A DNA stretch of 64,000 bases. It comes from Thermoplasmatales archaeon. Lineage in GTDB: Archaea > Thermoplasmatota > E2 > DHVEG-1. Below, in pieces: positions 1 through 64,000 of this stretch; the first letter of the stretch is position 1; each line of letters opens with the position of its first letter. The stretch is from assembly GCA_030672305.1 (NCBI GenBank), contig DAOVGR010000047.1, positions 17-64,016 on the forward strand, written 5' to 3'. The notes under the pieces were generated by a model. It ran no database searches. It worked only from the letters and a program-made list of their open reading frames with translations, and was not told where the DNA came from. The position numbers and the translations under genes were made by a program.

Positions 1-8610: not shown

Positions 8611-11013
8611 TTATCTACCTAATCTTTTCTCAGTTTCTGCAATTGTAAGTCTTGTTTTTATAACTGTATCTGGGTTAAGTGATATACTATCAATGCCACA
8701 TTCAACTAAGAACTCTGCAAACTCTGGAAAATCAGATGGTGCTTGTCCACAGATGCCTACTTTTCTTCTTGGTTCATGTTTATGTGCAGTGTCAATAACT
8801 GAAGATACAAGTCGTTTAACAGTTTCGTTTCTTTCATCAAAAATATGTGCAATAAGGGCAGAATCTCTGTCAAGACCCAATGATAATTGTGTCAAGTCAT
8901 TAGAACCGATGCTGAAACCATCAAAAATATCTGCGAATTGGTCAGCAACAATTACATTTGATGGAATTTCACACATTACATAGATTTCAAGACCATTTTC
9001 ACCCTGTTTCAAACTATATTCTTTCATGATATCTAATACTTTTTTACCTTCATCAGGAGTTCTGCAGAAGGGAATCATGGGTTTTATATTTGTAAGTCCC
9101 ATTTCATTTCTTGCTTTTTTGAGTGCTTCACATTCAAGTCCAAATGCTGGCTTGAATTTTACATCATAATATCTTGAAGCTCCTCTCCAGCCTATCATTG
9201 GATTGCTCTCCTTTGGCTCGTATAAATATCCACCGACTAGATTTGCATATTCATTTGTCTTGAAATCTGACATACGAACTATAACATCTTTTGGATAGAA
9301 ACCTGCTGCAATCTTTGCTATTCCTCTAGCAAGTGTGTCAACAAAGAATTCTACTTTGTTTTCATAACCCACACTTTTTTCATCTATTTGTTTTATTACT
9401 TCAGCAATCTTTGGATCGTCTAAAGCTTTCTTTTTTAATTCTTCATATTCAAGAAGCGCAAGTGGATGAATTCCAATATGTGAGTTTATGATAAATTCCT
9501 CTCTTGCAAGGCCAACTCCATCATTTGGTATTTGACCCTGCTGAAATGCTTTTTCTGGAACCCCAACATTCATCATAATCTGAGTTTTTGTTTCAGGTAT
9601 TTGGTCAAGTTTTAATTGATCCATTCTAAACTTTAATAGACCTTCGTAGATACGCCCAACACCCTCTGAACAATCAACAGTTACATTTGCCCCATAAGAA
9701 ATTGTTGAAGTGCCCTCTCCTGTTCCAATAACACAAGGAATGCCAAGCTCACGAGAAATAATTGCAGCATGACAAGTACGTCCTCCTCTATTTGTGACAA
9801 TCGCACCTGCGATTTTCATGATTGGTTCCCAGTCAGGATCTGTCATATCGGTAACCAGAACTTGTCCCTTTTTGAACTTGCTTATGTCCTTTGAATGTTC
9901 TATTACATTAACCTCTCCCTGTCCTATCATGCTGCCTACTGCCTCTCCTTCGACTAGTATTTTTCCTTTTTCTTCAAGAACATATGTATTAAGTGTTGCA
10001 ACATCTTTTTGGGAGTGAACTGTTTCAGGTCTTGCTTGAACAATAAATAACTCTCCAGTTTGCCCGTCCTTTGCCCACTCTATATCCATTGGTTTTTGAT
10101 AATGGTCCTCAATAATATTTGCCCATTTTGCAAGTATTATGATTTCATCATCATTTATTACAAATTTCTTTTTATCTTCTTCACTAACCTCTTGCTGTAT
10201 AGTTCCTTTCTCTCCATATATCATACGTTTTTCTTTTGAACCAATTTTTTTCTCAAGAATGGGTTTAAAACCATTCTTTAAAGTTGGTTTAAAAATATAA
10301 AATTGATCTGGATTTACAGTACCCTGTACAACATTTTCACCAAGCCCATAGGCACCTGTTAGATATACTGCATTTTTAAAACCACTTTCTGTATCAATAG
10401 AAAACATTACACCTGAACTTGCTAAATCAGAACGAACCATTTTTTGAATGCCAACAGACAATAACACATCGAGATGATTAAACCCCTTATCCTCTCTGTA
10501 AGAGATAGCTCTGTTGGTAAATAAAGATGCAAAGCAGTCTCTTACTTTCTCTAGTAACTCATCTTCTCCTCTTACATTTAAGTATGTTTCTTGTTGTCCT
10601 GCAAAACTTGCATCAGGTAAATCCTCTGCAGTTGCACTACTTCTAACTGCAACATCAACATTTTTATTATAACGCTCTTCCATCTCTCGGTAATGTTTTC
10701 GAATATCTTCTTCAAGATCTGGAGGAAGCGGGTTATTTTTAATAAGTTCTCTAATTTTTTTCCCTCTTTCTGCAAGGTTATTAACATCGTGTGTATCAAG
10801 ATCTGATAATATTTCCTTGATTTTTTTATCAATCCCTGCTTTTTCTACAGTATATTTGTAGGCATAGGCGGTAACTGCAAAACCTGAGGGAACATTAACA
10901 CCTTTCTCACCAAGATTTCGTATCATTTCTCCAAGAGAAGCGTTTTTTCCACCAACAGATGGAACATCTTCGATTCGTAAATCCTCAAACCATTTGTTAA
11001 ACTCTTCAATCAT
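8611..11013 (-). CDS. ppsA: Phosphoenolpyruvate synthase (pyruvate, water dikinase)
   Basis: N-terminus MIEEFNKWFEDLRIEDVPSVGGKNASLGEM. Phospho-His motif GGRTCHAAIISRELGIP. C-terminal PEP-utilising TIM-barrel motifs (GSNDLTQ). The ORF track extends to 11088, but homolog-like N-terminal spacing favours ATG 11013. Confidence 0.92.
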   Translation of the reverse strand: MIEEFNKWFEDLRIEDVPSVGGKNASLGEMIRNLGEKGVNVPSGFAVTAYAYKYTVEKAGIDKKIKEILSDLDTHDVNNLAERGKKIRELIKNNPLPPDLEEDIRKHYREMEERYNKNVDVAVRSSATAEDLPDASFAGQQETYLNVRGEDELLEKVRDCFASLFTNRAISYREDKGFNHLDVLLSVGIQKMVRSDLASSGVMFSIDTESGFKNAVYLTGAYGLGENVVQGTVNPDQFYIFKPTLKNGFKPILEKKIGSKEKRMIYGEKGTIQQEVSEEDKKKFVINDDEIIILAKWANIIEDHYQKPMDIEWAKDGQTGELFIVQARPETVHSQKDVATLNTYVLEEKGKILVEGEAVGSMIGQGEVNVIEHSKDISKFKKGQVLVTDMTDPDWEPIMKIAGAIVTNRGGRTCHAAIISRELGIPCVIGTGEGTSTISYGANVTVDCSEGVGRIYEGLLKFRMDQLKLDQIPETKTQIMMNVGVPEKAFQQGQIPNDGVGLAREEFIINSHIGIHPLALLEYEELKKKALDDPKIAEVIKQIDEKSVGYENKVEFFVDTLARGIAKIAAGFYPKDVIVRMSDFKTNEYANLVGGYLYEPKESNPMIGWRGASRYYDVKFKPAFGLECEALKKARNEMGLTNIKPMIPFCRTPDEGKKVLDIMKEYSLKQGENGLEIYVMCEIPSNVIVADQFADIFDGFSIGSNDLTQLSLGLDRDSALIAHIFDERNETVKRLVSSVIDTAHKHEPRRKVGICGQAPSDFPEFAEFLVECGIDSISLNPDTVIKTRLTIAETEKRLGR

Positions 11014-11095
11014 TATTTCACTTCCAAAGTGATTGGTGGGTAATATAAACCTGTATTTAAACTCTTTTTTTGATAAGAAATTAAACAAAATAAAA

Positions 11096-11361
11096 TTAAT
11101 AAGTATGTTTATGCAATCTCTTTACATTTTTATCATAAGCTGTACCAACGTTTTGGCCAATCGTATTGTGTAGTTTTAGTTCATCCAAAACATGTTTTTA
11201 ATCCACGCTGTCTTTATATTTTCCTCTGGATGTTTCTCAATTTTATCGGCAATACCTCTAGCAATATCTACCGGTGCGCCAGTTTTTACTGTACTTACTA
11301 CAATTTTTTCTTTTATAAAAGGTTCTTTTTTTCCATCCCTTTTTATAACTGTCTTAGGCAT
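11096..11361 (-). pseudogene. Small ATP-cone domain protein, interrupted by an apparent 1-nt deletion in a homopolymer
   Basis: The listed 61-aa ORF (11176-11361) starts MPKTVIKRDGKKEPFIKEKIV, which is ATP-cone-like. The frame shifted by one base continues as VLDELKLHNTIGQNVGTAYDKNVKRL to a stop at 11096, giving a normal ~88-aa ATP-cone. The switch must occur within 11179-11200, which contains the runs AAAA (11187-11190) and TTTTT (11195-11199). Confidence 0.55.
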
Positions 11362-11364
11362 TTT

Positions 11365-11910
11365 TTATTCCTCTATAAATACAGCAGCAGCAATAACTGT
11401 AGTCCACAATCCATTTTTATCTCCTTGTGCTGTTTGTACTATACTTTGTGTTCGAACAAATCTTCCACTCATTTTATATTCCTGTTTTCTTTCATCCCAT
11501 GCTCCCTCTATGTCAAAGTCAAGTCCAAGAGTCGTTGCAAGCATAGTTGCTGCTAAATCTTCTGCATAGTCTCCAACTTTCTGAGCTTTTTCACCAAAAC
11601 TATGATGTTCAGAAATGTATCCATAGCTGTTTTTCTCTTTTGGGACTGCAACTCCAATTGACGCTCCAATTAGACGGGTAGGTTCATTTGTTTTATTACG
11701 AGACATTACACAATATGTTATCTCACCAGGTTTTAGTAGTTGTATACCTTTTTCACGAGTCATTATTTTACAATTTGATGGAACAATACTTGAAACACTT
11801 ACCAAATTACATTTTTCAATTCCTGCATTACGTAATGCTAACTCGAAAGACTGGAGCTCATGTTTATGTCTTCCAGCCCCCTTTGTAAAAAAAAGCCTTT
11901 TTGGTACCAT
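11365..11910 (-). CDS. pdaD: Pyruvoyl-dependent arginine decarboxylase
   Basis: [38 protein letters not shown] includes the self-cleavage Ser-Ser context. The length (181 aa) is typical for the family. Confidence 0.88.
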
Positions 11911-11949
11911 AACCTCTCCCCATAATTAAAATTTTTATTATAAATATGT

Positions 11950-12864
11950 CTATGATTTTTGATCTTCGCTACTTTCTTCTTCTCCTTTTTGATCCACTTT
12001 TGAATCAGATTGCATTTTTAGAAGATCTCGCATTTGTTTTTGAATATCAACTTGTTCTTTTTGGAATTCTACCTGTTCTTGTTGATATGGTGTAATTACA
12101 TTGCCCTGTACCAATTCTTCTACAAGTTTCTTTACTTCTTTGTATGGATAAACTCCATGAAGTTCGTAATAACTTCTAGTACGAGGTGTTTGTACCTCTT
12201 TACCTCCACCAAAAAGGCCAAATAACTTCAATTTTTTCTCGCCTAAAGCAACTCCGCCACCTGCAAAAGATTTATCACTTCCAAGCCCAAAACCTGATTG
12301 ACTGATAGGAATAATTGTTCCAAATCCAAAAATTTGTCCAATAATTCCTTGTTTAGCATTTATATCTGTTATTTTGTCATACCTTAATGTTCTTTCTTGT
12401 TTCGTAACTATTCCTCCTTTGAATGTTATTCGTTGGTTTGAGATATAATATTTATGAGAACGACGATAAAATTCAACAAGTATAAATCCTAAAATTGATA
12501 TAAAAATTGTATAAACTGGAATAAAAATACCTATTATACCTTGTAATCCTAACCAGAAAATGAATCCAGTACCACTTGCAAAAACACAAGCATAAAGGAT
12601 AAAAATACTCCATCTAATAGTAATTAGGGATGCAACAATTCCAGCTAATAATAGACCAATCCCCCAAAATGATAGTGAAAGCCAAAAATTGTCGGCAAAA
12701 TAAATTTTCCATTCTGAAGCATTTAGCAGCCATAATACAAGCACTCCCCATATAACTAGGAATATACTAAGTGATTGAAATCTCATAAATGACAGCGGAT
12801 GTGGTGAAAGTATCTTTTCCACTTCTTCACCTTTTAATAGTTCATCCTCATCCATCTTTTTCAC
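11950..12864 (-). CDS. Membrane protein with bacterial PH (bPH_2/YdbS-like) domain and an acidic coiled C-terminus
   Basis: Several TM helices followed by YYISNQRITFKGGIVTKQERTLRYDKITDINAKQGIIGQIFGFGTI, a bPH_2 pattern. Confidence 0.55.
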   Translation of the reverse strand: MKKMDEDELLKGEEVEKILSPHPLSFMRFQSLSIFLVIWGVLVLWLLNASEWKIYFADNFWLSLSFWGIGLLLAGIVASLITIRWSIFILYACVFASGTGFIFWLGLQGIIGIFIPVYTIFISILGFILVEFYRRSHKYYISNQRITFKGGIVTKQERTLRYDKITDINAKQGIIGQIFGFGTIIPISQSGFGLGSDKSFAGGGVALGEKKLKLFGLFGGGKEVQTPRTRSYYELHGVYPYKEVKKLVEELVQGNVITPYQQEQVEFQKEQVDIQKQMRDLLKMQSDSKVDQKGEEESSEDQKS

Positions 12865-13918
12865 CTTTGCTATTCTTTTTTAATTTTTTTATATCTCGCT
12901 TGGTTTTAAATTTATTGCTTTTCCTTTTGAGCAAAAGATAAGTTACCGTAATAGTTGATATTATTAATATTAAAATCGAAACAGTCTTTGTAAAATCTGT
13001 TGGGAAATAAAAAAAGAAAACTCTTGCAATTATGTAAGAAACTGGCATTGTTACATAGGAAAAAACTTTCCATCCACCAGGGATTTCATCTGTGGTTTTT
13101 ATTAGCAGCAGTATCATATCAGCAATAATAAGTGATACTAGCGAAATAATTGACAACCAACCTAATATAATAAAAAATGCAACGTACCAATTCTGCCCTA
13201 ACCAAAATGAAACATAGAAGAAAAAGTATGCAAATGCAAATAATGTTATTAGGCATAGAGGCTTATTTAGGAAGAGTGTTTTAATGTTTTTCAAATCATA
13301 AAGCATGTCTACTTTTTCCCTTTTTTCCTTACCGATATAGCTTGGTCTTATACCCATTCCCAGAAATACCATTAACATTAAAAATCCAAAATGTGCAGGA
13401 TGTAAAAGATCAATATTAAGTAAGAAATTAAAGAAGCCATTTGCAAAAAAATATAAACTAGCACCAAAGGTGTTAATTTGTTCACCAAATGTATATTTTA
13501 ATTCTAACAATTGAGATGGAGTAACAATTTCAAAACCACTGCTCATCAGGAAATATAAGCAAACTAGCAGTAGAAACGCTGGGATAAAAAAGGGCCCAAT
13601 AAATAAAAAAACATTTGAAATCCACTCAAATATTCCTTTTTTTTCTTTTTTTGGTACAACTTTTCCATAATCTACACCTAGATGAAAATTAGAAATTCCG
13701 CTTTTTGTAACAGTATAACCCAAAGCATGACATATTGTTTGAAATAGGATTCCCAGAAAATTTGTAAATCTACAAAATGGCTCATGATTTGGTCTTATTT
13801 TAGAAAGTAGATATTTTTCACTTTCTATAAAAACAAGTTGAATAAACCAGAATAGTAAAACACCTAATACGGGAGCTAATGGTGCAAATACTACAATATC
13901 AATTGATGAGGCTTCCAT
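12848..13918 (-). CDS. Polytopic membrane protein of unknown function
   Basis: 356-aa ORF, highly hydrophobic, with a basic C-terminal tail. It overlaps the downstream gene by 17 nt. Confidence 0.5.
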   Translation of the reverse strand: MEASSIDIVVFAPLAPVLGVLLFWFIQLVFIESEKYLLSKIRPNHEPFCRFTNFLGILFQTICHALGYTVTKSGISNFHLGVDYGKVVPKKEKKGIFEWISNVFLFIGPFFIPAFLLLVCLYFLMSSGFEIVTPSQLLELKYTFGEQINTFGASLYFFANGFFNFLLNIDLLHPAHFGFLMLMVFLGMGIRPSYIGKEKREKVDMLYDLKNIKTLFLNKPLCLITLFAFAYFFFYVSFWLGQNWYVAFFIILGWLSIISLVSLIIADMILLLIKTTDEIPGGWKVFSYVTMPVSYIIARVFFFYFPTDFTKTVSILILIISTITVTYLLLKRKSNKFKTKRDIKKLKKNSKGEKDG

Positions 13919-13981
13919 CCTTCTCCAATTTGTGATATATGTTTTTTTATTTAAAACATTGTTTTTCTATTAGTTTATTGG

Positions 13982-14299
13982 TTATTTTCTACGTTCAACA
14001 ACAATCGTACATTTTGTAGCAATTGCTCCAATTACTCCAAGAGCCGCAAGCCATGGAGCAATTACTGCTCCAATTAATCCAACAGTAGCAGGTAAATCAA
14101 GTAATATTTTTCCTTTCTCGTCTTTAATAATTATTCTTCTAACATTTCCCTCGTGTAGTAAATTTTTAACTGTTTTTACAAGATCATCTGATGATACAGT
14201 AAACTCCTCTGTTTTAAAGTCTTTAACTGAAGTTCCACATACTGAGCAGTAGTTAGCATCATCTGATAATTTTGCACCACATTTCTTACAATAAACCAT
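13982..14299 (-). CDS. Zinc-ribbon plus DUF4342-like small protein
   Basis: N-terminal CKKCG...CSVCG zinc ribbon. The C-terminal segment LLHEGNVRRIIIKDEKGKILLDLPATVGLIGAVIAPWLAALGVIGAIATKCTIVVER matches the DUF4342 pattern. Confidence 0.6.
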   Translation of the reverse strand: MVYCKKCGAKLSDDANYCSVCGTSVKDFKTEEFTVSSDDLVKTVKNLLHEGNVRRIIIKDEKGKILLDLPATVGLIGAVIAPWLAALGVIGAIATKCTIVVERRK

Positions 14300-14492
14300 G
14301 TTTTCTCACCAATATAAAATCTCAAAACACTTTATTCCTTAAAAAAGTCATCCCTATAAATGAATAATCCAAAAACTCTAGAAATTTTGAACGTTAAATA
14401 GATTTAATCATCGAAGAAATTTTATTTTGTACAAATTTATTCACGATAATTCTTAAATAATCTCTTGTTCTATATACATAAAAGGCGAAATA

Positions 14493-14573
14493 ATGAGCGA
14501 TTTCGTTATTGGTATACCTCTTGGAATGGCAATTGGCATTGCAAATAAAGATAAATGGAAAAAGAAGGAGTAA
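14493..14573 (+). CDS. Candidate 26-aa hydrophobic micropeptide
   Basis: The ORF reads MSDFVIGIPLGMAIGIANKDKWKKKE. It ends 3 nt before the next small ORF and is too short for the ORF track. Confidence 0.25.
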   Translation: MSDFVIGIPLGMAIGIANKDKWKKKE

Positions 14574-14576
14574 TAA

Positions 14577-14726
14577 ATGGCTAAATGTCCACATTGTAAA
14601 GAAGAAATATCTTTGAAAGATATTGATAGAGAGACCTTTGGAGCTGGTTTTCTTAAACAGGAGATAATGTATTCCTGTCCATATTGTAATTCTGTTATTG
14701 GATTTAGTAGAGGGAATTATAGGTAA
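14577..14726 (+). CDS. 49-aa zinc-ribbon protein (CxxC...CxxC), absent from the ORF track
   Basis: Sequence MAKCPHCKEEISLKDIDRETFGAGFLKQEIMYSCPYCNSVIGFSRGNYR. GAAGGAG lies 7-8 nt upstream of ATG 14577. The antisense listed ORF 14394-14594 has no recognisable features. Confidence 0.5.
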   Translation: MAKCPHCKEEISLKDIDRETFGAGFLKQEIMYSCPYCNSVIGFSRGNYR

Positions 14727-14818
14727 TAATCTAAAATCTGTTAACGATATGCTGTAAGTTCATCCAATGCTAAAACAGTTGAAGAATAAGTAAATGTGCT
14801 GTTTTTCCTATTTATGAT

Positions 14819-15256
14819 TTATCTGCTATTGATAAGATTTTTAAGCTCTGATATATCATTTTTAATAGTTTCAACTTCTTCTAATTTTTTCTCCTCAAAA
14901 TCGTTCAATATTTCGGATAATTTCTGAGTTGATGTATAAATATGAATTGGTCTGCCTTTTCCTTCCTTTTTAAGATCTCGTTTTGTTACCCATCCTCTTC
15001 TTCTGAGTTCTTTTATAGCTATACAGACTTCAGGCTGTCTCATATCTGCTGCTTGCTCAACATCTGCAGATCGAAATTCATCAACTTGATTGATATATAA
15101 TAATGTTTTAGCAAGATTTTTTGGCATCCCTAGTTCCCTAAATATTTCAACTGCTTTCTCATCCTTTTCATCTAATACGAGCATATTTTTCCGTTTCATT
15201 TTTTCCTCCTCCTCATAACCCATAACGTCTATTCTTTTATAAAACCAATTATACAT
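14819..15256 (-). CDS. Winged-helix transcriptional regulator (ArsR/TrmB-like)
   Basis: wHTH segment AVEIFRELGMPKNLAKTLLYINQVDEFRSADVEQAADMRQPEVCIAIKELRRRGWV. The true start is probably internal: ATG 15199 is preceded by GAGGAGGAGG, or ATG 15223. A TATA-like TTATATAAAT sits directly upstream of 15256. Confidence 0.65.
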   Translation of the reverse strand: MYNWFYKRIDVMGYEEEEKMKRKNMLVLDEKDEKAVEIFRELGMPKNLAKTLLYINQVDEFRSADVEQAADMRQPEVCIAIKELRRRGWVTKRDLKKEGKGRPIHIYTSTQKLSEILNDFEEKKLEEVETIKNDISELKNLINSR

Positions 15257-15441
15257 TCATTGAATTTATATAATGAATAAAAAGGTTTTGTAAAATTTCT
15301 AATTATTGTATCTCTACACTTTAATTAACCAAAACCACAATTTTGGTAAAATATCAGATTTGTTAGAAGTCAAAATAGTAATTTATAAAAACCTACAGAA
15401 ATACTAAATTTAGAAATGCTCCCAAAAATCAATATTTATTA

Positions 15442-15774
15442 CTATTTACTCTTCTTTTTAGTTGATAAGAATATTTCAATTGAGGATACATTAGTAGATC
15501 TGCCTTCTTCATTAGTAATGCTTTCGGTACCAATTTTTATATCTTTTATTTTTACATCTTTGATAAACCTATTTCTGATAATTTCTGCAACATCTACTGC
15601 TCTACTAATTGTTCTACCACGGGCTTTTATTACAACTTCATCTGAACCAGTACTCTGAAACTGTGTTACTACTGCTAGTACATAACTCATGGAAGGTTTA
15701 TTTCTTACATTTATAGTGTTTTCATTGTTTTTACTTTTTTTTGAGGTCTTATATTCTGTTGTTTCTTCAGACAT
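15442..15774 (-). CDS. albA: Alba DNA/RNA-binding chromatin protein
   Basis: [49 protein letters not shown] matches the Alba fold signature. Confidence 0.88.
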
Positions 15775-15860
15775 ATTTTCTCCTCATCCATAAAAGACTT
15801 TCTGTATGTTAAATAGTTACTGTTTAAAAATTTCAATTCTTAACTTTACAATATTTCTTC

Positions 15861-16274
15861 TTAGATAACTTTCATATCTATTTCTTCTCCATTATGATCA
15901 TAGGATCTCCATGAAGTAGTTGTAAAAGGATAAGCAGCAACAATATGGACTTTTCCAAACTTTCTAAATAGAAAAACGTCTGCATCTGAAGGGTGAAAAG
16001 AAATAGAAGGATGACTATGTACTGTTCCAACTATAGAAAAATCAATAGGTAGCATATGAAGTTTGAATATTGCGTGGGAATCACCAGAGATTGTACCAGG
16101 TAAAATCACAAGTTCTTTGATTGTATCCTTTTTATCTAAATCAACACGAAGAAAACCACCAAACTCATTTGGATAAGATGATTTTGCGCTTTCTAAAATA
16201 AATTCAAGGGTACTTCCTTTAATTTTCCAATGACGCTGAACTTCGTTGTTTTTTTTCTTTTTAAATATTGACAT
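15861..16274 (-). CDS. JAB/MPN (JAMM) domain metalloprotease
   Basis: NEFGGFL (Glu) together with GTVHSHPSISFHPSDADVFLF, which is the HxH...S..D JAMM motif. Confidence 0.75.
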   Translation of the reverse strand: MSIFKKKKNNEVQRHWKIKGSTLEFILESAKSSYPNEFGGFLRVDLDKKDTIKELVILPGTISGDSHAIFKLHMLPIDFSIVGTVHSHPSISFHPSDADVFLFRKFGKVHIVAAYPFTTTSWRSYDHNGEEIDMKVI

Positions 16275-16278
16275 ATTT

Positions 16279-17091
16279 TTATCTAACCAGTTTCAACCTG
16301 ACCATCTGATAAAAGGATTCTCCAAATCTTACATATCTTGCCTTTTTCTCAGAGCCAGTTATTGCAATATCGCTTTCTGGGGTGACTGATAGAGGGGATT
16401 CTCCATCAATAACAATCTTTGATTCTTTGCTTTTAGCTAGTAATTTTATTCCAACAGTTTTCTTCAAAGGAACAACCCAAGGACGTGCTGATAACTTAAA
16501 TGGGGCAAGAGGAGCAATTACCATAGCTTCAACTGTAGGATCAAGAATTGGTCCACCTGCGCTAAGTGCATAACTTGTGGAACCAGTTGGTGTTGCAACT
16601 ATAACACCATCTGCACCAAAGGTTTCAATTAATTCATCATCAACAAAAATTTTAAGATACATTATTTTTGCTATACGTGGTGTCTGAATTGTTACCTCAT
16701 TTGCAGCATCAGAAAGTCTTTTACCATCAACTATAACTTTCAATTTAGCTCTTTCTTCAACATTATAATTGCCATCTAACAATTTTTCCAAACCACTCAT
16801 TGCATATTTCGATTCAATTTCTGTAAGAAAACCCATACCTCCAGAATTAATTGCAAAAATTGGTTTATCCACTTTTTCTAATGCTCTAAGAATAGTTCCA
16901 TCGCCACCAATAGTAATAACAATATCTGCTTCATTGTTTATTTCCTCCAACACATATCCTTTAATACCTTTCTCCTTTGCAAAACCTTTCTCAACAAAGA
17001 TTTCTCCCTTATCCTTTAAAAAATCATAAATTTCATTAGCCATTGAATATGCTTTTTTTATGTTATAGTTGTAGATTAATCCCCATTTCAT
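16279..17091 (-). CDS. nadK: NAD kinase
   Basis: ADIVITIGGDGTILRA, NEVTI and the GADGVIVATPTGSTSYALSAGGPI motifs. Confidence 0.88.
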   Translation of the reverse strand: MKWGLIYNYNIKKAYSMANEIYDFLKDKGEIFVEKGFAKEKGIKGYVLEEINNEADIVITIGGDGTILRALEKVDKPIFAINSGGMGFLTEIESKYAMSGLEKLLDGNYNVEERAKLKVIVDGKRLSDAANEVTIQTPRIAKIMYLKIFVDDELIETFGADGVIVATPTGSTSYALSAGGPILDPTVEAMVIAPLAPFKLSARPWVVPLKKTVGIKLLAKSKESKIVIDGESPLSVTPESDIAITGSEKKARYVRFGESFYQMVRLKLVR

Positions 17092-17103
17092 ATTATTATA
17101 CTC

Positions 17104-18297
17104 CTATGCCTCAGATGAAATTTTCATGAGGGGCCTTAATTTCATCAACAAGGTTGGATGTTTAAGTACTAAAGCCTTAACAAGGGCAAAAGTACTAATC
17201 TCATCAAACTTGATATCTTTTAACGAGTCAGCAAGCATATTTAATGTTTTATCATCAAAATCAAGGAAAATTTCCTTAACCATATAATTTCTCTTAAGCT
17301 TCTTACCAAAAGCCTCCTTCCAACCTGTTTCATAAGATGAAAGTGTTTCTTTATCAAATTGCTGTTGTTCTATCGCCATTCCAATAGTTTCTCCTGCTAT
17401 TTTTCCAGCCTCCAAACAGTGAGTTAGGCCACCACCTGTAATCGGATCTACCTGTCTTGCTGAATCTCCAACTAAAATTATATTATCTTTAACAGTTTCC
17501 ACAGGATTTGCGACAGGGACCGCTCCAGCAAGAAATCGAATAGGATTTCCATTTTTTAACCTAGGATTATTTGCAATAAATTGATCAAGAAGTTTTTTAG
17601 GCATTCCAGCTTCACTTAAATTTCCTAAAACTCCAATACCTACATTAGCAACATCTTTTCCTTTTGGAAAAACCCAAATATACCCTCCTGGGGCAATCTT
17701 ATTACCTAGATAAAAATCACAATAAGCTTCTTTACAATCAATGTTTGTTAGAGTATACTGACAACAGGTTTCTAGATCTTTAGGATCAAGTCTAGTATCA
17801 ATACCTGCCCATTGTCCAATTTTAGATTCTACGCCATCGGTTCCAACAACGATATCTGCTTCAATTTCAATTTCATCATCATACTGTTTAGCCTTCACAC
17901 CAATTATTTTATCTTTCTCTCTTAAAAGATCAATTGCATTTGTATTCATTACAATTTTTGCACCAGCTTTAGCAGCCTGACGTGCAAGCTCTTGATCAAA
18001 AATATCTCTATAGACCACATAACCAGTTTCATTTCCAGCCATTTCTGCTGATAGTTTTACCATAGTACCATCTGGAGAAAAGATTCTAGCACCCTCCATA
18101 TTACATGCAATCCATCTTTTACCTTCAAGCATTCCCCATTCATCGATTTTTCTACTTACACCCTCTCCGCAAAGAACGGGAACACCAATTTCTTGCCTAC
18201 GTTCAATAATTAGAACTTTTGCTCCTGATTCTGCTGCAAAACGAGCGGTGACAGTCCCAGCAGGACCTGCACCAACTATAACAACATCATATTTCAT
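17104..18297 (-). CDS. Geranylgeranyl reductase (digeranylgeranylglycerophospholipid reductase family)
   Basis: MKYDVVIVGAGPAGTVTARFAAESG FAD-binding fold, plus VGTDGVESK and LVGDSARQVDPITGGG. The ORF track extends to 18441, but the homologous N-terminus begins at ATG 18297. Confidence 0.85.
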   Translation of the reverse strand: MKYDVVIVGAGPAGTVTARFAAESGAKVLIIERRQEIGVPVLCGEGVSRKIDEWGMLEGKRWIACNMEGARIFSPDGTMVKLSAEMAGNETGYVVYRDIFDQELARQAAKAGAKIVMNTNAIDLLREKDKIIGVKAKQYDDEIEIEADIVVGTDGVESKIGQWAGIDTRLDPKDLETCCQYTLTNIDCKEAYCDFYLGNKIAPGGYIWVFPKGKDVANVGIGVLGNLSEAGMPKKLLDQFIANNPRLKNGNPIRFLAGAVPVANPVETVKDNIILVGDSARQVDPITGGGLTHCLEAGKIAGETIGMAIEQQQFDKETLSSYETGWKEAFGKKLKRNYMVKEIFLDFDDKTLNMLADSLKDIKFDEISTFALVKALVLKHPTLLMKLRPLMKISSEA

Positions 18298-18487
18298 TTG
18301 CAGCATACCTCCCGCTAATCGCGCCAATAGGGCATATTCGAATACAGATTGCACAGCTGATACATTTTTCCTCTGTAACAAGAGCTCTTCCACCAAACAT
18401 TGAAAGAGCATCCTGTGGACAAACTGATATGCATCCTCCACAAGCTAAACATATATTCCTATCGACTATTGCTTTAGGCTTTCCCAT
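18287..18487 (-). CDS. 2x[4Fe-4S] ferredoxin
   Basis: CLACGGCISVCP and CISCAICIRICP cluster motifs. The gene overlaps the GGR start by 11 nt. Confidence 0.85.
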   Translation of the reverse strand: MGKPKAIVDRNICLACGGCISVCPQDALSMFGGRALVTEEKCISCAICIRICPIGAISGRYAANEI

Positions 18488-19046
18488 ATGATTCTCCTCT
18501 AATTATTCCAGATGCTATTAGATGAGCCACTCTTATTGGTTCAGGTATAACACCTTGTATTGTTGAAATCTTTATTATTTCTTTTGCTTCTTCAATATCT
18601 ATTCCAGAACATTTAATGTAAATTGGATTATAATTTGTCAAAACTTCGTGAATTTCTCCATTTTTTATAAGTGTCAAACGTTTTTCCCAATCAATAAAAT
18701 TTTTCTTTAGTGCTTCCTCCATCTTATTTAAATCCGGTTTATCTCTTGTAACTGTTATTACTGGAAGGTTTGTAGATTTAAATATTTCATCAATATCAAC
18801 AACATTGAATCCTCCGAGTGCAATGCCATCTAGAAGCATTGCTTTTAACTGTTTCCTGTGTCTTGTATTTTTTATCATATCTTTACAGACAAAGGTTGCA
18901 TCATCTCCGTCAATTGTAATTTTATTTTTTATAACACATTCAAGGTAATTACCACCTCGCATAACAACACCAATTATCGTTGCATACGTATCTGTAAATG
19001 TAAAAGGAGAATCATCAACTCCAAGCAACCGGATTTGTTGTTTCAT
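18474..19046 (-). CDS. DUF99/UPF0215 protein (endonuclease V-like fold)
   Basis: RLLGVDDSPF...GVVMRGG pattern. The gene overlaps the ferredoxin gene by 14 nt. Confidence 0.65.
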   Translation of the reverse strand: MKQQIRLLGVDDSPFTFTDTYATIIGVVMRGGNYLECVIKNKITIDGDDATFVCKDMIKNTRHRKQLKAMLLDGIALGGFNVVDIDEIFKSTNLPVITVTRDKPDLNKMEEALKKNFIDWEKRLTLIKNGEIHEVLTNYNPIYIKCSGIDIEEAKEIIKISTIQGVIPEPIRVAHLIASGIIRGESYGKA

Positions 19047-19096
19047 TTTAAAAAACGAATCTCTTAAATTATAATAAAGTTTCGAATTTTTATTTT

Positions 19097-19456
19097 TTAT
19101 AATAATTGTAAATCTCCAGTTATTTGATCAATAAGATTACTTGGTGCAGGACCAATCCCCAGAACTGTTTTTGTCCCTGCAGGTATTTCAGTAAGACCTG
19201 CATCTGTTATTATATGAGATACAATTTTAAGTTCGTCAGCCTTTTCTTTAAGAGGATAAAAATCTTTCTCGCTTTCAACTTTTACAACAGCTTTCTTTGC
19301 CCCTTCTATTTGCCATTTATTGAACCATTTAGAATTCTCTTTTTTTGTATCAAGCGAGCATGCAACAGCTGCATGAGCAACTTGGACAGCAAGCTTACCC
19401 GGCGAAAGTTCTAAATTCTTTCTGGTAACTATAACCATCTTATAATCAAATTCCAT
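19097..19456 (-). CDS. pth2: Peptidyl-tRNA hydrolase, archaeal/eukaryotic type (Pth2)
   Basis: KMVIVTRKNLELSPGKLAVQVAHAAV...ITDAGLTEIPAGTKTVLGIGPAP. The start at ATG 19456 (MEFDYKMVIV) is preferred over 19486. Confidence 0.85.
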   Translation of the reverse strand: MEFDYKMVIVTRKNLELSPGKLAVQVAHAAVACSLDTKKENSKWFNKWQIEGAKKAVVKVESEKDFYPLKEKADELKIVSHIITDAGLTEIPAGTKTVLGIGPAPSNLIDQITGDLQLL

Positions 19457-19802
19457 TATTATCTCCTTGATTATAATGAATTTCACGGAATGATTCTCGT
19501 CGCCATTTTTCGCCTATTATTTCAGCTTTGTCTTGCTCTACAAGTCCTTTAACAAGTAATGTTTTTTCTTCTTCTTCTATGTGTTTAAGAGGAACTCCAA
19601 GGTACTTTTTACCTGATTTTATAATAAGAATATCATTATCTACTGCTACACTTTCTCCTACTTTTCTTCCAGATCCATCTAATACAAATCGACATGTAAG
19701 ATTTTTTTTATAGGTTTCTTCCTCTTCAATATCCTTTTTTTTCCTATTTCTATTTCTCGAAAAAAAGAAAATAAATCCTATAGATAAAACTCCAATAATC
19801 AT
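19446..19802 (-). CDS. Membrane-anchored small protein, possibly PRC-barrel-like
   Basis: N-terminal TM helix and a basic stretch, then FVLDGSGRKVGESVAVDNDILIIKSGKKYLGVPL, which resembles a PRC-barrel strand pattern. This is a weak call. Confidence 0.35.
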   Translation of the reverse strand: MIIGVLSIGFIFFFSRNRNRKKKDIEEEETYKKNLTCRFVLDGSGRKVGESVAVDNDILIIKSGKKYLGVPLKHIEEEEKTLLVKGLVEQDKAEIIGEKWRRESFREIHYNQGDNNGI

Positions 19803-19869
19803 TAATTGGTCCCTGCCACAGAATCTGCGAATCTGTTATAAATCTTTGTAAATATACATTTCTAAAATT

Positions 19870-21057
19870 ATGTTAGAATATGATGCTATAATTGTTGGAG
19901 GCGGCCCAATTGGAGGTTACATTGCTGGAAAGATTGCAGAGAAAAAATTTAATGTTGCTTTATTAGAAAAAAACAAAGAAATCGGGGTTCCAATGAACTG
20001 CGCAGGGCTTATCACACCTAGGGTATTTGATTTATTAGAAATATCAAAAAAACCTATTATTGAAAATAAAATCAAAGGAGCAAATATTCATTCCCCTTCT
20101 GGAAAAATTTTGAAAATTGGGGGAGATAAGATTCATGCATTGGTAATAGATCGGTCAAAGTTTGACAAAGAAATAAATAAAAAAGGAAAAGAAAAAGGAG
20201 TTGAGGTTTTTTTAGAAAATAATGTATTATCAGCTCAAAAAATTGAAAAGCAAATAGAGATCAAGACCTCAAAAAACCATGATTTTAAATGTAAATTACT
20301 TGTTGGTGCAGATGGTCCTTATTCAAAAGTTAGAGATAGGTTTGCATTTCCTGAACCAAAAGAATTTTTAAGGGGAATGGGGGCAGAGATAACAAATACT
20401 AATTTAGATCCAAATTTTGTTGAGATATTTGTTGGAAAAAACATTGCACCTGGTTTTTTTGCTTGGATAATACCAACAAATAAAGATGGAACCAGAGCAA
20501 GGATTGGGTTATGTATAAGTCAGGAATCTCCTAAATTTCCAAAGTATTATTTTTCAAATTTGTTAAAGAGTAAAATTACTTCGGATCTCATAAGTAACGC
20601 AAAAATTACTAAGCGGTTTGGAGGAGTTATACCTTTAGGTGCTTTGAAAAAGACATATGATTCTAATATACTTCTTGCAGGTGATGCAGCCGCACAGGTG
20701 AAACCTACATCAGGGGGAGGAATTTATACTGGACTTAAATGTGCAACTCACTGTTCAAATGTTTCAATTGAGGCTTTAGAAAAAAATGATTTTTCTTCTC
20801 AATATCTTAAAAAATATCATAAATTTTGGTTTGCAGATATTGGAAAAGAGCTAAATCTCGGAATGAAATTTAGAAAGGTATTTAAACATTTTACAGACAA
20901 ACATTTTGATAAGTACATAGAAAAATTTCAAAGCCCAAAAATTAATGAAATCATTTCTAGATATGGAGATATTGATTATCCTTCTAAACTTATAAAACCG
21001 ATGCTTAAAAAAACACCTTCTCTTCTAAGACTTTTACCAACAGCAATAAAGGATTAA
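19870..21057 (+). CDS. Geranylgeranyl reductase family FAD-dependent oxidoreductase (second paralog)
   Basis: YDAIIVGGGPIGGYIA, LVGADGPYSKVR and LAGDAAAQVKPTSGGGI motifs. Confidence 0.8.
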   Translation: MLEYDAIIVGGGPIGGYIAGKIAEKKFNVALLEKNKEIGVPMNCAGLITPRVFDLLEISKKPIIENKIKGANIHSPSGKILKIGGDKIHALVIDRSKFDKEINKKGKEKGVEVFLENNVLSAQKIEKQIEIKTSKNHDFKCKLLVGADGPYSKVRDRFAFPEPKEFLRGMGAEITNTNLDPNFVEIFVGKNIAPGFFAWIIPTNKDGTRARIGLCISQESPKFPKYYFSNLLKSKITSDLISNAKITKRFGGVIPLGALKKTYDSNILLAGDAAAQVKPTSGGGIYTGLKCATHCSNVSIEALEKNDFSSQYLKKYHKFWFADIGKELNLGMKFRKVFKHFTDKHFDKYIEKFQSPKINEIISRYGDIDYPSKLIKPMLKKTPSLLRLLPTAIKD

Positions 21058-21069
21058 AAAAAATATTTT

Positions 21070-23265
21070 TTATTTAGAGCCCGGTGGAGGAGGAACAAAA
21101 AAATCTTCGTCTTCATAACCTGTTGTGTCCTCTTCCTCAGGATAGTATACCTCACCTCTCTTTGCTCTTCTTTTCCTTCTAATTATAAAGATTACAATTA
21201 TTAGAATTAAAGTTATAAATAAACTTATAATGCATGGAGTGAAAATACCTATAATAAATAATGCAGATGGTATCATTTTACATGAAACATCGACTATTTG
21301 ATTGGATTCAGAAGCACTAAATTTAATCTGTAAATAATTACGTCCATCATTCAATTCCCCAAATTCGGCCTTGTCTAATGGGTCGCTAATTTCTATAAGT
21401 ATACCATTAGGGAAAATCATTCTATAAGTTACATCTTGGTTTTGTAAACCTGTGAAGTTGAAAGTTCTTCTTGGAATTTCAAATTTTGGAGGTATGAATG
21501 AAAAATCAAATGAAATAGAATACAAACTATGTGTAGAGGTTGCCACATTTACAGGTTTTTCAGCATCCATATCTGAAATATTTCCATCCCATTGAAGAGA
21601 TTCATCAAAACTATCTTTGTTTGCATTTGTACTTACCTCTAATCCTGGAAGAAGATGTTTAAAAATACCTTCAAATTCGTTTGATTCACTAATTAGGAAC
21701 TTATTTACACTATTTTCACTAAACACATTTTCTTCTACACAGAGCCTAAAAGCATCAGCGCTTAAGTAATTTAAAGACAACTTTTCAGGTAAAAAAAATT
21801 CATTAGGAACATTGGTTACATTATAGTTACGATTTGCCTTTAAACCTAGTCCAAATGATAGTTCAGTTTTTCCTGTGAAAAAGCTAAGCAAGTTTAAATC
21901 AGTGCTTATTATTTCAATTTCAATTATTGTATCTTTTTCTTCACTAGAATAAGAAACTGCATCATCTGATTGAAAATCACCGGAAATTGAACTTGTGCCA
22001 TTCCATGTATAAACATTTTTACCTTCTAAATAAAGTTTATCTGGAAGATAAATAGTTACATTATATTCATAACCAATTCTATTTAATTCCTCACCAAAAT
22101 TAATGTCTTCTTTTGAGATGCTTACTATTCCACCTGAATTAATTAAACCAAATAATGCTCTGCTCGAAATGGCACATATTTGCAGATCTATATTACTATC
22201 TTTAAATACCGCCCGAATAGGGGGATTATTATTCATATTTGATAATTCATAAGGAATTAAACAGTCTATTGTAGTTTCATCATCCCAATTAAATAATATA
22301 TCCAGTGTTTGATTAAAAGGAGATTCTTCTATAGTTGTTATCATTTTTTCTTCAATTGGTTTTACAGTTTTTTCATAAAATTTATCCCATGTAATAAATC
22401 CATTATCAACAAATAATCTAAAACCATCTGCAGGTAAAAAATTTATATTTGATATAAACTCCGGTATAATATTATACTCTCTAATATCCATATTTTTAAT
22501 AATTAAATTCGTAATTAAACTTGGGTTCTTTGTATACGTTGAATCTAATTCAAAACCTATGAAAATATCCTCGGATTCTAATTTTTCTGTTGTTGGTTCT
22601 TTCTTTTTTACTTGGATATCTGCAATTTTGTTTTGAATAGCACCATCCCAATTTCTAACCATCCAAACAATATATTTGTCACTTGGTGTCCCTGTTGTTC
22701 TTTTGAATTCAAGATCGCCACCCAAATCTATAATGTAAGAATTATTCCAGCCTGGTTCTGCTTGAAGAATAAGGGAGTAATTTACCAAAGCACTAATATC
22801 TAAAACACCATTGATAAAATCCTTAGCATTTACAGAATCATCTAATTTAAAAAATGAGGAAGATAAACTTACATTCAACTCTTCAGTAAATACATATCCA
22901 TCAAATATTGGTATTTCAAAGTCTTTAATTTCAGCATTTTCGAATGTCACTCCAAGTTGGTTTTCAAGCATTATGTATAGAAGATATCCAAGAGCCCCAA
23001 GTTGCTGAGAAGATGCACTTTTAATCTCTTCAGCTGTAAATGTCTTATCTGTTGTTAATTTTCGAGCATCTATTGTGATTTCGATGTTCAGATCGGTTCC
23101 TGTAATAAATTCAATATTAAATGTTGCTTCAACTAAATTATCTATTGTATCTTCAGCAGTAACAGTGCTAATAATAAAAAATGATAATAAAATTATTGAA
23201 CAGATTAATAATGTTATCAATCTACCTAGTTGCATTACACCCACATCCTTCTTAGGATAAAACAT
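21070..23265 (-). CDS. Large surface protein with signal peptide and C-terminal TM anchor (candidate S-layer or cell-surface glycoprotein)
   Basis: N-terminal hydrophobic signal (LITLLICSIILLSFFII). Long extracellular region rich in N-x-S/T sequons. C-terminal TM helix followed by RRKRRAKRG and an acidic tail ending in PPPPGSK. Confidence 0.5.
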   Translation of the reverse strand: MFYPKKDVGVMQLGRLITLLICSIILLSFFIISTVTAEDTIDNLVEATFNIEFITGTDLNIEITIDARKLTTDKTFTAEEIKSASSQQLGALGYLLYIMLENQLGVTFENAEIKDFEIPIFDGYVFTEELNVSLSSSFFKLDDSVNAKDFINGVLDISALVNYSLILQAEPGWNNSYIIDLGGDLEFKRTTGTPSDKYIVWMVRNWDGAIQNKIADIQVKKKEPTTEKLESEDIFIGFELDSTYTKNPSLITNLIIKNMDIREYNIIPEFISNINFLPADGFRLFVDNGFITWDKFYEKTVKPIEEKMITTIEESPFNQTLDILFNWDDETTIDCLIPYELSNMNNNPPIRAVFKDSNIDLQICAISSRALFGLINSGGIVSISKEDINFGEELNRIGYEYNVTIYLPDKLYLEGKNVYTWNGTSSISGDFQSDDAVSYSSEEKDTIIEIEIISTDLNLLSFFTGKTELSFGLGLKANRNYNVTNVPNEFFLPEKLSLNYLSADAFRLCVEENVFSENSVNKFLISESNEFEGIFKHLLPGLEVSTNANKDSFDESLQWDGNISDMDAEKPVNVATSTHSLYSISFDFSFIPPKFEIPRRTFNFTGLQNQDVTYRMIFPNGILIEISDPLDKAEFGELNDGRNYLQIKFSASESNQIVDVSCKMIPSALFIIGIFTPCIISLFITLILIIVIFIIRRKRRAKRGEVYYPEEEDTTGYEDEDFFVPPPPGSK

Positions 23266-23343
23266 ATGGTCCTTATAAAAACTTTCTTACAAAAATTTAC
23301 GAAACCACTAAAAACACTTTTGTAATTTCAAACATGTTATCAA

Positions 23344-24198
23344 ATGTATATAATTGGTGGAACGGCATCTAAAACTGTTGCTGAGGATTTATCAAAGGAA
23401 TTAGATGTTCCATTAGCAAATACAATATCAAAACGTTTCCCAGACGATGAATTTTATGTTCGTATTCTAGATGATATTTCAGGAGAACACGTGATAATTG
23501 TACAAACTACTTATCCTGACCATAATACTGTTGAACTTTTTTTATTACAAAATGCAGTTGAAGAATCAGGTGCCAAAAAAATCACGGTTGTAATTCCATA
23601 TTTTGGCTATGCCAGACAAGATACAAAATTTCAAGAAGGAGAACCAATAAGTGCTAAAGCGTTGGCAAATCTCATCAGTTTGAATGCTGATAAAGTAATA
23701 ACTGTAGATCCACATAAACAACATATATTAGATTTTTTTTCCACATCCGCTTATAGTTGTTCTGCAGTTCCAGAGTTAGCTAAATATCTCAAGAATAAGG
23801 ATATTAATATGATTCTTGCACCAGACAAAGGTGCACTCGAAAGAGCAAAACGAGCATCTGAGATTATTGAATGTGATTTTGATTATATGGAAAAAACAAG
23901 AATTGATGATTCAACTATTGAAATTAAACCAAAGAAATTAAATGCAGAAAATAAGAATATTGCAATAATCGATGACATAATCTCGACCGGTAGTACGATG
24001 GCAAAGTCAATTCAACAGCTAAAAAGACATGGTGCAAAAAATGTTTTTGTAGCATGTACACATGGTCTCTTTGCAGGAGCTGCAGTAAAAAAATTAGTAA
24101 ATGCAGGTTGTAATGAAATTATATCTACAGATACTATTCAGAGTGATTTCAGTAAAGTAAAAATTTCACCATGTATTTCACCCTTTTTTAAAAAGTAA
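23344..24198 (+). CDS. prs: Ribose-phosphate pyrophosphokinase
   Basis: RFPDDEFYVRI, YFGYARQD, VDPHK and the PRPP-binding loop AIIDDIISTGSTM. Confidence 0.9.
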   Translation: MYIIGGTASKTVAEDLSKELDVPLANTISKRFPDDEFYVRILDDISGEHVIIVQTTYPDHNTVELFLLQNAVEESGAKKITVVIPYFGYARQDTKFQEGEPISAKALANLISLNADKVITVDPHKQHILDFFSTSAYSCSAVPELAKYLKNKDINMILAPDKGALERAKRASEIIECDFDYMEKTRIDDSTIEIKPKKLNAENKNIAIIDDIISTGSTMAKSIQQLKRHGAKNVFVACTHGLFAGAAVKKLVNAGCNEIISTDTIQSDFSKVKISPCISPFFKK

Positions 24199-24252
24199 TA
24201 CATAAGTTAATTATAAATAAGGGAATAAATTTACGTTTGTAAATATTCTAAG

Positions 24253-27200
24253 GTGAATTTAATGAGAAAAAGAGCTCAAAGACGAATTCGGCCAACATCA
24301 GAAGATCCAAAATATATCGCTAAGTCATCAAGACCAATTTTAGAAAAAAAGCAATTTAGCGTTAAAAAAAATTGGTGGATAGCAATTGCACTAGTTGGTA
24401 TATTTTTCATGGTTTTATTTTTAAATTCTTACTTCAATGTTGCTAGTGAGGTTTCAATAAATCCAGAGGGTGAAGGCTTCAACAAGTTTTATTTATCTGG
24501 ACCTGACCCATACTATAATTTAAGGCTTGTTAAAGAAACCTATGAAACAGGTAAATATCCTTTCTTTTATGAGCCAGATCCCTTACTTAATTATCCTCTC
24601 GGTTCAGCAGGTGGTAGAGCTCCATTATTTAATATGATGGCTTTAGGTTTCAGCCGAGTTTTATCACCATTTATTGATGAAATCGAAGCTGTTGGATATG
24701 CAATGCAGTTTGTTCCAGCATTATTTGGAGCTTTATTGGTATTTGTAGTTTATTTTATAGGAAAAGAACTTTTTAACAAAAAAGCAGGTCTTTTTGGAGC
24801 ATTTTTCATTGCAATTATCCCAATTCATCTTGGGTCTGGTCATGGATCAGCATATGGGCTTTTTGACCATGACTCTTTCAATCTTTTACTATTTTTCCTT
24901 ACTTTCCTATTTTTAATAAAAGCTATTAAAGAAAAAGATTCAACAAAATCAATGTTATATGCTATTCTTGGAGGTGTGCCTCTTGCAGGATTATCGATGA
25001 CCTGGGTAGAGGCTCAATATCTGTACACTGTAATTGCTATTTATGCAATTGTACAGATGTTGTTTGATATCTTCACAAATAAGATAGAATTCAAGGTCTT
25101 TAGAACCACTTCACTTATCCTTTTTTCAGGTTATTTAATTTCTGCTCCAGTCATTTCATTTAGACCTGATGGATTTTCACCAAATATTACTCTGTATATA
25201 TGTATATTTGTTGCACTTTTTGGTGTAATATATTATTTATTTGGTAAATTAAAAATCCCATGGACAATATCTTTTCCAACAATTATGGTCATGGGCGTTG
25301 CTGGTTTAGGAATAATTTATTTTGCTAAAGATTTAACTCAACAATTTTCTTTCCTAGCCCCCTTACAAAAACTATCAACAGTGATATTTGGGACTGGTAT
25401 CTATGGTAAGAAAGTTTCTATGACTATCGCAGAGGCCGGTACTTATCAAATTAGTCAAACTGTTATGTCATTTGGGCCTGCGATATATTGGATTGGTTGG
25501 GGTGGGCTTGTCTATCTTATTTATCATTATTATAAAAATAAACTTCGCAGGGAATATTTGTTTATTATCATATTATTTGTAACTAATATTTGGTTAGCAG
25601 GTATTGCTGGTCGTTTTTTAAACGATATGGTTCCTGTAATAGTTGTTCTTTCTGGTTGGATTGTTTGGCTTTTCGTTGAATGGATAGATTACAAACAAAT
25701 GTTAAGAAATATAAAGAGCTCTGGTGGAGGATTACATGGTATTCGTCGGGGTGTAAAATTCCTTCATATTTTTGGTATTTTATTTTTAGCCTTAATTGTA
25801 ATATTACCTAATGTTTTTGTAGCTTTTGATGCAGCAGTACCAAGTGTACCTAAACAAAAAGAAGATGGCACATGGACCTCTTTAAAGGCATATATGTATG
25901 GAGATGACAATTATAGAGGTGCTTATGGTTTAGGAATTGTTAAAGAAAAATATTGGCAAGATGCTTTCGAATGGTTAAGTGAACAGGATACTAACATTAA
26001 TGATTCTAATAATAGACCAGGTTTTATTTCGTGGTGGGACTATGGATTCTATGCGTCAGCACTTGGTGAGCATCCCACAGTTGCTGATAATTTCCAAGAT
26101 GGAATTCCAGTTGCAGCAAATTTCCATACAGCTGTTAGTGAAAAGGAAGCAGTATCTGTCTGGATAACTAGATTGTTAGAAGGAGAAAAAAGACATAACG
26201 ATGGTAAACTCACGGAAGCTACAGCCCACGTTCTGATAGATCATTTAGGTGAGGATAACAAATCTAAGGTAGAACAATGGATATTAAATCCTACAGCATC
26301 TCCGTCCTTTGCAGATCCTATTGGAGAGGAATATGATGAAGAAACTAGTATGCAATATACGGTGGGTCAGCAATATCCAGAAAATGCTGCTTATAATGAC
26401 ATAGTTGAACTTTTAAACAGCACTCTTGATGAGGAAAAGATAACATGGCTTTATCATGATCTCCAGGAATCTACAGGTTGGAGTATTCGCTATTATGGCG
26501 TTGAAGGTTATGATAGACAAATTTTCAACATTTTTTCATTTTTGTCTGATAAAAGTTTACTTTTAATAAATGGTATTGCAGATGATTATGTAGAGCTTCT
26601 TTATGAGGGATATATAATTGATCCTTCTACAGGACAGAAAAAACCTGGATCAGACGCCACTTGGACTGCTGTTGAAGTAATAAATTGGGATAAAGAAGAG
26701 AGAAAATTCAATGTCGTTACGAACACACAAACAAAACAAAAAGATCTGTATTTTGATACGATGTTTTATAGGACTTATATTGGTCCTGCACAAGGAGAAT
26801 CTCCTGATAAAAAGGAATTTGAATATCAAATTCCATGTGTAAATATGAAACATTTTTATGCGGAATTTTTCTCAGATTTATCATTATATCCATACTATGA
26901 CACTGGAAAAGCTGCTGTGGTAATTGCGAAGTACTATGAGGGTGCATTTCTTAATGGAACAGTTTCCTTTATGGGAGAGCCGGTTGATGCAACAGTTATT
27001 GTTCAAAAGAATGTTACTTACTATGGAGATTATTCAGCTCCGATTGATCATGATAAAATTACTACATCAGAAAATGGTAACTTTTCTCTTATTGCTGGTG
27101 CTGGAGCAAGACTTCAAATACTTAGAAATTATCCTGAAAACATCCAACCATTTGCAATGAAAAATTTGACTTTTGATGGGGAGGTAGGCTCTGAATTTGC

Positions 27201-28425
27201 ACCTATCTCTGATGATGATGCAATGAGAAAAGGAACTAATTACGAGAGATTTTTAAACGTTTCAATTGAACCTGCTAATTTAGAAGGTCATATATATAAT
27301 GATAAAAATGGTGATGGGTTCTATAACAAATCAGTTGATACTCCGTTACAAGACGTCTACATCGAGATGTATGATATAGCAAATCCGCAATCACCAATAA
27401 CAAGAACAACGAATAAATTTGGGTTTTTTAAAGTTACAGATTTAATGCCAGGTTATTATTATGTAAGAGCAATCAAAGATGGTTACTCATTAAATGAACG
27501 ATTACTCGATTTATATGAAGATAATAACTATTTTAACATTTCTGAATTGAAACATTCTTCAATTGAAGGAAAAGTTTACTTCGAGGATGAATCAAATACT
27601 GTTAACGATACAACCATATTACTACTCTATAAACGTATGAATATCCAAGGAGAAGTTGATGAAGAGTTTTTAGTTAATAACACAGATACAGATGCAAATG
27701 GAAGATATGCATTTTATGATCTTGTGCCAGGTGAATATGAACTGCAAATTCAAAAAGGTCTCATATATAGACAACTTGAAGAAGTTACATTAAGAGAAAA
27801 TGAGACATTGATACATAATGTTTCATTAGAATACAATCCGGTAAGAGTAGTTGGAGCTACCAGATATAATGGAATTGGTGTAAGAAATATTGAAATCATT
27901 TTCAATCCAGATAGTGTTGTAGAAAACAATACTGCTGAAAGAAGAGAAACGATAACTACTGAAGAAAACGGTCTCTATCAAATTGATCTAACACCAGGTT
28001 CATACAATGTTACTGTTCTAGATAGAGAAGGACAAATCTTAGTTTACTCATTTAATGACATTTTGGAATTACAGATTGGAGAAGGTAAACATTCATATAA
28101 TATTTCTTTAACCAAGCATTCGACCAATTTAAGCGGTTTCACCTTGTATAATGATATAAATATTCCTAATATAATAGATATTAGATTTACTCCTGATAGA
28201 AGTATCGTTAATAACACAGCTATCTATGGTGTAACAGTTGAATCAGATGAAACAGGATATTATACTGTAGAATTAGCACCTGGATCATATAATGTTACAG
28301 TCGACCATGAATTTACAGAAAACGGGCAAAACTATTCCTATATTTTCAGTAGTAACTTAGAAATTAGCATTGAACCATTAATAATAACTTCTGACATTAA
28401 AATGATAAGAGAAGAAACTGATTGA
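24253..28425 (+). CDS. aglB: Archaeal oligosaccharyltransferase AglB (STT3 family) with a long C-terminal array of Ig-like/carboxypeptidase-regulatory-like modules
   Basis: Polytopic N-terminal half followed by the signature FISWWDYGFYA (WWDYG motif). About 490 C-terminal residues form five repeated beta-sandwich-like modules. The GTG start is at 24253, with ATG at 24262. Confidence 0.85.
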   Translation: MNLMRKRAQRRIRPTSEDPKYIAKSSRPILEKKQFSVKKNWWIAIALVGIFFMVLFLNSYFNVASEVSINPEGEGFNKFYLSGPDPYYNLRLVKETYETGKYPFFYEPDPLLNYPLGSAGGRAPLFNMMALGFSRVLSPFIDEIEAVGYAMQFVPALFGALLVFVVYFIGKELFNKKAGLFGAFFIAIIPIHLGSGHGSAYGLFDHDSFNLLLFFLTFLFLIKAIKEKDSTKSMLYAILGGVPLAGLSMTWVEAQYLYTVIAIYAIVQMLFDIFTNKIEFKVFRTTSLILFSGYLISAPVISFRPDGFSPNITLYICIFVALFGVIYYLFGKLKIPWTISFPTIMVMGVAGLGIIYFAKDLTQQFSFLAPLQKLSTVIFGTGIYGKKVSMTIAEAGTYQISQTVMSFGPAIYWIGWGGLVYLIYHYYKNKLRREYLFIIILFVTNIWLAGIAGRFLNDMVPVIVVLSGWIVWLFVEWIDYKQMLRNIKSSGGGLHGIRRGVKFLHIFGILFLALIVILPNVFVAFDAAVPSVPKQKEDGTWTSLKAYMYGDDNYRGAYGLGIVKEKYWQDAFEWLSEQDTNINDSNNRPGFISWWDYGFYASALGEHPTVADNFQDGIPVAANFHTAVSEKEAVSVWITRLLEGEKRHNDGKLTEATAHVLIDHLGEDNKSKVEQWILNPTASPSFADPIGEEYDEETSMQYTVGQQYPENAAYNDIVELLNSTLDEEKITWLYHDLQESTGWSIRYYGVEGYDRQIFNIFSFLSDKSLLLINGIADDYVELLYEGYIIDPSTGQKKPGSDATWTAVEVINWDKEERKFNVVTNTQTKQKDLYFDTMFYRTYIGPAQGESPDKKEFEYQIPCVNMKHFYAEFFSDLSLYPYYDTGKAAVVIAKYYEGAFLNGTVSFMGEPVDATVIVQKNVTYYGDYSAPIDHDKITTSENGNFSLIAGAGARLQILRNYPENIQPFAMKNLTFDGEVGSEFAPISDDDAMRKGTNYERFLNVSIEPANLEGHIYNDKNGDGFYNKSVDTPLQDVYIEMYDIANPQSPITRTTNKFGFFKVTDLMPGYYYVRAIKDGYSLNERLLDLYEDNNYFNISELKHSSIEGKVYFEDESNTVNDTTILLLYKRMNIQGEVDEEFLVNNTDTDANGRYAFYDLVPGEYELQIQKGLIYRQLEEVTLRENETLIHNVSLEYNPVRVVGATRYNGIGVRNIEIIFNPDSVVENNTAERRETITTEENGLYQIDLTPGSYNVTVLDREGQILVYSFNDILELQIGEGKHSYNISLTKHSTNLSGFTLYNDINIPNIIDIRFTPDRSIVNNTAIYGVTVESDETGYYTVELAPGSYNVTVDHEFTENGQNYSYIFSSNLEISIEPLIITSDIKMIREETD
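26940..28422 (+). repeat. Five tandem divergent domain repeats inside aglB
   Basis: Recurring pattern ...(E/D)xNG.Y.(F/I/V).L.PG.Y.(V/L). Examples: SENGNFSLIAGAGA, NKFGFFKVTDLMPGYYYVRA, DANGRYAFYDLVPGEYELQI, EENGLYQIDLTPGSYNVTV, DETGYYTVELAPGSYNVTV. Confidence 0.7.
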
Positions 28426-28481
28426 GATACCTAAATCTATCTAACCAAATCTTATTAACAATACTTTCAATACTTTTTTTC

Positions 28482-29090
28482 ATGCTTAGCTTTGATGAAG
28501 GTAAAAAGGCCGTTGTATTTGCAAGAGAAGTTGTAGATATATATGTAAAAGAAAATAATTATCCAGAATTAGATTTAGGAAAAACATTTCTTGAAAAACA
28601 AGGTGCATTTGTAACAATTCATACCTTCCCTGATCATGATTTGCGCGGATGTATTGGAATACCTCTTCCCGTTATGCCTTTAAAAGATGCAATAGTTGAA
28701 GGAGCAAAATCAGCAACTAGAGATCCAAGGTTTCCTCAACTTGAAGAAGGTGAGCTTGATAGCATAATAATTGAGGTTACTATTTTGACTAAACCTGAAC
28801 TTATCAAAGTCGATAAACCAGAGGAATATTTATTAAAAATAGAAATTGGTAGAGATGGACTGATTGTTGAACAAGGATTTTTTAAAGGATTACTTTTACC
28901 ACAGGTACCTATAGAACAAGGATGGGAAAAACAAGAGTTTTTATCTCATACATGTATGAAAGCAGGTCTTATGCCAGAAGCTTGGCAAAATGAAAATATA
29001 AAAATTTTTAAGTTCACGGGTCAAATATTTACAGAGATTGAGCCGAGAGGAAAAATTGAGGAGAAAAAACTAGATGGATCTCATTGCTGA
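28482..29090 (+). CDS. AMMECR1-domain protein
   Basis: GAFVTIHT...LRGCIG and the PRFP motif. ATG 28482 is preferred over the TTG at 28422. Confidence 0.8.
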   Translation: MLSFDEGKKAVVFAREVVDIYVKENNYPELDLGKTFLEKQGAFVTIHTFPDHDLRGCIGIPLPVMPLKDAIVEGAKSATRDPRFPQLEEGELDSIIIEVTILTKPELIKVDKPEEYLLKIEIGRDGLIVEQGFFKGLLLPQVPIEQGWEKQEFLSHTCMKAGLMPEAWQNENIKIFKFTGQIFTEIEPRGKIEEKKLDGSHC

Positions 29091-30357
29091 AGGAAAAGTA
29101 TACATCAATGGTGTTTTCCAAAATTGTTGTATTGGAATTAAAGATGGGAAAATATCTGCTGTTAAGAAGATATTAAAAGGTGATGAACACATTAATTTTG
29201 GAAATAGGCTAATTCTTCCTTCTGGGTTAGACCTGCATGTTCATTTTCGCGATCCTGGTTTAACTCATAAAGAAGAATTTTCTACAGGGTCAATGGCTGC
29301 TGCGTTTGGTGGAATATCCTGTGTTTTTGATATGCCTAATACAATTCCTCAGACTACAACTCTGCAAAGGTTTTCTGATAAAATATCTTTAGCTGAAAAA
29401 AAATCATTTATTGATTTTGGAATTTATGCCGGTGTTACTAATGATAATATTGATAGTATTGAAGCTTTATCAACTAAGTGTAGCGGTTTTAAAATTTACC
29501 TTGGTAGTACCACAAATAGTTTGAAATTTGATAAGAAAAATTTAAGAATGGTATTAAAAAAAATATCGCAAACAGAAAAACTTGTTTTATTTCATGCAGA
29601 GGATGATGAACAACTTATTAAAAATTCAGGTAATGAAAGGAATCTAGTTGATCATCTTAAATCTCGCCCCTCAATATGTGAAGAAACTTCAATAAATGAT
29701 GTTATCCTTGCATTAGAAGGCTTAAGTATGGCAGCACATATCTGTCATGTTTCCTCAATTGAAGGTCTTGAGGTTCTGAAGAAAAGACCAAATAATATCA
29801 CATGTGGAGTCACTCCTCATCATTGTCTTTTAAGTATAGAAAAAAACATGGGATCACCTACATTTTTCAAAGTAAATCCTCCGATAAGATCAAGTTTTGA
29901 TAAGGAATCTTTATTTAATGGAGTAAAAAATGGATTAATAGATATCATTGAATCTGATCATGCACCACATACAAAAGAAGAAAAAGATGTAAATTTCAAT
30001 GAAGCTCCATCTGGTCTTCCTGGTGTTGAAACAACATTTCCAATTTTATTATTCTTGGCAAAAAAAGAGGTAATTTCTTTTCAAAGAATCATTTCGTTAA
30101 TATGTGAGCGACCAGCTGAATTACTTGGGATTTCAAAAGGCAGAATTGAAGTTGGGAGAGATGCAGATTTTATAGTTGTAGATTTAAAAGATGATTGCAG
30201 GATCAAATCTGATAATCTTCATTCAAAATGTGGTTGGACTCCCTTTGAAGACTGGTCTGCAATATTTCCAACTCATGTTTTTATTAGAGGAGAAAAGCTT
30301 ATAGAAGATCATGAAATCCAGGTGAGTCAAGGATTTGGCAGTTTTGTCGGAGATTAA
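29074..30357 (+). CDS. pyrC: Dihydroorotase (cyclic amidohydrolase family)
   Basis: GLDLHVHFRDPG, FHAED, CHVSS and SDHAPH metal-binding motifs. Confidence 0.8.
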   Translation: MDLIAEGKVYINGVFQNCCIGIKDGKISAVKKILKGDEHINFGNRLILPSGLDLHVHFRDPGLTHKEEFSTGSMAAAFGGISCVFDMPNTIPQTTTLQRFSDKISLAEKKSFIDFGIYAGVTNDNIDSIEALSTKCSGFKIYLGSTTNSLKFDKKNLRMVLKKISQTEKLVLFHAEDDEQLIKNSGNERNLVDHLKSRPSICEETSINDVILALEGLSMAAHICHVSSIEGLEVLKKRPNNITCGVTPHHCLLSIEKNMGSPTFFKVNPPIRSSFDKESLFNGVKNGLIDIIESDHAPHTKEEKDVNFNEAPSGLPGVETTFPILLFLAKKEVISFQRIISLICERPAELLGISKGRIEVGRDADFIVVDLKDDCRIKSDNLHSKCGWTPFEDWSAIFPTHVFIRGEKLIEDHEIQVSQGFGSFVGD

Positions 30358-30360
30358 ACT

Positions 30361-30843
30361 ATGCTTGAGATGTTTCCTGAATGGTTTCAGATATTCTTTG
30401 GATCGATGCTGCCCTGGATTGAAGCTCGCTATATAATTGTTTATGCAATTAATTTTCTTGGTTGGTTCTGGTGGCAGGCATTACCAATTGCAGTATTAGG
30501 AAATATGTTGCCCATTCCTTTTATTTTATTGTTTTTTAAATTTGTTGAGAAGTTTTTAAGAAATTACAAATTTTGGACAAATATAATGGATTGGCTTTTT
30601 GCAAAAACCAGAAAAAGAGCAGATAGAAAGATTCGAAGATATGAATACCTTGGTTTGTTACTTTTTGTTGCTATACCATTGCCTTTTACTGGTGCTTGGA
30701 CGGGCGCACTCATTGCCTATTTATTTGGTTTGAGTTTTTCAAAATCACTTATTACAATATTTATAGGAGTATTAATTGCAGCAATCGTTATGATAGTTTT
30801 AGTGTTTACAGGCCAATATATCTGGTTTACATTTAACGGATAA
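30361..30843 (+). CDS. Small multidrug-export-like membrane protein (Sm_multidrug_ex family)
   Basis: 160 aa, 4-5 TM helices, N-terminal LPWIEARYII motif. Confidence 0.5.
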   Translation: MLEMFPEWFQIFFGSMLPWIEARYIIVYAINFLGWFWWQALPIAVLGNMLPIPFILLFFKFVEKFLRNYKFWTNIMDWLFAKTRKRADRKIRRYEYLGLLLFVAIPLPFTGAWTGALIAYLFGLSFSKSLITIFIGVLIAAIVMIVLVFTGQYIWFTFNG

Positions 30844-30846
30844 TTT

Positions 30847-31638
30847 GTGGGTATGTTTATGAATGAAAATTTAAAACTTCTAGCTCATAAAACTGTTAAC
30901 GTTGTGTATAGAAAAATTAAGAGAGCTAAATCATCTGAGTTTTACAAATTTGGGAATAATACAGGAATCGGTGCTGATGGAACGATTACAAAATATGTTG
31001 ATAAAATTGCTGAAGATGCCGCTTTTGATTTTCTTAAAAAATCAAAGTTAAAGGTAAATTTACTAAGCGAAGAGATTGGTTTTGTAGATAATGGTGCAGA
31101 CTATACTTTTGTTTTAGATCCTATTGATGGGACTAGAAATGCATATAGGGGAATTCCTTTTTTTGCGGTTTCACTTGCAATAGGTAAATCAAAAATTAGT
31201 GATATTGAATATGGAATTGTTAAGAACATTCCGACTGGTGAAGTTTTTACTGCTGAGAAAGGATTTGGAGCATATTTAAACAAAAATAAAATAGGGGTTC
31301 CAAATGTTCCTGATCCAGAACTATGTTCTTCTCTTGCCCTTGGCAAAAATTTTGATAAATTAACAATTTCTCTTGCAAAAAAGGAAAAGGTTCGTTCTCT
31401 TGGATCAGCATCGCTTGAGATGTGTATGGTTGCTCTTGGAGCTCTTGATTTTTATGTTGTTGGTAAGGAATATATTCGTGTTGTTGATATAGCTGCTTCA
31501 ACACTTATTTTAAGAGAGGCAGGAGGTATTGTTACAAACATATTAGGTGAGGAACTTGACATGCCTTTTACTTTAGATGAAAGAACTAGTGTTGTTGCTG
31601 CTTGTAATTGGGAATTAATTCAAAAAATAATTACGTAG
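30847..31638 (+). CDS. suhB: Inositol monophosphatase/fructose-1,6-bisphosphatase family protein
   Basis: SEE, LDPIDGTRN and RSLGSASLEMCMVALGALD motifs. Confidence 0.8.
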   Translation: MGMFMNENLKLLAHKTVNVVYRKIKRAKSSEFYKFGNNTGIGADGTITKYVDKIAEDAAFDFLKKSKLKVNLLSEEIGFVDNGADYTFVLDPIDGTRNAYRGIPFFAVSLAIGKSKISDIEYGIVKNIPTGEVFTAEKGFGAYLNKNKIGVPNVPDPELCSSLALGKNFDKLTISLAKKEKVRSLGSASLEMCMVALGALDFYVVGKEYIRVVDIAASTLILREAGGIVTNILGEELDMPFTLDERTSVVAACNWELIQKIIT

Positions 31639-31702
31639 GGAGTCTGGAAAAAGCGGAATCGGATGGGAACTAGCCCCCTTCTTAACTAATCCAGACCTCC
31701 CC
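31638..31702. other. GC-rich imperfect hairpin (candidate small structured RNA or bidirectional terminator)
   Basis: GGGAGTCTGG (31638-31647) pairs with CCAGACCTCCC (31691-31701) as 10 bp with one bulged C. 35 of the 65 nt are G or C, in an otherwise AT-rich convergent intergenic region. Confidence 0.35.
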
Positions 31703-31733
31703 AAGAAGTATATGATTTATTTGTTTAAAAATG

Positions 31734-32504
31734 CTATTGTTTTGAGAATTCCTTAAGCGTCTTTTGATAATCATCAGGTAAGACAATTTGCCGTTCAACC
31801 TCTTTCCACTCTAAATCATAATCGTTTAATAATTTTTTTACCATATCTGGAATTCGAGGTGCGCATAAAATACCACGGACAATTGCTGTATCTACATCTT
31901 TTTTTATATCATTTACATACATTCTTAGCTGTTGAACTGCACTAATTGTTGCTAAACTGCGTTTTACCTCAATTACTACAGGAATATGGTTACAGTCATA
32001 ACCAAAAAGATCAATCATTCCTGATTTTACATGTTTCTCTCTTTTACTTATACGTAGTCCATCCTCTATTGCCTCTGGATTACTTATTATTTCATTGACA
32101 ACATCGGTTTCCATTCCAGATATTAATAATTTTGCTTTATCATAAAGCTTAGAAGCTGCCACAAGTTTGATAGCTCTAAAGGTTGTTTTCATTTTTTCAG
32201 GTGGACGTGTATGATGGGATCTGAGAATTAATAGCTCGTCCTTAACACTAAAATCAGTTTTACTTCCTGATGGTTGCCAGTTTACAGGTTCCCGCATAAT
32301 TGGTTGATGAACTAGTACAGATCCATCCTGTTTAATTATTATAATTCGTTCACCCCAGTCCAGAAATGACCGTGCTCTTCCACGATAATCAATCATGCAA
32401 TCTCCAATGATTAAGAGAATTGTTTTGTCTGCCTTTGATTTGTGGTATTTTTCGATAAATTTTAATGCATTTGATGAGGTAGTATTAAGAATACTATAAG
32501 TCAA
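31734..32504 (-). CDS. nucS: Endonuclease NucS/EndoMS
   Basis: N-terminal DCMIDYRGRARSFLDWGERIIIIKQDGSVLVHQ and the C-terminal RecB-like core DLFGYDCNHIPVVIEVKRS. Confidence 0.85.
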   Translation of the reverse strand: MTYSILNTTSSNALKFIEKYHKSKADKTILLIIGDCMIDYRGRARSFLDWGERIIIIKQDGSVLVHQPIMREPVNWQPSGSKTDFSVKDELLILRSHHTRPPEKMKTTFRAIKLVAASKLYDKAKLLISGMETDVVNEIISNPEAIEDGLRISKREKHVKSGMIDLFGYDCNHIPVVIEVKRSLATISAVQQLRMYVNDIKKDVDTAIVRGILCAPRIPDMVKKLLNDYDLEWKEVERQIVLPDDYQKTLKEFSKQ

Positions 32505-32583
32505 TATTTATTCTCCCTTTAACCTGAAACATTTATTGATAATTCATTTTTTTGGTTTACCTTTGCAAAAATGTTTTATATAA

Positions 32584-33351
32584 ATGAGATTTATTGCTGG
32601 TGAAATGTCAATTGCAAAAGATATCACAAAAATGAGCAGAAAAAAAACATTACATTTCTCTTTGCTTGATCCTGATAAACAAAAACCGAAAGTTGCAGGC
32701 GAAATCGCTAGTGCTGTAGAGGAAGCAGGTAGTAGTGCTATTATGGTTGGCGGATCTACTATTGTTTCTCAAAAACAAGTAGATGAAACTGTTAAAGCAA
32801 TTAAAGAACAATCTAATTTACCTGTTATTTTGTTTCCATCAGGAGCAAAATTTTTAAGTGAATATGCTGACGCAGTTTTTTTCATGAGTCTATTGAATTC
32901 CCGCAATTTGGATTATGTAATAAGAGAACATGTGAAAGGTGCGCTATTTGTAAAACAATCTGGAATTGAGCCTATACCCATGGGTTATGTAATTGTTGAA
33001 CCTGGTATGACTGCTGGTAGAGTTGGTGAGGTTGATTTGATTAAAAAAGATGATGTAGAAAACGCTGTTGGATATGCACTTGCCTCCCAATATCTTGGAA
33101 TGGACTTTTTCTATTTAGAAGCAGGTTCTGGCTCGCCTACTCCAGTTTCTAATAAAATGATTACCGCAGTAAAAAATAGTATTAACATTCCACTGATTGT
33201 TGGTGGAGGAATAAGAGATGCAAATACTGCTCGTGAAAAGGCAAAGGCTGGTGCAGATGTTGTAGTTACTGGGACAAAACTTGAGGAAGAGAAGAATTTA
33301 AAAAAGGCATTAATTGATATAATTAAATCAATAAAAAATAGAAATATATGA
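32584..33351 (+). CDS. Geranylgeranylglyceryl phosphate synthase (PcrB/GGGPS family)
   Basis: HFSLLDPDK, MVGGS, FYLEAGSG and VGGGIR motifs. Confidence 0.85.
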   Translation: MRFIAGEMSIAKDITKMSRKKTLHFSLLDPDKQKPKVAGEIASAVEEAGSSAIMVGGSTIVSQKQVDETVKAIKEQSNLPVILFPSGAKFLSEYADAVFFMSLLNSRNLDYVIREHVKGALFVKQSGIEPIPMGYVIVEPGMTAGRVGEVDLIKKDDVENAVGYALASQYLGMDFFYLEAGSGSPTPVSNKMITAVKNSINIPLIVGGGIRDANTAREKAKAGADVVVTGTKLEEEKNLKKALIDIIKSIKNRNI

Positions 33352-33899
33352 AACTTTTACTTAGTATCGGTGGAGCATCTGGGAGTATCTATGGTATAAG
33401 ATTACTTGAAGAATTACTTAAATCAAGTAATGAAGTTCATTTAATTGTTTCAGATGGTGCAAAAAAGATCATTGATCATGAAACTGATTACACTTTTAAG
33501 GATTTAAAAAATATGGCAAATTTTTGTTACGATAATTCTAATATGTTTGTAGGACCAGCAAGTGGTTCTTTCAATCTTGATGCTATGGTGGTTCTTCCTT
33601 GTAGTATGAAAACCCTTTCTGCAATTGCAAATGGATATGGTGATACACTTACAACCCGGGCTGCATGTTGCTTTTTAAAAGAAGAAAGAAAACTTGTTCT
33701 TGTCATTCGTGAAACTCCTTTGGATTTACCTGGAATTAAAAATCTGCTTTCTGCAAAACAGGCTGGAGCAACAATCCTACCCGCTATGCCTGGATTTTAT
33801 CATAAACCTAAAAAAATTGATGATTTAGTAAATTTTATTGTTGGAAAAATCTTAGATCAATTAAAAATAAAACATTCACTTTTTAAAAGATGGAAATAA
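33348..33899 (+). CDS. ubiX: Flavin prenyltransferase UbiX
   Basis: SIGGASGSIYGIRLLEEL, PCSMKTLSAIANG and VLVIRETPL. ATG overlaps the GGGPS stop (ATGA). Confidence 0.88.
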   Translation: MKLLLSIGGASGSIYGIRLLEELLKSSNEVHLIVSDGAKKIIDHETDYTFKDLKNMANFCYDNSNMFVGPASGSFNLDAMVVLPCSMKTLSAIANGYGDTLTTRAACCFLKEERKLVLVIRETPLDLPGIKNLLSAKQAGATILPAMPGFYHKPKKIDDLVNFIVGKILDQLKIKHSLFKRWK

Positions 33900-33980
33900 T
33901 CAGTTTTATCTTTTTTTATTGGTTGTATAAATTTCTATTTTTGTCTTCTATAATTGCTATTTTTTAATATAAATTGAACT

Positions 33981-33999
33981 AGCAATAATACTTATTGCT
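33981..33999. promoter_or_regulatory. Perfect 8-bp inverted repeat AGCAATAA-TAC-TTATTGCT just upstream of the C25 peptidase TATA box
   Basis: Read directly from the sequence. It lies 11 nt upstream of TTTATATA at 34010-34017. Confidence 0.3.
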
Positions 34000-34009
34000 T
34001 GCCTAAATA

Positions 34010-34017
34010 TTTATATA
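34010..34017 (+). promoter_or_regulatory. TATA box (TTTATATA) of the C25 peptidase gene
   Basis: Located 35 nt upstream of the TTG start at 34052. Confidence 0.4.
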
Positions 34018-34051
34018 AACTTATTATATTATTATTAATTAATTTAACATA

Positions 34052-37000
34052 TTGGGGGTTGAACTTATTTACACAAAAAGAAAGATATCTTTAACACTAG
34101 TAATAGTTAGTTTTTTAATATTAACAACACTAATTCCAGCACCAATTAATGCTGAGAATAAAAAAGCAGTAGAAGCCAAAGTAACAGGTACTGTAAAATT
34201 TACTGAAGATGATTTTGAATTTGATAAATACAATGGATATGATATAATTAGATATCCTGATGGAGGACTTACAACTGACATTGGAAAACCAATGTTGCCT
34301 TTAAAAAATATCTTAGTTGCAATTCCTAATGAAATAATTGCAACTAATGTTAAAATTCTTGAAATAATACAAGTTGATATTCCTTCTACTTTCGATATTT
34401 TGCCAGCACAAGCTCCACAAAAAGTGGGAACACGAGCTAATACACCTTTAAATTCAAATAATATTGATATTTTTAAGTTTACAAGTACATATCCATCAAA
34501 AATTGTAGAATTAATTGGAATGACTGATTTTGCAGGTCAGGGAATTGCTCTTTTAACAATTTATCCATTTCAATATAATCCTTATTTAAAAACTTTAAAA
34601 CTTATTAAACATATAAAATTTCAAATTGAGGGTGAATTAGGATATACTTGTGGAGATTATTTACCTAATTATATTTCAGAATCTGAAATAGATTTTTATA
34701 AAGTAAAAGTAGAGGAAATGGTCGTAAATCCAGAGGATATTGTTTTACAAACAAATCAAGATATTCAACCTATTGGTATCGATCCTGGAGAATATGATTA
34801 TGTAATTATTACAAAAAATGACTGGGAATCAGCCTTTCAAACACTAGCTGATTGGAAAACCCAAAAAGGGATTCCTGCATACATTATTACAACTGAATCA
34901 ATTTATGCAAATTATAGTGGTTCCACAAACCAAGCAAAAATAAGAGCCTTTATTATAGATGCTCATAGTAATTGGGGTACTACCTTCTTTCTTCTTGGTG
35001 GTGATACTGATACAATACCATATCAAACTGTAACCTATGATGGTGATAACATTCCAACAGACACTTATTACTCAGATTATGATGATGATTGGACTTGTGA
35101 GGTTCATGTGGGTAGGGCATCAGTTACCGGAACTGGTACTGATGCTGGAAAAATTGGTAATTTTATTTCTAAAACACTAAATTATGAAAAAAATCCACCT
35201 ACTACAAACTTTGCGAAAAATGTATCATTATTTGGTTTTGATCTCGACTGGATAACAGATGGAGAGGATTGTAAAATTGACATTGACGATTTATATATTC
35301 CATCAAATTGGACTATAACAAAAGTATATGATAGCCACAGTGGGAATCATGAGGATAATGTTGATACTGCAGTAAATTCTGGACAAAACCTGATAAATCA
35401 TATCGATCACAGTGGACAATATTACATGGGAACTGGTTATACTAATCATGACTGGGGTCTTGATACATCTGAGGTTGATGATTTTTCAAATGGTAATAAG
35501 CAAAGTACATGGTATTCAATTGGTTGTTTGGCAGCAGCTTATGATTATGATAATTGTATAGCTGAACATTTCGTACGTGATGCAGATGGTGGGGGAGTAG
35601 GATTTGTCGGAAATACAAGATATGGTTGGTACTATGTTGGTGGCGATGATTTAGCATCACTGCGTTATGATAGATATTTCTTCAGATCGTTTTTTATCCA
35701 GAATCATTACAAACTTGGAGATTTATTTTCTGATCACAAAATGGATGCATATAATAGTATGGATCAGAATGATTTGAATAAATATATTTTCAGTGAATTA
35801 AATTTATTAGGTGATCCAGAGCTACCTTTATGGATGGAAAATCCCTCAAGTTTTGATGTTATTCATCCTACTGAAATATACATAGGCTCTTCTTCTTTTA
35901 CAGTTCATGTAGAAGATTCTATTGGAGGAAATATTGAAAATGCATATGTCTGTCTTTGGAAAGAAGATGAGGTGTATTTAACGAATTATACTGATAGTAG
36001 TGGAAATATCACATTTAATCCTTCACCTACAACAGAAGGAAATATGTCTGTCACAGTTACAAAAAAAGATTACATCCCATATGAAGATAATGTAAATGTA
36101 ATATCAAATCAAGCACCAAATATTCCAAGTGATCCTAATCCATCTGATGGAGCAACGGATGTAAGCATAAATACCATTCTTTCTTGGAATTGCAGTGATC
36201 CTGAAGGCGACCCATTAACTTATGATGTTTATTTTAGTTCAAGCTATCCTCCAACACTTGTTTCTTCAAATCAAACAGCTAACTCTTACGATCCCGGAAC
36301 ATTAGAGTTTGCAACAACCTATTACTGGATGATTGTTGCTTGGGATGATTCGGGTGCATTTGCTCAGAGCCCAAGTTGGAGCTTTACAACTGGTGTTAAT
36401 AATCCTCCTAATACTCCCCACAGTCCTCATCCTGCGAATGGTTCAACTAATGTGCCTATTGATACTAATTTAAATTGGGTCTGCGGTGATCCTGATGGAG
36501 ACATAGTTAGTTTTGATGTATACTTTGGGACAACTAATCCACCTCCACAGGTTGCAAACAATGTAACAGAATACGATCCAGGTATACTTGAATTAAATAC
36601 AACCTACTATTGGAAGATTGTTGCCTGGGATGAACATGGTGCATCAACTGCAGGTCCAATTTGGAGATTTACAACAACAATTAGTCAACCACCAGAAGCA
36701 CCTATCATTGATGGTCCTCCAAGTGGAAAAGCAGGTGTCGAGTATTGCTTGACAGTTCATTCTAATGGTCAAAATGGAGATGAATTCGTGTATATTATTG
36801 ATTGGGGTGATGGAACAACAAGTGGTTGGCTTGGACCTTATCCACAAGGTGAGCCTGTGGAAGCATGTTATACATATTATTTTACAGGGACTTATCATAT
36901 TCGTGCACAAGCAAAGGATATATATGGTGCTGAGAGCGAGTGGTCAGACCCATTTTCAGTCAATATTCCAAGAAACAAGGCATTCATTTTCAAATTAAAT

Positions 37001-37063
37001 CTAGTTAGTTGGTTATTAGAACGATTTCCAATATTATATCAATTGTTAAACCTTATGAAATAG
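34052..37063 (+). CDS. Secreted gingipain-like cysteine peptidase (family C25) with C-terminal FN3/Ig-like and PKD-like modules
   Basis: Signal/anchor segment LTLVIVSFLILTTLIPAPINA. C25 core: YDYVIITKNDWESAFQTLADWKTQKGIP, LLGGDTDTIPY, His context INHIDHSGQ, Cys context WYSIGCLAAAYD. Two tandem ~95-aa repeats and a DWGDGT PKD-like module follow, then a hydrophobic C-terminal tail. Confidence 0.82.
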   Translation: MGVELIYTKRKISLTLVIVSFLILTTLIPAPINAENKKAVEAKVTGTVKFTEDDFEFDKYNGYDIIRYPDGGLTTDIGKPMLPLKNILVAIPNEIIATNVKILEIIQVDIPSTFDILPAQAPQKVGTRANTPLNSNNIDIFKFTSTYPSKIVELIGMTDFAGQGIALLTIYPFQYNPYLKTLKLIKHIKFQIEGELGYTCGDYLPNYISESEIDFYKVKVEEMVVNPEDIVLQTNQDIQPIGIDPGEYDYVIITKNDWESAFQTLADWKTQKGIPAYIITTESIYANYSGSTNQAKIRAFIIDAHSNWGTTFFLLGGDTDTIPYQTVTYDGDNIPTDTYYSDYDDDWTCEVHVGRASVTGTGTDAGKIGNFISKTLNYEKNPPTTNFAKNVSLFGFDLDWITDGEDCKIDIDDLYIPSNWTITKVYDSHSGNHEDNVDTAVNSGQNLINHIDHSGQYYMGTGYTNHDWGLDTSEVDDFSNGNKQSTWYSIGCLAAAYDYDNCIAEHFVRDADGGGVGFVGNTRYGWYYVGGDDLASLRYDRYFFRSFFIQNHYKLGDLFSDHKMDAYNSMDQNDLNKYIFSELNLLGDPELPLWMENPSSFDVIHPTEIYIGSSSFTVHVEDSIGGNIENAYVCLWKEDEVYLTNYTDSSGNITFNPSPTTEGNMSVTVTKKDYIPYEDNVNVISNQAPNIPSDPNPSDGATDVSINTILSWNCSDPEGDPLTYDVYFSSSYPPTLVSSNQTANSYDPGTLEFATTYYWMIVAWDDSGAFAQSPSWSFTTGVNNPPNTPHSPHPANGSTNVPIDTNLNWVCGDPDGDIVSFDVYFGTTNPPPQVANNVTEYDPGILELNTTYYWKIVAWDEHGASTAGPIWRFTTTISQPPEAPIIDGPPSGKAGVEYCLTVHSNGQNGDEFVYIIDWGDGTTSGWLGPYPQGEPVEACYTYYFTGTYHIRAQAKDIYGAESEWSDPFSVNIPRNKAFIFKLNLVSWLLERFPILYQLLNLMK
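36110..36678 (+). repeat. Two tandem ~95-aa Ig/FN3-like domain repeats within the C25 peptidase gene
   Basis: PSDPNPSDGATDVSINTILSWNCSDPEGDPLTYDVYF...TTYYWMIVAWDDSGA aligns with PHSPHPANGSTNVPIDTNLNWVCGDPDGDIVSFDVYF...TTYYWKIVAWDEHGA. Confidence 0.8.
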
Positions 37064-37166
37064 AATTCTAATGCAATAAAAACCTGTAAAAACTATATGA
37101 AATAATCCTAATTCTAAATAATTTTTATATATTACTTTTCTTATTTATATTTCCGAGGTTAATGAT

Positions 37167-37658
37167 TTGAAAAAGCTATTACCAGTTATAGTTGTTGGTA
37201 TTCTACTAATAGGATTGCCAATGACAACAGCGATACCCTTACCTGTCAAACAACTCTCAAAAACTATTGAAAAGACAATATTCAATGATATAACACCTTT
37301 TAAAAAAGATTCACCACCTTCTTGGGCTAATGGTAACTTTTCAGGTGTTTGGGGATTAGATATCTGGGGAGAATATCATATTCCACTTGGATGGATGTTT
37401 GGCTACTATAAATTGGGTGTAAACATAGGTTACTTTGCTGCAGGATTCAACTTCTTTGGAGAACCAGATTTATCATGGTTTATACAAGGATATATTTTTG
37501 GAATATTTATGTTCGGTAGTATGGATGCAAACGAGTATACAAGTCAAACCTTTTTTGTGGGTATTGGTAATTGTAACGAAACCAACTATCATTGGAGAGT
37601 TATTGGAGAAGAGGGACCTACATTCTTCATGCATGGTAAGTATACTATTTTCGATTAA
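37167..37658 (+). CDS. Small secreted protein of unknown function
   Basis: Signal peptide KKLLPVIVVGILLIGLPMTTA and an aromatic/Gly-rich mature part. It lies directly downstream of the C25 peptidase gene. Confidence 0.5.
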   Translation: MKKLLPVIVVGILLIGLPMTTAIPLPVKQLSKTIEKTIFNDITPFKKDSPPSWANGNFSGVWGLDIWGEYHIPLGWMFGYYKLGVNIGYFAAGFNFFGEPDLSWFIQGYIFGIFMFGSMDANEYTSQTFFVGIGNCNETNYHWRVIGEEGPTFFMHGKYTIFD

Positions 37659-37760
37659 TCAAAACTTGATAATAGATCCAAATTTGGTTAAAAATAAATT
37701 TACCAAATTGTTCTAAAAAGTTGGAAAAAAGATAAGTATATTGTTTTCCTTATTTTTTAT

Positions 37761-38441
37761 GTGACTGAAATCTTTGTTGGTACATCTGGTTGGTCTTATG
37801 ACTGGAATCTTGGAAAATCTTTAGAATGGTATACAACAAATTCAGACCTTAATGCTATTGAATTAAACATGAGTTATTATCGGTTCCCTTATCCAAATAT
37901 GGTAAAAGCATGGGCAAAAAAAGGGTCAAATCTTGCATGGATAATCAAAGCTCATCGTTTGATTACTCATTTAAAAAAACTGAATAAAGAAACCTATTCA
38001 ATTTTTGAAAGATTTAGAAAACTCTTTTCACCATTGGAAGAAAGTATACACTATTATCTTCTTCAATTTCCACCGAAATTTACAGATTTAGATAAAATCG
38101 AAAAGTTCCTCGATAATTGTGGTAATGAAAAAATATCAATTGAATTTCGTAATACTTCAATGTTTACTGATGAAATTATTGATTGGGGAAAAAAACAAGG
38201 TGTTTTGCTTGTAAGTATAGATGCACCAAAACTTCCTAATAAAATTATGAGCAAAGATATAATTTATGAAAGGATTCATGGTAGAACAGATTGGTATTCA
38301 CATAATTATAGTGATGAAGAACTATTAGAAATAAAACAAAGAATAATTTGTTCTAAACCTAAAAAAGTATATATATTTTTTAATAACAATCATATGATGT
38401 TAGAAAATGCAATAAGAATGTATAATCTTCAAAAATCTTAG
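37761..38441 (+). CDS. DUF72 (UPF0759) family protein
   Basis: VGTSGWSYDWN...YYRFPYP signature; GTG start. Confidence 0.7.
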   Translation: MTEIFVGTSGWSYDWNLGKSLEWYTTNSDLNAIELNMSYYRFPYPNMVKAWAKKGSNLAWIIKAHRLITHLKKLNKETYSIFERFRKLFSPLEESIHYYLLQFPPKFTDLDKIEKFLDNCGNEKISIEFRNTSMFTDEIIDWGKKQGVLLVSIDAPKLPNKIMSKDIIYERIHGRTDWYSHNYSDEELLEIKQRIICSKPKKVYIFFNNNHMMLENAIRMYNLQKS

Positions 38442-39451
38442 TGGTAAAAATGAAGGACTATCTAATACTAATTCGCCCTTATGGTATGCTATTTCTAGGT
38501 TTTACACTCGTTTTTGGTGCAATTGCCAATGGTGAATTCAATTTTTTTCATTTAACATTACTTCTTATAATGGGTTTATTTGCTCATATATTTACATTTG
38601 TCCAAAATGATTATTATGATGTTGCAACTGATAGCAAATCAAGTTATGTATCAAATAGACCCCTAGTTAAAGGAAGTATCACTCAAAAAAAGGCATTTGT
38701 AATATTTTTTGCTTCTTTTTTAATATCATCATTAATTGCCATTGTCTTCTTATTTAGCTACTACTCATTTGCTTTATTATTGCTTTCTTTTTTATTTATT
38801 ACACTTTACAATAAATATAGTAAAAAATTCTTTGGAATGGAATATATACTAGGCATGGGAGTATTTACTTATGGCATATTTGGAGCATTGACTGTTTCAA
38901 ATATTATTTCCAATCTTGCAATAATCGTTTCATTTTTTGGGTTTATGCAGTGGTTGTTTAGTGTTGGTGTATCTGCAAACCTAAAAGATGTTGAATATGA
39001 TAGTAAACTTGGTATCAAAACCACACCTACGAAATTTGGAGTAAAAGCATCAAAAGAGGAATTAATCATACCTCTATCATTTAAAATGTATGCAGTTGGA
39101 ATTAAAATAATACATCTAGTAATTGCAGCATTACCCTTACTTTTTGGATATACCTCAATATTTGTTTATAACCACCCAATACCAGGATTTTTTTTCCTGG
39201 TAATATCTATAATAGTGCTTTATTTTACAATAAAAATTTTAACAACACCAATAAAAGAACGAGAAAAAATGCTAATTTATGTGGGATTACAAGAGGGACT
39301 AGCACTACTTTTACTTCCTATTTTACTAATGAGTATTCTAATAGATAAGTTTGGAATAATTCAAACATTTTTACTTGTGATATTATTCATTTTTTGGCCT
39401 TTATTTTGGTTCAGAATACTATATGGTAAAAAAATGATACCTTTAGAATAA
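38441..39451 (+). CDS. UbiA-family prenyltransferase (DGGGP-synthase-like)
   Basis: NDYYDVATDSKSSYVSNRPLVKG (first Asp-rich motif) and DVEYDSKLGIKT (second motif), with ~8-9 TM helices. The exact substrate cannot be determined from sequence alone. Confidence 0.7.
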   Translation: MVKMKDYLILIRPYGMLFLGFTLVFGAIANGEFNFFHLTLLLIMGLFAHIFTFVQNDYYDVATDSKSSYVSNRPLVKGSITQKKAFVIFFASFLISSLIAIVFLFSYYSFALLLLSFLFITLYNKYSKKFFGMEYILGMGVFTYGIFGALTVSNIISNLAIIVSFFGFMQWLFSVGVSANLKDVEYDSKLGIKTTPTKFGVKASKEELIIPLSFKMYAVGIKIIHLVIAALPLLFGYTSIFVYNHPIPGFFFLVISIIVLYFTIKILTTPIKEREKMLIYVGLQEGLALLLLPILLMSILIDKFGIIQTFLLVILFIFWPLFWFRILYGKKMIPLE

Positions 39452-39453
39452 TT

Positions 39454-40026
39454 CTATTTTTCACAAATTTTTACAAAATTCCTAAAGATTTGTTCACCAT
39501 ACTCAGTATGCTCAACTTCAGGATGAAACTGTAGTCCATAAAATGGTTTTTCCTTGTGTTTCATTGCTTGTGTCTTACAATTTTCACTATCAGCAAGTAA
39601 ATAAAAATTATCTGGAATCTTTTCTACTTCATCATTGTGAGATTCCCAAACAATAGATTTTTCAGGAACTTTTGTAAACAACTCATTTTCTTTTATAATT
39701 GTTAGTTCAATTTTACCAAATTCTGGTAGTTTGGATGGTTTTACTTCCCCGCCGAAAAACCTTGCCATGAATTGATGACCTGCACAAATCCCTAGAGCTG
39801 GAAAATTAGCCTTTTCAAGATATTCTGCACAATTTCCGAGATCACCTTCTAGCCCTATTCTTGGAGCACCACCGGATAAAACTAGACCATCAATATTTTC
39901 TTCTACCAAATCATTAAATGGCGTAGTATTTGCAACAATTTTTGTATTAACATCAAGGTCTCTTAACCTTCTCCATTCTCTATGAGTCCACTGTCCCCCA
40001 TTGTCAACAACAAATATTTTTACCAT
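39454..40026 (-). CDS. guaA: GMP synthase, glutamine amidotransferase subunit
   Basis: VVDNGGQWTH, the nucleophile context GICAGHQ, and QFHPE. ATG 40026 (MVKIFVVDN) is preferred over 40041. Confidence 0.88.
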   Translation of the reverse strand: MVKIFVVDNGGQWTHREWRRLRDLDVNTKIVANTTPFNDLVEENIDGLVLSGGAPRIGLEGDLGNCAEYLEKANFPALGICAGHQFMARFFGGEVKPSKLPEFGKIELTIIKENELFTKVPEKSIVWESHNDEVEKIPDNFYLLADSENCKTQAMKHKEKPFYGLQFHPEVEHTEYGEQIFRNFVKICEK

Positions 40027-40027
40027 T

Positions 40028-40975
40028 TTATTCCCATTCAACAGTACTTGGAGGTTTATTTGTTATATCATAAACAACTCTATTTACTTTATCTTTCAAG
40101 GTATTTGTAATACGAGTAGAAATACAATCGATAACCTCATTAGGAATTTTACTAAAAGCACATGTCATTGCATCTATACTATGAACTGCTCTAACTGCTA
40201 TTACATATCCATAGGCTCTTTTATCACCATGAACGCCAACAGATTTGACTGGAAGAAGAACAGCAAAATACTGCCATGGCATCTCCATTCGTTTTTTTTC
40301 TACTGCTTCTTCAATTTCTTTCTCAACTATATCACATGCTTCTCTGACAATCTCAGTTCTTTCTGGTGTTGCCTCACCAATAATTCTTATAGCAAGTCCA
40401 GGACCCGGAAAGGGTTGACGTTCAGAAACTGACAAATCAAGAACTCTAGCAACCTTTCTAACCTCGTCTTTATAAAGATCACGAAGAGGCTCAATAAGGT
40501 TTAACTTCATAACTTCAGGAAGACCACCAACATTATGATGGGACTTTATTGTATCTCTAAGTGCTCCACCAGATTCAATCCAATCAGGTGCAATAGTTCC
40601 CTGCACAAGAAATTTAATATTCTCATCTTCGGCAACTTTTTCAAAAATTCTAATGAATTTTTCTCCAATAATTTTCCGTTTTTTCTCAGGATCTTCAACA
40701 TTTTTCAATTCAGAAAAGAATTCCTTACCCGCATCTATAAAGCGGTAATTAAGTCCGATTTCTTCCATTAATTTTTTTACATTTACTGACTCATTTTTTC
40801 GCATGTACCCTGTATCAACATGAACAGCAATGAGTCTATCTCCAATAGCCTTATTTACGAGTGCAGCACAAACAGTACTATCGACTCCTCCAGAAAAAGC
40901 AATTAATGCTTTTCCGGTGATTTCATTTTTAAGTTTTGCAATGGTTTCTTTTATAAATTTCTCAGCATTGAACAT
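40028..40975 (-). CDS. guaA: GMP synthase, ATP pyrophosphatase subunit
   Basis: PP-loop AFSGGVDSTV, plus HHNVGGLP and FPGPGLAIR. Confidence 0.9.
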   Translation of the reverse strand: MFNAEKFIKETIAKLKNEITGKALIAFSGGVDSTVCAALVNKAIGDRLIAVHVDTGYMRKNESVNVKKLMEEIGLNYRFIDAGKEFFSELKNVEDPEKKRKIIGEKFIRIFEKVAEDENIKFLVQGTIAPDWIESGGALRDTIKSHHNVGGLPEVMKLNLIEPLRDLYKDEVRKVARVLDLSVSERQPFPGPGLAIRIIGEATPERTEIVREACDIVEKEIEEAVEKKRMEMPWQYFAVLLPVKSVGVHGDKRAYGYVIAVRAVHSIDAMTCAFSKIPNEVIDCISTRITNTLKDKVNRVVYDITNKPPSTVEWE

Positions 40976-40984
40976 TTTTTCTCT

Positions 40985-41440
40985 TTATTTTTTAATAATC
41001 TTATCTCTCATTCTTTTTCTATAATCTTTAATTTTTTTTGTTAAATTTTTATCTTTTATTGATAGAATTTCTATGGCAAAAAGAGCAGCATTATCCCCTC
41101 TGTCAAGACCAACTGCACCAACTGGTATACCTGGTGGCATTTGAACAATTGAAAGTATTGCATCAAAATTTACCTTACCACTAACAGGTACTCCTATAAC
41201 AGGCTTTGTAGTATGGGCCGCGATACTTCCTGGTAATGCTGCAGAAAGCCCAGCAACTCCAATGAAAACATCAGCATCACTTTTTTCAATAATTTCCTTT
41301 AAGTAATCAGGAGTTCTATGTGCTGATGCAACTTTAATAATGTAATTTACATCAAATTCATCGAGTATCTTTTTTGCTTTATCAGCAACTGGCATATCAG
41401 ATTCGGACCCAAGAATTATCTGAATTTTCATATCTATCAA
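40985..41440 (-). CDS. purE: N5-carboxyaminoimidazole ribonucleotide mutase (PurE)
   Basis: [30 protein letters not shown] and GVPV motifs. Confidence 0.88.
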
Positions 41441-41554
41441 ACCTGGGAATGGACATTTATTAGTTAATAGTTTCGACCTTACTCAATTCAATAAATTTAA
41501 ACTAAAATTATATATAATGATATTTTTTATTAAGTTTAAAAAAATTCAAATATA

Positions 41555-42326
41555 GTGGTAACTATGACAGAAAATGAAGATCTTACATTTAGAAGATTCA
41601 GAATATTCAATGCAATAATGGGTGGAGTTCATTTATTACAGGTTTTTTTAGTTTTATATCTTAGTAATAATTTTTCATTACCGCTAACAATTACAAAACC
41701 CGTATACAATGAAATAACAAATTTCAATTACCCCTGTTTCTGAAACTCTTTTTTCAATTAGAGTTGGCCCCTTAGTGGCAATGTTTCTTTTTATTTCAGC
41801 AGTAGCACATATATTGATAGCAACTGTTCTTTACTATCGGTATGTTCAGAATTTAAAAAATCATACGAATCCCTATAGATGGTTTGAATATTCCATTAGC
41901 GCTTCTTTTATGATAGTAATTATTGCTATGTTGACTACCATTTATGATATTGGTACACTGCTTGCTCTATTTACATTAACAGCTGTTATGAATCTTATGG
42001 GACTCATGATGGAAATACATAATCAAACAACACAAAATACAAATTGGACATCATATGCCATTGGATGTATTGCAGGATTAGTTCCATGGGTTGTAATATT
42101 CATACCATTAATCTCAGCTGAATCAGTACCTGATTTTGTAATATACATATTTGTTTCAATTGCGATATTTTTTAATTGCTTTGCAATTAATATGTACTTA
42201 CAATACAAGAAAATCGGAAAATGGAAAAACTATCTTCATGGAGAAAAAGTATACATCATTTTAAGTCTTGTAGCAAAATCAGCTCTGGCATGGCAAGTAT
42301 TTGCAGGAACATTAAGACCAATGTAA
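41555..42326 (+). pseudogene. Heliorhodopsin, split into two ORFs by a +1 frameshift (one extra base)
   Basis: ORF 41555-41743 (FRRFRIFNAIMGGVHLLQ...LSNNFSLPLT) and ORF 41775-42326 (RWFEYSISASFMIVIIA ... YLQYKKIGKWKNYLHGEKVYIILSLVAKSALAWQVFAGTLRP) together match heliorhodopsin end to end. The second frame is already open from 41718. Removing one C from the CCCC run at 41731-41734 gives the continuous reading NFNYPVSETLFSIRVGPLVAM. Confidence 0.85.
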
Positions 42327-42440
42327 AAATGTTTATATATTTAAGATAATAATAAAATTGTAAACATTTTGTTATTTACTCGTCGTAAAATAATTATATG
42401 AGATTCCTATGTTCAGTTCAAATTAAAAATTGGAATATAA

Positions 42441-44465
42441 ATGAAACTAATCATTTGTGAAAAAAATATTGCAGCCAAGCGAATTGCATACATTTTATCT
42501 GGTGGAAAATCTACAACCACCAGACTAGGAACCACTCCCGTATATGAATTTAAAAAGGATGATGAGATCTGGAAAATTGTTGGTTTAAGAGGACATATCA
42601 TAAATCTCGATTTCCCTGCTGGATTTAATCAATGGAAAATGGTTTCTCCAGTTGACTTAATTCCGGTAGAACCATGTAAAATTGTAAGTGAAAAAAGTAT
42701 TGCTTCAGCATTGAAATCACTTGTCGATAAAAATCCATTTTTAATTGTAGCAACTGATTATGATAGAGAAGGGGAGCTAATCGGTGTCGAGGTAATTAAT
42801 CTCATTAAGGGTTATAATAAAGAAATAAATTTAATAAAAAGAGCAAAATTTAGTGCAATTACAAATCAAGAGATTAGATCTGCTTTTGATAAACTTTCAG
42901 AAATTGATTATAACCTCTCAAATGCAGGAGAGTCCCGTCAAATTATTGATCTGATTTGGGGTGCTGTTCTGACTCGTTTTATATCTTTGACTTCTCAAAG
43001 ACTTGGAAAAGAATTTCTTTCTATTGGAAGGGTTCAGTCGCCAACCCTTGCTCTTCTTGTAAAAAGAGAAAAAGAAATTAAAAATTTTGAACCTAAGACG
43101 TTTTGGAAGATTATAGCAACTCTGAAAAAACAGCAGTCATTTAATGCAGACCATAATAAAGGTCAGTTTTGGGATGAAAATCAAGTAAATGAAATCTTTT
43201 CAAAGATAAAATCCAGTAAAAATGCAACAATAAAAAAAGTTGATAAGAAAATCTTAAAAGAGTATCCACCCGCTCCATTTAATACAACTTCATTTTTAGA
43301 GTCTGCAACTCATCTCGGTTTTTCTGCAGCAAAAGCAATGAGTATTGCTGAAGAGCTTTACATGAATGGTATTATTTCATATCCGCGAACAGATAATACA
43401 GTTTATCCACATTCATTAAACATCAAAGGGATTTTACAGAAACTTACTAACTCTCAATTTTCAAAAGAAGCAAATGAAGTTTTAAGCAACGGTAGGTCTA
43501 GCCCAACTCGTGGAAAAAAAATGACCACAGATCATCCGCCAATTCATCCTGTTGGTGTTCCAATAAATGTTAATCTTAGCACTGATCATCAAAGGATTTA
43601 TGAACTCATTTGTAGAAGGTTTTTGGCAACATTGGCAAAGGATGCTATTTCAGAAAGTGTTAATCTTTCTATTGATATTTCTGGTGAAGAATTTCTTGCA
43701 AGTGGTTATAAAATTCTTGAACCAAACTGGAGAAATATCTATACATACTTCAAAGAAAAAAGAAAACCACTTCCTGAACTAATTGAAGGGGAAAGATTAG
43801 AAGTTATAAAAATTATTTTAAAAGAGGATCAAACGAAACCTCCTAAGAGATATACTCAGGGTTCTTTAATTACTAAAATGGAGCAGCTTTTACTTGGTAC
43901 GAAATCAACACGTCATGAAATTATTAACAAATTATTCCTGAGAAAATATATTACTTTGTCTCCTCTTGCTCCAACTCCTATAGCTATTGCAGTAATTGAT
44001 GCTTTAGAAGATTGTGATGTTGTTAAACCACAAATGACTGCAACCCTTGAGACAGATATGGACCTTATTTCAGAGGGTAAAAAGACTTTGGATGAAACCG
44101 TTAATGAATCACGAAAGATGCTTACAAGTGTTATGAATACACTTGAAAAGGACAAAGAAAAAATAAAAATCAGTATAAAAGAAGCTCAATTGAAACAAAA
44201 TACTGTTGGAAAATGTACTAAATGCGACAAACCAATGATTATAAGAATTTCAAGGAATAATAAAAGATTCGTTGGTTGTACTGGTTTTCCAGATTGTAAA
44301 AATACTTATTCTCTTCCCCAAAAAGGAAATATTGTTGTTACTGAAAAAGTGTGTGAAGAGTGTAATGCACCCATTGTTAAAATCAAATCAAAAGATAAAA
44401 GAGCTTGGGAACTTTGTATTAACAATGAATGCTCTGCTAAAAAACCTTCTTACAAAAAAGGATAA
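42441..44465 (+). CDS. topA: DNA topoisomerase I (type IA) with C-terminal zinc ribbons
   Basis: Toprim motifs LIICEK and TDYDREGE. Catalytic Tyr context GIISYPRTDN. Zinc-ribbon Cys4 motifs CTKCDKPM...CTGFPDC and CEECNAPI...CINNEC. Confidence 0.9.
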   Translation: MKLIICEKNIAAKRIAYILSGGKSTTTRLGTTPVYEFKKDDEIWKIVGLRGHIINLDFPAGFNQWKMVSPVDLIPVEPCKIVSEKSIASALKSLVDKNPFLIVATDYDREGELIGVEVINLIKGYNKEINLIKRAKFSAITNQEIRSAFDKLSEIDYNLSNAGESRQIIDLIWGAVLTRFISLTSQRLGKEFLSIGRVQSPTLALLVKREKEIKNFEPKTFWKIIATLKKQQSFNADHNKGQFWDENQVNEIFSKIKSSKNATIKKVDKKILKEYPPAPFNTTSFLESATHLGFSAAKAMSIAEELYMNGIISYPRTDNTVYPHSLNIKGILQKLTNSQFSKEANEVLSNGRSSPTRGKKMTTDHPPIHPVGVPINVNLSTDHQRIYELICRRFLATLAKDAISESVNLSIDISGEEFLASGYKILEPNWRNIYTYFKEKRKPLPELIEGERLEVIKIILKEDQTKPPKRYTQGSLITKMEQLLLGTKSTRHEIINKLFLRKYITLSPLAPTPIAIAVIDALEDCDVVKPQMTATLETDMDLISEGKKTLDETVNESRKMLTSVMNTLEKDKEKIKISIKEAQLKQNTVGKCTKCDKPMIIRISRNNKRFVGCTGFPDCKNTYSLPQKGNIVVTEKVCEECNAPIVKIKSKDKRAWELCINNECSAKKPSYKKG

Positions 44466-44541
44466 CAAAAAAACAACAAACTATTTATATACGTTTTATT
44501 AACATTATGGTTATATATAAATAGTAAAATAGGTGTGATTC

Positions 44542-46353
44542 ATGAAAAAATCAAAACTAAGAGTTATAATTGTTTTTTCTGTGATAACTTTTCTTATCCT
44601 AGGTTCTGTTGGATCTTTTGGAAGTTCCAATAATGAGAATAAAACATATCTGAAAACAAAAACTATGGTTAGAAATTCAGCAGTTTGTTTTAATACTTTT
44701 AATTCAGAGGATGAGCTAAATACTAAAAAATTAAACACTTTAGGTGATATTGGTTATAATTCTTATGATAATGTTGTCGTAACAAACTCTGCAGGTAACG
44801 AATCATATCCTTCTATGATTAGGGAAGGATATAATAGCCTTGTGGCATATGAATATGAAGATGATACTGAAACTTCTATTTATCTTAGATATTCAAGGGA
44901 TTATGGCCAGACTTGGTCTGGAGAATCTAGAATAATTGCAAAACTCGATGGGAATCCAATAGAGATAAACTCTCCAAGTTTAAGTATTGTACCTCTCAGT
45001 AATAGAGCATATGGTATGTATAAGTCACCTCTTAAAGATTCAGCAGTATTTGGATACTGTGATATTGGCAACATAGTAGATCCTACCAGTGTCATTACAT
45101 ATACTTTTGATTGGACAGGTTTTCCAGATCCAGAAGGCGCTCCAGGTATCACTTATGCATTTTGGGATTTTGAAACACCCCAAATAATTACTTATAAAAA
45201 TACTACCACTCCTTGGGTAATTGCTCTTACCGGAAGCACGAATTATACCTATGAAGGTGTAGGGGCATGCACAGATTCTCCAATGTTTTGCTTTCCAGAT
45301 TTACTCCAGCCTGATAAATATGTTACATTAACCTGGTACTCAGAAATAGAATATTGTAGTAATATTACACTCTCTAGAAATTATGGTGACTCAATTATTT
45401 ATGGTATTTGTGAAATTAATAATGGTTCTAATCAAGACTTGCTTTTCTTTAAAGGAAATCCTAAATCATGGTATGATGGAGATGATCTAAATAATCAAAC
45501 CTTAACTAGCTCCAGTAGCCTTACACATCCACATATAAATGTGACAAAAAATAACATCTTTATTGTTGCTGATTCAGATTCTGATGGTATTATTCTCTAT
45601 AATTCATCTGATAGTGGTAAATCTTGGTATCTAAAAGATGTCACTGCAGATATAATTCCTCCTAGTGCAAATCCAAATTACCCGATGATATATTCAAATG
45701 ATGTAAGTTTCTTGTGTACTTATATCGAGTCAGATAATATCTATTTGACTAGATCAACAAATGATGGCCTGAATTGGAGCGATCCAATTCAACTAAATAG
45801 CATAAATGACTCAGCTGTGGAAGAGTATCGATTTTCTGATTTAATAGATGAACACCACATTTTATGGACTGATAACAGGGAGGGAAATCATGATATTTAC
45901 TCAATTCTCCTTGATATTCCAGAAGTAGATCTATCTGTAATACCAGAAAGTGTTACCCTTGATACTGAGAATAAGAATGTACCTTTCTTACTTACGAAAA
46001 ACTGGATTGCTTTTACAATTAAAAACAATGGCAATATATCAGTTGAAAAAGTACCTGTAAATATTACATACACATGTATTAATAGTACTCCACAAAAAAC
46101 AGAATATAAGGTGACTATCTATTATCTACCCCCCGGTGGTGAAGAATCCTTTAGAAGACCTCTTTTCAGATTAACCCTTGGAGAATTTATAAATGCATTA
46201 CTAGACTATGCAGGAATACAAGAAATAACAGTAACAGTAGATCCAGATAATAAATATTCTGATCGCTACCCTCTGGATAACAGCTATTCCATATCTGTTA
46301 CTTATAAAGATATATTTCCCAGATTAGGATTTCTAGAGAATCTATTCTTATAA
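44542..46353 (+). CDS. Secreted BNR/Asp-box repeat (sialidase-fold) protein with C-terminal CARDB-like domain
   Basis: Signal peptide present. Asp-box motifs SRDYGQTWS, SSDSGKSWY and STNDGLNWS. The C-terminal KNNGNISVEKVPVNITY...ITVTVDPDNKYSDRYPLDNS resembles CARDB. Confidence 0.7.
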   Translation: MKKSKLRVIIVFSVITFLILGSVGSFGSSNNENKTYLKTKTMVRNSAVCFNTFNSEDELNTKKLNTLGDIGYNSYDNVVVTNSAGNESYPSMIREGYNSLVAYEYEDDTETSIYLRYSRDYGQTWSGESRIIAKLDGNPIEINSPSLSIVPLSNRAYGMYKSPLKDSAVFGYCDIGNIVDPTSVITYTFDWTGFPDPEGAPGITYAFWDFETPQIITYKNTTTPWVIALTGSTNYTYEGVGACTDSPMFCFPDLLQPDKYVTLTWYSEIEYCSNITLSRNYGDSIIYGICEINNGSNQDLLFFKGNPKSWYDGDDLNNQTLTSSSSLTHPHINVTKNNIFIVADSDSDGIILYNSSDSGKSWYLKDVTADIIPPSANPNYPMIYSNDVSFLCTYIESDNIYLTRSTNDGLNWSDPIQLNSINDSAVEEYRFSDLIDEHHILWTDNREGNHDIYSILLDIPEVDLSVIPESVTLDTENKNVPFLLTKNWIAFTIKNNGNISVEKVPVNITYTCINSTPQKTEYKVTIYYLPPGGEESFRRPLFRLTLGEFINALLDYAGIQEITVTVDPDNKYSDRYPLDNSYSISVTYKDIFPRLGFLENLFL

Positions 46354-47322
46354 TATTTTAAAATCTTTCAAATTCTCATATATCTTCTCTTCTGTAATAT
46401 AACCGGTTACATATTTTGAGGGTGTAACATCAAAAGCAGGATTTCTGACTTTTGTCCACTCAGGCATAATTGTATTTTCATTAATCTTTGTCAGTTCTTT
46501 TCTTTCACGTTCTTCTATTTTTATTTGACTTCCATCTTTTATTTTTTTATCAAAAGTGCTGATTGGTGCAGCGACATAGAACGGGATATTATTCTCATTT
46601 GCAATTACTGCTTTTTCATATGTGCCAATTTTATTTGCAAAATCACCATTTTTTGCAATCCTATCTGCACCAGTGATAACCATGTCGACATCACCATTTT
46701 TCATAAAATATCCAGCTGCATTATCAGCAATTACTACATGTGGAATTTTTTCTTCTTTAAGCTCCCAATCAGTAAGTAAACCTTGCAAACGAGGCCGGGT
46801 TTCATCAACATATACAAATATCTTTTTTCCTTTTCTATTAGCAATTCTAAATGGTGCTAGAGCTGTTCCATAATCGACGGTAGCAAGGGCACCAGCATTA
46901 CAATGTGTTAGAATTCTCATGTCATTTTTTATTATTTTTTCACCAGTCTTTCCAATTCTTCTACATCTATCAATAATATCTTCAACATAACCATTTGCTG
47001 CGTTTAATGCATCTTCATTATTTTTTATTTTATCTACCATATATTCAATTGCATAAAACAAATCATGAGCAGTTGGACGGGTTTTACGTAGTATTTCAGC
47101 TGTTTTACTAATGTTTTCTTTTCCTAGGACCATGCCATATACAGCAGCAGCACCAATAGCAGGTGCTCCACGAACAACCATCTCTTTTATTGCATATTCG
47201 CAATCTTCAACATTTTTTGCAGGAAAAATTTCAAACTTATAAGGTAATTTCCTTTGATCAATGAATTTTAATACTCCATTTTCGAACCATAATGATCTCC
47301 ATTCTTTGCCTCTAATCTTCAT
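46348..47322 (-). CDS. mtnA: Methylthioribose-1-phosphate isomerase-type eIF-2B family protein
   Basis: WFENGVLKFIDQRKLPYKFE...AIKEMVVRGAPAIGAAAVYG and HCNAGALATVDYGTAL motifs. Confidence 0.8.
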   Translation of the reverse strand: MKIRGKEWRSLWFENGVLKFIDQRKLPYKFEIFPAKNVEDCEYAIKEMVVRGAPAIGAAAVYGMVLGKENISKTAEILRKTRPTAHDLFYAIEYMVDKIKNNEDALNAANGYVEDIIDRCRRIGKTGEKIIKNDMRILTHCNAGALATVDYGTALAPFRIANRKGKKIFVYVDETRPRLQGLLTDWELKEEKIPHVVIADNAAGYFMKNGDVDMVITGADRIAKNGDFANKIGTYEKAVIANENNIPFYVAAPISTFDKKIKDGSQIKIEERERKELTKINENTIMPEWTKVRNPAFDVTPSKYVTGYITEEKIYENLKDFKIL

Positions 47323-47906
47323 TTTAACTCCTCACACGTTTTTACCACTGAATCTTCAACATCTTTCATACTAGTTCCAACAAATATTAATCCCTGATTT
47401 TTAATTACTACTTTTTTACTATCCCGAAGTTTACGCAGTATTCCTTTTGCTTGCTCAAGGGTCCCAATTGGATATTCTTTTTCAGTTATTGGTAGTTTCT
47501 TTTCAAATTGTCCAACTAATTGCTCACTATCGATTTGAATTATTGCTTTAACTTCATCTCGTGCATGATGAATCAGCCAGTGAATTGGTGTATCTATTCG
47601 TGGTTCTTTAAGACCCATTACCAAAAGCACTTTCTTTAATGGATCATAATCCACAATCTCAAGAAAATCATCAGCTTTTATTTCACTAAAATCACTGTCT
47701 TTTGCATTAATTAAGATGCGTTTGCCATACTTCATACTTATAGAAATCTCAAAAATATCTTTTAATAAATCTATAGTTTTAAGCTTCTTACTAACTTTTA
47801 CAATCTCAGAAATTAGTGGGCAATTACAAGTTTCCTTTGAAACATAAAACGTTTGAAAACTATAATTAGGAAAGGTTTGCCGAATCATTATATCATTATA
47901 AAGCAC
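47319..47906 (-). CDS. Class II aldolase/adducin-like domain protein (divergent; canonical metal-binding His residues not evident)
   Basis: PRIDTPIHWLIHHARDEVKAIIQIDSE aligns with the aldolase-II segment that normally reads ...AViHtH... Here the sequence is IIQID. The gene overlaps mtnA by 4 nt. Confidence 0.45.
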   Translation of the reverse strand: MLYNDIMIRQTFPNYSFQTFYVSKETCNCPLISEIVKVSKKLKTIDLLKDIFEISISMKYGKRILINAKDSDFSEIKADDFLEIVDYDPLKKVLLVMGLKEPRIDTPIHWLIHHARDEVKAIIQIDSEQLVGQFEKKLPITEKEYPIGTLEQAKGILRKLRDSKKVVIKNQGLIFVGTSMKDVEDSVVKTCEELK

Positions 47907-47998
47907 AATAGTTATTTTATTTTTTACTAATTTATTTTTTTTATTTTTTTTTTAAGGTAGCAATATTTTTATAATCTTTATTGTTTTAGGGGATATTA

Positions 47999-48694
47999 AT
48001 GCCAAAATTATCAAATGCAGAACTTCTAGAAAATGTATTGCATGGACTCTTTACTACAGCTGGTAGTAGGACTAGTCAAAACTTTGCGGGTGCAGTTATA
48101 CATGCAATAACAAAAGCACTAGAACAAAAATATGATTTTTTAAACTATGTTAAATTTAATATTAAAGGAGAATCTGATGAATTGGTAAGTATTTCTTCAG
48201 ACTTAAATTCTATTGATATCATGAGATTAGGTCAAGCAGTTGAAGCTATTTTAAAAGTTATTTGTATGGATTTTAAGGATAAGGCTGGACTTTATTTTAT
48301 AAATGAGTTTAAGAAAAATATTGGAGAACAAGCTATATCTGATCTTAAGGAAGTCGGTATAGATTTTGAACTACTTAAGATTCAGCAACATTATTTATAT
48401 AGGCATCATGAAAGAATAAAAAGAAAATCTAAGACTGATGATTTTGTAGATAAGAAAGAGAAAAGTTTATTAGATTATTCATGGGAAAATGTATCAAAAT
48501 GGGATTATAATGCTGACAATCATACTTGTAAAATTTATGACAAAGATGGGAAACTTTTAGATCTAGTGGATTTAGATGAAATTGTTAAAAAATACGTTCA
48601 TTATTTAACTGAAGCTGAATCCCTTAAAACAACTACAGATTATAATTTGGATAAAAAGGATAAAGGTTTGAAGAAGAAGAAATCATCAAATTAG
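47999..48694 (+). CDS. Unknown-function protein, tandem paralog 1
   Basis: Shares with the next gene an N-terminal ~130-aa domain, the motif QQHYLYR(H/R)H, and a C-terminal module LL.YSW.NVS.W......N..C.IYDK.GK.LD...LD.IV.KY. A TATA-like TTTTTATAAT lies at 47966-47975. Confidence 0.6.
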   Translation: MPKLSNAELLENVLHGLFTTAGSRTSQNFAGAVIHAITKALEQKYDFLNYVKFNIKGESDELVSISSDLNSIDIMRLGQAVEAILKVICMDFKDKAGLYFINEFKKNIGEQAISDLKEVGIDFELLKIQQHYLYRHHERIKRKSKTDDFVDKKEKSLLDYSWENVSKWDYNADNHTCKIYDKDGKLLDLVDLDEIVKKYVHYLTEAESLKTTTDYNLDKKDKGLKKKKSSN

Positions 48695-48751
48695 AAGCAT
48701 CTCTATCTGGAGATAAAATATTTCTAATATACCGATAGGAGAGGGAGCGAT

Positions 48752-49645
48752 ATGTCTAAATTGCAAAATTCTGATCTGCTAAGAAGCATAATAAAAGCTG
48801 TTTACATTACAGCAAGTAGAAGAACTACTCCAAGTTTTGCAATTGCAGTTTTAGGTGCTATTACTAGAACACTTGAACAAAGGTTTGATTTTTTAAAAAA
48901 TATTGTTTTCCGCGAAGAGAGAGGAGCTGAGGATTTTGTAATGGTTAATTGTAATGTTAACTCTATTGAACCATTAATTATCGCAAAAGCTATAGAAACT
49001 ATTGTTCAGGTTGTGTATATGGATCTTAGTGAAACGGCGGGATTTTTCTTTATAAAGGAGTTGATGAGGAATGCTGGTGACAATGTTATTTCAAATCTTA
49101 AAGATATTGGTGTTGATTTGGAGCTCATTCAGATTCAACAGCATTATTTGTATAGACGTCACAGTAAAAGTACTAAAAATAAGTTAAATAAGGGGCAAGA
49201 GCAAATTGATAATGTGAGTCTCCTTGGTTATTCATGGAAGAATGTTTCAAACTGGACATTCGATACTGATAACAAAACATGTATTATTTATGATAAAAAT
49301 GGTAAAGAATTAGATTATTTAAACCTTGATACAATTGTTAGAAAATATATTAGTAGCATATCAGCAGATAGTGATGCTAATATAACTGATGAAAATAAAG
49401 AGGAAATAAAGAAAATTGAGCTTACTAAAAAAGAGTTTGAACTTTTAAATATCATTCAAAGACAAGATATCGATTTTGAATCTGCTTCTATATTGCTACG
49501 CATGTCTCAAGGAGAACTGAAGGATACAATTCTAAAATTATTAACCCTTGAATTATTACATTATATATCATATGATGAAGTAGCATTAACAGAAATTGGT
49601 GTGCAATATTTAAGTGAAAGAAAAAAAGCTGTAAAAACAGTTTGA
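48752..49645 (+). CDS. Unknown-function protein, tandem paralog 2, with an extra C-terminal winged-helix-like domain
   Basis: Aligns with paralog 1 over ~200 aa. The extra C-terminus LTKKEFELLNIIQRQDIDFESASILLRMSQGELKDTILKLLTLELLHYISYDEVALTEIG resembles a MarR/wHTH domain. GGAGAGGGAG lies upstream of the ATG. Confidence 0.6.
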   Translation: MSKLQNSDLLRSIIKAVYITASRRTTPSFAIAVLGAITRTLEQRFDFLKNIVFREERGAEDFVMVNCNVNSIEPLIIAKAIETIVQVVYMDLSETAGFFFIKELMRNAGDNVISNLKDIGVDLELIQIQQHYLYRRHSKSTKNKLNKGQEQIDNVSLLGYSWKNVSNWTFDTDNKTCIIYDKNGKELDYLNLDTIVRKYISSISADSDANITDENKEEIKKIELTKKEFELLNIIQRQDIDFESASILLRMSQGELKDTILKLLTLELLHYISYDEVALTEIGVQYLSERKKAVKTV

Positions 49646-49851
49646 TAACATTATACTTTTACATTTTCATAATCTACAATTACAATTCTTAATAAATAAT
49701 ATATATATTTTTCCTTCAATTGAATCAATATATACATATTGTTTATCTCTTACATTTGCAATTTATTCTCCATTCTTTTAAACTTTAAATTAAAAAGTAA
49801 TTAACATTATTAACATTGTTTTGGTTTTAATGTATTATAAAATGGTTATAT

Positions 49852-50079
49852 TTATTTTTTTGAATAATCTTGAATTTGTTCAAGACTATTAACCATATCT
49901 TGAAGCTTTTTCATAGCTTTGGTTTTCCTAACTATTTCTTCCATATGGTTACGAGAGTATTCCTTAACTGCTCTTCTTATAAATTCAGATCGAGTAACAT
50001 ATTCACCAGATTTAACAAACATATCAATAATATGAGCATCTTGTCGGGATAGCCTAATCGTCATTCTAATATCTTGCAA
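49852..50079 (-). CDS. Ribbon-helix-helix (CopG/Arc/MetJ-type) DNA-binding protein
   Basis: MTIRLSRQDAHIIDMFVKSGEYVTRSEFIRRAVKEY shows the RHH beta-strand plus two-helix pattern. Confidence 0.7.
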   Translation of the reverse strand: MQDIRMTIRLSRQDAHIIDMFVKSGEYVTRSEFIRRAVKEYSRNHMEEIVRKTKAMKKLQDMVNSLEQIQDYSKK

Positions 50080-50164
50080 TTAAAAACCCCCAATATCATT
50101 TATTTCAATAACATTATTATTATAAATAATTTCCCACAAAAATTATGACTATTTTTATGAATTG

Positions 50165-50185
50165 GAATTGCATAAAATGCAATTC
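50165..50185. promoter_or_regulatory. Perfect 9-bp inverted repeat GAATTGCAT-AAA-ATGCAATTC upstream of the RHH gene (candidate operator)
   Basis: Read directly from the sequence. It lies 86-106 nt upstream of the RHH start at 50079. Confidence 0.3.
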
Positions 50186-50285
50186 ACTACTAAAGAATAA
50201 TAACGGAATTGTAAAATAGCAAATATAAAATATTGCCTCCATGATATTATTAACTTGAAATTCTTTTGTTTTATAGGGGTAAGAT

Positions 50286-50366
50286 ATGGTTAAAGCAATT
50301 TGGAAAAATAAGATTATAGCAGAAAACGATACTTATGAAGTAATCGAAGAAAATAAATATTTTTGA
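50286..50366 (+). pseudogene. Remnant of a DUF427-family gene (first ~26 codons only)
   Basis: MVKAIWKNKIIAENDTYEVIEENKYF followed by a stop matches the characteristic DUF427 N-terminus (M.KA.W.g..iAesd....vE.N.YFP). No continuation was found in any frame. Confidence 0.5.
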
Positions 50367-50403
50367 TAAGTTATCTTACTCATATATATGGTAGGAGCGG
50401 ATC

Positions 50404-50514
50404 ATGAATAAAAATAAACATATCTTGGTTATTTTAAGTGCCATACTCATTGTTAGTTTGTTTTTCTCGGATTGTACTGAAAAAGAAACAACAACAGAAA
50501 AAAGTGAAAGGTGA
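50404..50514 (+). CDS. Candidate 36-aa signal-peptide/lipoprotein-like micropeptide
   Basis: Sequence MNKNKHILVILSAILIVSLFFSDCTEKETTTEKSER. AGGAG lies 7 nt upstream of the ATG, and the ORF ends 3 nt before the response-regulator gene. Confidence 0.3.
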   Translation: MNKNKHILVILSAILIVSLFFSDCTEKETTTEKSER

Positions 50515-50517
50515 AGG

Positions 50518-50895
50518 ATGATGAAGAAAAAGATTATGGTAGTTGATGATGAGCCGGATCAAATACTTACAGTTAAACTGGTTATAGAAGATTTTAGCGA
50601 TAAGTATGAAGTCATAGGTGCAGATAGTGGTAAGCAATGCCTTGAACTATTGAAAGATAGCCAGATTCCTGATCTTATATTATTGGATATTATGATGCCA
50701 GGTATGAATGGATGGGATGTAGCAGCTGAAATCAAAAAAAACCCAATTTGGAATAAAATCCCTCTAGTTTTTTTAACTGCTAAAACAGATTCATTTAGTA
50801 AAACATTCGGTGGTATTGTAAGCCAGGATTATATCACAAAACCATATGAAAAGAAAGAGTTGAAAGAGTGTATTGATAAGTTCTTAGATGAATAG
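50518..50895 (+). CDS. Stand-alone CheY-like response regulator receiver domain
   Basis: MVVDDEPD, phospho-acceptor context LILLDIMMPGMNGWDV, and PLVFLTAK. Confidence 0.85.
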   Translation: MMKKKIMVVDDEPDQILTVKLVIEDFSDKYEVIGADSGKQCLELLKDSQIPDLILLDIMMPGMNGWDVAAEIKKNPIWNKIPLVFLTAKTDSFSKTFGGIVSQDYITKPYEKKELKECIDKFLDE

Positions 50896-51193
50896 AACTG
50901 TCAGATATTAAGAATTCCGATCTCCTTAAAGTGACACTATAAGCCCTTTACACTACTACGGCAAGGAGAACAACTACAAAGCTTTGCAGTTGCAGTTATA
51001 GACTCCAGAGCAAACAATACGTAACAGCTACTTAACCAGAAACATGCCCCTTCATCAAATAAAATAGAGATATTGTTTCGTATTTACCAGTAAAAATTGC
51101 TCGTTATTTTAAATAGGTAACATAAAATAAATTAATTTGTTACAAAATTCATAATAAATATTATTATTGAAAATAACTGATGTATAAAAATTA

Positions 51194-51279
51194 CGCCGAG
51201 GGGGAGATTTGAACTCCCGAGGGGACGAGTCCCCACGAGCTTTCCAGGCTCGCGCCGTTCCGGGCTGGGCCACCTCGGC
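51194..51279 (-). tRNA. tRNA-Ser (anticodon GGA)
   Basis: The reverse complement GCCGAGGTGGCCCAGCCCGGAACGGCGCGAGCCTGGAAAGCTCGTGGGGACTCGTCCCCTCGGGAGTTCAAATCTCCCCCTCGGCG folds as a cloverleaf. It has a 7-bp acceptor stem, anticodon loop CTGGAAA, a long variable arm and T-loop TTCAAAT. No CCA end is encoded. Confidence 0.92.
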
Positions 51280-51309
51280 AAAAACAAATACTGGAAACAA
51301 ACCTTTCTT

Positions 51310-52311
51310 TTAAGACTTTTTCCAGATTGAAGGATAGGTACCTTTATTCATTAATACTCTTACAAGATTAGCACATACTCCTTTATCCTTCTGGATAATG
51401 TCTTCTGTAGACATCATGGATTTAGCAAGGGCAACACCTTCATTTTTCATTGTTAAAACAGCGACCATATCACCGTTTTTGATATCTGAATCAATCTCAA
51501 CAACACCAGGGACAGCTAGACTTGCTCCATGACACAATGCATCTACTGCAGAATCACGAATAACTATTTTTGGTAAATGATCAAGTAATCTTTCTAATGG
51601 ATGAATAATTGATTTTATCTCTTTCTCATCGCCTTCTCCTTTCCAAAAAATATAAGCATCTTTTAAATCATGTAAGATAAACGAATTTTCTTCACATAGA
51701 TTTCCAACCCTAGTGCGTCTTAGTTCTGCAAGATGTGCCTTAGTTTTTAACTTTTTACCTATATCAACACAAAGAGTTCTAACGTAAGTTCCAGTTTCAC
51801 AACCAACACGAAACAAAACATTCCTGCTATTGATTTGAATAACGTCAAAATAATAAATATGTCTTTTACGCTTAACCCTTTTAACGGCAGATCTTAAGGG
51901 AGGAATTTGAGTAATTTCACCAATAAAACTTTTACATACGTCCATTATCTTTTTTTTATCAATATCTTTATGAAGCTTCATTATACCAATGTATTCTTTT
52001 CCTGCGAAGAGAAGTGCCTGTAATGCTTTAGTTGCATTACCTAATCCAATAGGTAGAACACCTGTTGCGTTAGGATCAAGAGTACCACTATGACCAACTT
52101 TTTCAATATTGAAAATTCCTTTTATCCAGGAATCAACCTGGTGCGATGTAGGACCACTAGGTTTGTCAAGATTAATTACCCCACAACTTAAAAGCTCATC
52201 AATATCACGCTCAGAAGGAGATTTACCATAATTAGGATTTGTTTTGACCTGAACTTTAATGATTCGTTTATGTTTTTTATCTGATGGTAAATTGTATTTT
52301 TTGTCTAGCAT
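51310..52311 (-). CDS. cbf5: H/ACA RNP pseudouridine synthase Cbf5 (TruB family with PUA domain)
   Basis: NLDKPSGPTSHQV, HSGTLDPNATGVLP and the C-terminal PUA region. Confidence 0.9.
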   Translation of the reverse strand: MLDKKYNLPSDKKHKRIIKVQVKTNPNYGKSPSERDIDELLSCGVINLDKPSGPTSHQVDSWIKGIFNIEKVGHSGTLDPNATGVLPIGLGNATKALQALLFAGKEYIGIMKLHKDIDKKKIMDVCKSFIGEITQIPPLRSAVKRVKRKRHIYYFDVIQINSRNVLFRVGCETGTYVRTLCVDIGKKLKTKAHLAELRRTRVGNLCEENSFILHDLKDAYIFWKGEGDEKEIKSIIHPLERLLDHLPKIVIRDSAVDALCHGASLAVPGVVEIDSDIKNGDMVAVLTMKNEGVALAKSMMSTEDIIQKDKGVCANLVRVLMNKGTYPSIWKKS

Positions 52312-52349
52312 TATGATTCTCTAAAATATGTACCATATATAAAAAGTAT

Positions 52350-52877
52350 TTATCTATTAATTTTCTTGATTATTATTTCTACTATTTCCTCTGCTGTTTT
52401 ATCTTTTGAGTCAATAACAATATCATAAATAGATTTATCTTTAAGATCAATGTTATAATAGTTCTTATACCTCAAAGCTTCGCTTCCTTCTCTTTCAAGT
52501 ATCTCTTTCTTTCTGAATTCAACACTACCTTTTTCACGATTTACTATACGTCTTGCCCTTGTTTCTAAATCGGTATCGATTGCTACCTTTAAGGCAGGTA
52601 TATTATTCTGATATGCAAGCCAGCCTGCAAGTCTTCCTTCTAAAATAACATCTCCTTTTTCTAGGATTTCTAATTGACGAGCATCTAGTTTTTTATCAAT
52701 TTCACTGTTTTGTTCACAATATTTTCCAAATTTTTCAAGTTCCATATTATGTTCTTCTGCTAATTGTCTAAAAATCATTCCAGAGTAAATATAATTTAAT
52801 CCGAGTTTTTTTTCCAAAATTTTTGCTACTGTAGACTTTCCGCTACCTGGTGTTCCACTTATCGTAATTGTGACCAT
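52350..52877 (-). CDS. cmk: Cytidylate kinase, archaeal type
   Basis: P-loop ISGTPGSGKSTVAK; 175 aa; located in the conserved adk-DUF106-cmk string. Confidence 0.85.
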   Translation of the reverse strand: MVTITISGTPGSGKSTVAKILEKKLGLNYIYSGMIFRQLAEEHNMELEKFGKYCEQNSEIDKKLDARQLEILEKGDVILEGRLAGWLAYQNNIPALKVAIDTDLETRARRIVNREKGSVEFRKKEILEREGSEALRYKNYYNIDLKDKSIYDIVIDSKDKTAEEIVEIIIKKINR

Positions 52878-52889
52878 GATTCAATTATC

Positions 52890-53546
52890 TTAAACAGACG
52901 GTCTTATTTTTGCTTTTATGTTTTTCCATAAGTTAGACCAACTGAAATATTTTAATCCCAGTCTGATAATTTGTCCAATAACTATAGAAAATACAAGGTA
53001 AAGCCAAAGCCATGCTTGCATAATAAAAGATTCTTGTGAAATAAGTGGGACATCATTGCTCCAAGGTAAAGTAAAATAATAATGCGGTAATCCTGAAAGA
53101 AATGCTCTTAGCCACATGAAAATTGGCCATATGAAGATAATCAAAAACACCATTGGTTTCATCATTCCGCTAGAGGCCTCAGTCTGTCTTCTCATAATTT
53201 CTGGTTGCATTTTCATTAATTTGTTAACCCTATTGGTATTGCCTTCTCTTCTAGCTTTTGAAATTTCTTTTTGAAAAGATCTTGTTATTTCTTGTGATTC
53301 ACCCATTCTTTTCCAATCTGTAAAGAAGTTTGTTAGTGTAGAAGAAAGAAGAACAACTATTAATCCAGAAAAAAACAATGTTAGAACAGGAAATTGCCCT
53401 TCAAATCCTATTACTGGTCGTAATACAAGACCAAAATAATATCCAAGAATAGGTCCCAATGTAGGCATTATAAAAAATATCATCATCATAAATATCAATA
53501 ATAATAAAATATTGCTTCCTTGTGCTTTATTATCTAATTTTTTCAT
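52890..53546 (-). CDS. DUF106/EMC3-TMCO1-like membrane protein (Oxa1-superfamily insertase-like)
   Basis: Three TM segments with a coiled basic loop (KARREGNTNRVNKLMKMQPEIMRRQ). It occupies the conserved position between adk and cmk. Confidence 0.7.
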   Translation of the reverse strand: MKKLDNKAQGSNILLLLIFMMMIFFIMPTLGPILGYYFGLVLRPVIGFEGQFPVLTLFFSGLIVVLLSSTLTNFFTDWKRMGESQEITRSFQKEISKARREGNTNRVNKLMKMQPEIMRRQTEASSGMMKPMVFLIIFIWPIFMWLRAFLSGLPHYYFTLPWSNDVPLISQESFIMQAWLWLYLVFSIVIGQIIRLGLKYFSWSNLWKNIKAKIRPSV

Positions 53547-53554
53547 TTTATCAT

Positions 53555-54103
53555 CTACTTTAATACAGGTACCGTCTGTTTTACTGCGGCATCTATAGCA
53601 TTATCATGGTTAAAAACTATTTTGACTGTAGCACCACTCAATGCTGCATAAGCCATAGCTATTGCACGATTCATCATCTGATGTTCAGCAATTTGCTCTA
53701 TGGTATCTGGATCTCTATTTCTTGATGGATCATTTATCCTTCTATTGTATATTTCTTCAGAATCTGCTTCAACAACAACTATTGCTGTTGGATTTATTCT
53801 TTTTATAACCCATTCGGGAAGACCTGGCATATAACCCTTAGGAGTTTTTACTGTACAATGTGTATCTAGAATAACATTTCCCATACTTGCTACTTTTTCT
53901 GCTGATTTAATTTGTAGTTCTTTTTGTTGTTCTAGGGTCAATTTCCGCATTTCATCTCTATTCTTTACTAAACATGTTTCTATTGCAATATCCGCCATTA
54001 CTGTACCAAAAGTGACAAATTCTACAGCCAGTCCTTCTGCTGCTTTTTTCATAACAGTTGTTTTTCCCACCCCTGGTATACCTGTTACAATAATTACTCC
54101 CAT
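53555..54103 (-). CDS. adkA: Adenylate kinase, archaeal type
   Basis: MGVIIVTGIPGVGKTTV P-loop. ATG 54103 is preferred over 54139. Confidence 0.85.
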   Translation of the reverse strand: MGVIIVTGIPGVGKTTVMKKAAEGLAVEFVTFGTVMADIAIETCLVKNRDEMRKLTLEQQKELQIKSAEKVASMGNVILDTHCTVKTPKGYMPGLPEWVIKRINPTAIVVVEADSEEIYNRRINDPSRNRDPDTIEQIAEHQMMNRAIAMAYAALSGATVKIVFNHDNAIDAAVKQTVPVLK

Positions 54104-54125
54104 AACACATACCTGCCAATAGATT

Positions 54126-55667
54126 TTACTCTGTACCAAAGAATCCTCTTAGTACAGGATGCATTTCCATTGCTTGTTCCTTAGCAATATCCTCATACAG
54201 ACGAATTATAATACCTACTGTAAGAAGCACACCTGTACCACTTGCTTTACCTACTGTTCCGATTAAATCTGCAAAACCGGCAAGTGCTCCTACTGCAGCT
54301 CCACCAATGACTGTTACAACGGGTATATATCTTTCAAGAACCTTTCTTAATACACGGGGATCTCTTCTGAAACCTGGTATTTGCATTCCTGAGCTTTGAA
54401 TTTGTCGTGCAACAGCAGAAGGACCCATATCTGTTGTTTCAATCCAAAACTTCGCAAAAAGGATAGAACCGATTATCATCACAGATAGATATATTATAAC
54501 TTTTAGGGCATATTGAATGGAATCATGACCAATTCCATCCCCACCTGCCATTATTGGTATTAACCAATTATTAATCCCTCCAGGGCTTGATAGATACCAT
54601 GCTCCACCAGCCAAAGGCTGTGTACTTATTGTTGTGTCATAGGCTCCAATCCACCATTGACGTCCTAAAAGAGGTATATTAGATTGATAAAAAAGCATTG
54701 CAAACATGTTGATATTTGCAAGAAGAGCAGCCATTAAAATAACGGGAATATTTGATGCATAAATCAATCGAATAGGGTATCTTCCTCTTGCACCTCTCAC
54801 TTTTCCATGAGCAAGTGGAAGCTCTATACGAGAAGACTCTGCATATACCACAATTAGAAATATAACTATTGTACCAAGCAATGGTACAATTGCATTTTCA
54901 TATCCAATACGCGAATTACCGATAAACATCGTTTGATATCCTCCACTTACCATATCTTCAAGTGTCATTTGTGTTGATAGAAAATATGTACCAGGAATAA
55001 CGCCACTTGGAGGATTACCAAGACTTAACTCGCCAGCGCCACTTGATGGTAACCAGTTAAAAAGCCCAGTAAATATTGCTTGGGATACACCTGCAGCAAT
55101 AAATAGTGAGATACCAGAACCAATACCCCATTTTGATATAAGCTCATCCATGAAAAATACAAGCAAAGCTCCAATGACTAATTGAAGAATTATTAGAAAA
55201 TTAGCAACGCCTTCTCCACCAGCTAATCCGATTAATCCTTCACTTGGGCTTAAATAACCATATATTTGAGGAACGGCTTCAACGACAATCATAACTATTA
55301 CAAGAATTTTCTGTGTTCCCTGATAGATTGCTTTGTCTTCCTTTTTGGTTAAATCAAGTTTTATAATTTTTGCGCCAACAAACAATTGTAAAATAATGGA
55401 TGCTGTAACAATTGGTCCTATTCCAAGATGCATAATAGAACCAGAGGCTCCTGCCATAATAAAACGATAATTTTCAAAAAGATCTACAAATTGCTCTTTC
55501 ATACCAAAGATCATGATATTTGTCATGATGAAATAAAGTATCAAACAGAGAATAGTCCAGAATATTTTTGTTCTAAAATTAACATGACCTTCTGGCTTTG
55601 TAACTGCAGGCCATCTCTCAATAATTGGTTTTAGACGATATAGTAGACTCTTTTTTTCCTCTGCCAT
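54126..55667 (-). CDS. secY: Preprotein translocase subunit SecY
   Basis: 10-TM protein with typical SecY segments (GIGPIVTASIILQL, GISLFIAAG). It follows uL15. ATG 55667 is preferred over TTG 55679. Confidence 0.92.
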   Translation of the reverse strand: MAEEKKSLLYRLKPIIERWPAVTKPEGHVNFRTKIFWTILCLILYFIMTNIMIFGMKEQFVDLFENYRFIMAGASGSIMHLGIGPIVTASIILQLFVGAKIIKLDLTKKEDKAIYQGTQKILVIVMIVVEAVPQIYGYLSPSEGLIGLAGGEGVANFLIILQLVIGALLVFFMDELISKWGIGSGISLFIAAGVSQAIFTGLFNWLPSSGAGELSLGNPPSGVIPGTYFLSTQMTLEDMVSGGYQTMFIGNSRIGYENAIVPLLGTIVIFLIVVYAESSRIELPLAHGKVRGARGRYPIRLIYASNIPVILMAALLANINMFAMLFYQSNIPLLGRQWWIGAYDTTISTQPLAGGAWYLSSPGGINNWLIPIMAGGDGIGHDSIQYALKVIIYLSVMIIGSILFAKFWIETTDMGPSAVARQIQSSGMQIPGFRRDPRVLRKVLERYIPVVTVIGGAAVGALAGFADLIGTVGKASGTGVLLTVGIIIRLYEDIAKEQAMEMHPVLRGFFGTE

Positions 55668-55686
55668 TTTTAAACCCAAATAAACA

Positions 55687-56133
55687 TTATTCTTCTACTT
55701 GCTTTTCTTCTAATGTTGACTCTTTTGATATTTCTGGTAATATTATCTCTCCACCTTTTTCTTTGATTTTTGCAATAGCTTTTTCAGATGCTTCATTAAC
55801 CTTAATCTTAAGTTTTTTATTTAATCTTCCACCGCCAAGTAATTTATCAAAACCTTCTTTTGTTAGATCGATTTCATTTTTTCCTGGAAAATTATCCACA
55901 AGTTGCCCAATATTTATTGTTTTATTTCTCTTTGTTATACTTTGGTGTCTCTTGAAACCATGTTTTCCAAAATGATTTGGCATATTTTTTACCATATGCA
56001 TGTAACGATGTTTCAGCAGTCCAGCGTTTCCTCTGCCACCTCTTAAACCAGCACCACGGCCAGCTTTTTTACCTTTACCATGAGTCATTGATCCTCTGAA
56101 TTTCTTTGTTTTTGTTCGCGCCAATTCGATCAC
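55687..56133 (-). CDS. rpl15p: Ribosomal protein uL15
   Basis: GRGAGLRGGRGNAGLLKHR glycine-rich N-terminal motif; located upstream of secY. Confidence 0.9.
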   Translation of the reverse strand: MIELARTKTKKFRGSMTHGKGKKAGRGAGLRGGRGNAGLLKHRYMHMVKNMPNHFGKHGFKRHQSITKRNKTINIGQLVDNFPGKNEIDLTKEGFDKLLGGGRLNKKLKIKVNEASEKAIAKIKEKGGEIILPEISKESTLEEKQVEE

Positions 56134-56282
56134 TTTCCTTTATAATTTTCTATCTTTAGGTCTAAGCCAGATAAAGTAATGTATTATTATATTTTTGGAT
56201 ATGCTTATTCTATTATGAATATTAGTGGGCAATTTTCTTAAAAATTGCTATTTTAAGGGTTGCAGATAAAAAAACCTATTTA

Positions 56283-56891
56283 TTATCTTTTTGTTAGTAT
56301 CCTTAATAAAGATACATCATACTCAACAAATTTTTTTTCATGAAAAATATATGTATGCTTTATTGGAAAAATATAATTTTTATAGTAAGTAATTTCTCCA
56401 TTAAGAGCGGAAACCATTTTTTCTATAAAAGGAACTGTTTTTGTGAGATGAATAGTATAAATTACAGCTGAAATTTTAAATCCTCTTTCTATAAACTTTC
56501 TATCTGCTTTTAAATTACTTTTTTGAGCACCAAAAGGCGGGTTCATAAGAATTGTATCACATTTTTCTTTGATATCTAAAATATCTTTTTCTAAAAATTC
56601 AACAGATAAGTTATTTTTTTTTGCATATTTTTTTGCTTTTTCAATGATTTTCTTATCAACATCAAATCCAATAACTTTTTTAGCACCTGTAAGACTTGCC
56701 CCTATTGCAAAAATTCCAGTTCCACAACCTAAATCAAAAACTACTTTATCTTTTATATCTTCAAATTGGTGTGCCGTAAAAATAATATCTGCAACTATAC
56801 CTGCTGGCGTAAGGTATTGTTCAAATGTTGGAGATGGATTATCAAATGTAGGAATTTTTTGTAAGATTATTTCCAATTCTTTTTTTTTCAT
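56283..56891 (-). CDS. SAM-dependent N6-adenine-type methyltransferase (METTL5-like)
   Basis: SAM motif VFDLGCGTGIFAIG and catalytic MNPPFG. Confidence 0.75.
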   Translation of the reverse strand: MKKKELEIILQKIPTFDNPSPTFEQYLTPAGIVADIIFTAHQFEDIKDKVVFDLGCGTGIFAIGASLTGAKKVIGFDVDKKIIEKAKKYAKKNNLSVEFLEKDILDIKEKCDTILMNPPFGAQKSNLKADRKFIERGFKISAVIYTIHLTKTVPFIEKMVSALNGEITYYKNYIFPIKHTYIFHEKKFVEYDVSLLRILTKR

Positions 56892-56975
56892 TAAAATAAA
56901 AAATATGAAAACCTGTCAAAAACTTTATTGTGCGTAAATTTTATTTGCTATACTTTGTTTAGTGGCGTTTACTTT

Positions 56976-57049
56976 GGGCTTGTAGATTAGCTCGGAAGAT
57001 CGCCTCCTTGGCATGGAGGAGGCCTCGGGTTCAAATCCCGACAAGTCCA
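56976..57049 (+). tRNA. tRNA-Ala (anticodon GGC)
   Basis: GGGCTTGTAGATTAGCTCGGAAGATCGCCTCCTTGGCATGGAGGAGGCCTCGGGTTCAAATCCCGACAAGTCCA forms a cloverleaf with anticodon loop TTGGCAT. It carries the G3:U70 alanine identity pair. No CCA end is encoded. Confidence 0.92.
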
Positions 57050-57137
57050 TATTAAATATATTAATAAAAATATAAGATATTATATACAAAAGACTTAAAT
57101 ATGAGAATTTGCGTTTTATATATAAAAGTTTGATACT

Positions 57138-57641
57138 ATGATGCGAACAAAAGTTGTTAATGATTCTACTGATTTAGTTCCCCTTCTCAGAGCTTTTGAT
57201 ACAAATACAAAAAAAGAGGTTTTTAATGAACTCCTCATAGATTGGAAACCACTAAGTGACATAAAAGATAAGTATGGGGACGAGGGAGAAAACGCTCTTG
57301 ATTATTTCGATAAGATGAAACTAGTTGAAACCAAATGGACCACGCCAGACGAAGGAATAGATGGAAGACCACAAAAAAAGTACCGCTCTTATTACTCTGC
57401 ATTTAATATAAATATATCTTGCCCAGTTAATGAGATAAGTGAAATTTTTACTGTTGCTTCTTTAAATAAAGATGAGTTTAGAAATCTTGAAGATAAAATC
57501 TTTGCTTTTGTTGGGGAAGATGGAAAATTTGGAAATATGGTTGCAGAAAACTTTAAACTTTCAAACCTTGCTTTAAAAGGACTAGTAAAAAGATCAAATA
57601 AATTCTGCTATAAAGGTTTAAAACTTAGTAGAAAAGATTAA
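57138..57641 (+). CDS. Hypothetical protein (possibly winged-helix-like N-terminus)
   Basis: 167-aa ORF with plausible coding composition and no motif I can name. Confidence 0.4.
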   Translation: MMRTKVVNDSTDLVPLLRAFDTNTKKEVFNELLIDWKPLSDIKDKYGDEGENALDYFDKMKLVETKWTTPDEGIDGRPQKKYRSYYSAFNINISCPVNEISEIFTVASLNKDEFRNLEDKIFAFVGEDGKFGNMVAENFKLSNLALKGLVKRSNKFCYKGLKLSRKD

Positions 57642-57687
57642 TTTTTTCAAGCATCTTTTTAATTACATCTTCTATTCCTACTTCAGA

Positions 57688-58278
57688 ATGGATTATTTAA
57701 TAGTTATTCAGGCTCTTTGGCTTGTAATTCCTGCATATATTGCTAATGGAAGTGCACTTCTTGTTGGAGGTGGTACACCCATTGATTTTGGTAAGAAATG
57801 GAAGGATGGGCGAAGAATATTTGGTGATGGTAAAACATGGCGGGGGCTTATTAGTGGTGCTTTTCTAGGAATGACCGGGGGTTTTGCAATAACTATTGCT
57901 GCAATTTATATTGCTGATAGCGAATTTGCGTTTCTAGGTTTGAATGATTTTGGGCGATTTCCTTTAATGATTCCGATAATTTCTTCAATTTGTTTTGGTG
58001 CACTTTTTGGTGATATTCTTGAAAGTTTTTTTAAGAGAAGATTTGGAAAAAAACGTGGAGAAAATTGGATCCCTTTTGATCAACTTGATTTTATTTTAGG
58101 AGTCCTCCTTTTCAGTTTTGTTATCTCAAGTTTATTACAGATCATTGGAGTTACAGCCAATAATTGGTTTTTTGATAGTTTTTCATTATGGCATATATTA
58201 ACTTTACTTATTATCACACCATTTTTTCATCTATTAGCAAATTTTGTTCATAAAAAAGCAAGTGGTAAAAAAGCTTGA
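57688..58278 (+). CDS. carS: CDP-archaeol synthase (CarS, DUF46 family)
   Basis: LWLVIPAYIANGSALLVGGGTPIDFGKKWKDGRRIFGDGKTWRG with 5 TM helices, as is typical of CarS. Confidence 0.8.
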   Translation: MDYLIVIQALWLVIPAYIANGSALLVGGGTPIDFGKKWKDGRRIFGDGKTWRGLISGAFLGMTGGFAITIAAIYIADSEFAFLGLNDFGRFPLMIPIISSICFGALFGDILESFFKRRFGKKRGENWIPFDQLDFILGVLLFSFVISSLLQIIGVTANNWFFDSFSLWHILTLLIITPFFHLLANFVHKKASGKKA

Positions 58279-58328
58279 TAGATAAAATATATAAGCAATT
58301 TATTTAATTTTAAAATGAGGAAATAGAA

Positions 58329-58634
58329 ATGGCCGCTGACAATAATGCATCTATGAATGAAGAACTAAGAAAATGGTTAATAGAGTCAAAGGATGAAATC
58401 AAAACCTCAAAGGAAAAAAAGGGAAAATCAAAGAAACCTTCAGGTAAATGTCAAGTATGCGGAGAAAAAAATGCAACAGCAGTATGTTTGAAATGTAACC
58501 GTTCAGTTTGTAAATCATGCTATTTTAAATTAATTGGTATTTGTAAGAAATGTGTACCTAAAGAAATTGCAAGTAAATGGGATGGATCCAATCCTGATTG
58601 GGAAAAACAACTAGGTGTTGAATGGGTAGGTTAA
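58329..58634 (+). CDS. Cys-rich zinc-binding small protein
   Basis: CQVCGEKNATAVCLKCNRSVCKSCYFKLIGICKKCV contains eight Cys residues in CxxC-type spacing. Confidence 0.5.
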   Translation: MAADNNASMNEELRKWLIESKDEIKTSKEKKGKSKKPSGKCQVCGEKNATAVCLKCNRSVCKSCYFKLIGICKKCVPKEIASKWDGSNPDWEKQLGVEWVG

Positions 58635-60019
58635 CCTGCTTCTTTTTCTCTTTTCAATCTTTCTCCTTCTAAATATAGGGCCATCATTGATCGAGCTAGT
58701 CTCCATGATGATGGATATATTGGAACTCCAGCTGATTTAAGATCCCATACTAAGTCTTCAAACTCTTTTCCACCAATCCAAGTTGCAAGAATTGGTTTTT
58801 TATATTCCTCATGTAGTTTTCGTCCGCGTATCATTTTTAGTATAGCACCAGTAAATTCTACGGGTCTTGCATATCCACCATGTACGGATGCAACAATTAT
58901 TCCATCAATATTTGGGTCCTCAAGTAATGCGCGGGTTGATGCTTCATATCTATAGAAACCGGCATCTCCAGTAAGATCAACCGGGTTGTTTGGTTTTACA
59001 ATATCTGGAAGTATTTTATCAATTTTTTTGTAAGTTTTAAATGAGAGTTTTGGTACAACAAGACCATTTGCTTCACAAGCATCTGTTAAAAGAATCCCAA
59101 GGCCGCCTCCATTAGTTATTATTCCAATACGATTTCCTTGAGCAGGTGGTTGACCAGCAAGTGCTCGTGCCATATCAAATAACTCTACAATATCTCTGCA
59201 GCGAATTCCGCCTGCCTGTTTGATTGCTGCTTCATAGATTTTGTCGCTTCCTGCCATAGAACCAGTATGTGATGCTGTTGCTCTTGCACCAGCTATACTT
59301 TTTCCTGCTTTTACAACAAGCACTGGTTTTTTACATCTTTTTATACTGTTCATAAATTTTCTTCCATCTTTTACTGCTTCAATATATAAACCTACTACTT
59401 TTGTATCTGAATCCTGTGCAAAATAATCAATTAAATCGTCATCGTCAATATCTATTTTGTTTCCAACTCCAATTATTTTTGAAATTCCAACAAACTCATG
59501 ATTTGCTAAATGAATCATACCAATTCCAAGGGCACCGCTCTGACTTATTAGTGATAGATTTCCTTGTCTTGCTCGTCCATAAACAAAAGATGCATCAAGT
59601 CCGTCTGAAGCATTTTTATAACCCATTACATTAGGCCCAAGTACTCTCATATTAGATTTTTCAAGTATTGCTTTTAGTTCTTCTTCTAATTCATGGTTGC
59701 CTACTTCACTAAAACCTGATGAAATAATGATTACATTTTTCACCTTTTTTTGTTTGCAATCCCTAATTATTTGTGGTACAATTTTTGCTGGAACTGAAAC
59801 AAGAACAAGATCAATTTCTCCAGGGATCTGTGTTACTTTTTTGTAACATTTTACACCAAGGATTTCCTTTTCCTTTGGGTTGATTGGATAAATCTTGCAC
59901 TCATAATCAGATATAAGTAAATTTTTTAATGCTGCATGCCCAATTTTAGTAGTATTTCTAGATGCTCCAACAACACCTATAGTTTTTGGTTTGAAGAATG
60001 ATTCAAGCCTAGGTACCAT
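58631..60019 (-). CDS. ADP-forming acetyl-CoA synthetase alpha-type subunit (CoA-binding plus ligase-CoA domains)
   Basis: PKTIGVVGASRNTTKIGHA (CoA-binding), SQSGALG, and the phospho-His context ASHTGSMAG. Confidence 0.8.
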   Translation of the reverse strand: MVPRLESFFKPKTIGVVGASRNTTKIGHAALKNLLISDYECKIYPINPKEKEILGVKCYKKVTQIPGEIDLVLVSVPAKIVPQIIRDCKQKKVKNVIIISSGFSEVGNHELEEELKAILEKSNMRVLGPNVMGYKNASDGLDASFVYGRARQGNLSLISQSGALGIGMIHLANHEFVGISKIIGVGNKIDIDDDDLIDYFAQDSDTKVVGLYIEAVKDGRKFMNSIKRCKKPVLVVKAGKSIAGARATASHTGSMAGSDKIYEAAIKQAGGIRCRDIVELFDMARALAGQPPAQGNRIGIITNGGGLGILLTDACEANGLVVPKLSFKTYKKIDKILPDIVKPNNPVDLTGDAGFYRYEASTRALLEDPNIDGIIVASVHGGYARPVEFTGAILKMIRGRKLHEEYKKPILATWIGGKEFEDLVWDLKSAGVPIYPSSWRLARSMMALYLEGERLKREKEAG

Positions 60020-60088
60020 AATTTTTCCCTCAATGATCTAACATTTCTGACAATGAATTTATTTACTTAAACATAGTGAAAATAAATA

Positions 60089-60604
60089 TCACATGTATTG
60101 TTTCATAATTTTGATAACTTCGTTGCTATTTTTTGCTTTTCTATATTCCTCAAGTGGCTCTTTATTAAACTTCAAAAAGTGAGGACTCCATTTATACAAA
60201 TTTAAAATTTCTTTTGCGCGTTCTATTTCGTCAAGAATATATAGTACTGTTGCAAAAGCCTCGAGTGTCGACAGTTTAAAAGGTTTACCATAATTTACAG
60301 GATTTACTGGAATTACAAAAGGAAGTGCTCTTAAAAGATTTTTTTTATCTAAAAAATCAAAGCAACTCTCAGCATTTTTCCAAGAGCAATCTACTGCAAC
60401 AACCCCATTCTTTCTTGCGGTATCTAAATCCTCTTTTGAGATACTTTTTTCTGCAAATGGACTTAGTATAATTGCACCTTTAGGTATTTTTCTTATGTTT
60501 GTCTCAAGTTTTACAAAACCAAATCTATGTAATTTTCTTGCACTACATTTTTTCGGGTCGTCCTCGTTTGTATGATAAACAATTAGTTTGATTTGACTTT
60601 TCAT
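60089..60604 (-). CDS. tsr3: 16S rRNA aminocarboxypropyltransferase Tsr3 (DUF367)
   Basis: LIVYHTNEDDPKKCSARKL and AVDCSW motifs. Confidence 0.8.
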   Translation of the reverse strand: MKSQIKLIVYHTNEDDPKKCSARKLHRFGFVKLETNIRKIPKGAIILSPFAEKSISKEDLDTARKNGVVAVDCSWKNAESCFDFLDKKNLLRALPFVIPVNPVNYGKPFKLSTLEAFATVLYILDEIERAKEILNLYKWSPHFLKFNKEPLEEYRKAKNSNEVIKIMKQYM

Positions 60605-61446
60605 TTCTCACCTATTTTTATATCAAAAACATAGTGACTTATCCCAGGTGCATAGGATTTAACATAGATATACTTTAAAAGTTCAGCTTTGCAGCCCTTT
60701 TTTTTTGCTTCTTTTTCTACAATTTTCATAGGCTTATTAGGAATAGTATTATCTGAGAAGGTATTATGATAATGAATTATACCTATATGATTGTGTAAAC
60801 AATCAATAGCATTAGGTAGGAATTTTTCAGTTTCGTCAATATATCCCATTATAACTCGATCAGCAATATTTTTTGGTGCAATATCTCTATTGTCGCCCTT
60901 TCTTGGCTCCACAATTGAAGATACATCATTTAAAATGATATTTTCATTTAAATAATCAAAAGCAATTTGATTTTTTTCACACGCAAAAACCTTTTCTGGT
61001 TTACTGTAAATAGCAATTGGTAGTGTAAAATAACCAATCCCTGCAAAAAGATCAACAACAGTCTCATTTTTATTTGAAATTTTCGCCATACGTATTCTTT
61101 CATCCATATTTCCAGACGAAAACATTAATTTCTGGGGATCTAACCTATATTTTACTCCATTTTCTTTATGAATTGTCTCAGTATTTTTTAAACCATAGAT
61201 TATCTCAACATTAGGAACTCTGAATTCTCCCTTTATTCCACCAATATCTTTAAGCACTGTTTTACAGTTTAATACTTCTGCATATTTTTTTCCGATTGTA
61301 TTTTTATATTCATCAAGAATTGAAGGTAATACTATTGTTAGAACATCTCCAATTTTCTCCCATTTATCAGGTAAGTTGCTAACTAAATCTGAAGGAATTT
61401 CTTTTAATAGTGAATTTTTAATTTGGATAAATGGTTTTTCAGCCAT
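60601..61446 (-). CDS. Trm5/Taw2-family tRNA methyltransferase (Met-10+ like)
   Basis: FSSGNMDERIRMA and the SAM motif VVDLFAGIGYFTLPIA. The gene overlaps tsr3 by 4 nt. Confidence 0.8.
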   Translation of the reverse strand: MAEKPFIQIKNSLLKEIPSDLVSNLPDKWEKIGDVLTIVLPSILDEYKNTIGKKYAEVLNCKTVLKDIGGIKGEFRVPNVEIIYGLKNTETIHKENGVKYRLDPQKLMFSSGNMDERIRMAKISNKNETVVDLFAGIGYFTLPIAIYSKPEKVFACEKNQIAFDYLNENIILNDVSSIVEPRKGDNRDIAPKNIADRVIMGYIDETEKFLPNAIDCLHNHIGIIHYHNTFSDNTIPNKPMKIVEKEAKKKGCKAELLKYIYVKSYAPGISHYVFDIKIGEK

Positions 61447-61496
61447 TTTAAGGTGTTGAATATATTTTACCTATAAAATTCCATGCACTTTTAATA

Positions 61497-61510
61497 GGGG
61501 ATTTCCAAAT
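61497..61510. repeat. Left terminal inverted repeat of the IS
   Basis: GGGGATTTCCAAAT. Confidence 0.8.
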
Positions 61511-61610
61511 CAGTGCTCATCTTTTAAATGATTTTCGTCCAATCACTAAAATAGGGTAAAAATATTTTTCCCTCTTCCCCAGAGATGTTCTGGGGAGGAC
61601 GGAAAAAAAC

Positions 61611-62861
61611 ATGTGGGAATTGGATGTGGATGCACACATAAAAAACTATTGGAAAAAAATAGATGAAGCCGGAGCATCTCTTTTTGAGGAAAAGTTCAAA
61701 CAACGAGAATATGAAAGATTTGGTGGCAGTCGAACAGCGTTTTACAACCCTGATGATGACCATCCGATGAGACTAGCGTTATTTCTTAGTTTCATGGATG
61801 TAACACCTTTGGAAGAAGTGATGAAACTGTTTTATAATCGTCTTAAAAGTGTGAAGTATCTTGGTTCAATGGGGCGGACGCTTATTTTCATGAAATTGAA
61901 ACATTTTACTCCTGGTCAAACAGCAAATTATCTTAGGACTCATCCTTGTGATGCTGAACTTTTAGGATATGAGCAGAAACCGGATGGTTCATTTGAAATA
62001 CCTTGCGGGGAGACCATTAGACTGAACCTGAAAAACCGGTTTGGTGTTGAGGGTGTTAAAAAGATTGACCATGCGATAGTTGTCGCGATTAGAGGGTCAA
62101 CTGAAACACTGAGTGTTGATCTTGGTGAGTGTTGTGGGAGTGATGCATTTCCTGTGAGATCTGTGAGTTCAGATAAGACTGCTGAGTATAATGGGCATTA
62201 TAAGGTAAATGGGTATAAGGTTGCAACAACCGAATCATACAATTCTGAAACGGGTATTGTCCCATTGGTTGGTGATGTTATTGGCATTAATGAGGATGAG
62301 GGGAAAACACTCATCCCTCATATGAAACATTTGAAGAACATTGGTATTCAGGTGAAAGATCATTTTGTTGATGGAAAGTATGCAACATTGTCCAATATAG
62401 CTCAGGTAGAAGTAGTTCATGGGGCGTCGCTTCATTATAATATTGTAAAAAACTGGGCATATAATAATGATGCGACATCATTTGATATTAAGGTTGAATA
62501 TCAGAAATTCCACAATGAGTCTGATTTCAGAGTATCTGCTTCTGAGGGTTTCATGATGAGATATTTGGTTAAGAAGGGATGTTATGAACCTGTTGGACAT
62601 ATGATGAGAAATATGCATATCGCAGCGAAAGAGGAATGCCCTGATGGGTATCTTGATCATTTTCATCAGCGAAATATGACTGAATCAGAAAATGATTACA
62701 TTAAGAATGATACGGGTCTACAACAGGGTATTAAAAGGAAGGGAAAAGAAACAGTTGCATTAGAATTTCATCTTACTCTTCTTGCTTTACATGTTCTTGC
62801 ATTGGTCAGATTGCAGAATGGCTGTAAGAAACATCTTGTCTCCAAGAGAGGTTTAACATAA
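61611..62861 (+). CDS. DDE transposase (IS4/IS5-superfamily-like)
   Basis: The C-terminal HFHQRNMTESENDYIKND fits the IS4-type (Y)-x2-R-x3-E-x6-K signature, with F in place of Y. The ORF is flanked by the 14-bp inverted repeats. Confidence 0.7.
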   Translation: MWELDVDAHIKNYWKKIDEAGASLFEEKFKQREYERFGGSRTAFYNPDDDHPMRLALFLSFMDVTPLEEVMKLFYNRLKSVKYLGSMGRTLIFMKLKHFTPGQTANYLRTHPCDAELLGYEQKPDGSFEIPCGETIRLNLKNRFGVEGVKKIDHAIVVAIRGSTETLSVDLGECCGSDAFPVRSVSSDKTAEYNGHYKVNGYKVATTESYNSETGIVPLVGDVIGINEDEGKTLIPHMKHLKNIGIQVKDHFVDGKYATLSNIAQVEVVHGASLHYNIVKNWAYNNDATSFDIKVEYQKFHNESDFRVSASEGFMMRYLVKKGCYEPVGHMMRNMHIAAKEECPDGYLDHFHQRNMTESENDYIKNDTGLQQGIKRKGKETVALEFHLTLLALHVLALVRLQNGCKKHLVSKRGLT

Positions 62862-63004
62862 CGTTTTAACCGGTGATGCACTAGAAACGAAGCGTGATCA
62901 CCGGGAATGGTGAAAATCATGTATAAGATGAATATTGGAGGAATAAATGATGTTGTAAATAATATTGTTTTCAAAAAATGAAGTTCCAAATGAGTTTTGG
63001 CTTC

Positions 63005-63018
63005 ATTTGGAAATCCCC
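63005..63018. repeat. Right terminal inverted repeat of the IS
   Basis: ATTTGGAAATCCCC. Confidence 0.8.
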
Positions 63019-63083
63019 ATATATTTTTATGTAAATTTACAAAAACTTAAATCAAAGTAGCATATACTTATTCAACTAATTAT

Positions 63084-63569
63084 ATGGGGGAAATAAAAAT
63101 GAGCCTTGACTTTAATGCAGATGAAGTTTTTGAAATTGCAGAACAAATTGAACGCAATGGTATAAAATTTTATCGAATAGCAGCAGAAAATATAACTGAT
63201 TCAAATAAAAAACAGCTTTTAATTGATCTAGCAGAAATGGAAGTGGAACATGAGAAAACATTTAAAAATCTAAGATATGAGCTCTCACAAGATGAAAAAA
63301 TTGTTACTACATTTGATCCAAATGGTGAGGCAGAAAGTTATCTACGAGCACTTGCAGATACCAGAGTATTTTATGAAAAAGAGATTGATACTTCATCATT
63401 TAAAGAAATATTAACAACTGCAATTAGTGCTGAAAAGGATTCCATTGTTTTTTATTTAGGAATGAAAGATGTTGTTCCAGGTCATCTTGGAAAAGAAAAA
63501 CTAGATGAAATTATCAAGGAAGAAATGTCACATATCAAACTTCTTAGTAAAGAATTAATTGAGCTTTAA
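63084..63569 (+). CDS. Rubrerythrin/ferritin-like four-helix-bundle protein
   Basis: Two E-x-x-H pairs (EMEVEHEKTF and EEMSHIKLL) plus AEKDSIVFY. Confidence 0.65.
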   Translation: MGEIKMSLDFNADEVFEIAEQIERNGIKFYRIAAENITDSNKKQLLIDLAEMEVEHEKTFKNLRYELSQDEKIVTTFDPNGEAESYLRALADTRVFYEKEIDTSSFKEILTTAISAEKDSIVFYLGMKDVVPGHLGKEKLDEIIKEEMSHIKLLSKELIEL

Positions 63570-63593
63570 AAATAAATAAAAAATTGAAAAAAA

Positions 63594-63806
63594 CTATGTG
63601 TTATACTTTATTTTCCGCCTAGGGTTCTTTCGATCTTTTTCTTTAATTTCTTCAAGTTCCATTGTAAGTTCAGCAATTTTTTTAACCGCCAATTTAAAAT
63701 CTTCATCTTTATACATTTCGTAATAGGTTTTCCCAGTATTTTTCTCACTTGTATCCCACAATAATTTATCAATCTTTTTTTGCACAGAGTTATAATCTTT
63801 TTTCAT
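63594..63806 (-). CDS. Small hypothetical protein (charged, helical)
   Basis: 70-aa ORF with no recognisable motif. Confidence 0.35.
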   Translation of the reverse strand: MKKDYNSVQKKIDKLLWDTSEKNTGKTYYEMYKDEDFKLAVKKIAELTMELEEIKEKDRKNPRRKIKYNT

Positions 63807-64000
63807 TTTTTTTCATCTCTCATCCTAGTTTTGCTATTATATAGCACGTTACTGTCTGACACTAATGATATATAAAGCTAATGTGTTGAAATGTCAAAAT
63901 GAAAAAATATGGGTTTTAAACCCATAGGTGTTTTAATAAGATTTGTATTTTTTATTTATTATCAGGAAATCTTTCTACTGTTGCCTTAGTTGTTTCCTTT

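Follow-up and report, generated by a model that had tools for sequence, protein, structure and literature searches.

Does the window, the whole 64-kb stretch of archaeal DNA analysed here, encode a working heliorhodopsin, or has a single extra base cost its host the gene? An intact heliorhodopsin is a seven-helix retinal protein of inverted topology, with a cytoplasmic N-terminus and all-trans retinal; a slow-cycling sensor or regulator responding to light is its proposed role. Heliorhodopsins form dimers via a long extracellular A-B beta-hairpin. In the window, the coding sequence for such a protein is distributed over two open reading frames (ORFs) on the + strand (41564-41743 and 41724/41781-42326), which represent one heliorhodopsin gene with its frame broken by a single base. 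The break may be a mutation carried by the cells, an error introduced on the way to the assembly, or a feature that the cells can read through or work around.

Identity of the split gene

The first ORF runs on the + strand from GTG 41555 or ATG 41564 to the TGA at 41741-41743. The second frame, also on the + strand, is open from 41718, just after the TAA at 41715-41717, to the TAA at 42324-42326, and its earliest start codons are GTG 41775 and ATG 41781. A preliminary description of this DNA had the second frame already open at 41718 and the first closing at 41743, and both positions are confirmed in the sequence. It had also taken the two ORFs together for heliorhodopsin along its whole length. 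The joined protein does span profile positions 2-242 of 242 of the Pfam family Heliorhodopsin (PF18761), with a score of 307.8 bits (cut-off 26.7, E = 6e-92). The C-terminal ORF by itself scores 267.6 bits over positions 61-242, and the short N-terminal ORF gives a weak match to positions 2-34. PF18761 is the sole family matched in the Pfam scan of the joined protein, the outcome of the profile search that had been proposed as a check for another seven-helix family. Such a family is ruled out by this single match together with ~90% identity to a heliorhodopsin of solved structure.

That heliorhodopsin is TaHeR, from Thermoplasmatales archaeon SG8-52-1 (KYK26602.1; structures 6IS6, 7CLJ and 7U55). 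It has the same length as the joined protein, 253 aa, aligns with it without gaps (E = 1.5e-150) and falls with it in one 90%-identity protein cluster. In TaHeR the retinal is bound at Lys-238 with Glu-108 as counterion, and roles have been described for the polar residues of the Schiff-base cavity, His23, Gln26, Ser78, His82, Ser112 and Trp243 (PMC9385722). All eight positions are the same in the joined protein. The motifs quoted in the preliminary description (FNAIMGGVHLLQ, RWFEYSISASFMIVIIA and IILSLVAKSALAWQVFAGTLRP) are present, and its statement that the key residues are intact extends to the Schiff-base lysine, the counterion and the other cavity residues. The alignment with characterised heliorhodopsins that it recommended keeps Lys238 (codon AAA, 42276-42278) in register. 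All residues that are invariant across 30 aligned sequences are kept, including His23, Gln26, Ser78, His82, Ser112, Lys238 and Trp243. Glu108 (GAA, 41886-41888) is listed as nearly invariant in this alignment, which takes in an E108D crystallisation mutant.

On these comparisons the locus is a TaHeR orthologue from another Thermoplasmatales archaeon, which is related, uncultured and of low GC content. The gene comes from a different species, since it differs from TaHeR at ~25 amino acids with ~90% identity. From that identity the protein, once restored to one frame, is predicted to have inverted topology, to bind retinal and to have a slow photocycle, as established by experiment for TaHeR. 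The nearest sequence found is that of L001, a Thermoplasmatales MAG (binchicken_co129_679, CAZHIY010000036.1) with 94% amino-acid identity, and by this measure the repaired protein is a new sequence of the TaHeR clade. L001 is 88% identical to the window at the nucleotide level over 8.9 kb, and its gene order is identical. Other close relatives have 80-86% DNA identity, and at 80-88% the nearest relatives are also different species; this range describes the DNA flanking the gene in those intact relatives, not in the contig of TaHeR.

More distant members of the family are easily recognised. HeR 48C12, a freshwater actinobacterial protein (6SU3/6UH3), belongs to the same family and shares its architecture, including the long A-B hairpin, but it is bacterial and far more distant (E ~1e-56 vs ~1e-150 for TaHeR), and its hairpin turn is GPPG, not a polar motif (PMC9385722). 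The zinc-ribbon-fused heliorhodopsins of Thermoplasmatota (Znf-HeRs; PMC8612252) have a homologous rhodopsin core at 71-78% identity. Their N-terminal CxxC…CxxC extension of ~52 aa is missing from the window gene and from its close clade. Archaeal examples had been called few; the searches returned thousands of homologues, many of them in genomes and metagenomes of Thermoplasmatota.

Position of the extra base and its effect on the protein

The features of the locus are listed below.

41506-41518, + strand: TATA-like AAATTATATATAA, conserved in the alignment with L001, L081, L082 and L084; putative function.
41555-41561, + strand: SD-like GTGGTAA before ATG 41564, conserved with L001, L081, L082 and L084 (GGTGAT in L081); putative function.
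41564-41722, + strand: heliorhodopsin codons 1-53 in the original frame, covering the cytoplasmic N-terminus, helix A (His23, Gln26) and the first strand of the A-B hairpin to Asn53 (tblastn, TaHeR alignment).
41722-41724, + strand: TTT run with one extra T, the frameshift between codons Asn53 and Ser54 (gap against L001, tblastn, codons of 16 relatives).
41723-41743, + strand: out-of-frame tail of the truncated product, …N-FNYPCF-stop (translation; 59-aa gene called in Logan contig L088).
41724-42326, + strand: codons 54-253 in the +1 frame and the stop TAA at 42324-42326, covering the second hairpin strand and helices B-G (tblastn, Pfam, dN/dS).
41731-41734, + strand: CCCC run, which in the correct frame belongs to ACC CCT (Thr56-Pro57), where relatives read ACA/ACT CCT (codon comparison).

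In tblastn searches with the intact proteins of two relatives, residues 1-53 map to 41564-41722 with 83-87% identity and residues 54-253 to 41724-42323 with 90-92% identity. The frame switch falls between the end of residue 53 at 41722 and the beginning of residue 54 at 41724. The DNA alignment with the intact orthologue of L001 has a sole gap, at AAATTTC in the window vs CAA-TTC (in context, ACAAATTTCAATTACCCC vs ACCAA-TTCGATTACACC). At the codon level, each of the 16 relatives inspected reads TCN/ACN ATH after an AAY codon or a variant of it, and the extra base occurs in none of them. The four closest read AAT/AAC TCN ATT NCN CCN (Asn-Ser-Ile-x-Pro), where the window reads AAT-T-TCA ATT ACC CCT. 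L001 has ACC AAT TCG ATT ACA CCT at the site, lacks the extra T, and its ORF is intact. Set against the AAT TCA of relatives, the lesion is an expansion of TT to TTT at 41722-41724.

That one extra base accounts for the split, as the preliminary description had it, agrees with the single gap in the alignment with L001. Its choice of a C in the CCCC run at 41731-41734 does not hold, as the DNA, tblastn and codon comparisons all place the base ~10 nt upstream, in the TTT at 41722-41724. Deletion of a C does open the frame, but contradicts both the DNA and the protein alignments. The protein that it gives (…NFNYPVSE…), which had been called seamless, retains three out-of-frame residues at the A-B loop tip and loses the nearly invariant Ile55. 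Deletion of one T instead reads ...NEITNSITPVSETLF... (…NSITPVSE…) and brings back the family consensus TNSI[ST]P, in which Asn53 and Ile55 are nearly invariant, and Pro57 fully so, across the 30 aligned sequences. For annotation, the gene is best repaired by removing one T at 41722-41724; the C-deleted version is unsuited for expression. The CCCC run itself arises from a synonymous change of ACA/ACT to ACC, followed by CCT.

The insertion site coincides with the tip of the A-B hairpin (Asn53/Ser54). In TaHeR, the extracellular A-B loop consists of ~30 residues in two antiparallel strands, and its apex, residues 46-56 with Asn-53 at the tip, is dynamic (PMC9385722). Deletion of the hairpin leads to aggregation and to complete loss of retinal binding (PMC9385722). 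In the window the loop is fully encoded and conserved in the DNA, with the frameshift at its apex, and the encoded product has no second strand. An uninterrupted frame from start to stop is absent from the window (frame switch 41722/41724, 0-frame stop 41741-41743) and likewise from Logan contig L088, an assembly of the same region.

With a single T inserted between codons Asn53 and Ser54, at the hairpin tip, translation from ATG 41564 would yield only a 59-residue peptide, comprising helix A, a single strand of the hairpin and six residues read out of frame. The other 200 codons, among them those for the counterion and the retinal lysine, would no longer be in frame. Loss of function is the expected outcome, since this product lacks the second strand, and a product restarted at Met73 would be missing that strand and the beginning of helix B. 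The allele would then be a fresh loss-of-function allele, fixed or dominant in the sampled population.

Origin and age of the insertion

The plain reading of the locus is a very recent loss-of-function allele, and we consider this reading probable. That the insertion was present in the template DNA at all carries a somewhat higher probability, by far the larger part of which belongs to plain loss of function. Two assemblies contain the extra T: the contig at NCBI and the one that Logan built from run SRR26080966. Logan contig L088 from this run is 100% identical to window positions 41424-44302 over 2879 nt, extra T included, and a second Logan contig of the run is 100% identical to positions 38595-41176. 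Products of 59 aa and 181 aa are recorded from both NCBI and Logan. Since an independent assembler gives the same extra T, an artefact of one assembler is ruled out. In de Bruijn assembly with an abundance threshold, a variant is kept only if it occurs in repeated reads and lies on the dominant path; by this general understanding of how such assemblies work, an error in one read is ruled out as well. The insertion is presumably present in the DNA of the cells.

An old or decaying pseudogene is rejected by the state of the gene. In pairwise comparisons with four intact orthologues, dN/dS is 0.06-0.11 for the whole gene and 0.053-0.10 downstream of the break (0.053 vs L001). By parsimony, the lineage of the window has 16 unique synonymous and five unique non-synonymous changes, the latter all conservative (K10R, I41L, M101T, T165A and I176V); the corresponding ratios in intact relatives are 20:7, 24:12, 41:16 and 27:19. 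With 3.55 non-synonymous sites per synonymous site, ~57 non-synonymous changes would be expected under neutrality. The gene is estimated to have evolved neutrally for ~1% of the terminal branch, with an upper bound of ~14%. Further lesions in the gene (stops, indels or lost conserved residues) are absent, and the TATA-like and SD-like motifs upstream are conserved. With the gene and its upstream signals undamaged and purifying selection strong, the insertion, if real, must be evolutionarily very recent.

No disrupted heliorhodopsin was found among 166 loci of relatives, drawn from genomes and metagenomes. A full-length single match is present in 160 of these, five are cut by contig ends, and one (L055) has an apparent in-frame stop, which proves to be the natural end of the gene, two residues earlier. 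Decayed copies in relatives, which the preliminary description had named as a sign of a true pseudogene, are therefore missing from all 166 loci. A real insertion would make this lineage a possible natural knock-out, deprived of a gene that strong purifying selection maintains in all of its relatives, and a comparison with intact sister strains of the same habitat could hint at what heliorhodopsin is needed for. For rhodopsin biology itself there is little new, as crystal structures from the TaHeR clade exist already and the defect amounts to the simple insertion of one base.

A sequencing or consensus error is the main alternative, although an unlikely one. The gene of the cells would then be intact (AAT TCA) and its heliorhodopsin functional, with the extra T introduced in library preparation or stemming from the reads. 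Apart from the T the gene is perfect, and purifying selection on it is strong. Under such selection, seen in all 166 undisrupted loci of relatives, a loss-of-function allele is a priori somewhat unexpected, which keeps this explanation alive. The NCBI and Logan contigs may also share the reads of one run, so that a systematic read or library-amplification error is possible, and the sequence around the indel, AAATTT, consists of short homopolymers. However, the extra T is reproduced by an independent assembler, and Illumina-type data rarely give a consensus error from TT to TTT. Far longer homopolymers of the same gene (T7, T6 and A6) are of correct length, while the indel falls in a run of only 2-3 bases, a pattern unlike that of homopolymer-prone chemistry.

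The rest of the window also speaks against an error. No further frameshifts were found in ~60 ORFs over the 64 kb, using Pfam scans and the proteins of relatives, and a poor assembly with other frameshifts is rejected accordingly. All 16 neighbouring genes that can be compared with relatives are full length and in one frame, with no split gene among them. Among the 20 ORFs that make up suspicious adjacent same-strand pairs or runs, no family is split; all are separate genes, and those with a Pfam match cover most or all of the profile.

Searches for the same strain in other data returned no second copy of the allele and no intact version of it. The exact repaired protein is absent from the 90%-identity protein clusters checked, and a hidden intact allele of the same strain within them is rejected, the sole multi-member candidate cluster being made up of other strains. 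A strain-specific DNA pattern that allows either TT or TTT has no match in JGI metagenomes. Protein-guided searches for a same-strain contig gave best identities of 94% in GTDB representative genomes and 91% in JGI metagenomes. Exact matches to the window topA product and to the 183-aa product of the GTG start were not found. As leads to other samples, the exact guaA, 59-aa and 181-aa products point only to Logan run SRR26080966, and no paper was found in the literature under this accession.

It is very improbable that the extra T is real and a working photoreceptor is made all the same, by recoding or by assembly of split fragments; either route would give a natural recoded or split heliorhodopsin. 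Recoding would consist of a +1 ribosomal frameshift at CCC_U (41731-41735), leading, perhaps at a low level, to a full-length protein with …NFNYPVSE…, whose hairpin tip would be remodelled, with FNY for SIT. Among the 0-frame codons ahead of the stop, CCC_U (41732-41735) alone would allow its tRNA to re-pair in the +1 frame. A tRNA-Pro would be able to re-pair from CCC to CCU, and the 0-frame stop follows just two codons downstream. The three changed residues would lie within the loop apex, residues 46-56, which is dynamic (PMC9385722). Against such a shift, the codons between the insertion and the CCCC run still give the conserved Ser-Ile-Thr in the +1 frame, which shows that the frame was changed only recently. 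UGU, which follows CCC in the 0 frame, is the common codon for Cys (62 vs 20), not a hungry codon, and the 96 nt downstream have no better folding than shuffled sequence (z = +0.41). A long A/T run that could support transcriptional slippage is absent. The extra base occurs in 0 of the 166 loci of relatives, and a shift here is therefore not conserved; by this non-conservation recoding is already largely refuted, and we give it only the slightest chance.

The other route, a functional split, seems equally far-fetched. Here the 59-aa peptide with helix A and a separately initiated fragment of 181 or 183 aa with helices B-G would together form the rhodopsin. In-frame ATG and GTG codons do occur 50-57 nt past the break, and gene callers report the 181-aa product. 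Rhodopsin fragments are also able to complement in vitro; for bacteriorhodopsin, such assembly was reportedly described by Kahn and Engelman in 1992 and by Marti in 1998. However, no SD-like motif is evident before 41775 or 41781, and the gene is split in 0 of the 166 loci of relatives, so that a split is not an evolved architecture. Moreover, a restart at Met73 drops one of the two hairpin strands, the second, along with the beginning of helix B, and the hairpin is reported to be essential (PMC9385722).

Gene neighbourhood and retinal supply

The heliorhodopsin gene is followed by topA on the + strand and preceded by GATase, guaA and purE on the - strand. This gene order is identical in close relatives (SMTZ1, WOR8 and other metagenomes), each of which has an intact 253-aa heliorhodopsin. 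In 79 more distant genome loci, topA, purE or guaA is found beside heliorhodopsin in none (0/79). Heliorhodopsin and topA are consequently rejected as a conserved functional pair; the adjacency is confined to the close clade, and such limited synteny implies no functional link. Some of the closest relatives with the guaA-purE / heliorhodopsin / topA neighbourhood come from the SMTZ and WOR metagenomes of the White Oak River, presumably samples of estuarine sediment.

The window as a whole has a GC content of 32%. It carries archaeal housekeeping genes, among them those for SecY, L15, AglB/STT3, Alba, NucS, a PPDK/PEP synthase-type enzyme and Trm5/Tyw2, and lipid pathway genes (GGGP synthase, UbiA and CarS). 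Rfam and tRNA scans of the window detect only two tRNAs, and none of these features is near the heliorhodopsin locus.

The preliminary description saw no retinal-biosynthesis gene in the window, and this observation stands after Pfam scans. Matches to SQS_PSY, phytoene desaturase, Blh/BCD and carotenoid oxygenase are absent from the 56 ORFs scanned, which are all but a few short ORFs of the 64-kb window; the result applies to this stretch of the genome. Carotenoid or retinal families are also missing among the Pfam annotations of five syntenic orthologues. Lycopene_cycl matches occur in two flavoproteins (17104-18444 and 19852-21057), and these are secondary only. The best matches of both are to the catalytic domain of geranylgeranyl reductase and to FAD_binding_3, and on this basis the two are most likely lipid reductases.

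The heliorhodopsin locus and its intergenic DNA

The divergent guaA-purE genes, the heliorhodopsin gene and topA follow one another in this order in the window (40985-44465) as well as at the relatives' loci L001 (the nearest intact orthologue) and L081-L086. This context is kept only in the clade resembling TaHeR, the structurally solved protein of Thermoplasmatales archaeon SG8-52-1, where the heliorhodopsins are at least ~85% identical, and it was found at none of 79 more distant genome loci. Between purE and the heliorhodopsin gene lies a 48-nt block, ATCAAACCTGGGAATGGACATTTATTAGTTAATAGTTTCGACCTTACT (41436-41483), that is near-invariant across the window, L001, L081, L082 and L084, while the coding DNA flanking it is only 80-88% identical. 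The block has no match in Rfam, and is probably the promoter and leader of purE. An additional segment of ~21 nt (41484-41504) is present in the window and L084 and is missing from L001, L081 and L082.

Zinc-ribbon extension, habitat and selection

The more distant Thermoplasmatota homologues recovered by the homology search (P0037-P0120, e.g. P0043) are mostly 305 aa long, having at their N-terminus a zinc-ribbon extension of ~52 aa with the pattern CxxC…CxxC; they are the Znf-HeRs previously described in PMC8612252. In contrast to them, the heliorhodopsin clade of the window does not have this extension.

Several of the closest intact relatives (loci L084, L090, L098, L103 and others) derive from the SMTZ1 and WOR8 metagenomes, which we take to be sediment samples from the White Oak River estuary, including its sulfate-methane transition zone. 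Light is presumably scarce in such sediments. The heliorhodopsin gene is under strong purifying selection in the clade of these relatives (dN/dS 0.05-0.11), which for a light-sensor gene contrasts with the presumably light-poor origin of several of them.

Other genes in the window

The sole carotenoid-related signal within the window consists of secondary matches to the Lycopene_cycl Pfam family (cut-off 23.4 bits) in two geranylgeranyl-reductase-like flavoproteins, which are most likely archaeal lipid reductases:

17104-18444, -, flavoprotein, 27.1 bits
19852-21057, +, flavoprotein, 37.7 bits

Another gene encodes a long multidomain protein, and four sizeable ORFs matched no Pfam family under the cut-offs applied:

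24229-28425, +, STT3/AglB-type oligosaccharyltransferase, 1398 aa, with C-terminal SdrD_B, CarboxypepD_reg and NOMO-like beta-sandwich domains
7143-7838, -, ORF, 231 aa
12848-13966, -, ORF, 372 aa
21070-23286, -, ORF, 738 aa
61560-62861, +, ORF, 433 aa

The region 1707-5236 (+) resembles a mobile element of the IS66 type whose transposase is unusually large:

1707-2438, +, HTH ORF, upstream of the 941-aa ORF
2411-5236, +, 941-aa ORF with RNase_H_2 and DDE_Tnp_IS66 transposase domains

Two tandem genes are paralogous, and the one copy scanned belongs to no Pfam family:

47990-48694, +, first paralogue
48728-49645, +, second paralogue

The pair is retained in L082 and L084. Every copy in a relative aligns with the two window genes alike, at 73-79% with its orthologue and at 41-49% with the paralogue.
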